The notes under the pieces were generated by a model, which had not been told where the DNA came from, made no database searches, and saw nothing but the letters and a program-made list of their open reading frames with translations. Positions 1-61,549 of a stretch of 61,549 bases of DNA are shown in pieces (within the stretch, counting starts at the first letter, position 1; every line of letters begins with the position of its first letter). A program made the position numbers and the translations under genes. Source of the stretch: Mustelus asterias (Eukaryota); the NCBI RefSeq assembly GCF_964213995.1, contig NW_027590347.1:372001-433549 (forward strand). The letters run 5' to 3'.

Positions 1-612
1 ATGTGAAGCAGCCGCTTCAGGGTGGGATTGTGGATTTTCCTGCCCCCCCCCCCCCCCCCTCTCATTTCCCTTTTGATTGTGAGTTTTATTTTAAACGGTC
101 AGACAGAAACTTAGAGAGAGCATTTCAATCCAGATTCGCCTCGAGATAGAGAAACAGAGCAGAGATCAGGACAGGTTATCCAGAGACAGGAGCAGAGACG
201 GGGTATTGGACAGATAGAGATCTGGGGGGAAGTGTGTAAGAGACGGAGAGGGAGAAACAGAGTGAGGGGAGAGAGGTGACTGATAGAAGTGGGAACTTCA
301 TTGGGGCCTCCTGTGTTTTTTCACTGGCCTGTCTCTGGAGTTAAGCCTCCAGAATGCTTTGATGTGTTTAATAAATTCAATATCGGGACAGTCAGGAGGC
401 AGTTGGAAGTTCATTGCATTTGAAACGTGTTCCCATTTTGTCAGGGTTTAATAATGAGGAGGTGAAAATGAATGTTTCCCCCACCTCCCCCCCCAGTGAG
501 ATTGTGAATTTCAGCAAGTCCTGGGATCTTGCTGTGCCTTTTATTGTTTATAATCAGCTTTTGTTTTGTGTTTAATCAAATTTCACTTTATTTTCTCTTT
601 CTCTCTTCCAAG

Positions 613-712
613 GAGAATTCCTTTGGAAACTTTGGCGATGCAGAGAGCGAATAGTTTTGCCATGAGGAATCCTCGGACAAGAGCTATAACCAGAGAGAAA
701 AATATTAATAAA
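613..712 (+). other. Possible 3'-terminal exon of an unidentified flanking gene
   Basis: Long polypyrimidine tract plus AG ending at 612; phase-0 reading ENSFGNFGDAESE* (613-654); AATAAA at 707-712 followed by a GT-rich stretch. Reading phase and gene identity unknown. Confidence 0.3.
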
Positions 713-3119
713 AGTCCCCGTGTCTTGGTCGTTCATTTTTATTCACAGATAGACTGGTGGGGCTTTTACACGGAGGGTTAGTGGTCTGTGTGTCAGGGGG
801 AGGGGGTATTCCCAGTGATCCCTGCTCCAATGTAATCCCACAGATTTCAATCCCTCTCCCTGAAGCTCTGTCTGTGCAACTCCCCCATCCTCAGAACTGT
901 TTCTCCACATCTTTCCAATCCCTGTCTCTCCCCATCCTTTATACCTCAGCCTCTCACAATGGCAGCATCTTTCCCTTTTTCTCTCCTTCTCTCTATCTTT
1001 CACTCTCTCTGAAACTTTGTCACTCTGTCTTGCCAAAGCCCCACTTTCTATTTATCTCGACATCTCACTTTGTATCTCAGCCTCTCTGGACATCTCTCTC
1101 TCTGTGGATCATTTTATCTCAATCACAGCAGCCTCCTCTCCGTCTCTCTCTCTATCTCTCTGCTCCCCCCTCTGTCTATCTCTGCTCCCTCTCTGTGACT
1201 CATTCTGTCTGAAGTCCAGCAGCATTCTCTCTCACTCCCCATCTCTATATCTTTTCACAATAACTTCATTGCAGTGTTAATGTAAGCCTACTTGTGATTA
1301 ACAAATAAAATTTTAACTTTAACTCTGCTTTTATTTGTCTCTTATCTCTCTCTATCGCTTCCCTCTCTCTATCTGCTTCCCCCTCTCTCTGATCTCTGCT
1401 TCCTTCTCTGTGAATCAGTCTGAATTACAGTCGCATCCTCCCCATCTCCATCTCTCTGATCTCTGCTTCCCCCTCTCTGTGAATCATTCTGTCTGAATTA
1501 CAGCAGCATTCTCTCTATCTCTGTCTTCTTATATCTCTCTCTCTCTCTGCTCTCTCGTGGGGGACGGGCCAGATCACGGGTTTGCTGTTCACAAGCAGCA
1601 AGGGCCCAGGAACGCAGAGGGAGGGAATCGGGGGCAATTCAGAGGGATTCAGCACTGCTGAAAGGGGGGAGTGTGTAATACAGGGGCTTGTTCAGAGCCG
1701 GGGCTATTAGACAGAGAGGGAAGGGGCCGGTGGGGGAGGCTGTTGTACAAGAGGGGGGAATATTATAACACAGGCTGACCAGAGTCAGGGGTTATCAGAG
1801 AAAGGGGGCAATGGAGGAGGGGGGAGGGGGAATCAGACAGGGGGTCTGTTGTACAGGATGGGGGTGGGGGATGTTATAACACAGGCTGCTCAGTGTCAAG
1901 GGAATTAGTCATTAGAACGTTAATGTTTAAAATGGGCAGAGTTTCCACATCCAACTCCACCAGGAGCTGTTTACAGGGGGGTGGTGGACGGGGATGGACG
2001 CGCGGAGGGGGGGGGGGGGGGGTACTAATTAGAAAGGGGGGGATCTGTCAGTCCAGAGGCTGTTCACAGGGAGGGAGTGGGAATTTGCCAGGTTGAGAGG
2101 GGCGGGGGGGGGAAAGAGGAGAACTTAGAGGGATACGGGGCTCAGAGGGAAGGATCGGGAGATTTAGAGGGATTGTGAGGAGGGATGACAGATTTGGCTG
2201 GAGTGGGGGGGGGATTGAGGGGGATTAAAGGGGGAGAGTGTAGAGGGATGTAGGGGTAGACTCAGGGATTGTGGTCGGGAATTAGAGGGATTCAGGGGGA
2301 TTTAAGGGTCTCATGGGGACTTTGGGATTTAGCGGGACTGAGAGGGAGGGAATCAGGGGGAACTGAGGGGGATTCGGGAAGGGGGGGTTTAGAGGGGGAT
2401 TTCTGGGGTTCTGAGGGATACAGGAGGGATTGGGGGGTTTACGGGGATTAAAAGACATGGTTTGGTGCTCAGACAGATTGAAGGGGTGGGATTGGAGAGG
2501 GAGCAGGATTCGGGGGCAGAGGAATGTGGCGAGGGTGGGTGCGATCTCGGGAGACATTCAGGGGGGATTCCAGAGGAATCTCAGGGGCTGAGAATCTGGG
2601 GAGGGTCTGGATGGGGTAGGGAGTCAGAGGGAGTTAGCGGGGGGGCGAGTTGGGGTGGAGGGAAAGGGATTGAGGGCGGGGTGGATTTATAGGGATTTGG
2701 GAGGGGGGAAATTCAGAGAGGGATTTAGGGTGGGGCCTTGCATCAGGGTTAGAATTGGGGGGGTGCCGAGCGATTCGGAGTGGGGGGGTGACTCAGAGGG
2801 ATTCAGGGGTGGGGAGGACTGAGGAAGGATTGGGTGGCTTGATTTTGGCAGGGGGGGCAAAGGGAGCCTTTGGGGGGGGGCTGAGGATTTGGGGCAGGAA
2901 CTTGGAGGATTCAGGGGGCTGAGAGTCAGATTGGCAGTGGGTGTCAGAGAGATTGAGCAGGGGGAGGGGGTGCTTACAGAGTCGGATTAAAGCAGATCGG
3001 GCAGAGGGACAGGGAATCAGGTGGGGGAAAGGGGAATTAGTGGAGATTGAGGGCAGCGGGTTGAGAAGGATTGGGAGTGGCTCAGAGGGCTATGGCGGTG
3101 AGTTCCTGAGAGAGAGTGA

Positions 3120-4092
3120 TTGGGGCGGGCAATCGGGGGGGCGGGCAATCGGGGGGGCGGGCAATCGGGGGGGCGGGCAATCGGGGGGGCGGGCAATCGG
3201 GGGGCGGGCAATCGGGGGGCGGGCAATCGGGGGGCGGGCAATCGGGGGGCGGGCAATCGGGGGGCGGGCAATCGGGGGGCGGGCAATCGGGGGGGGGGGC
3301 AATCGGGGGGGGGGGCAATCGGGGGGGGGGGCAATCGGGGGGGGGGCAATCGGGGGGGGGGGGCAATCGGGGGGGGGGGGCAATCGGGGGGGGGGGGGCA
3401 ATCGGGGGGGGGGGCAATCGGGGGGGGGGCAATCGGGGGGGGGCAATCGGGGGGGGGGGCAATCGGGGGGGGGCAATCGGGGGGGGGCAATCGGGGGGGG
3501 GGCAATCGGGGGCGGGCAATCGGGGGGCGGGCAATCGGGGGGGGGGCAATCGGGGGGGGGGGCGCAATCGGGGGGGGGGGCAATCGGGTGGGGGGGGGAA
3601 TCGGGGGGGGGGCAATCGGGGGGGGGGGCAATCGGGGGGGGCAATCGGGGGGGGGGGGCAATCGGGGGGGGCAATCGGGGGGGGCAATCGGGGGGGGGGG
3701 GCAATCGGGGGGGGCAATCGGGGGGGGGCAATCGGGGGGGGGCAATCGGGGGGGGGCAATCGGGGGGGGGGGCAATCGGGGGGGGGCAATCGGGGGGGGG
3801 GGCAATCGGGGGGGGGGGCAATCGGGGGGGGGGCAATCGGGGGGGGGGCAATCGGGGGGGGGCAATCGGGGGGGGGCAATCGGGGGGGGGGCAATCGGGG
3901 GGGGCAATCGGGGGGGGGGGCAATCGGGGGGGGCAATCGGGGGGGGGGCAAAGCCCAGGAGGGGGGGGGGGCAAAGCCCAGGAGGGGGGGGGGCAAAGCC
4001 CAGGAGGGGGGGGGGCAAAGCCCAGGAGGGGGGGGGCAAAGCCCAGGAGGGGGGGGGGCAAAGCCCAGGAGGGGGGGGGCAAAGCCCAGGAG
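3120..4092. repeat. G-rich minisatellite (GCAATC-Gn units, then GCAAAGCCCAGGA-Gn units) running into an assembly gap
   Basis: Visible tandem units; N run 4093-4290. The Gly/Pro-rich ORFs here are artefacts of the repeat. Confidence 0.95.
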
Positions 4093-4539
4093 NNNNNNNN
4101 NNNNNNNNNNNNNNNNNNNNNNNNNNNNNNNNNNNNNNNNNNNNNNNNNNNNNNNNNNNNNNNNNNNNNNNNNNNNNNNNNNNNNNNNNNNNNNNNNNNN
4201 NNNNNNNNNNNNNNNNNNNNNNNNNNNNNNNNNNNNNNNNNNNNNNNNNNNNNNNNNNNNNNNNNNNNNNNNNNNNNNNNNNNNNNNNNNCACAGAGGTA
4301 CCTGCCTCGTGAGTTTTATATTGTCTGTAGTTAACGACAGTATTGGTCATCTCAAATTATCCCACAACACGAGTCATAATTCGGAAATTTGCAATCGATG
4401 ATGTGCTTATGTGAAATACACCTCAGTCTCTTGGATTCGCCCCGTGGTTTGCACATCTGTTCTGTATGTGGTCTCTATCTCGCTTGTGGTTTGCCTGCCG
4501 GGGAAGTATTTCATCGGATCCATCCCATCCTATTCACGT

Positions 4540-4850
4540 ATTTGTCAAGATGCCTCTTAAAAGTCACTGTCATATCTGCTTCCACTACCTTCCCTGGCAG
4601 CGAGTTCCCGGCACCCACTACTCTCTATAAAAAACTTGCCTTGTACATCTCCTTTAAAGCTTGCCCCTCACACCTTAAACCTGTGCCCCCCTAGTAATTG
4701 ACTCTTCCACCCTGGGAAAAAGCTTCTGATTATCCACTCTGTCCATGCCCCTCATAATCTTGTAGACTTCTGTCAGGTCGCCCCCCCTCAACCTCCGTTG
4801 TTGCAGTGAGAACAAACCAAGTTTCTCCAACCTCTCTTCATAACTAATGA
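4540..4850 (-). mobile_element. CR1-type LINE 3' fragment
   Basis: Reverse complement matches the LRGDLIEVYKIM...WN.LP C-terminal ORF2 sequence of the other CR1 copies in the window. Confidence 0.8.
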
Positions 4851-5340
4851 GCAATTACTCAGCCTGTGAGAGTCACAGCGTCATTTCTAAAATAACACAA
4901 CACAACATTCAACAAGAACAAGCGAACGTCAGCTGAGGAATTGTATAAGGTAAGTTTCGACTTGCATTTACATTGAAAAATAATTTCAATAGTTTGTGGT
5001 GGTGTCAAAATGTACAGGTATTTCGTGTAACTCCAGCTGTCACCTGTGACAGGGGGGACTGACGGTTCTGCAAGTTTTAGCGAAAGATGAGGTCTTGGGA
5101 CGTCATCTGTGAAACAGATAATTTCACAAATCAATTAATTATGGGCTCACTCACCTCTTGTATTTTCATAGAGTCACAGAGGTTTACAGCATGGAAACAG
5201 GCCCTTCGGCCCAAGGGAATGTCAAGGACGCTGCGTTTACTTGTAAGGAAAAGTTTCATCATTGAGTTTGTCTTTATTCATTTACTGTCATCCCTAATTG
5301 CTGCCTGCCCGGTTGGAATTCAAACTGCTGGCAAGAGACA

Positions 5341-5428
5341 GTAAGAAGTCTCACAACACAAAGTTAAAGTCCAACAGCTTTATTTAGTATCACGAGCTTT
5401 CGGAGCGCTGCTCCTTTATCAGATGACA
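5341..5428 (-). mobile_element. Penelope-like repeat fragment with degenerate hammerhead core
   Basis: Same sequence family as 15643-15870; minus strand reads tcat-CTGATAA-aggagcagcgctcc-GAA-AGCT-C-gtga. Confidence 0.65.
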
Positions 5429-5599
5429 GTAAGATAGTAAGACTATCCATCCACTAACCACTCCCCTCAGTGAATCGACGATCGAATACTATTTGAACAT
5501 AATATTTTACACGCATATTCCATGAACTCATATGCCTCAATATGCATGTGGCCCTTAATTATGCTGGCTGCTTTTCCGCGACTTGAGTCAGTGGGGTTA

Positions 5600-6165
5600 T
5601 GCTGCAACTGTACAGGACCTTGGTGAACCACATTTGGAATATTGTGTGCAGTTCTGGTCACCTCAATATAAGAAGGATGTGGAAGCGCTGGAAAGAGTGC
5701 AGAGGAGATTTACCAGGATGCTGCCTGGTTTGGAGGGTAGGTCTTATGAGGAAAGGTTGAGGGAGCTAGGGCTGTTCTCTCTGGAGCGGAGGAGGCTGAG
5801 GGGAGACTTAATAGAGGTTTATAAAATGATGAAGGGGATAGATAGACTGAACGTTCAAAGACTATTTCCTCGGGTGGATGGAGCTATTACAAGGGGGCAT
5901 AACTATGGGGTTCGTGGTGGGAGATACAGGAAGGATATCAGAGGTAGGTTATTTGTGCAGAGAGTGGTTGGGGTGTGGAATGGACTGCCTGCTGTGATAG
6001 TGGAGTCAGACACTTTAGGAACATTTAAGCGGTTATTGGATAGGCACATGGAGCACACCAGGATGATAAGGGAGTGGGATAGCTTGATCTTGGTTTCAGA
6101 TAAAGCTCGGCACAACATCGTGGGCCGAAGGGCCTGTTCTGTGCTGTACTGTTCTATGTTCTATG
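5600..6165 (+). mobile_element. CR1-type LINE, ORF2 C-terminus plus 3' UTR
   Basis: ORF 5583-6188 contains PHLEYCVQFWSP, LERVQRRFTRMLPGL, LRGDLIEVYK, WNGLP; ends in a TGTTCTA-type tail. Confidence 0.93.
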
Positions 6166-6284
6166 ATAGATATGTGGAAATATCATGAAAAGACAAAATG
6201 GGAGTGAGCCCATCATACAATGATTTCTGAAATTGATTTTCAATGTAGATGTTACTTTTCATTGTTAATCAGTCACAGGTAAGG

Positions 6285-6505
6285 CACTGCAATGATGTTA
6301 CTGCGCAATTGCCTTAGTCGCCACATTCCGGTGCCTGTGCGGGTCAATGTACCTAACAGCATGTCGTTCAGAATGTGGGACGAAACCCACGCAGACACGG
6401 GAAGAATGTGGAAACTCCACACAGACAGTGAACCAAGCCGGGAACCAAACCTGGGCCCCTGGCACTACGAGGCAGCAGTGCTCACCACCGTGCCGCCGTG
6501 CCACC
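6285..6505 (-). mobile_element. tRNA-derived SINE (V-SINE type), degenerate
   Basis: Homologous to 8052-8350 and 23612-23947. Confidence 0.8.
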
Positions 6506-6682
6506 CACGTGCTAGTTATGTTAGTTAGAAACAACTAACATAATTCCTCAGTCGGTGTTGGTGTTGTGTTTTGTGTTGGTATTTTATTGATGGCTCTGTG
6601 ACCCTCACGGGATGAGTAATTGTTCCTGATTAGCACAGGAAGCGCGCCCTCCGCTGGTCACTAACTGGAACTCCCAGTCTGC

Positions 6683-7140
6683 AGTTCTTGTCCGGAATCC
6701 GCTCGATCTCTGCAGCAGAGTGTGGGCGGCAGAGCAGATAAATGCGGGGCGCTCTCGGAGAAAAGCACCCCAGCGATATTTAAAGGAACCATTTTGCTTT
6801 TGTTCAAACCAACAGGGAATCAGTCCAGAAAACTTGAGAAGTGCGTTTCCGTGCTGTATAACGTCAACAGACACTTTGAGCCTTCCCCGGCAGACTGGGG
6901 TGTACCAGAACCGTGTTCGACCAGCTGTCGAGTAACTGCAATCCAGTGTTACTGTCTGTCCTTCCTGAACCCTAAATTCAGAAGTACCTGGGGTAGTTTA
7001 TCTTTGCTATTGTTTCCTGCAACAAAATATAGTATTGATTAAATATCTGGTGGAGAACGCTGGGAACAGGCAGTGGCGATTTAAACACAGAATCATTGGA
7101 CAGCAAGACGAACAGTATTAGTAAAGAACACCGGGACAAC
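6683..7140 (-). pseudogene. TCR V pseudogene (clan of the 19.7k V)
   Basis: Acceptor at 7017-7019, frameshifted FR1, WY-type and FIC remnants, degenerate RSS (nonamer ACAAGAACT 6683-6691); leader remnant lacks ATG and donor. Confidence 0.8.
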
Positions 7141-8051
7141 TTGCTTCCTATTGTAGAGATAGTTACACTTCTCGGGGCTAAATGGGTCAAATGATATCGT
7201 GGAAAAGAAAGAACATAATGAGGATGGAGTAGGTTCAAAGGGCTGAAAGACCTCCTCATGCTCCTATTTTCTATGTTTCTATTGGACACTGAATCATAGT
7301 CATTCATTCCTGTAACACAAATACGGAATGCTTCAGGGACTAGATGTAACCCCTGGATGTCACACTGACCAGTTAAAAATATACTTGCAGCGAGAAAATG
7401 CTGCCTGCTTTCGTATTGGACAGAAAGTGACAACATGCTCCAATTGTGTTGAATGCGGCAGTCTGACAGAGTCCCACCCACTTTGCAATCTGGCTTCACT
7501 TATTGAGAACTGGCGTTTTTTCCAGGAACAGGATTGGCTTCTCTGCCAGAACTGCTGATTATTACCCACCAATAAACGAGAGCTGCAGACATTTTTTTCT
7601 GATTCGTGATCTTTCTCTCGGTGACTTTTCTGCTCTCTCGTTCCCGTTGTCACGGTCTCTGTCTTTATGGCGAGACAGCCATTCATTTAGGAAATTTCCT
7701 CACCGCTTTCAAATGGTTGGCAGCGAATACAAATAATTCAGAGCGGCGAATATATTTTTACCAATTCAAAAAACATGCCGTTACTCGAAACCGCCACCAG
7801 GCGGCGTGACCATTATTGCGGTGTTTTCACATTGACGCCCAACAGTCAATAAATATCCTTTCTGTTTCATTCAACAAACCGTGGTGACCAGAGACCATGA
7901 GGATGACACGGCACATATAAATTGACGAGTAAGGTATAGAAAGAGAAACTGAATAAGCGTTTAAAGATGAAGGAGCAAGAGGATGTGTAGGTTGCTGTGC
8001 AGAGAATGAGGAATAAACACATTACGCTGATCAGTCAATAAAAGTACAGTT

Positions 8052-8350
8052 TCTTTATTAGTCACAAATAGGCTTACATTCACACTGCAATGAAGTTACT
8101 GTGAAAATCCCCTTGTCGCCACGCTCCGGTGCCTGTTCGGGAACACCGAGGGAGAATTTAGCACGGCCAGTGCACCCTAAACAGCACGTCTTTGGATTGT
8201 GGGAAGAAACCGGAGCACCCAAAGGAAAGCCACGCAGACAGGGGGAGAGCGTCCAGACTCCACGCAGACAATGACCCAAGCCGGCAATTGAGCCCAGGTC
8301 CCTGGCGCTGTGAGGTGGCAGTGCTAACCACTGCGCCACCGTGCCGCCCC
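8052..8350 (-). mobile_element. tRNA-derived SINE (V-SINE type), full length
   Basis: GGCGGCACGGTGGCGCAGTGGTTAGCAC head with pol III A/B boxes; tail ending GTGACTAATAAA. Confidence 0.9.
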
Positions 8351-9103
8351 TATCATCATTGCATGATTCTAAACCGACGGTGACTATTGGAGCCAAAAGT
8401 AACAAAGAGATCAGATATTCCTGAAACATTTAATCGGTTGTTGCATACACCCACAGAATCCTAGTGAATGTCCAGAACGTATTTGTTTAAACACAGCGTA
8501 TCCCCGAATTGGACTCTGAATGACGGCAACTGACAACATCCCAGAATAATCTGATTAGTCAGAATGTCAACCACCAGTGTCCCACAGAATGAGAAAGGGA
8601 AGCTCCACTGTCCACCACCCCCACCACCAACCATTGACAGTCCTGGATTCGGCAGCAAATCCCTGTCTGCAAATAAAACCCTGATTGGCCCATCTTCTTC
8701 AGCACGAAAAAAAAAGCTGTTTGCAGCTGAAGCTCTGATCCTGCTGACATTGGGTGATTTTATTTTTCTAATCAAATGCCATGTTTTAGCAATTTATTAA
8801 TCATGTGCTTTGGTTAATTGACATTTTCGTTCACAGCCGTTCAATGAGAGGATCAGAGCTCCCACCCTGAGCGGGTGCGGGCTCGGGAAAGGGGACGGGT
8901 TGAACTGAACTGTCGGCTCTCTGTTGGTTCTGGAAACTGTTGGGTGAATGCTTGATCCGAGGTTATTCTGGTTTCTCCTCGCTGTGTTTTAGCAGCTGAC
9001 AGCGCAGCTGCTCAATCTGCCCGCGATTCTAAACAATCCGCAGTAGGCAGCAGCTCCTATCTAGAGTTTTTGTTCGGCGGTGAGAATGTTTTCTATCACT
9101 GTG

Positions 9104-9565
9104 AGACTGAAAGCGCAGTAATAGCCGCCAGCGTCAGTTAGCTGCAGACCCGAGATGGTTAAACTGGTGATTTTATTCTCGATCTGGAGCTCAGCGGAGA
9201 AACGGATTGTAGCAAAACCTGCTTTATCCTCAGTGTCCCAAGAACTTTTCATCACTATAAATTCCGGTTGCTTCTCTGGGCGCTGTCGATACCAATGTAA
9301 GTAATAATTGGTGGCTGTGGTGTCATAGCGACAGATCAATGTCACCGCTTCTCCTTCTGTCTTACCATCTGAGGGGGAACCGCTGAGTGACAGAATCTTC
9401 ATTAGTCACATCTGAAAAAACAAATAAACATAATCAAATGGAAACTGGTCAGGTCAGAGGCTGGAAATATTTGACCCATACGTGAAATAAAGGATGAAAT
9501 GTATTTCATCCCCAATTACCAGTCAAGAATGCTACCCACACAACCCAGATGCTGAGCCGCCGCAT
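9104..9565 (-). pseudogene. TRAV/DV segment with a 1-nt frameshift in FR1
   Basis: Leader 9565-9520 (MRRLSIWVVWVAFLT), V exon 9411-9104, RSS CACAGTG(9097-9103)/23/ACAAAAACT. The spliced frame reads EDSVTQRFPLRW* because of one extra base near a C5 run; the rest of the V is intact in the shifted frame. Confidence 0.85.
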
Positions 9566-10654
9566 TGCCTCTATCCGCGCTGTAAAGGGGAGTTGGGTAT
9601 TTGACAGAATCTGTTTTAAACCCCGCCCCCAGTAATCTGCCGGTGTTGCCTTATGGTGAGCCGGAAACGAGCACAAATTGCTGAGTTTGGTCACATTTTC
9701 TCAATAATTCTGATAGCTTCAGCATCAGGATAGTGGTAATCCTGAATCCAATTAAATTACACTCGGTTAAACATTTTTTTCACTTAATTCCAGCGTCACT
9801 GTTAAGACCAGTGCTTATTTGTGTATCCTTGATATCCTCGGGAAAGATGTTGGTGAGCCGCCGCCCTGAAACACTGCTATTCACCTGGACTTTATCAACA
9901 TATAGAGGGGACAGCTGTAGTGTATCAAGGTTTTCGGATAATACAAAGTGACGTTACATAGTCAGCTGTAGAGAGAGACAGAAAGTCGCTGCCAAGCGTT
10001 ATGTGGAGATTATGTGACTAGTCAATTGGAGCCATGAATAGAAAAATATGCTATTCAATTTGCAGGGAAGAGAAAGGAAGTATTAAACAGTGTAATTAGT
10101 GGGAAATTATTCCTTGCTGGTGTGCAGAGCGATTTGTATGTTCTTTTATACAAAACACAGACATTTAACCTAAAGATTGAGCCAACAGTTAGGAAGGATA
10201 ATTGGATGTTGCCCTTTATTCCAAAGCTGACGATGTTCAGGAGAAATTAAATTAAATACTGTTGCAATTGCACTGAATGTTGGCGATATCTCAGCTGGAG
10301 AACAGTGCACAGCTTTAGTAATTAAGAAACCGATTAAAGGAAATTATTTACTTAAACGTCACTTCTGTCCTGCTCCCCGACACCACTGCGTATTTCTCTG
10401 CCACAAATATAGAGGAAAAAGAAAATCCATAGAAAATCTCATATAGAGATATCCAGTTGGTTCTCACCAGAGGGCGCTAAAAGAGTGCTAAAAGGCAGCG
10501 ACAATTGAAATGACACAGCGAGCGACAAAGAGACCCTCCAAAAATGTCTTTAAAAAGAAAACGACACACATATAAATAGGTGAGAATCAATTCCGGATTT
10601 CAGTGCATTAGGATCACTGAACCTCATAAATACAAGTATGCAGCACAATTGTCA

Positions 10655-11225
10655 CAGAAACATAGAAAAAGAGAAGCAGAAGTAGGGCATTCGGCCCTTC
10701 AAGCCTGATCCGCCATTTATTATGATCGTGGCTGATAATCGAATTCAATATCCTAATACCGCTTCCCCCTCCCACCTCCCAACTCCCACCTCCCACCTCC
10801 CATATGCCTTGATCCTTTTAGCCCCAAGAGCTATACCTAATTTCTTCTTCAAATCACACAACGTTTTGGCCTCAACTACTTCCTGTGGTAGTGGATTCCA
10901 CACATTCACCACCCTCTGGGTGAAGAAATTTATCCACACCACAGTTCTAAAATGTTTACTCCTTATCTTCAAACTCTGACTCCTAGTTCTGGACTCCCCC
11001 ACCATTTGGAATATTCTTTCTGAATCTACCCTGTCTACTCCTGTTAGGATGTTATAAGTTTTTATGACATCCCCCTCACTCTTCTAAACTCCATTGAATA
11101 AAATATTAACCGATTCAGTCTCTCCTTATATGACAAACCTGCCGTGCCAGGAATCAGCCTGATAAGCCATCCCTGCCCTCCCGCTATAACAAGGACATGC
11201 TTTATCAGAAAAGGACACCAACGCC
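10655..11225 (-). mobile_element. CR1-type LINE 3' fragment
   Basis: ORF 10745-11005 FFTQRVVNVWNPLPQEVVEA plus CR1-type 3' UTR/tail. Confidence 0.88.
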
Positions 11226-11832
11226 CTTTCCAAATTCAGTCAAACATTTCTATTTCTATACTGAAATCTTCTCACCCCGAAGGCCAACATACCATTTGTC
11301 TTTTTTTAAAGAAGGATAGGGGGATCTTTTGCAATTAAGTTTGGCTGCAATAATGACCAGTCCTTTACCCATCGCCCCAGTCACCTTCCCGATCAATGTT
11401 TACAGACTATGTTTGGTCAGAGTGTATTGCTGGGTAAGAGGCAGATTATAGATAATCGATAGATTTCAAAAGAAGCAATCGTGGAAACAAACAGAAAAAG
11501 TGCCCCTCTCCTCATGTGCACTGTACTTCAACACGTCTTCCCAATGCTTGAATGTTTATTCTTTTCCAGAATATCAGATTGCTGGTGGTAATTAACAGGC
11601 CAGACTTTCATCCGGAGCTCCTTTCTCTAACAAGAGAGCAACTTATTTTCGCTGTCGCTTTTGGGAGCGGCGGTTTGGTCCGTGGTTAATTTGGTTTCCT
11701 CTGTGTGTTTTTGAGCGTCTGACTACGCGCTGCTCATTGTTGCATTCTCCAGCGATTATGCACAAGGAGGCACAGACTGGAGCTCCTATCCAGAGTTTCT
11801 GTACGGCAGTGAGACTGCTTTCCATCATTGTG

Positions 11833-12290
11833 AGACTGAAAGCGCAGAAATTGACAGCAGTGTCAGTCAGCAGCAGATTCGACATAGTTAAACTGGTGTC
11901 TTTATCCCCGGTCTGAAGCTCTGCAGAAAAACGCATTTTAGCAAAATTTGTTTTATCTCCAGAACCCCAGCATTCTTTTCACATTATCAGCTCGGGCTGT
12001 TTATCTGGTGCTGCCGGTAACAGTATAATTAATAGCTGCTCTCTGGAGTACCATATGAAAAGGTGAATGTCACTGCTTCTCCTTCTGTCTCCATATCTGT
12101 GAAGAGCCGCTGAGTGTCAGAATTTCCATGTGGCAGGTCTGAAAGGAAATCGCACAGCAACAGATGAGATTAAAAGTGTGCTAAAATGTAAACAATAAAT
12201 CTTTGAATTTCAATCAAAGATGAAATTGCTCCTTCGGCACTTACCTGCCAGAAATGCTCCCCACATTACCCAGAAGCTGAGTAACCACAT
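11833..12290 (-). pseudogene. TRAV/DV pseudogene (family of 9.1k/45.5k)
   Basis: Leader 12290-12245 (MWLLSFWVMWGAFLA), exon from 12138; first Cys replaced by Phe, in-frame TAA in CDR1; RSS CACAATG(11826-11832)/23/ACAGAAACT. Confidence 0.88.
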
Positions 12291-14036
12291 TGTCACTGTC
12301 CGCTCTGTAAAAGTGTAGTTTGATATTTGAAGACACCCGTTCTAAATCCTGCTCTCAACTCACTTCCTGGTGTCACACGTGGTGCTGTGACACTGGTAAA
12401 TTTTGAGCAAGCTATCAATAAACCCCAAGCTGGATTACAATCAGTACACGCTTATCCACGAAACATTTTAGTCAGCCTTCATCGTGTTCTCTTTCAGCTC
12501 CCTATTCCCTTCCATACGGAAGACAAAATTGTAAATTTTACACCAAGTGTGGGATGATTGGAAAGAGAAATGAAACAAAGAGAGGCTGCAGATATTATTT
12601 GGATGGAAAAAAGGTCTAGTCTTAGAAACACCGTCGGATTGTCAAACACAGTGATGACTGCAACATGGAGTAACGTTTAATGAGTCCAGGTGGTCAAATG
12701 CAGTCATAAGCAGTCTTTTGAAATATGAAGAGAAACATGGTTCAATGTAATAATGTCAAAGAGATGATCCAGACCAATAAATAACATAATTCTAGTACGA
12801 CTATATCAAAGAATCAGCTGCACATAATCGAATGCATTGTATTATTGCGCTGAACTATGGTCCTGGATAATATATCAGTTTGCCTGACCCCTCAAATCAT
12901 CCCATTAATCAACAATTTACTAAAAACCAATCATCTTTAAAGACATTGATTATTCCCATTGCGAACAGAACAGCTAACTTCCCTTGATAGTCAATGGCAC
13001 TATGCACAATGTATTTTTTCCCCGCCGTCAATATGTTGAACTGAGCCCCCTAATGCCACGGTTGTAGCAGCACTTCAGAGGTTGAATATTCTGTGGTGAG
13101 TTCTTCACCACATGATCCGTAATGCGGGCTATGGCGTGTGACGCCCATTGGATACACTATAGAAAGTCGCCAGGCCTTCTTCGTATGTACCTGCCATTAC
13201 CATGCTCTGAATCACTCAGATGGGGAGCGGGTGTATGGACGACATCCACTTCCGGATTCTGCATGCAGTGCTGGCCCTTTAGTATCTCGGCGGCCTAATG
13301 TTCTAACACCCGAGCTAACTCTGCCGGTGAACCTGCAGTACATGGGCTGCTGTTGTTGAGGAAGGCTGCTCACCACCACCTTCTCAGTATGAACCTGAAA
13401 GTTGCACTTAGCACCTGCCGTTTTAGCGAATCGATGTGAAACAATGCAGAAACAACGGCTCAGAACCACAAACACCAGCCGTTATCTTTCTTGGGTCTTT
13501 TTACTTGTTCCTTCATCCACTATTAATATTTGCGTTCACAATTTAACATTTTTCGGTTTTGTTCTTATTTTTTCTCCATTTACTTTTTCGTCACCCGAAC
13601 TTTCTCATAGTTTTATTCTCTTTCTGTTTTTGTAATTTGAAACTTTTTTAACAGTTGTCTTGTATCACTTGTTCAGCACATTTTCCTTAAGCAAGAGTGC
13701 TGAGACAGGGAGGGAGGGGTGCATTACTCAACACAAACCCAGCCCGATGCTCTATCACAGTCTGTCTCTCCTCCTCCGCCAACTGAATGATGCTCTGAGT
13801 GATGCGGCCAGCTGCCGCAGGAGGAAATGGAAAATCTATCCGACAACACAATCTCCCGTTAAAACCCAGTTAACACAATCGCTGCGTTATAACAGCAGCC
13901 GAATTGCACTAGGCACGAGCTCGTCTTCTGCTATAATCTTTATGCCAACCCGTTTCTCACCTTACTGCAACAGATTACAGCAGTAAATAAAACTGCTATT
14001 CCAGGGTTATTTTTTGGGAGAGTCATAATAGATCCC

Positions 14037-14458
14037 ATGCCGTCCCGTCATTTCATTATGTTGTGGTTGGTGCTCGGTACGTATGTCCATTTCTTGTATC
14101 TGCTTAGACTAATGTGGTGTTTATATCACAACCCACTGTTCATTTTTATTACAGGGAGGATTCGGGCAAATTCGGTATCACAACCTGAGACAGCACTCGA
14201 CGTGACTGAAGGAGACAGTGTGATCATAGACTGTAATTACACAACAAATCTCTTTAATCCTGATCTGTATTGGTACAGACAGCACAAAAACCACCTTCTG
14301 GGTTTTATTTTGCATCGGGATAACAGTCGAAGATCAGACGCAGTTTTTACCAAGGGAAGATTCGAGGCCGGTCAGACTAACGCAGAAAAGAGGTTTCCTC
14401 TGAGGATCATTCGAGCAGAAATCCAGGACACGGCTGTCTATTTCTGTGGTTTGAAGAT
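14037..14458 (+). CDS. TCR alpha/delta V segment, intact
   Basis: Leader 14037-14076, intron 14077-14154 (GT-AG), V exon 14155-14458 (IDCNY..LYWYRQ..AVYFCGLK); consensus RSS CACAGTG(14459-14465)/23/ACAAAAACC(14489-14497). Confidence 0.93.
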
Positions 14459-14789
14459 CACAGTGGTTTAAAATTCATCTGTCTCTGTACAAAAACCTCA
14501 GTGCTGCCGAACAGCCGTTCTCTCAAAATCCCAGGAACCTGCCCTGCTCCGTAAATGACTGTCCTGCTCAGAATATGTTAGTCCTGCCTCGGAGTTACAG
14601 AGTTTTCGGGTCAAGGATCACTCCTGAGACTTCAGCCTGTAATCCAGGCTGTTGCCGAGTGTCAACACCGAGAGTGTTCTGGACAGCCATCGTTGCCATA
14701 TTTCGCATCAGACATTAATCTTAGGGACACACACGTCTTTTATGTAAAATATCCCACAATACTATTTTGGAAAATCATCGTGGATTTCA

Positions 14790-15560
14790 TACAATCGTAG
14801 AATCATACAGTGCAGGAGAAAACCTTCGGTCCATTGAGTCTGTACTGACACGCGAGAAAAACCTGACCTCCCACTTAGCAGCAATTATCCCATAGCCCTG
14901 AATGTTATGACGTGCCAAGTACTCATCCAGGTCATTTTTAAAGGATGTGAGGCAACTCGCCTCTGCCGCCCTCCCAGACAGCGCATTCCAGACCGTCACC
15001 ATCCTCTAGGTAAAAAAGATTTTCCTCACATTCCTCTCAAACTTCGCCCCCTCACCTTGAATTTATGACCTCTCGTGACTTACCCTTCAAATAAGAGGAA
15101 TAGCTGCTCACTCTACACTCTGACCATGGCCCTCATAATCTTGTACACCTCGGACAGATCGCCCCTCAGTTTTCTCTGTTTCAACGAAAACAACACAAGC
15201 CTACGCAAACTCTCTTCGTAACTTAAATGTTCCATCCCAGACAGCATCCTAGTGAATCTTCTCTGCACCACCTCCAGTGCACTCACATCCTTCCAAGAAT
15301 GTGGCGACCAGAACTGCACACAGCACTACAGCTGTGGATTTACCAACTCTATGCAACTCCCACATGACCTCCCTGCTTTTCTTATTTATGTCTCGATTGA
15401 TAAAGGCAAGTGTCCCATATTGCCTTTTTCACCACCCTTCTAGCACGCCCTTCCGTCTTCAGAGATCTGTGCATAACCACGCCAAGGTCCCTTTGTTCCA
15501 TAGAACTTCCTGTTGTCATGCCGTTCATTGAATATTTCCTTGTCAAGTTTTTCTTTCCAA
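14790..15560 (-). mobile_element. CR1-type LINE 3' fragment, degenerate
   Basis: ORFs QFWSP..VQRRFTRML..LRGDL.EVYKIM and VWNAL. Confidence 0.88.
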
Positions 15561-15642
15561 CTGTCTTGGGCATGTCCTTAGTTCGCAAGCAGTACCACTA
15601 AAAATATCAGGTTGATTTTTGTTGGAGCTGCTTGTGCCTATT

Positions 15643-15870
15643 GTAAGAAGTCTCACAACACCAGGTTAAAGTCCAACAGGTTTATTTGGTAGCAAATACC
15701 ATAAGCTTTCGGAGCACAGCTCCTTCGTCAGATAACCACTCCATCTGACGAAGGAGCTGTGCTCTGAAAGCTTATGGTATTTGCTACCAAATAAACCTGT
15801 TGGACTTTAACCTGGTGTTGTGAGACTTCTTACTGTGCTTACCCCAGTCCAACGCCGGCATCTCCACATC
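15643..15870. mobile_element. Penelope-like inverted-repeat element with hammerhead motifs
   Basis: 91-bp inverted arms 15643-15733 and 15743-15833 (1 mismatch), 9-nt loop, extra 3' extension; flanked by direct repeat TGCCTATT(GT). Confidence 0.75.
15741..15777 (+). ncRNA. Minimal type I hammerhead ribozyme motif
   Basis: ccat-CTGACGA-aggagc tgt gctct-GAA-AGCT-T-atgg: catalytic core, stem II, palindromic stem III, stem I ccat/atgg. A mirror copy lies on the minus strand in the left arm. Confidence 0.65.
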
Positions 15871-17309
15871 CTGCCTATTGTGGCCAGAGAGCCGCCAGCA
15901 ACAATGATTTCAGCAACAGTAGCGGCAGTATTAGCTGCAAGGACAATTGGGACAATGAGAGTCAAACATGCTGCAATTGATGTTCAAGTTATAATCAAAA
16001 ACAGATGCAGGCTATAAAGTTGCTGCAAGCTGTGACCAGAGAGAACACTTGCCGCTAAAATGATTTTGCTTAATTAACTTTCATCAAGCTTACTCCTCCA
16101 AATATGGTTTACATACATTCCCTAAAGCAAAACTTTTGATGACAGAGTTTTCTGTGGGAAAAGCATACAACAAAATGCAGGATGGCAGTTATTTCGCCCA
16201 AAACAATAAATATAAACGACCACGGTAAATTCTGTGCGTGAAATTTGTTTCGCTTGCTCTTTGTAGATGGGAAAATGAATCATAAAGAGAGAGACAGAGG
16301 GAGAGTGTGTGCGTGTCCTTGTGTGTGAGGGAGTTCAAAGTAACCTTCAAATACCTGGACTCCGCAATCTCTTTATTCCTGGATCAGTGTGGCAACCCTG
16401 TCTGACAGAGAATTAAACATTCCCACTGTTTTCTGTGTTAATAAAGTTTCTAACATCACCACAGCGGCGACACTGGAAATGAGCTTCCTTGGGTTAGAAA
16501 GCGCTTTAGGACATCTGAAGTCTGTAAAAGACATCAATCAAAATCTTTACTGCTGTTTTCGTCTGAAATATCTTAATGGAGATTAAACTCATTGTCCTCA
16601 TGTTTCCACGGGCCAGAAAAGTTTATTTTTAATTTCAATTTTTTTATTTCAATCCGTTTCTTTCCCGGATTGGGTTAATGAGTGGCCACCACTTCCTAGG
16701 ATTTCCCGGATTCTGTCTCCAGTCGGTTCAGAGATTCTTTCCGCTCCAGAGGACACAGGCAGTCTGGCAGGAATAAGAATCCGGGAACTTACCGAGGAGA
16801 CAGTGCAGTGCTCAGGGAACGCTGCACCGTCAGAGCGGCCAGCCTCTCGGTGACCTGTTCAATCGGGGGCACCGTGTTCCCTCTCAGCTGGAGGTGACAC
16901 ATCACATGGTCACTGTTTCCAAGAAGAGCAGAGAAATGTCCTGTTTGATATCTGTTCACCAATCACAATGACTGAAACAGACAGAACACTACAATGTTAC
17001 TGAATGAAATGTCACACTGAGTCCAAATTGGCTGCTGTGTTTTCCACAGTGACAGGGAAACACTTTGGGACATCAAACTGTACAAATAGTCAAGTGTTCA
17101 TTCTCTAAGTTGCCCTCATTGTTTTAGTTTGGTAATATATTTATAAATAATACATATATATATATTAGAATTAAAAGTTTGAGATACCAGCACGATTTCA
17201 GGTTCCACATCAGACTCACTCTGATCACAATCTTTGCCTAACGCTCTGTTATGTTGAGCGACGCTCTGACAGTTTTTGTACAGGTTCAGCCCAGCTCTGT
17301 GTCTCTGTG

Positions 17310-18194
17310 GGTCTCAGTGCGCAGTAATAAACCCCGGAGTCTGCCAGCTCTGTTTTAGACACTTTCAGCGGGACGGTACGTGTTGTATCATTGAGTTCTA
17401 CTGAAAAACGGTCCCCTTTGGATCTCCCTGTGTTCCCGGTGTATTTATTTGTCTGCAGCAGATATTCCATGGATCCACTGGGATACTGACGGTACCAGTA
17501 AAGATAAAAGCTGTTGCTTGTAGCTGTGTAATTACAGAGCAACCGAACATCATCTCCTTCAGTGCCGGTGACTGCAGCCGCTGTCTGTGAAACAGAATCT
17601 CCTCGGGAATGTCCTGGAAGAGTCCAAAGAAATATTAAATTAAACATTGTGATTTCACCCCGTTTCCCCCAAAATTTACCCGTGATCGGCAAAAATAATC
17701 TGAGAGAGAAATCAGAGAGTAAAACAGAAACATATTTCTCACAGTTCAGTGGCTGGAATGGGAAGTTTTTGTGGCGATTAAATAAAACTTCCACCATAAA
17801 CATTCTGCTCTTTCTAACGGGATCAGTTCCTCGACTTCAGTCCCTGTAACTGGAAACTGCTCACGGTCTGTTTGAAGTGTGATGTTTGCCAAAGTGGTTC
17901 ACTGGTATCAGAGGAGCTGGAATCTGAGCCCAACTCATTCTCTATCAATCCCTGGGGGAAATGTGCCCAATCCCAACAGTGTTCAGTGTTGAGACCAGAG
18001 AGATCCAAATAACTTTTCCATGTTTAGATCAATCCGTTCCCTCATCACCGACCCCCTCCCCCTCGCATTGAAGGAACTGCCTGACAGAATATAGTGTGTG
18101 GTAATGATGTGTAACACAGACTTGAGCAACTTGTGAAATTACCGGTTAACAGAGCTGCCGCTGTGAGGAATAAATACCGAGTAACAGGAGACAT
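17310..18194 (-). CDS. TCR alpha/delta V segment, intact
   Basis: Leader 18194-18143 (MSPVTRYLFLTAAALLT), V exon 17613-17310 (GDSVSQ..LLCNY..YWYRQ..VYYCALRP); RSS CACAGAG(17303-17309)/23/ACAAAAACT. Confidence 0.93.
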
Positions 18195-18459
18195 GTTTGC
18201 AGAGAGCTCGGGGCGGATCTGACCAGAGCGGGTGGGAGATGTCATTGTTTCAGTCAAGAGTTGAAAGAGGCGGAGTCACATCCGGGTCCCTGTGGATTGG
18301 TTCACTGCTGGAAACGTCATCAGATGACATCCAATCGGCTTCAAGCTCCTTTGTTCTGCAGTTCAACCAATGGTCTCACAGCTCCTTTATCTCCAATTCA
18401 CCCCATAGGCGGAGAGACGGAAGGAACAAAGTGAAGTTGGCCATCCCACGACAGGGGAT

Positions 18460-18682
18460 TATTTTCCTCTTCAACAGTTATTTCATGAACCGACCGGTCC
18501 CCTGAGTGTTGATGGGTCTGTTCTGACATGGAGAATGACAATGTTCATCCCTACAGCAACATGTCAAGCAGTTTGTTATCAATCATGTTTGGGATAGCAG
18601 CTACAGTGCGGGGGAGGATGAATTTTTAGTTGAAACGTGTACTTCACAAGTGATAGAATAATGAAGAGTCTGATATTTCCAT
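18460..18682 (-). pseudogene. Truncated V relic (leader plus start of FR1) of the 25.6k family; paralogous relics at ~27122-27350 (+) and ~48710-48932 (-)
   Basis: Promoter, leader and exon start align by eye with 50114-50500 (e.g. GTCAG|AACAGACCCATCAA...GTTGAAGAGGAAAAT vs GTTAG|AATGGAGCCACCAA...GTTAAAGAGGAAAAT). Confidence 0.55.
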
Positions 18683-19664
18683 ACGATCTTCCCTCAATTT
18701 GTAACTTTGCCGCGTGTGAAATCCTCTTTCAGAGAGAAAGTATAGCTTGCCACCCCATTGGACTGCTGATCCAATCGGTGCCAAACAGGGAAAAGCAGCA
18801 AAGGTCAATATCTACAATAAAATCTCTAATAAAACAACACAGATGAGGCAGGTCAGAGTGAGAACAACACAGGAAAGCTGTGGGTGTGGCTGCCATAGGC
18901 AGTGTGGTGAGAGGTAGAATTTATCTGCAAGGAATTGAACTCAATAACACTATCGCATTGGAAATCATATAAATTTGCCTGTCTGTAGGAGCGGCAGCTG
19001 AATGTTCATTCCATAGCGCGGACCAGCAGTCTCGCACCAGGAAGGTCAGGGTTAGTAAATGATCCAATACAAAGCGGAATCTTCATCAGTGATGGAGATG
19101 GACAGTGGGACCGAATAGCTGAGTAGCTGGATTGGAGAGGTTCTCAGTGTGCTTGTGAGGAAAATCACTACATTGTTAGGGCCAGGGGTGGGAATGAAGT
19201 AGCTGGTCTGATTATTGTAACAGAGGAACACTGAGTTGCGAATTGTGTCAGAAAACATTTGACAGACATTCAAAATGAGAATGAACATTGATGGCAACTT
19301 GTTCTCAGTGATTGTTTTAAATAGCACAATGACAACCTTGCGAAATGTATATGCCAATATAAGCTGTCCCTTAGGCAGCAAAATACTCTCATCATATAGA
19401 CCCTTTGGTCAAAGAGACCTTGAAAAGGAGAGTGAAGATGGGGAAAGTGCTGCACAATAATTCACACAGGCAAGAAAATGTCATCAAAGGTTGAAGCGTG
19501 AGTTAAGGAACTGTAAATGTATTTTTAGTATAGTTGCAAGTTAAAAATTCAACTGTGGCTCAGCCGTTCGTGTTGAGTGTTGTGTTTTGTTTTGATATTT
19601 TGTTTATGACCCTGTGACTATCACTGTCGAGACAAAATAATTATTTCTGTTTATCAGTGTGGGA

Positions 19665-19678
19665 GCGCCCTCTGCTGA
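19665..19678 (-). promoter_or_regulatory. RSS-proximal CTCF-like motif (paralogues at 6644-6657, 26199-26212, 34389-34402, 40048-40061, 49732-49745, 57755-57768)
   Basis: TCAGCAGAGGGCGC, one mismatch to CCASYAGRKGGCRS; 25 bp behind the nonamer. Confidence 0.6.
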
Positions 19679-19741
19679 TCACTAACCGGAACTCCCAGTC
19701 TGGGGTTTTTGTGCGGGGTTCGCTACATCTGTACCAGTGTG

Positions 19742-20284
19742 GGCTTCATGGCACAGAAATACACGGCGTTGTCGGACAGAACAGCTCTGGCGATATTTAA
19801 AGGAACAGTATTGTTTCCTTTGTGTAAAGCAGCCGAGAATCTATCTGAGAAATCCGGAGACTTATCGGTATTGCCCGAGCTATATATCTTCATCAAATAT
19901 CTCAGAGATTGCCCGGGATACTGGATGTACCAGAACATAGTTTCAGAAGTAGCTGTTGAGTATTTACAGTCCAGTGTCATGTTCTGTCCTTCCAGAACCG
20001 ATAATTCAGATCGATCTTGAAACACTGAATCTTCAGCCTTTGCCCCTGTAACAAAACACAGAAGTTATTCAATATCTGGGAGGGAAGAGAGCCCATGGGA
20101 CAGACACTGATCATTTAAACATTGACTCAAAAAAAGAAAATGCTCGAAATTTTCAGTAGATCTGACAACATCTGTGAGAGGCGAACAGAGATAATGTTTC
20201 AAGTCAGGATGACACTTTGTCAGAGTTTATTGACTCACCGGGCAGCAAGACCATTATTATCAGCAAACAAAGTAAGGAGCACAT
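19742..20284 (-). CDS. TCR alpha/delta V segment, intact
   Basis: Leader 20284-20239 (MCSLLCLLIIMVLLP), V exon 20045-19742 (EDSVFQ..LDCKY..FWYIQ..VYFCAMKP); RSS CACACTG(19735-19741)/22/ACAAAAACC(19704-19712). Confidence 0.92.
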
Positions 20285-21394
20285 GGTGTCTGGTTTCGGG
20301 TTCGGCAGAAATGAAGCAGTATTTGAAATGTGTTGACATTTCTGTTCTGATATTCAAGCGGAAATTCACATCAGCGGAAACGTAATTTACTCAGAAATTA
20401 TGGGGCGTTTCCCAGCGACAGGATTGGCCGCTTTCTCAGGATTGATGATCGTCGGGCATCAATCAGCGTTCGCTCGACTAATAAGTTCTGAGTTTCTCTT
20501 TCTCCCTGTCTTTCTCAGATTCCCCTGCTCTCTCTTCGTTTGGAGCCTGTCTATCTCGCTCTGTCATTCCGCCTCTGTTTGTCTAACCCCCATTGCTCTG
20601 CTTCTGACCGTCTCTGTCTTCGCACTGGCTCTACGCTCTTATCTTTCTCCCCTTCTCCCTAGAGTTCAGAGTTCAGACAATCCGATTTCCCTCACTCTCC
20701 TATTTCAATGAATCCACTAAGTTACTCATTCTTTTGGTGCAACAAATGTAGAAAACGTTAATAACCAGAAGTTGCGAGGTAAATTATGATGGAAATATTT
20801 AAATGTAAATAACTAAAGAATATAGGAAATGAATGTGAATCCAGGGTCATATTTACATCTTGTGTTGTCATTTTAGGAAAGGCATCTTATCGGAATCTTG
20901 AGGGCTTCATATTGTTTAGAATGAGTTTTATAACCACTATTAATTGAATAAAGCGAATCGCCAGCAATTAAAATAACGATGTTATTATCTCTCATGTATA
21001 CGTTCAACTGTGTTCAATTGCATTGGAATAGTAAAAGGATGAACAAGAATAATGCAACATAATCACCAGTAGTAACGACCTTCTGTAATTTGAGAATTCG
21101 ATGATTTTGCAGGAAATGACCAGTTACCTCAGATTGCCGCCAGATGGCGGTGCCTCACCATGTTTGTGTGTTTACTGCAGCGGGTCCGGGAAGCTTTACT
21201 CGGCGGTTCTGCTGCTGGTCTGGTTTCCTCGGGCGTCCAGAAGCTCTCGGAAATAATCCTGTCGGTATCATGTACTATGTTATATTATGTTGTGTTAAGG
21301 AATGAAGGTAAAGGAATGGAAAGACAGTGGGTGAACTCGAGGCCGAGGCCGTGATAGAAGTCAAGGCACAGATTAGGAGGGACAGATGGAGAAA

Positions 21395-21576
21395 TCATAG
21401 AAACCCTACAGTGCAGAGAAAGGCCATTCGGCCCATCGAGTCTGCACCGACCACAATCCCACCCAGGCTCTACCCCCATATCCCTACACATTTACCCGCT
21501 AATCCCTCTAACCTACACATCTCAGGACACTAAGGGCATTTTTTAGCACGGCCAATCAACCGAACCCGCACATCTT
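21395..21576 (-). mobile_element. SINE 3' half with CR1-type tail (HE1-like)
   Basis: Matches the 3' part of 23612-23947. Confidence 0.82.
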
Positions 21577-22204
21577 TGTTCTCTCTTTATGCTTTCGTCT
21601 GTACTGTCTCCATAAATCTGCAACTGCTCCCTTCACAGTTCCTTCACCGAACCTTCATCTATTTCCCTTCCTGTCTCCGTCTCTCCCTCATTTATCTTAC
21701 TGTCTGTCCCTCTATTTATCTCCTTGCCTCTCGCACATTTCTCTCATTCCCTTTCCTCGTGTTTATATCCCTGTAACTCCATCTGTTCCTCCTAATCTGT
21801 GCCTTGACTTCTATCACGGTCTCGAATTCACCCACTGTCTTTCCATTCGTCTAGTTGGACCAATGAGCGGCACAGGCTTGGAGGGCCGAAGGGCCTGTTT
21901 CCTGTGCTGTACTGTTCTCTGTTCTTTGTTCTTTGTTTATCTTCATCCCTCAGCTTGAAGCTTTCTGTGTTGCTGCATTTATTCCCCTCACGGGATCAAC
22001 ATCTAAATCCACTGTTGTACAAATCGCGTATTGTTTTATTTACAATCGCAACCCTCTGAAATCTACCGCGGAGGACGAAGAGTTCAGCGTCACCAGGTCA
22101 CGCACAATGAGATTAGTGTTCTTGAGAAACCGTCACAAAAAATAAATAACATTCAATCTGAGCGTGTGAGGCCGATCAAATAAAACCGCAGACAGCTGAG
22201 GACT

Positions 22205-22443
22205 TTGGATCTGCATTCGATGGAGTTTAGAGAGATGAAGGGGGAATCTCATTGAAAAATACTTGGTTTGTTCTCACTGGATCGACGGAGGTTTGAGGGG
22301 AGACCTGATAGAAGTCTACAAGATTATGAGGGGCATGGACAGAGTGGATAGTCAGAAGCTTTTTCCCAGGGTGGAAGAGCCAATTACTAGGGGGCACAGG
22401 TTTAAGGTGTGAGGGGCGAGGTTTAAAGGAGATGTACGAGGCA
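22205..22443 (+). mobile_element. CR1-type LINE fragment ending ~30 bp from an RSS
   Basis: Encodes RRRLRGDLIEVYKIMRGMDRVDSQKLFPRV..TRGHRFKV. Confidence 0.85.
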
Positions 22444-22513
22444 GGATTGCTGCAGCAACTGAAAACAGGCGTGAGGTTTTTGTACAGTGACGAGCGTCTT
22501 TCCTCTCAGTGTG

Positions 22514-22932
22514 GGCTCTATCGCACAGTAATACAGAGCGGCATCCGCGCTCTCCGTGTTTCCAATAACCAACTGGCCCCGTTTGCCCGCAGTGGAAAGT
22601 TCCAATTCGAACCGGTCTTTTCTCTCTTTGCCATTCGATAATCTTCTTATTATCCACTCCAGTCTCTGACCGGGTTTTTGTCTGTACCAATACATTCCAT
22701 CAATGCTGGACATCTCATAACTGCAGTTTATCAGCACCGAATCCCCGCTCTGGACTGTTCTCGCTGTGGGAGTTTGTGAAACTTGGTCCGAGCGACACCG
22801 ATCTATGAAAAAACATTCAGACAATGAGGCACTGGAGCAAAACGTTTTTAAATAAACAGTCTCTACAAGTGACCGAGTAAATTTCCTGCACTTACAAGTT
22901 AGTAGAATCAGAATGAAAACGAACAGATCCAT
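22514..22932 (-). CDS. TCR alpha/delta V segment, intact
   Basis: Leader 22932-22896, intron 22895-22803, V exon 22802-22514 (DQVSQ..INCSY..YWYRQKPGQ..LYYCAIEP); RSS CACACTG(22507-22513)/23/ACAAAAACC. Confidence 0.93.
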
Positions 22933-23611
22933 TAATACAACAAAAATGTCAGAAGGGAACCGGAGCAGAACTCGCAGCAGAAAAGCACGGAGTGAATCAA
23001 CAGCTTCAATCCGCCACTAATGGAGCACCAGATAAAGTTTCAGTTTTTTGCAGTCTGATTGGCTGGAATCAGACTCTGTTCTTCGGATGTCAGGATGTGG
23101 TTTGTTGATCCGCCGCCGCTTCTCTTTCGGGTCACTTATGAACAAGTCAGTTGTCAATAACCCAGCGCGCTTCTTTCCTGCAGCTACTTTCATTGATAAA
23201 AGTGTTTAAAGTTTAACTGTTCATCAATGAAGGCATTGATTTCAAATTGAAATGATCAGTCATGCGAATTCTACTGAAGCTGCAATTCAAATATTCGTTT
23301 CAAATGTAACCAGGTCCTCCCGCCTCTCGGCTCTGGCTCCGTTTTCTCCAGGATTTCAACTGAAGCATCAACGATTTAGTTTGATGTCCCTCCCTCTTCA
23401 GGTGAAATCTTAATTATATTATAATCATTCGTACCATGACAAGAGGAATATCCTGTTATCATCCCCAAACGTCCCATTTTATAATTTATACGCACGTGCT
23501 TCGCCAAACGGTGGCAACATTAAAATAGGGACAAGTGTCCAGATTTTTTTCACCTGCAAGAATCAAGATTGCTTTCAACAATTGCCGATTCTACATTCTA
23601 CAAGAGTTCAT

Positions 23612-23947
23612 AGATCATAGAATCCCTACAGTACAGAACGAGGCCATTCGGCCCATCGAGTCTGCACCGACCACAATCCCACCCAGGCCCTACCCCCATA
23701 TCCCTACATATTTTGCCCGCTAATCCACGCATCCCGGGACACTAAGGGGCAATTTTAACCTGGCCAATCAACCTATCCCGCACATCTTTGGACTGTGGGA
23801 GGAAACCGGAGCACCCGGAGGAAACCCACGCAGACACGAGGAGAATGTGCAAACTCCACACAGACAGTGACCCGAGCCGGGAATCGAACCCAGGTCCCTG
23901 GAGCTGTAAAGCAGCAGTGCTAACCACTGTGCTACCGTGCCGCCCCA
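23612..23947 (-). mobile_element. Full-length tRNA-derived SINE with CR1-type tail (HE1-like shark SINE)
   Basis: A box TAGCACAGTGG, B box GGTTCGATTCC, TTCTATGA-type tail. Further copies at ~24443-24617, 26408-26706, 32260-32587, 34597-34875 (-) and 53310-53670 (+). Confidence 0.9.
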
Positions 23948-25635
23948 CTTTTATACCACTTTCTGGCTTACCAGGAAAAACAGCAAGGACTATGTATAAT
24001 TAGGTCCAATTTAAATATCTGGAAGATGTTGTCTGATATTTCTGCTTTGATTTGTAAACCAATAAATCTATGATTCTATGATTCTAAAACCGCAGACATC
24101 TTCGTTTAACGGTAACAAGGACTCTGTGAACAATCTTGGGTAAACGATTCGAAAGCGGGTAATGACTTTGGAATAAGGGCGGCGGCAATACACCAGAATA
24201 ATGCCAGGGATGAGGAATTGCGATGCAGATGGACTATGCAAACTGCAATTCTTCTGGAGTTCTCGGCAAAGAGACAGGTCCGACCCAGAGCGCGATGAAC
24301 TGAACCACGCGAAGGACAAGGAGGCGAGTTTGAAATACACCACAGCCCGAATTGGAATAGGGCTCTGTGCTCCAACAACAACCTGTCCTCCGTTCAAACC
24401 ATTCCCTCGGAGCAGTCTGAGTTACAGCGGCAAAACTCTTATAGAATAGAAACCCTACAGTGCAGAAGGAGGCCATTCGGTCCATCGAGTCTGCACCGAC
24501 CACAATCCCACCCAGGCCCTACCCCCACATATTTACCCGCTAATCCCTCTAACCTACGCATCTCAGGACTCTAAGGGGCAATTTTTAACCTGGCCAATCA
24601 ACCTAACCCGCACATCTTCTTATGTACTCTGTTCACTTTTTTTTCCATGTTATTGTCTGGAGTTGTGGATAGTAATGGCTGAGGCTCCAATAAATACCCT
24701 CAGCTATCAGGTACTGGCTTTCGAATTGAAGCCGAAGTTTCTGCCTCAGAGGCACAGACGCGATCCACTGTGACACAGGAGTTCATCTCTTAATATCAAA
24801 GGAGGTAGAACAGAGACCGAACTGAGGTGCTCAACATCATGTGGTTTTGTTAAAGTAAATCGCATGTCACAGTTTCCGCCGGCAGAACATTGGAAAACAC
24901 AAGCGTCTACTTTAGGAGGTGAGAGGGCAATGGAAAGATGAGATTCATTGATTACTCTGCGATTTGTTAAACTTGGAAGATGGTCATCGGATCCCGACAG
25001 TGCAAAAGGAGGCCATTCGGCCCATCAAGACTGCACCGACTCTTATCTAGGCCCTATCCCTGCGGTGTCGAAAGAGATGGCGGAAGAAGAGATAACAGTA
25101 AGTTTCAGAAGGGAATGGGAGATAAGTTGAAAGCAGAAAAGTGCAGTCACTGTGAGAGATGCGGGGTTTGAAAGCTGAATTGAAGAATTCTGTAATTCTG
25201 AATTCTCCACGTCAATTCTGAATTCTGTCAGGCAAAGATACCATGGGCCGAGTGGCCTCATCTCCTGCATTGATACGCTATGTTTCTATTTTGTCCATGT
25301 CCCTGGCCCCGTTATGCCCCTCCTTCTCTATTTCTTCTCAGTCACTTGGACAGTGAGCAGGTGCAGAATGGTGACAGATTCCGGAGATGGAAGTCTCGCT
25401 ATTTCCGTTCCGGGTGCAGCTGAAGCTGCCGCACACTTCACTCAATATTTTGTCTACTGCATCCCCGCCCACGACTTCCGTTTTCTGCTCTCACTCTGAA
25501 CCAATTGTGTGATTGGACGGATTGCTGCCGCTGCTCCATTCCTCTCATTGGTTGGATCAGCAGTGCAGTGGAACAGTGTCTTTCTGTCTCTGACAGGATT
25601 TCACTCATTGCAGAGTTACAGACTCAGGAAGCATC

Positions 25636-26133
25636 ATGGTGAACTATCTCACTCCGATCCTCATCATTCTCTCACTTCTCAGTAAGCATTTTCTTCCCAG
25701 TAAAACTACATGCTCCTCCTGACAGCTGTAACCCAGATATTCTTGTTGATAAAACAATAGTGATGATGATAATTGTATCGTTTAATCTGAGGCTAACTCT
25801 GATTGTCATATTGCTGTTGTTTCTGTTAGAAAGGAGCCACCAAGACGAAGTGGAACAATTGGATCCTGGAATAAAGGTTAAAGAGGAAAATGATGTCACA
25901 CTAACCTGCGCTTTGAAAACAAGCGATTCCAGCCCTAATGTGTACTGGTACAGTCAGCAGCCCGGGAAAGCTCCAGTGTACATGTTTCAGCTTATTGGAG
26001 AGAATGTGCAAAAGAATCCCGACCTCAATGATCGGTTTTCTTCCAAATTTGATAAAAAGAACAAGACTAGCGAGCTGACGATCAGTAACACACTGATTTC
26101 CGACAGCGCCGGGTACTTCTGTGCCATGAAGCC
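25636..26133 (+). CDS. TCR alpha/delta V segment, intact
   Basis: Leader 25636-25681 (MVNYLTPILIILSLL), V exon 25830-26133 (LTCAL..YWYSQQPGK..GYFCAMKP); RSS CACACTG(26134-26140)/24/ACAAAAACC(26165-26173). Confidence 0.92.
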
Positions 26134-27613
26134 CACACTGCTGCAGAGATATAGCGATTGCCGTACAAAAACCCCACACTGGCAGTTCCAGTTAGTGCCC
26201 AGCAGGGTGCGCGCGCACACACGCGGGTAATTCAGTTTCCACAGAGAATGTGATGGAGATTCTTAACATTGCAACAAAAGACAACTCTCAAAAACAGCAA
26301 CTGGTGTGGTCCAGTTGCAATTACATTAGTTAATGATCGGAACTTACATTTGCAATATCGATCTGAGATACTGCAACACCTTTTTTTTTCGTTTTCGATG
26401 CCTTTCTCATAGAAATCATAGAAACCGTACAATACAGAAAGAGGCCATTCGGCCCATCTAGTCTGCACCGACCACAATCCCACCCAGGCCCTACCCCCAG
26501 ATTCCTACATATTTTACCCGCTAATCCCTCTAATCTACACATCCCAGGACACTAAGGGGCAATTTTAGCATGGCCAATCAACCTAACCCGCACATCTTTG
26601 GACTGTGGGAGGAAACCGGAGCACCCAGAGGAAACCCACGCAGACACGAGGAGAATGTGCAAACTCTACACAGACAGTGACCCAAGCCGGGAATCGAACC
26701 CAGGTCCAAACATCACTGATGAGGATTTCGCTTTGTACTGAATCACTTACTAACCCGATACTCCTGGTGCAAGAATGCTGGTCCGCAGTGTGGAATGGAC
26801 ATTCAGCTGCCTCTCATATAGAGAGGCAAAGTTACAGAATTTCCAATTTGACATTGTTATTGAGTTGAGCTCCTTGCAGATAAATCCTAGCGGTCACCAC
26901 ACTGCCTATGGTAGCCCCACCCACAGTTTTCCTGTGTTGTTCGCACTCTGACCCGTCTCTCCTTTGCTGTTTTCTTGGATATTTCATTGGAGATATTGAT
27001 CTTTGCTGCTTTTCCCTGTTCGGCACTGATTGGATCAGCAGTCCAATGGGGAGGCAAGCTATATTTCCACTCTGAAAGAGGATTTGACAGACTGCAAAAT
27101 TACAAATTGAGAGAACATCATATGGAAATATCACAGACCATTCATTGTTCTGTCACTTCTTATCAGGTAGATGTTTTGACTAAAGCATCATCCTCCCCCG
27201 CGCTATAGCTGATATCCCAAACATGATTAATAACAAACTGCTTGTTATGTTGCTGTGAGGATGGATATTGTCATTCTCCATGTCAGAACAGAGCCATCAG
27301 GACTCAGGGGACCGGTCGGTTCCTGAAATGACGGTTGAAGGGGAAAGTAATCCCCTGTCGTGGGATGATCAACTTTACTTTGTTCCTTTCGTCCCTCCGC
27401 CAATAGGATGAATTGCAGATAAAGGAACTGTGAGGTCATTGGTTGAACTGAAGAACATAGGAGATTGATGCCGATTGGATGTCATCTGATGACGTTCTCA
27501 ACAGTAAGCCAATCAACAGGGAGCCGGATATGACTCACCCTTTTCCCAACTCTTGACCGAAACAAATTCAGCTTCAACCCGTTCTGGTCAAATTCACCGC
27601 GAGCTCTGCAAAC

Positions 27614-28487
27614 ATGTGTCTTGTTACTTTGTATTTATTCCTCACAGCGGCAGCTCTGTTAATCGGTAAGGTCACAAGTTGCCCACTCCGTGTTACACAC
27701 CATTACCACACACTATATTCTGTCGGGCTGTTCGCTCAATGCAAGGGGGTTGATCAGGGAATGGATTGATCACAACATCGAAAAGTTATTTGGATCTCTC
27801 TGGTCTCAACACTGAACACTGTTGGGATTAGGCACATTTCCCCCAGGGATTGATAGAGAATGATTTGGGCTCAGATTCAAGCTCCTCTGATACCAGTGAA
27901 CCACTTTGACAAACATCACATTTCAAACAGACCGTGAGCAGTTTCCAGTTACAGGGACTGAAGACGAGGAACTGATCTCGTTAGAAAGAAGAGAATGCTT
28001 ATGGTGGAAGTTTTACTTCATCGCCCTAACGTCTTCCCATTCCAGCCACTGAACTGTGAAAAATATGTTTCTGTTTTGCTCTCTGATTTCTCCCTGAGAT
28101 TATTTTTGCCGATAACGGGCAATATCTGGGAAAACTGAGTGAAATTGCAATGTTTAATTTAATATTTCTTTGGACTCTTACAGGACATTCCCGAGGAGAT
28201 TCTGTTTCACAGACAGCGGCTGCAGTCACCGTCACTGAAGGAGATGATGTTCGGTTGCTCTGTAATTACACAACTACAAGCAGCAACCCTGATCTATTCT
28301 GGTACCGTCAGTATCCCAGTGGATCCATGGAATATCTGCTGCAGACAAATAAATACACCGGGAACACAGGGAGATCCAAAGGGAACCGTTTTTCAGTAGA
28401 ACTCAATTATACAACCCGCACAGTCCCTCTGAAAGTGTCTGAAACAGAGCTGGCAGACTCCGGGGTTTATTACTGCGCACTGAGACC
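27614..28487 (+). CDS. TCR alpha/delta V segment, intact (inverted paralogue of the 17.3k V)
   Basis: Leader 27614-27665, V exon 28184-28487; RSS CACAGAG(28488-28494)/23/ACAAAAACT. Confidence 0.93.
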
Positions 28488-29553
28488 CACAGAGACACAG
28501 AGCTGGGCTGAACCTGTACAAAAACTGCCAGAGCCTCGCTCAACATAACAGAGCATTAGGCAAACATTGTGATCAGAGTGAGTCTGATGTGGAACCTGAA
28601 ATCGTGCTGGTATCTCAAACTTTTAATTCTTATGTATATATGAATTATTTATAAATATATTACCAAACTAAAACAATGGGGGCAGCTTAGAGAATGACCA
28701 TTTGACTATTTATAGAGTTTGATGTCCCAAAGTGTTTCCCTGTCACTGTGGAAAACACAGCAGCCAATTTGGACTCAGTGTGACATTTCATTCAGTAATA
28801 TTGTAGTGTTCTGTCTGTTTCAGGAATTGTGGTTGGTGAACAGATATCAAACAGGACATTTCTCCTGCTCTTCTTGGAAACAGTGACCATGTGATGTGTC
28901 ACCTCCAGCTGAGAGGGAACACGGTGCCCCCGATTGAACAGGTCACCGAGAGGCTGGCCGCTCTGACGGTGCAGCGTTCCCTGAGCACGGCACTGTCTCC
29001 TCGGTAAGTTCCCGGATTCTTATTCCTGCCAGACTGTCTGTGTCCTCTGGAGCGGAAAGAATATCTGAACCGACTGGAGACAGAATCCGGGAAATCCTAG
29101 GAGGTGGTGACCACTCATTAACCCAATCCGGGAAAGAAACGGATTTAAATTTTAAAAATGAAATTAAAAATAAACTTTTCTGGCCCGTGGAAATATGAAG
29201 ACAATGAATTTAATCTCCAGAAAGAAATTTCAGTCGAAAACAGAAAGAAAGATTTTTATTGATGCCTTTTACAGACTTCCGATGTCCGAAAGCGCTTTCT
29301 AACCCAAGGAAGCTCATTTCCAGTGTCGCCGCTGTGGTGATGTTAGAAACTTTATTAACAGAGAAAACAGTGGGAATGTTTAATTCTCTGTCAGACAGGG
29401 TTGCCACACTGATCCAGGAATAAAGAGATTGCGGAGTCCAGGTATTTGAAGGTTACTTTGAACTCTCTCACACACAAGGACCCACGCACACACTCTCCCT
29501 CTGTCTCTCGATGCAAAATCTCTGTCAGAGAGTGTGGCAAAACCTGTGCAAAA

Positions 29554-29851
29554 TCTCACTAGCTGTCCTGTCTGGAGACAATACACATCTGCTGAATGCT
29601 CCCTCCACTCACATTGTCTGTACCTTTAAGACTTGATTAGCTGTAAAGACTCACATTCCAATCATTATTCATGTAAATTGAGTTTGTGTCTTTGTGCCCT
29701 GTTTGTGATCAGAACTCCCACTCACCTGACGAAGGGGCAGCGCTCCGAAAGCTCGTGGCTTTTGCTACCAAATAAACCTGTTGGACTTTAACCTGGTGTT
29801 GTGAGACTTCTTACTGTGTTTACCCCAGTCCAATGCCGGCATCTCCACATC
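29554..29851 (+). mobile_element. Penelope-like repeat 3' end with hammerhead motif (29722-29758)
   Basis: tcac-CTGACGA-aggggc agc gctcc-GAA-AGCT-C-gtgg, followed by the same tail as 15780-15870. Confidence 0.72.
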
Positions 29852-29855
29852 TTGT

Positions 29856-30560
29856 CTAGGTCACCAGAGGAACAGATTGCGAAATGATGAGACATATCTT
29901 TATGGCGCAATGCATGCAGTTAACCTCCAAATCTACTTCAGAGCAGCGGTAATGAAAGCTCTCAGATGTAGAGATCGTGTAGCCAAAAATTACTGTTATA
30001 TCATCTTCCAGGGCCGTTAACTGAGATTGCCCCAGCAATTCCTAGAACGAAACATTGGATGTGTCAAAGTCTGCTGTAGTTATGAATACTTGGATTGCTC
30101 AATAATAATTTCAACACAGACTCACCTCGTTAAAAAGGCTGTATTATCCGACAGTACCACGCACCACTTCCTGAATCAGTCGCTAATCAGCCATGCTAAA
30201 CTCTCCCTCAGTGTACCCGAACAGGCGCCGGAGTGTGGCGACGAGGGGATTTCCACAGTAACTTCACTGCAGTGTTAATATAAGCTTACCTGCTACACTA
30301 ATGAATAGACTGAAGCACTGAACTTCTGATCTAACCAATGACAGAAATCGACCAGCGGCAGCAATGTCTGGAAAAGCACAATGGTGTTAGAATGAATAGC
30401 AGCAACCGGAAGCTGTGACTGGGGTCACCGCAGACTCAAAGCTGATGGAAGTGCGGAGTTCTCAGCGGCAGTCGCAGGTGATGGAGAGGAAACAGCGACA
30501 GCTGAAACCTGCAGCAGTCTGTGACAACCTGCATCTGCTCACTGCTCAAGTGACTGAGAA
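29856..30560 (-). pseudogene. Highly degenerate V relic with its promoter
   Basis: GQSQLTALEDDITVIFGYTISTSESF resembles FR1/CDR1 of the 19.7k V; donor-like GTGAGT near 30120-30125; 30320-30560 resembles the promoter of the 25.6k/49.8k family. Confidence 0.45.
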
Positions 30561-31454
30561 AAAATAGTGACGGACGGGCGCGAATGGATCAGAAACAATT
30601 GACTCTCCCTGTGGCTCAATGAAAGACCTTTCCCAATTGCTCTTCTCACCCCCCATTCCACGAGTTGTTTTCCGTTCTCAAGGTCTGGCAATGCCTTTTT
30701 GAAATTTACTATTGAATGCTCTTCCTTTATAGTTTGCGGCGCTCTTCTCCAGATGGTAACAAATATCAATGCAATGAATAACATTTATCGATCCCTGTCC
30801 ACTTTTCTGTGAAAATAGGATGACTTGGTCGTTTATTATCGAACAGGTGCATTGCTGCCTTTGTTCGTTCAAATGAACAGCGAACCGGTCTGAGAGACCT
30901 TGGGACCTATCTCAATGTCTGGCCCTCTACCACTTCATTAAATATCCCATAACTTACCCGGAATACTGCTCTGTCTAGATAGGCACAGAAAGCTTTCAGA
31001 TATGGAGTGACTGTCCCTTAGCACTCCTGACTGGTCTTCCAGAGCTTTCAGCTCCGACGGAGTCTGGGAAACTCAATGTCTGTCACTCGTCCCTGCAGCC
31101 GAACTTAGAATGTGTCACAGACTGGAGTGGGATTTATCACAGGAAATAGACAAAGATCCTTCGAATATTGACTCACCGAATACCACGATGATTTCAATCT
31201 GGAAGCACCGTGGAACACGTACTCCCCGGATGACATTTCCACGGAAAATAATCGAATTTAAATATATTTTGTCCTTTCTCTTTTGATATTAAACAGTAAA
31301 CCCAAATCAGGGACAGGTCTCGCTGATCGGGTGACTGTGGTGCGTATCCAAGGGAGAGAGTGATTAAAGTCCCAGCTCTCTACACAGGCTGTACACGTTC
31401 CGGGTGATCGCCGCAGGTTTTTGTACGGCCCTGTACGGTCTTTGCTACACTGTG

Positions 31455-31957
31455 CCTCCATCGCACAGAAATAGGTGGCGGTGTCTGTCAGCCGAGCTTC
31501 ACTAACATTCAGAACGCTGCGTTTCTCTGAGAAACTGTACTGAGCCGTGATCCTGCCCTGATCGCTGGTACCGCTCACCAGGTGCTGCACGGTTCTGTCT
31601 GGACTTTGTCTGTACCATTGCAGGATCTGTACAGCTACTGTGGCTGAACAGTTCAACGATGCAGTGGCTCCCTCGGTAACAACCACTGACTCCGGAGACT
31701 GTGATAGCTCTTCACTGCCAGCGGCATCTGGGAAGAATATGTACATTTGCAGTAAGAACATATCGTACTATAATGTAGCACAATAAAGTACCATTGTATT
31801 CACAATTCGAGATAATACAATAAAGCTGAGTACAATTTAACAGAATCTAACATTGCTGAGGTGTGAAATATTGCTGTCAGAAATAGTGACCACACTTACA
31901 CTGAGGGAACAGTAAGAAATCCAGCAAAATAATCACCAAAGTGAAGCTCAGGAACAT
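31455..31957 (-). CDS. TCR alpha/delta V segment with very short CDR2, intact
   Basis: Leader 31957-31900, V exon 31727-31455 (LNCSA..QWYRQSP..TYFCAME); consensus RSS CACAGTG(31448-31454)/23/ACAAAAACC. Confidence 0.92.
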
Positions 31958-32157
31958 GTTGGATCCTATCGGCTTGTGTGAAACAGCTGTCAGTAGATCC
32001 CAGGCTGAGAGAAGCTCCTGGGGAAGCAATGCTATTGGATATCAAACCGAGCCCCAAACCAGTCACAGAGTGGCGGTGAGAGCCGGGTCGCTGGGACTTG
32101 TGATCACAAAGTGAATCAGTGAGGGAGCTTCAGCATTGATAGTGCGGGGGAGGAGAG

Positions 32158-32683
32158 TGCGCATGCGGCAGAGCATCCGGTATTGTGACGTCAGAACATC
32201 CGGTATTCTGACGTCAGAACATCCGGCATTCTGACGTCAGAGCATCCGCGGCATTGGAACCTCATAGAATCATAGAATGCCGACAGTGCAGAAGGAGACC
32301 ATTCGGCCCATTGAACCCGCACCGACCACAGCCCCACCCAGGCCCTCTCCCCGTAACATCACATCTTTACCCCGCGAATCCCCCTGACACGAGGGAGCAA
32401 TTCAACATGGCCAGTCAACTTAACCCGCACACATTGGGACTGAGGGAGGAAACCGGAGCACCCGGAGGGAACCCACGCAGACACGGGGAGAACATCCAAA
32501 CTCCAGACAGACAGTGACCCGAGGCTGGACTCGAACCGGGGGCGCTGTGAAGCAGCTGTGCTAACCACTGTGGCACCGTGCCGCCCAACGTCAGACGTCA
32601 GAACATCGTGCATTGTGACGTCGGAATGCGGATATGTGTGGCGTCAGAATGTGTGACGTCACCCTGTAGCCCATGTGACGTCA
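32158..32683. promoter_or_regulatory. Tandem CRE (TGACGTCA) array plus NRF1-like TGCGCATGCG, upstream of the 31.5k V and split by a SINE
   Basis: Perfect CREs at 32186, 32209, 32232 (23-bp period), 32654 and 32676, plus imperfect ones in between. Confidence 0.6.
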
Positions 32684-33825
32684 CTGTGAACTGCGAGTAA
32701 CATCAGTGGGTCTGGTCTGTGGGTCAGAAACATCTCTCCTGGAGCTGATCTGAATATTCAGCCCTGAGTTGATGGGAATTAACAGCTGATCAGAAACATC
32801 TCTCCCGGAGCTGATGTGAATATCCAGCTGTGAGGTTGCGGAATTAAGATCTAATCAGAAGCAGGGAGGTCCTGCCTTCATGTGGGCCAGTGGTACAAGC
32901 AACACCGGGATCCACAGCCAAGGCTTATGAGAAAAAGCTCTGTTTTGAAACAAATATAAGGAAGATTTTGCTAATACAGGTCTCCCAGTAGAATCTGTCT
33001 ACCAGTTAAGCTTCCTTTTCTGCTTCCCATGAATTGTTTATTCCTTTAAAACCAAGGTTTGATGTTCAGGTCAACTCCGGGAAAGTGTTTCCGCCGGCAG
33101 AACTTGGAAAACACAAGCGTCTACTTTAGGAGGGGAGAGTGCAATGGAAAGATTAGATTAATTGATTACTCTCCGATTTGTTAAACTTGGAAGGTGATCA
33201 TCGGATCCCTACAGTGCAAAAGGAGGCCATTCGGCCCATCAAGTCTGCACCGACTCTTATCTAGGCCCTGCGGTGTTGAAAGAGATGGCGGAAGAAGAGA
33301 TAATAGTAAGTTTTAGAAGGAAATGAGAGATAAGTTGAAAGCAGAAAAATGTCCGTGACTGTGAGAGATTCGAGGTTTGAAAGATGAATTGAAGAAATCT
33401 GTCAACTCTGAAATCTGTTAGGCCAAGATACCATGGGCCGAGTGGCCACATCTCCTGCATTGATACGCGATGTTTCTATTTTGTCCATGTCCCTGGCCCC
33501 GTTATGCTCCTCCCTCTCTATTTCTTCTCAGTCACTTGGACAGTGAGCAGGTGCAGAATGGTGACAGATTCCGGAGATGGAAGTCTCGCTATTTCTGTTC
33601 CGGGTGCAGCTGAAGCTGCCGCACACTTCACTCAATATTTTGTCTCCTGCATCCCCGCCCGCGACTTCCGTTTTCTGCTCTCACTCTGAACCTATTGTGT
33701 GATTGGACGGATTGCTGCCGCTGCTCCATTCCTCTCATTGGTTGGATCAGCAGGGCAGTGGAACAGTGTCTTTCTGTCTCTGACAGGATTTCACTCATTG
33801 CAGAGTTACAGACTCAGGAAGCATC

Positions 33826-34323
33826 ATGGTGAACTATCTCACTCCCATCCTCATCATTCTCTCACTTCTCAGTAAGTATTTTCTTCCCAGTAAAACTACA
33901 TGCTCCTCCTGACTGCTGTAACCCAGATATTCTTGTTGATAAAACAATAGTGATGATGATAATTGTATCGTTTAATCTGAGGCTAACTCTGATTGTCATA
34001 TTGCTGTTGTTTCTGTTAGAATGGAGCCACCAAGACGAAGTGGAACAATTGGATCCTGGAATAAAGGTTAAAGAGGAAAATGATGTCACACTAACCTGCG
34101 CTTTGAAAACAAGCGATTCCAACCCTGATGTGTACTGGTACAGTCAGCAGCCCGGGGAAGCTCCAGTGTACATGTTTCAGCTTATTGGAGAGAATGTACA
34201 AAGGAATACCGACCTCAATGATCGGTTTTCTTTCAAATTTGATAAAAAGAACAAGACTACCGAGCTAACGATCAGTAACACACTGATTTCCGACAGCGCC
34301 GTGTACTTCTGTGCCATGAAGCC
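33826..34323 (+). CDS. TCR alpha/delta V segment, intact (direct duplicate of the 25.6k V, offset 8190)
   Basis: Leader 33826-33871, V exon 34020-34323; RSS CACACTG(34324-34330)/24/ACAAAAACC. Confidence 0.92.
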
Positions 34324-34877
34324 CACACTGCTGCAGAGATATAGCGATTGCCGTACAAAAACCCCACACAGGCAGTTCCAGTTAGTGCCCAGCAGGGTGC
34401 GCGCGCACACAAGCGGGTAATTCAGTTTCCACAGAGAATGTGATGGAGATTCGTAACATTGCAACAAAAGACAACTCTCAAAAACAGCAACTGGTGTGGT
34501 CCAGTTGCAGTCACATTAGTTAATGATCGGAACTTACATTTGCAATATCGATCTGAGATACTTCAACACCTTTTTTTTTCGTTTTCGATGCCTTTCTCAT
34601 AGAAATCATAGAAACCGTACAATACAGAAAGAGGCCATTCGGCCCATCGAGTCTGCACCGACCACAATCCCACCCAGGCCCTACCCCCATATTCCTACAT
34701 ATTTTACCCGCTAATCCCTCTAATCTACACATCCCAGGACACTAAGGGGCAATTTTAGCATGGCCAATCAGCCTAACCCGCACATCTTTGGACTGTGGGA
34801 GGAAACCGGAGCACCCGGAGGAAACCCACGCAGACACGAGGAGAATGTGCAAACTCTACACAGACAGTAACCCAAGT

Positions 34878-35881
34878 GAAATTGTGGGTCTGATCAAAAA
34901 GAAAAAAGAGGCAGACATGAGGTCCAGGCAGCTAAAAACAGATGGAGCACTGGAGGAATACAGAGAAAGTAGAAAATAACTCAACAGGGAATTAGAAGGG
35001 CAAAAAGGGGTCATGAAATGTCCTTGGCAGACAGGATTAAAGAGAATCCTAAGGCATTTTATACATATGTTAGGAACAAGAGGGTTGTTAGGGAGAGAAT
35101 CGGGCCTCTCAGGGACAAAGGAGGGGAATTATGCTTAGAACCAAAGGAAGTAGGTGAGATCCTAAACGAATACTTTGCATCAGTATTCACGAAGGGGAGA
35201 GACATCTTGACTGGTAATGTCTCAGAGAGATGTGTTGACCCGTTAGAAACAATCTCAATTACAAGGGAGGAAGTGTTAGGTTTTTTAGATAACATTAAGA
35301 CAGACAAATCCCCAGGACCAGATGGCATCTATCCTAGACTCCTCAGGGAGGCAAGAGATGAAATTGCTGGGCCTTTAACAGAAATCTTTGTCTCTTCACT
35401 GGACACAGGTGAGGTCATGATGTGGAAATGCCGGTAATAATGGTATTTGCTACCAAATAAACCTGTTGGACTTTAACCTGGTGTTGTTAAAACTCTCACA
35501 GGTGAGGTCCCAGAGGATTGGAGGATGGCAAATGTGGTCCCGTTATTTAAGAAGGGTAGCAAGGATAACCCGGGTAATTATAGGCCGGTGAGCTTGACGT
35601 CCGTGGTAGGAAAATTGTTGGAGAAGATTCTTAGAGATAGGATATATGCGCATTTAGAACTGAATAATCTCATTAGCGATAGACAACATGGTTTTGTATG
35701 AGGGAGGTCATGCCTCTCAAATTTGGTTGAGTTTTTTGAGGAGGTGACAAAAACGATTGACGAGGGAAGGGCCGTGGATGTGGTCTATATGGATTTTAGT
35801 AAAGCGTTTGACAAGGTCCCTCATGGCAGGCTGGTGCAAAAGGTGAAATCTCACGGGATCAAAGGTGAGCTAGCTAGATGG
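34878..35881 (+). mobile_element. CR1-type LINE internal ORF2 fragment (RT N-terminal region) with an 80-bp nested insert
   Basis: KENPKAFY..LNEYFASVFT..KSPGPDGIYPRLLRE, continuing as VPEDWRMANVVPLFKKG..NYRPVSLTS..YMDFSKAFDKVPH after the insert at 35417-35496. Confidence 0.92.
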
Positions 35882-36595
35882 GTTTGTCTGTGATCTTTCA
35901 GCTGAATTAAAGAACTCTCAACAGAAATTTGGTTACAATAAAACTGAATTTTTAACTTCAATTTTGAATTCATCTTTGATGCAAAATCTCCAATTCATTG
36001 TCTCCCAAGGTAATGGGTTCTCATCAAGTGGAGGTGCCTTTGCCAGCTTGGGTACATTCACAGGATGGAGGATGATCACTCCAGTGGCTCGGCAACAAGA
36101 GCCAACACCGAAAACAACAACCCACAACCAGACCTGAGAACCACTTCACTTGTGGCAAAACCTGCCTCTCACGGATTGGTCCCTCCAGCCATCAGTAACA
36201 GTGAACCAGAGGGTGCGTGGGCCTTCAGGGTCTCAGTGACCAGGAGAGAAAACAATTCTGCACACAGGGGCGTGAGAGCTGAACCCAGACAGAGTGGAGG
36301 GAGGGAGAAAACTGAGAGTGGAGAAAAGAATTGGTGGAGAGGGTGAGATGGGTTTGGATTTCAGCCCAGGGACGGGGGAGAGTGTGTGAGATGGGGATTT
36401 ACAGATTTGGGGCAAACGAGAGGAAAAAATGTTCCAAAAAAAAACTAGAATTATCTGTTCAGAATTTCTATCCTGGACCGACCGTGATTAATTTTGTAAA
36501 CTCTTTTTCCAGGTATGTCTTGCAGACACAGCAGAGTGGCTCTCACAGTCTGTGCAGGTTTTTGTATGGGACCTTCCTGTGTTTGTCACACTGTG

Positions 36596-36844
36596 GCTCA
36601 CAGCACAGAGATAGGTGGCAGTGTCTGTAACTCCGGCGTCTCTCACAGTCAGGGCACTGAATTTGTAGCCTCCACCGTACCAATGTATGTTGCTAAGTGA
36701 AGTGGTCGTGGTGCAGTTCATGGATACGGTTCCCCCTTCACTAACAACCTTCCGCCGAGGAAGCTGCATCACCTCATCTGCTCCAGTCACCCCATTGCAG
36801 GTCAGAGTGAAACACAGCAAACAGAGTCTGAAAATTCGGAGCAT
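36596..36844 (-). pseudogene. Intronless leader-V segment with 84-nt in-frame internal deletion
   Basis: ORF MLRIFRLCLLCFTLTCNGVTGADEV..NC..HWY^GGGYKF..TYLCAVS; consensus RSS CACAGTG(36589-36595)/23/ACAAAAACC. Confidence 0.85.
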
Positions 36845-37357
36845 TTTTCAGATCGTATGAAATTTCTGCTGAAGCAGTTGTCCGGGGAGTTCAGATTAGA
36901 ACCAGGACCTGGGTTTAATATTCGGAAGAATTTACAAGGAGTCAAACGCCTGCTTCGTGTCCAACTGAAGCGTCTCTCTGTCGAACTGATGAAAGAAGCT
37001 GAGACTCGGGTTTTATCCGCCCACATTCACTGGCATCGATTCTACTGGAATCGGAGATGAAGAATTGAAGCCGGAATAAATAAACCCCATCAGTGACCCC
37101 ATGTTTCCGGTTACAAATCTCTTCCCACGTGTCTAACTAGGGAACCATTCGCCCTATCAGAACACTGAGTGAACCCAGCTCGGGGTGAATCCATTCACTG
37201 GCAGACAGTTCACCAGCTGCCAACCCCACAGCACCCCCGCGGACACAGGGAAATGCAGTGAGAGCATCCCGAGACACGGCAGCAAAATATACAGGGTGAA
37301 GTTTGGAAAGGGTGTCTTCAAATATCCAACTCCACTTTTACAGAGCAGACAACAACG

Positions 37358-37562
37358 ATGCTGCTACTCAGCATCTGGATTGTGCGGGGAACATTCCTGA
37401 CAGGTACTTATGGACCAAACGGAATTCATATTCACTTTAATTTTACTAACTTGTTTTTGAACTGAATTTTACGGATTCAGTCGGTCTGCTCTGTTTCCGT
37501 TCGAACATGTTTTTCTGATCTGGGTCATGGAGATTCTGTTACTCAGTCGCTGTCCTCAGAAT
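37358..37562 (+). pseudogene. Truncated V (leader plus ~45 nt of FR1, acceptor mutated)
   Basis: Leader 37358-37403 MLLLSIWIVRGTFLT; HGDSVTQSLSSE then homology ends. Confidence 0.8.
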
Positions 37563-37930
37563 AACAGACAGATTTTTAAACTGTCTATCACACTTTCCAA
37601 TCTCTTCCATTTCTATTTCAACAGTTTATTCATTTTCTGTCCACTTCTCCTATGATAACTGAACTTTCCTATGTTCTGTTTTCCTCTCACTCAGTCTAGT
37701 TTACATGTTCCCTCGTTCCTCTTCTCCATCTGTTTTCAACTATCTTCATTTTAACGGGATTTTAATAACTAGATTGTATGTTTTATTTTGTGTTGCGCTC
37801 ATTTCCTTTCTTTACGGATTTTTTTTTGTAATCACATCACTCACTCTACCGATACTCCAGACACAGCAGAGTGGCTCTCGCAGTCTGTGCAGGTTTTTGC
37901 ATGGGCTCTCCCTGTGTTTGTCACACTGTG

Positions 37931-38263
37931 GCTCACGGCGCAGAGATAGGTGGCAGTGTCTGTAACTCCGGCGTCTCTCACAGTCAGGGCACTGAATTTG
38001 TAGCCTCCACCGATTGAGGCTGTGATCCTCTCGCGTTGATCGGTTTCTCTTGTGGCCATCACCAGATGCTGGGGTGGCTGATTCGGGGACTGTCTGTACC
38101 AATACAAGCTGTTAAACGCAGTGATCGTGGTGCAGTTTATGGATACGGTTCCCCCTTCACTAACAACCTTCTGCCGAGGGAGCTGCATCACCTCATCTGC
38201 TCCAGTCACTCCCGTGCAGGTCAGAGTGAAACACAGCAAAGAGAATCTGTAAATTCGGAGCAT
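37931..38263 (-). CDS. TCR alpha/delta V segment with leader and V in a single exon, intact
   Basis: Continuous ORF MLRIYRFSLLCFTLTCTGVTG-ADEVMQ..INC..YWYRQSP..TYLCAVS; RSS CACAGTG(37924-37930)/23/GCAAAAACC. Confidence 0.88.
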
Positions 38264-38774
38264 TTTAAAGATCATATGAAATTTCTGCTGAGGCAGTTGT
38301 CCAGGGAGTTCAGGTTAGAACCAGGACAATGGTATAAAATTCGGAAGAATTTACAATGAGTCCAACACCCGCTTCAGGTCCACCTGAGGCGTCTCTCTGT
38401 CGAACTGATGAAAGAAGCTGAGACTCGGGTTTTATCCGCCCACACTCACGGATCGATTCTGCTGGAATCGGAGATGAAGAATTGAAGCCGGAATAAATAA
38501 ACCCCATCAGTGACCCCATGTTTCCGGTTACAAATCTCGTCCCACGTGTCTAACTAGGAAACCACTCGCCCTATCAGAACACTGAGTGAACCCAGCTCGG
38601 GGTGAATCCATTCACTGGCAGACAGTTCACCAGCTGCCAACCCCACAGCACCCCCGCGGACACAGGGAAATGCAGTGAGAGCATCCCGAGACACGGCAGC
38701 AAAATATACGGGGTGAGGTTTGGAAAGGGTGTCTGCAAATATCCAACTGCCCTTTTACAGAGCAGGCAAAGACA

Positions 38775-39235
38775 TTGCTCAGCACTTGGGTTGTTTGGGG
38801 AATATTCGTAACAAGTAATTGTGAACCAAACACATTTCATATTTACTTTAATTTTACAAACCTGATTCAAAATTAAATTTTAAGTATTCAGTCGGTCTGA
38901 TTTGTTTCTGTTTGCGCAGGTTTTTCAGATCTGAGTCATGGAGATTCTGTCACTCAGTCGCTGTCCTCAGAATTAAAGACGGAAGAAGAAACGTTGAGTT
39001 TAACCTGTATCTATGATATTACAATAATCAACTACGTGTTATCCTGGTACCGGCAACACCCAGACACACAGCGTATATTTATATTGAGGAAAAACTCGAT
39101 ATTTGGTGAAGATAAAGCAGATTTTGCTAAAAGCCGTTTCTCTGGAGAGCTTCAGACATCGAGTAAATTCACCAGTTTGACTATCTCTGGCCTGCAGCTG
39201 ACTGACGCTGCCTTGTATTACTGCGCTTTCAGCCT
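38775..39235 (+). pseudogene. TRAV/DV with open V exon but no leader ATG and a defective heptamer
   Basis: V exon 38929-39235 is open (LTCIY..SWYRQ..LYYCAFS); leader ending at 38814 has no in-frame ATG back to TGA at 38676; RSS CATCGTA(39236-39242)/23/ACAAAAACT. Confidence 0.82.
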
Positions 39236-40124
39236 CATCGTAATGGAGAGTAGTCTGACCGCTGTACAAAAACTGACTTTAACTATAGGTTGAACCGTGT
39301 CTGCTGCGGGTTGCACAGAATCGTGGGTAGATGCAGCCACAATGTAACTGTCAGCCACGCAAGAATCCTCATTAACCTGGGATCAGCCCAAGTGTTTCCA
39401 GTATCCTGCCACTTCAGTCATTGTGTCTCTATGAGTCTGTGAGATCTCTCAGTGGTGAGCTGGCTGATTTTGAAAGGAAACACCTCGAGCGGAGCTGCTT
39501 TCAGCACCTCGATCGTGGAACGGCTGCTCTTTTCCAGATGGGAATGCGGGAATGAAACCCTGCTCTGTAAATTAGCAGCTGCAAATTCTGGAATGCTCAT
39601 AGTAACAAAAACATTCCAGCATTCAGGAAACACTCTGAAGTTCACTGGGGGAATTCTATTCTCAATGTTTATTTTAAAGATCGCAGTCACTTCCTTGTGC
39701 AATCTCTTCATTATGGATACACTTTCTCTGAAGCAGCAAAACTCTCGTCGGGTCAAATAAACCCAGGGAACAGGCGGCGGGAAAAAGGCTTCAAAACCTG
39801 TTGGGGATTGAGTTGCTGAATATTAGACAGACACGGAAACTGGATCAAATGACAATTACTAAACTAAAGAGATCAAATAGATTGAAGAAGATCAGCGACA
39901 GTACAACTGCGAGTTGAAAGTAATTAAGACAATTCCTCAAAGTTCCTTATCTCTTGTTGAGGTTGTGTTTTGCTCTGATATTTTAGGAAGGCACCTGTGA
40001 TTCTCTCAGTGCAGAGTGAATTATTCTTTCTGTTTATCGGTGCGAGAGCACCCTCTGCTGGTACCTCACTGGAACCCCAGTGTGGGGTTTTGTCCGGGAA
40101 CCGCTCTATCTCTGCAGCAGTGTG

Positions 40125-40543
40125 GGCTCAATGGCACAGAAATACACAGCGCTGTCGGAGTGAAGAGCCCCGCCTTATTTAAAAGAGCGGTTTTGTTTCC
40201 TTTGTGCAAACAGCAGAAAGTCTGGCAAATCTTGAGACGAATCTCCCGCGCTGCATCCTCATTGAGTATTTCGGACCTTTTCTGGTAGACGGGATGTTTC
40301 AGAACAGAGTTGGTTCACGATAGGTTGTTGACTAACGACAGTCCGGTATTGTGCTCTGTCCTTCCTGAATTGTTAATTCAGAAGGAGCCTGTGACAACGA
40401 ATCATCGCTATTGGTTCCTATAACACAAATACAGTGTTCCAAAAGTCAGAAATTAAACACAACTCCTGGATAACACACTGACTGAACAGAGACTCGCCAG
40501 ACAGCAAGACCATTATTACCAGTAAGGAATAAGGGGGACACAT
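40125..40543 (-). pseudogene. TCR V pseudogene (clan of the 19.7k V)
   Basis: Leader 40543-40498 with GC donor, exon from 40417 with in-frame TAG and TGA; RSS CACACTG(40118-40124)/24/ACAAAACCC. Confidence 0.87.
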
Positions 40544-41929
40544 GGTAATTCCTTTAGAGTTCGACAGAAAAGTACAGGTTATTCTCGATGTATTGATTCT
40601 TTTAACCTGAACCTTTTAACTGTAACCCAGAACAGAATGTGGTTTCACTAACTCAGAAACTGAGGTTGTTTTTCAGGGATACGTCTGGCTGTTCTGTCAG
40701 TGCTGATCGAAGTGGCGCACCAACAGATGAGAGTCGGAGAGAATTATTTAGTCTGATTGCTTCGCTTTCTCTTTCTGACATTTTCAGGATTTCCGCCTCG
40801 CTTTTCTTGTCTCTGTCAGTTGTTCGTTCTGTCGCTCTTTTCGAAGTGTCATGAAAATGCGGAGTACAGAAAATCTAACTTGTCTCAGAATCTTATTCAA
40901 AAAATCCCGATAAGAAGTACTCTGTTAAAAGTAGCAAAAATATTTCTGTATTTCACAGGTAAATTTGAAATGACAACGGTTCGGCAAAATGCTTAATTCA
41001 GTGGGAATCGGAGCAAAATCAATCCCCTCGGCAGGCGGCACAATAACAGTTGAAATCTGCAAAGATTCATGTTGATTTGAATTCGTTTCATTCATTCTTT
41101 CTGGAGTGCACATTGGATAAACAGAATGAGCTATCAAGATGCAAAACAAGGAAAGCATTTATTCCATCTTCATAGTTATCTAAAATGAAGTGTGTGTTAC
41201 TGGGCATGATAATAATCATCTGCTGACATTATTATACATCGATGTTAAAATCCTGTAATTTATTCGGTCGCGCTGGCAAAATTATATCGTCCAGGTATCA
41301 TTAGCAACTTAAGCTTCAAAGAGCTTGGTACATCAAAGTGCAGCAACGTTTACCTACTATAATTTTGGATGGAATTTACATCTGATAACTACATCAAGTG
41401 TGTACATTAATCCCCAGATGCAATCGCCAGGCAATATCTCCCATGGGCAATGGGGAACAAAGTTCGCATAGAGTGGATGGTGACAAAAGGGAAAATGCGC
41501 CACCCCGACCTCCTGCTGCAAACTTTCATCCCTGACAATGTTATTCAATATTCACACTTCAGCAACCGGGTCCCAGGTCCAGCCATCGAGTGACTGAACC
41601 TCTCTGTGACTCACAGCGCCTGCAGTAAGTGAAAGCCGCCAGCAGATGGTGATATTGTATTATTTTAGTCACAAGACAGTGAAACTCCCGTTTCAACTCA
41701 CAGTTAGATTTTCTGGATATCAGTTTGACTGGAACAGTGCTGTTCCAAACTACCACCACCATCCCAAAGGTAACTAGCAAAGTGCAATAAATGCTTGACT
41801 CGGCATCGAAGCCCACACTCGGTAAGATTAATTTTTAAATGGTTTATTTTGGGGGCATTTGTGGCATCTCCTCCCCCAGTGGCCCAGAGTGAGGCAGAAT
41901 TGCTATTAGTTTCACCCTGTGTGAGCTGA

Positions 41930-44424
41930 CCGTCGCTTGTATCACTTTCTCAGGGTTCCCTTTGGTGTCACCAATGGGGTCTCGGTCTTCCAGCGTGCTA
42001 TGGACCGAATGGTGGACCAGAACGGGCTGCGGGCTACCTTCCCGTACCTGGATAATGTCACCATCTGCGGCCATGACCAGCAGGACCACGACACGAATCT
42101 CCTGAACTTCCTACGCACTGCATCTCGCCTGAACTTGACCTACAACAGGGAGAAGTGTGTGTTTCGTACGCGCCGTTTAGCCATCCGAGGATACGTGGTG
42201 GAAAACGGGGTCATTGGCCCTGATCCAGACCGTATGCGCCCCCTTTCTGAACTTCCCTTGCCTGCTAGTGCAACAGCACTGAGAAGATGCTTAGGCTTCT
42301 TCTCTTATTATGCACAGTGTGTTCCCAACTACGCGGATAAAGCCCGTCCGCTCATTAAGTCCACGACTTTTCCCTTAACGCCAGAGGCCCGATTGGCCTT
42401 CGATAAATTGAAAGCCGACATCGCGAAAGCTACGATGCACGCTGTAGACGAATCCATCCCCTTTCAGGTGGAGAGTGATGCATCTGATTTCGCCCTGGCC
42501 GCCACACTTAACCAGGCGGGCAGGCTCGTCGCATTTTTTTCCCGCACCCTCCAAGGCCCCGAAATTCGGCATTCAGCGGTGGAAAAGGAGGCCCAGGCCA
42601 TTGTGGAGGCCGTCAGGCACTGGCGCCATTACTTGGTGGGAAAACGGTTCACCCTGATCACGGACCAGCGGTCCGTGGCGTTCATGTTCAACAACACGCA
42701 GAGGGGCAAGATCAAGAATGACAAGATCTTGCGGTGGAGAATTGAACTCTCCACCTATAACTACGACATCATGTATAGTCCAGGGAAACTCAATGAGCCC
42801 TCGGATGCCCTCTCGCGTGGAACATGCGCTAGTATACAGGAGGACCGTTTGCACGCCCTCCATAATTACCTGTGCCATCCTGGGGTCACTCGGCTCTCCC
42901 ACTTTATAAAAGCCCGCAACCTGCCTTACTCGGTGGAGGACGTCAGGTCAGTAACAAGGAGCTGTCGGGTTTGCGCGGAATGCAAACCGCACTTTTACCG
43001 ACCTGACCGGGCACATTTAGTCAAGGCCACTCGTCCCTTCGAGAGACTGAGTGTCGATTTTAAGGGCCCCCTTCCTTCAACAGATCGGAATGTGTACTTC
43101 CTCAATATCATTGACGAGTACTCTCGGTTCCCTTTTGTTGTTCCCTGCTCTGATACATCCGCTGCCACAGTTATCAAGGCATTCCGTGATCTCTTTACCC
43201 TGTTCGGGTACCCTGGCTACATCCATAGCGACAGGGGCTCGTCGTTCATGAGCGATGACTTGAGGCAATTCCTGCTCTTCTACGGGATTGCCTCTAGTAG
43301 GACCACGAGCTACAACCCTAGGGGTAATGGACAGGTGGAATGCGAGAATGCTACAGTCTGGAAGGCTGTCTTACTGGCGTTGAAGTCAAAAGGTCTTCCA
43401 GTCTCCCGTTGGCAAGAGGTGCTCCCTGATGCGCTCCATTCTATTCGCTCCCTCCTGTGTACGGCAACCAACGCTACTCCCCATGAGAGGATGTTCTCAT
43501 TCCCTCGAAAGTCTTCCTCGGGGACCTCATTACCGTCTTGGTTGACGTACTCAGGACCCGTCCTCCTGCGGCGACATGTAAGGGCCCGCAAGTCCGACCC
43601 GTTGGTCGAACAGGTCCATCTCCCCCACGCCAACCCTCAGTATGCCTGTGTGGCATACCCTGACGGGCGAGAGGAGACGGTCTCGATCTGAGACCTGGCG
43701 CCAGCAGGGGATGTAGCAACCCCTGTCGCTCCCATACCCCCTGTAACAAACCCTTTATCTCTTGTTTCTTCCTCGAACACGGCGCGGGCAGCATCGGGAC
43801 CATTGCTTAACCATTTTACTCCCATGTACAGCTTGCCTGAGCCCAGAAGATGGTCGCCACCGCAGGGCGTGTCAGGATCCCATGGACTACCGTCACCTCA
43901 GGGTCAACCGGCCTGTGAGTCCGTGGAAGAACAGCTGGATGCCGCCTTGGGGAGAACGCCACCGCTAGTGCCTACTCCGGTGTCACCGCTGGTATTGAGC
44001 AGGTCACAACGACGGTGCAGTCCCCCTGACCGTTTGAACTTATAGACTGCTGACACTTTATTCTGTTTTTTGTACCCCACCGGCCTTTGTTCTCAAAGGA
44101 GGGGTGAATGTGGTGAACCATCGTTGGTTCCCACTGGATAGTGCTGAGCCAGGGGCTGGCCAGTACTACAAGGATGTACATATGTTACTGTTGGGTTGTG
44201 CTATTGTTACTGTTGGGGTTAGGGTGGGGTTGTTACACCTTTGTACTGTAGTGTTGTGGCACATCCCAGTCGGGCTCCGCCTCCTGGGAGAGGTATAAGA
44301 GTCCCTGCTCTGGCCGGGACCCCTTCAGTCTGGGATAGTGTATATAAGTTCTGGCAGCTTCGTTACAGTAAATAAAAGCCTTTCATTTACTGAGCTTCAG
44401 GCCTCGTGTTTGAGTAGCGCATCA
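41930..44424 (+). mobile_element. 5'-truncated Ty3/Gypsy LTR retrotransposon (RT-RNaseH-integrase, PPT, 3' LTR)
   Basis: pol ORF, polypurine tract ~44095-44108, LTR 44109-44424 (TG...CA, TATAA at ~44294, AATAAA at 44371). No 5' LTR or gag. Confidence 0.92.
41937..43691 (+). CDS. pol: Gypsy pol fragment (partial RT, RNase H, integrase)
   Basis: VPFG..FQR..YLDN (RT); SDAS..EKEA..TDQ (RNase H); H-HPG..C..C zinc finger and VDFKGP..DEYSRF..HSDRG..GNGQVE (integrase). Confidence 0.9.
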   Translation: MYHFLRVPFGVTNGVSVFQRAMDRMVDQNGLRATFPYLDNVTICGHDQQDHDTNLLNFLRTASRLNLTYNREKCVFRTRRLAIRGYVVENGVIGPDPDRMRPLSELPLPASATALRRCLGFFSYYAQCVPNYADKARPLIKSTTFPLTPEARLAFDKLKADIAKATMHAVDESIPFQVESDASDFALAATLNQAGRLVAFFSRTLQGPEIRHSAVEKEAQAIVEAVRHWRHYLVGKRFTLITDQRSVAFMFNNTQRGKIKNDKILRWRIELSTYNYDIMYSPGKLNEPSDALSRGTCASIQEDRLHALHNYLCHPGVTRLSHFIKARNLPYSVEDVRSVTRSCRVCAECKPHFYRPDRAHLVKATRPFERLSVDFKGPLPSTDRNVYFLNIIDEYSRFPFVVPCSDTSAATVIKAFRDLFTLFGYPGYIHSDRGSSFMSDDLRQFLLFYGIASSRTTSYNPRGNGQVECENATVWKAVLLALKSKGLPVSRWQEVLPDALHSIRSLLCTATNATPHERMFSFPRKSSSGTSLPSWLTYSGPVLLRRHVRARKSDPLVEQVHLPHANPQYACVAYPDGREETVSI

Positions 44425-44609
44425 ATCTCTAATGATGGAGACATTTCCATTGCAGAGGACACGGGGACCTGATTTTCTGCATCTATTGACCGGTCGAAAA
44501 ACAATGGGAATTTCACCATCCGTGAGCTGCGGCTGTCTGGCCGCGCGGTGTATTACTGCGGACTGAGAGACTCAGAGACAGAAACCAGAGGGAGCCCCGC
44601 ACCAAAACA
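44425..44609 (+). pseudogene. 3' half of a V segment abutting the LTR
   Basis: ISNDGDISIAEDTGT*FSASIDRSKNNGNFTIRELRLSGRAVYYCGLR; degenerate RSS CTCAGAG(44571-44577)/23/ACCAAAACA. Confidence 0.82.
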
Positions 44610-45530
44610 CTGCCGCAAAGTCACAGGGTGAACGGGGCAGAGAATGGTAATAATATTGAACTTCTTTAAATACAGCATGATGCGCTCTGTAGTGCCTCCA
44701 TACATTTTCAGTTTTTTCTGATATTCACAACAGGGGCCTGGGGGTATTATCCCGAGACGATTAATCCAGAGGCTCACCTAAAGTTCTGCAGACTCATTTC
44801 AATTAAAAAAATCTACAATTAAAAATCTAATTCACGAAAGTACTTGAGGGAAGGAAAACTGCATTCCTCTGGCCTCCATGTGACACCAGAGCCACTGCGA
44901 TGTGGTTGATTCTCAGCTAGCGATGGACAATAAATGCTGGCCAACCAATGGCACCCATGTCCCACACACAGAACAAACTTTCACTGGAATCACGGTTGAA
45001 ACTGTCCTGAAAGTAAGGCTAATGGACGTATTAAAAAAAAAAACAATGACAGAACTATTTAGCCTTCCTTAGCTTCCGGGTCACAGTAAGAAAATAAGCG
45101 GGTTTTTTGGAATGTCATTTATTGAGCATGTTGAATTTATGGAGCATAATCTCATCAAGAGCTATGCAGATAGCTCGGGAAAGTGGCGTTCAGGCTGATC
45201 AGCCCTGATCTAACTGAATGACAAAACAGAATCGAAGGGCAGAATGGCCGACTGCTGTTCCCACGTTCCTACACTCCATTTGTCCATTTTCTTCCCGACG
45301 TCAATCGTTAAATCTCGAAGTTTCCTCTGTAAGGATAGTGATTGCCATCCAGCTCACTGTGTGTCTGTTTACTGTCTGTTATCTCACCACCTGGGTGTCA
45401 CGCAGCTCCACTGGGGACAGAAGGGACGGAAGTGAGAACATCTGGAGGCAGGAAGCTGATTATTGAGGGTAAGGATTAGACTTGATGAAATCAAACACCC
45501 AGCTCCTCCTCTACAGAGCGGACAGCGACA

Positions 45531-45993
45531 ATGTGGCTGCTCGGTATGTGGGTAATGTGGGGACCATTCCTGACAGGTAATTATGTGCAAAATACATTGC
45601 ACCGTTTCTCACATTTCCCAAGCTTGGTTCCAGACCATTCTTTCATGATCCGCCCGTCTGAACATTTTCTGTTTTGTTAATTTCAGATCTGAGTCATGGA
45701 GATTCTGTCACCCAGTCGCTCTCATCAGATGTTAAGGGAGAAGGCGAGATCGTGACTTTAACCTGTGACTATCAAACCACAGAGAGCGACTATAGGCTGT
45801 ACTGGTACCGACAACTTCCAGACAAGCAGCCCGTGTTTATTCTGCGGAAAGATCCTGATGGTTATGAAGATAAAGCAGATGTTTTTAAAAGTCGGTTCTA
45901 TGTAGATCTCCAGGCCTCGAACAAATTCATCAGTTTAAATATATTCGACTTGAGCCTGACTGATGCTGCCACTTATTACTGCGCGTTCAGACG
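45531..45993 (+). CDS. TCR alpha/delta V segment, intact
   Basis: Leader 45531-45576 (MWLLGMWVMWGPFLT), V exon 45687-45993 (GDSVTQ..LTCDY..YWYRQ..TYYCAFR); RSS CACAGTG(45994-46000)/23/GCAAAAACC. Confidence 0.93.
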
Positions 45994-47524
45994 CACAGTG
46001 ATAGGAAGAAGACCCAGCTTCGTGCAAAAACCGGCTTACACTGGAGGAATGAGCCCGTGACGATTGAGGATTGCGTTATGGCCAGATGTTAACTGAGCTG
46101 TCAGCCTCTCAAACACACCACACACAGAGGAAATCAAGTTAACCTCAGATGAAACCACCATCTAACTGTTTCTAGCAGCAGTGGAGAAAACAAACTGCAG
46201 AATCCAATCTGTCAGGCAGATCCAGCACGGAACCAGACTCGACTCATTCTTCCAAAAGACAATCATGCCATTTTGTGGTCTTGCTCCACCAATCGGCGGT
46301 GAGCTGGAATCCAGTGAATGGAAATACATCGAGCTGCGATACAGTTAATGTCATGGTAATGGGAATATACCCATTGTTTGCGAGTGAACTCTATAAAGCA
46401 TTGTATTCTAATGTCATTGGGTAGTCTGAGGAAGGCATTTAGGACAATATGGATCGTCAACATGGCTCCTCAATGTCGCAGAAAGAGAAAGAGAGAGGAT
46501 GGATGGAAAGAGAGGAAGAGAGAGAGAGAGGTGTCCATTATTTGGTTCAAATTTGCGACAAGTTCAATGTAACCGGCACATATTTGGATTCCCCAATCCC
46601 TTTACTCCAGGGTCAGAGTGACGGGAATTTCTGACTGAGAATTAAACATTCCCACTGCCTGCTGCGCTGATACCGTTTGTAACCATCACCACACCGACTA
46701 CACTGGAAATGACATTCCTGAGGTTCGCAAGTCCCATTTCACTTCTGGAGCCTGTGAAAGGCGTCACATCAGTAAACGTAAGTTCTCTTTTTTCGAGGGA
46801 TACTTGTTTGTAGAGGTTGCATTCATTGTCTTTCTGTTTCCACGGGGACCGATAATGTTTATTTTTAATTTCATTTTCGTTATTTCAGTTTGTTTTTCCC
46901 AGATTGGGTTAACGACTGGTCACCACGCCCTGAGACTTCCCGAATACTGTCCTCCAGTCCCTTCAGAGATTATTTCCACTCCAGGGGACACCGGCAATCT
47001 ATCCAGAACAATACTCCGGGAATTTACCGAGGAGACAGTGCAGTGCTTAGAAATGCTGCACTGTCAGAGCTGCCAGCCTCGCGGTGACCTGTTAAATCTG
47101 GGGCACCGTCTTCCCTCTCAGGTGGAGGTGCCACATGGTCACTGTTTCCAAAAAGAGCAAGAGAAACATCCTGTTCGATATCTGTTCACCAGTCGCAGTG
47201 ACTGACACAGCCAGAGCACTGCAATATTACTGAATGAAATAATATGCTGAGTCCAAATTAGCTGCTGTGTTTACGACATAAAACACTTCGGGACATTACA
47301 ATTTACAAATATTATCATGCTCATACTTTTAAGTGCCCCGGTGTTTAAATTTTGCAATATATTTGTTATTCATAAAAATATTCTCAGTGAAAGATTGAGA
47401 AATCACCACGATTTCAGGTTCCATTTCAGACTCACTCTGATCCAATGTTTGCCTCACGCTCTGTTATGCTGAGCGAGGCTCTGATAGTTTTTGTACAGGT
47501 TCAGCCCAGCTCTGTGTCTCTGTG

Positions 47525-48438
47525 GGACTCAGTGCGCAGTAATAAACCCCGGAGTCTGCCAGCTCTGTTTTCGACACTTTCAACGGGACGGTGCGGATTG
47601 TATCATTGAGTTCCGCTGAAAAACGTTCCCCTGAGGACATCTCTGTGTTGCCACTGTATTTATACCTCTTCAGCAGAAACTCCATGGACCCACTGGAATG
47701 CTGACGGTACCAGAATAAATAAGGAGTGCTAGTACTTGTAGCTGTATAATTACAGAGCAACTGAACAATATTTCCTTCAGTAACGGTGACTGCAGCCGGT
47801 GTCTGTGAAACAGAATCTCCTCCACAGTGTCCTGTAAGAACGCAAAGGAATATTAATCTAAACAATGCGACTTCACTCTGCCCCCCACGAACCCCCCCCC
47901 CCCCCCACTCCTAGAATCTGCCGTAATCTTGAACAATAATCTCAGAAAGAAATCACACAGCACAACAAAACATATATTTCACAGTTCAGCGGCTAGAAAG
48001 GGAAGGGCTTGTGGGGATTAAATAAAACTTCCACCATAAACATTCTGTTCTTTCTAAAGAGATCAGTTCCTCGCCTTCAGTCCCTGTAACTGGAAACCGC
48101 TCACGGTCTGTCTGTCTGAAGTGTGGTGTTTGCCAAAATCATTCACTGGTATCAGAGGAGCTTCAATCTGAGCCCAACTCATTCCCTCTCATTCCATGGG
48201 AGAAATGTGCCCAATCCCAACAGTGCTCAGTGTTGAGACCAGCGAGATCATGATAATGTTTCGATGTTGTGATCAATCCATTCCCTGATCACCCACCCCC
48301 TCCCCCTTGCATTGAGCGAACCACCTGACAGAATATATTATGTGGGAATGATGTACAACACAGAATTGAGCAACTTGTGAACCTACCGGTTAAAAGAGCT
48401 GTCGCTATGAGGAATAAATACAGAGTAACAGGAGACAT
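47525..48438 (-). CDS. TCR alpha/delta V segment, intact (family of 17.3k/27.6k)
   Basis: Leader 48438-48387, V exon 47831-47525 (..VYYCALSP); RSS CACAGAG(47518-47524)/23/ACAAAAACT. Confidence 0.93.

Positions 48439-61549: not shown

Follow-up and report, generated by a model that had tools for sequence, protein, structure and literature searches.

A shark TCR V-alpha family with leader and V in one exon: probable in-place loss of the leader intron

The split leader passes as a hallmark of antigen-receptor genes; it is said to occur in all of them in the excerpted text of a 2025 paper (PMC12227049). An exception is treated in excerpts of a 2024 paper (PMC10972964), which calls it unique: chicken TRAV1 and most TRGV1 genes carry leader and V in a single exon, 'uniquely' so in the chicken. 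Marsupial TCR-mu V-mu-j also lacks the leader intron, and retrotransposition has been proposed for it (excerpts of PMC2275272 and PMC6170632). The supporting V-delta of NAR-TCR, a TCR V of cartilaginous fish, is likewise unusual at its 5′ end, as it is leaderless; it bears a cysteine in CDR1 (excerpts of PMC1845163). The shark genes described here match chicken TRAV1 as excerpted: leader and V lie in one exon, unrearranged, the RSS is kept and the V is a V-alpha. V-mu-j, the other precedent named in the original prediction, shares the missing intron but is, according to the same excerpts, germline-joined to D and J and without RSS, whereas the shark genes are unjoined and able to rearrange. 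Unlike the excerpted supporting V-delta, they bear their own leader and no extra cysteine.

This architecture is apparently unreported in sharks. No description of single-exon TCR V genes in sharks turned up in our literature search; later nurse-shark locus papers (reportedly Deiss 2019 and Ott 2020/2021) lie outside its coverage, and an earlier description is possible. The trait is not mentioned in the excerpts of PMC5278385, PMC10322711, PMC2193156, and PMC12529555. In supplement 3 of Ott 2018 (PMC5931798, in part), none of 73 of the 447 rows resembles the family by eye—the compared rows include no aV8 or aV11 and no leaders.

The window analyzed here—61,549 nt of Mustelus asterias, assembly GCF_964213995.1, contig NW_027590347.1, positions 372,001 to 433,549 of the forward strand—reads as a TCR V gene array of a cartilaginous fish. 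It holds 19 V-type ends on both strands (7 on +, 12 on −), and the relatives of its V genes are shark and chimaera TCR V sequences. The V genes (9000–57800) stand in both orientations, so that some would rearrange by inversion, and inverted duplications reach 2.8 kb (16289–19094 versus 29509–26711). Table 1 gives the coordinates of the two single-exon genes, here called copies A and B, and of their surroundings; other V genes of the window are named by their approximate position.

Table 1. Features of the two single-exon V genes and their neighborhood (window coordinates)
Feature	Position	Strand	Observation
Copy A, intact single-exon TCR V-alpha gene (leader and V)	37931..38263	-	110-aa open frame to the V end
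Signal-type leader of copy A, 21-22 residues	38198..38263	-	gapless alignment to the leaders of rearranged P0006 and P0153
Site matching the phase-1 leader intron of other V genes (77 nt before Cys1)	38211..38212	-	copy A: intron absent, AG absent
23-RSS of copy A	37892..37930	-	heptamer perfect; nonamer with 1 mismatch (GCAAAAACC)
5′ UTR of copy A, continuous with the ATG at least this far	38264..38350	-	RNA contig 38261-38320
Likely promoter of copy A	38407..38663	-	copies A and B 96.9% identical; UTR only 86.7%
Copy B, with the single-exon start of copy A and an in-frame deletion of 84 nt at about 36677	36596..36844	-	likely pseudogene
23-RSS of copy B	36557..36595	-	perfect consensus
Duplicated unit	36677..37572	.	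89% identical to 38096-38983; contains the intronless V and promoter, plus the 5′ part of an intron-containing V lying head-to-head on the + strand
Related V gene with an ordinary 172-nt phase-1 leader intron (31.5k)	31455..31957	-	tree neighbor of the single-exon family, weakly supported (83/48)
V exon of the head-to-head neighbor of copy A	38929..39230	+	intron-containing, own ATG missing; splicing control

Copy A is, by its predicted function, a functional-type TCR V-alpha segment with leader and V in one exon. Its frame is open and its V-set domain (Pfam 2.2e-10, 41.1 bits, cutoff 26) retains both cysteines and the conserved tryptophan; many TCR alpha chains are among its best PDB matches, with antibody chains intermixed. 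The leader, whose cleavage site was predicted by eye, shows two basic residues, a hydrophobic core, and small residues at −3/−1; charge and hydropathy fit a signal peptide, and DEVMQ lies near the mature N-terminus. The RSSs of both copies consist of a CACAGTG heptamer, a 23 spacer, and a nonamer, and that of copy A adjoins the V end directly, with no germline fusion to D or J. Exact matches to the perfect RSS occur three times in the window, against 0.00 expected; one of these belongs to copy B, at 36595. Upstream, no out-of-frame ATG is found within 240 nt of the start of copy A. Its likely promoter bears what we take to be a GC box (−178), GATAAA (−173), an initiator-like element (−145), an ETS-like site (−263), and an E-box (−285).

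The comparison set comprises the 13 other V genes of the window that combine an ATG with an open V exon and an RSS. All 13 possess an L1 exon followed by a phase-1 GT donor, and in each the AG falls exactly 77 nt ahead of the Cys1 codon; the leader introns span 78–555 nt. At this site, copy A reads CACGG/GA and copy B CAATG/GG (the slash marks the junction), neither with an AG. A filter for hydrophobic L1 candidates found none within 1.5 kb upstream of A or B; the same filter overlooked the genuine L1 of the 46k gene, which was identified by hand. The original prediction is thereby borne out on most points of gene structure: leader and V read continuously and without stop in both copies, all other intact V genes carry a phase-1 leader intron—the related 31.5k gene among them—and both copies keep a 23-RSS (at 37930 and 36595), which follows the V directly and shows that they are not copies of a rearranged transcript. 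It missed the internal deletion of copy B, described below. The open frame itself is a weak argument, since an in-frame ATG plus a hydrophobic run arises from the T-rich intron end in 7 of the 13 spliced genes (14k, 17k, 26k, 28k, 31.5k, 34k, and 57.7k); hence, the case is carried by the absent acceptor, the homologues, and the RNA contigs.

Copy B reads without stop from its ATG at 36844 via a hydrophobic leader into the V and retains both cysteines and the tryptophan. Its deletion, however, removes 28 core residues (about 57–84 of copy A: FR2, CDR2, and the start of FR3), and its Pfam V-set score of 24.1 bits falls under the cutoff of 26. Copy B is thus likely a pseudogene, a tandem duplicate disabled by the deletion, which leaves one intact family member in the window. 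The deletion is known from this assembly alone; no joint matching it is listed in the run contigs compared with 37750–39300. Between A and B, codons 45–54 around CDR1 hold seven amino acid-changing and no silent differences, compared with none and two in FR3, and this diversifying pattern suggests that copy B was functional before the deletion. A run of A that follows the RSS of copy A is missing from copy B. An intron-bearing V lies head-to-head about 500 nt from each intronless V (37358–37572 and 38770–39270, +); the partner of B is truncated and that of A is without ATG. Such pairs possibly share a bidirectional promoter.

The family extends to other sharks. An exhaustive search returned three proteins that match over the whole length at 61–63%, and profile searches returned four more. 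Two come from rearranged receptor chains, P0153 (UPI0001F848B5) and P0006 (UPI0001F848D4), which start with the 21-residue leader of copy A. P0153 is a nurse shark V-J-C alpha chain containing SKGLLSTN, a peptide listed for nurse shark C-alpha (PMC5931798, in part). The family V is hence used in a rearranged C-alpha chain; this is shown for the family and applies to copy A itself by homology. P0006 joins a V of the single-exon family to J and C identical to the named nurse shark TCR beta P0156; this alpha-family V on a beta J/C marks either a trans-locus rearrangement or a PCR chimera. Four models of Chiloscyllium punctatum (GCC41311.1 and GCC20497.1–GCC20499.1), known from proteins only, bear the same leader. 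The nurse shark chains and these models are of the same V family as copy A, 53–63% identical and equal in leader length and motif; unlike germline copy A, they are cDNA-type proteins or unnamed gene models, and no account of a single-exon structure for them turned up. P0004 (62%; JGI/IMG, 1001-bp contig) reads leader, V, RSS, and a tail like the 3′ flank of copy A in one ORF. IMG gene calls are unspliced, and P0004 would therefore be a second intronless germline copy, known from its protein. A word-index search with P0001 alone confirmed none of five candidates, and none of 52 pattern matches from a metagenome contig scan was confirmed.

The tree (47 rows, 92 columns, deep branches poorly resolved) omits the broken V genes along with copy B, the near-copies 34k and 57.7k, and P0044 and P0157, in which the pattern failed. 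On it, the eight family sequences form one clade with support 100/98. The clade takes in carpet sharks, and the single-exon trait is likely an old feature of the family rather than a local event, a point that the original prediction missed. In a more distant V, P0099 of Scyliorhinus torazame (GCB75380.1), a leader of 22 residues precedes DEEV and the gene model continues through an RSS; by its sequence, it could be another single-exon case.

Seven sequencing runs from three studies match the region, none of them on record as RNA; four (X1, X2, X3, and X6) were aligned to 37750–39300. The tables of X2 and X3 are identical and were counted as one data set. Its contigs depart from the genome at the acceptor of the head-to-head neighbor, with leader exon-like letters, and again at the V end of that neighbor, with J-like letters. 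These departures mark X2/X3 as spliced, rearranged RNA; the missing cover over promoter and RSS is a weak hint in itself. Two contigs run ungapped through the leader–V junction of copy A: 38074–38263 (190 nt, 16 differences, 52 letters on the leader side of the intron position) and 38074–38259 (186 nt, 18 differences, 48 letters). A third, 38261–38320, has a loose end that resembles the window upstream (shuffle p = 0.0075), and the contigs in copy A end at its V end, 37941. No splice joint in copy A is listed in X2/X3, a single data set of contigs, which can drop rare splice forms; every candidate acceptor is crossed, including GGAGCAG/ATGAG, the acceptor whose use would, by the original prediction, have spoken against a single-exon gene. 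At about 91% identity, the contigs derive from another species or from paralogues and not demonstrably from gene A. They support transcription of close relatives of copy A with unbroken leader and V. X1 and X6 behave as DNA, covering RSS and promoter, and none of their listed matches extends 31 letters to both sides of the intron position.

The origin of the trait can be approached through the leader itself. From ATG to Cys1, copy A counts 43 codons, equal to the spliced 17k, 28k, and 47.5k genes, with spliced neighbors ranging from 38 to 45. In nine of nine family members, the residue at the junction (G, A, E, D, or V) has a G-initial codon, which fits a phase-1 junction and is compatible with an origin from an exon end as well as an intron end. 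We scored 36 peptides, as 17-residue hydrophobic stretches, against seven family leaders. The top five are all leader exons or spliced leaders, among them 17k (z = 4.07), 47.5k (z = 3.35), and the chimaera cDNA AFK11483.1 (z = 2.40), compared with z = 1.58 for the best of 11 intron ends of the window. The family leader is thus closer to true leader exons than to intron ends, which favors in-place loss of the intron. The V family of 17k and 47.5k is distant from copy A in the tree; the third member of this V family, 28k, reaches z = 0.02, and the leader of the 31.5k gene z = −0.07. At the DNA level, the first 52 nt of copy A are 20–44% identical to leader exons and 21–35% to intron ends, which does not separate the two origins. 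Loss of the intron, as originally predicted, gains support from the ATG-to-Cys1 length and these leader scores, and we consider it the probable origin, to be preferred over capture of intron sequence.

Such a capture would have proceeded by mutation of the acceptor AG and decay of the old L1, with the T-rich intron end and its in-frame ATG becoming the new signal peptide. The gene would stay single-exon and functional all the same, and only its origin would differ. Several traits speak for it: the same seven of 13 spliced neighbors hold an in-frame ATG and hydrophobic run in their intron ends, the junction CACGG/GA of copy A is one base off a canonical ACAG/GA acceptor with a pyrimidine-rich run before it, and a branch point-like CTCTGAC lies upstream of this junction. 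Also, the second-codon-position pyrimidine fractions of 0.71 and 0.65 are like those of intron ends and below most L1 exons (0.67–0.94). Against this, the family leaders score above any intron end when compared with true L1 exons, the leader has the length of a spliced leader, neither a relic hydrophobic L1 nor a conserved donor was found upstream, and promoter-like motifs lie about 145–285 nt upstream of the ATG. We therefore regard capture as unlikely.

Within intron loss, two routes come into question. The first is recombination with the cDNA of a V transcript that had been spliced but not rearranged. It had been proposed from the start and is plausible, although it is indistinguishable from a deletion by DNA repair. 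In the mouse thymus, unrearranged V genes are transcribed (PMC2190937), which makes a spliced, RSS-bearing template conceivable; expression in germ cells would be required. If the intron was lost, we would put this route slightly above an even chance. The second is a repair deletion guided by a short G/G or CAG repeat at the splice sites; microhomologies of 2–3 nt occur there in six of 13 spliced neighbors and make it possible as well, at a little short of an even chance.

A link to the avian single-exon lineage, as originally suggested, would mean that one ancient single-exon V-alpha lineage of the first jawed vertebrates was kept in sharks and birds. The shared architecture of chicken TRAV1 (excerpts of PMC10972964) fits this, and a forced shark–bird clade, at a cost of 15.9 lnL units, is not rejected by the AU test (p-AU 0.065, with the birds represented by one long-branch sequence). 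On the free tree, however, the shark family nests among shark and chimaera V genes, while the bird domain P0123 (Numenius, TRAV1-like) groups with a gecko V. Chicken TRAV1 differs from the family in V lineage on the free tree, in its QVQQ motif—absent from copy A—and in an unrelated-looking leader; the score of the bird leader on the family profile is 0.3. The nearest chimaera family, that of Callorhinchus milii AFK11483.1, has V sequences 41–48% identical to the shark family, a G-VSG junction that matches G-VTG, and a leader sharing the M-x-R-x-Y start with an L1 two residues longer. Unlike the shark family, it appears to keep the leader intron, as judged from proteins: the cDNA leader and several model N-termini differ before the same G/VSG junction. 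We consider a common lineage very unlikely. Motif and leader point to a likely independent intron loss, and independence of the shark loss from that in birds is, in our view, very probable.

Retroposition of a spliced germline V transcript to a new site accords with the absent intron, with the retained RSS, which a sterile transcript could carry along, and with the LTR-retrotransposon pol-like ORF at 41925–43691; yet copy A sits within the V array and has a promoter-like region that is conserved, the run of A after its RSS is missing in B and apparently in P0004, and signs of an insertion would by now be too old to recognize. We regard this as highly improbable. Equally improbable is that the genes are spliced from an upstream exon after all or represent leaderless supporting V-delta: copy A does have an ATG at −256, a phase-1-compatible GTGAGT donor at −186 (70 nt after that ATG), and AGs at 38208 and 38196, but the RNA contigs run through all candidate acceptors, which largely refutes such splicing, the rearranged chains begin with a contiguous leader, and copy A has a leader and no CDR1 cysteine. 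The exon between −256 and −186 was rejected, as a hydrophobic leader is not encoded there and both its reading frame and its donor have changed in B.

In-place loss hence remains our preferred account. As a whole, it states that the family is common to carpet sharks, that a shark ancestor lost the leader intron of the family in place, by a single and nearly precise event, and that copy A works as a V-alpha, and we hold this to be reasonably likely. Transcription of copy A would start about 145 nt upstream, RAG would join it to a J via the RSS, the transcript would need splicing at the J-to-C introns only, and cleavage of the leader would follow residue 21 or 22.

An old, expressed, and rearranging exception in the most basal TCR-bearing lineage shows that antigen-receptor genes can do without the leader intron and have likely lost it more than once. 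A missing leader intron alone is also no sign of a retroposed, rearranged gene—an argument used for V-mu-j. The family would be overlooked, or its members called pseudogenes, by annotation rules that insist on an acceptor AG or on a leader exon of its own; conversely, T-rich intron ends can mimic single-exon leader–V genes. The single-exon structure implies no new function. Should the shared shark–bird lineage be true, the split leader would not have been universal to the original antigen-receptor V genes.

The remainder of the array bears further observations. Intron 3′ ends that encode an in-frame ATG and a hydrophobic run lie at 25830, 28184, 34020, and 57386 (+) and at 17613 and 31727 (−), the longest run, in the 26k family, measuring 27 residues; possibly, these are annotation decoys or alternative unspliced leaders. 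The RSS spacer is 22 bp long in the 19.7k gene, and spacers of 24 bp occur in the 26k-type family as well as in two others, the positions of these unusual RSSs being 26134, 34324, and 57690 (+), 49810, 52037, and 40124 (−), and 19741 (−). Broken or partial V genes with frameshifts, stops, or as remnants are found at 6540–7100, 9100–9600, 11800–12330, 40100–40560, and 54860–55050. The pol-like frame within the array is 588 aa long, on the + strand, and shows RT, RNase H, and integrase by eye. Upstream of the 31.5k V gene, at 32180–32245 (−), stand three tandem TGACGTCA (CRE-like) motifs with CCGGATG.
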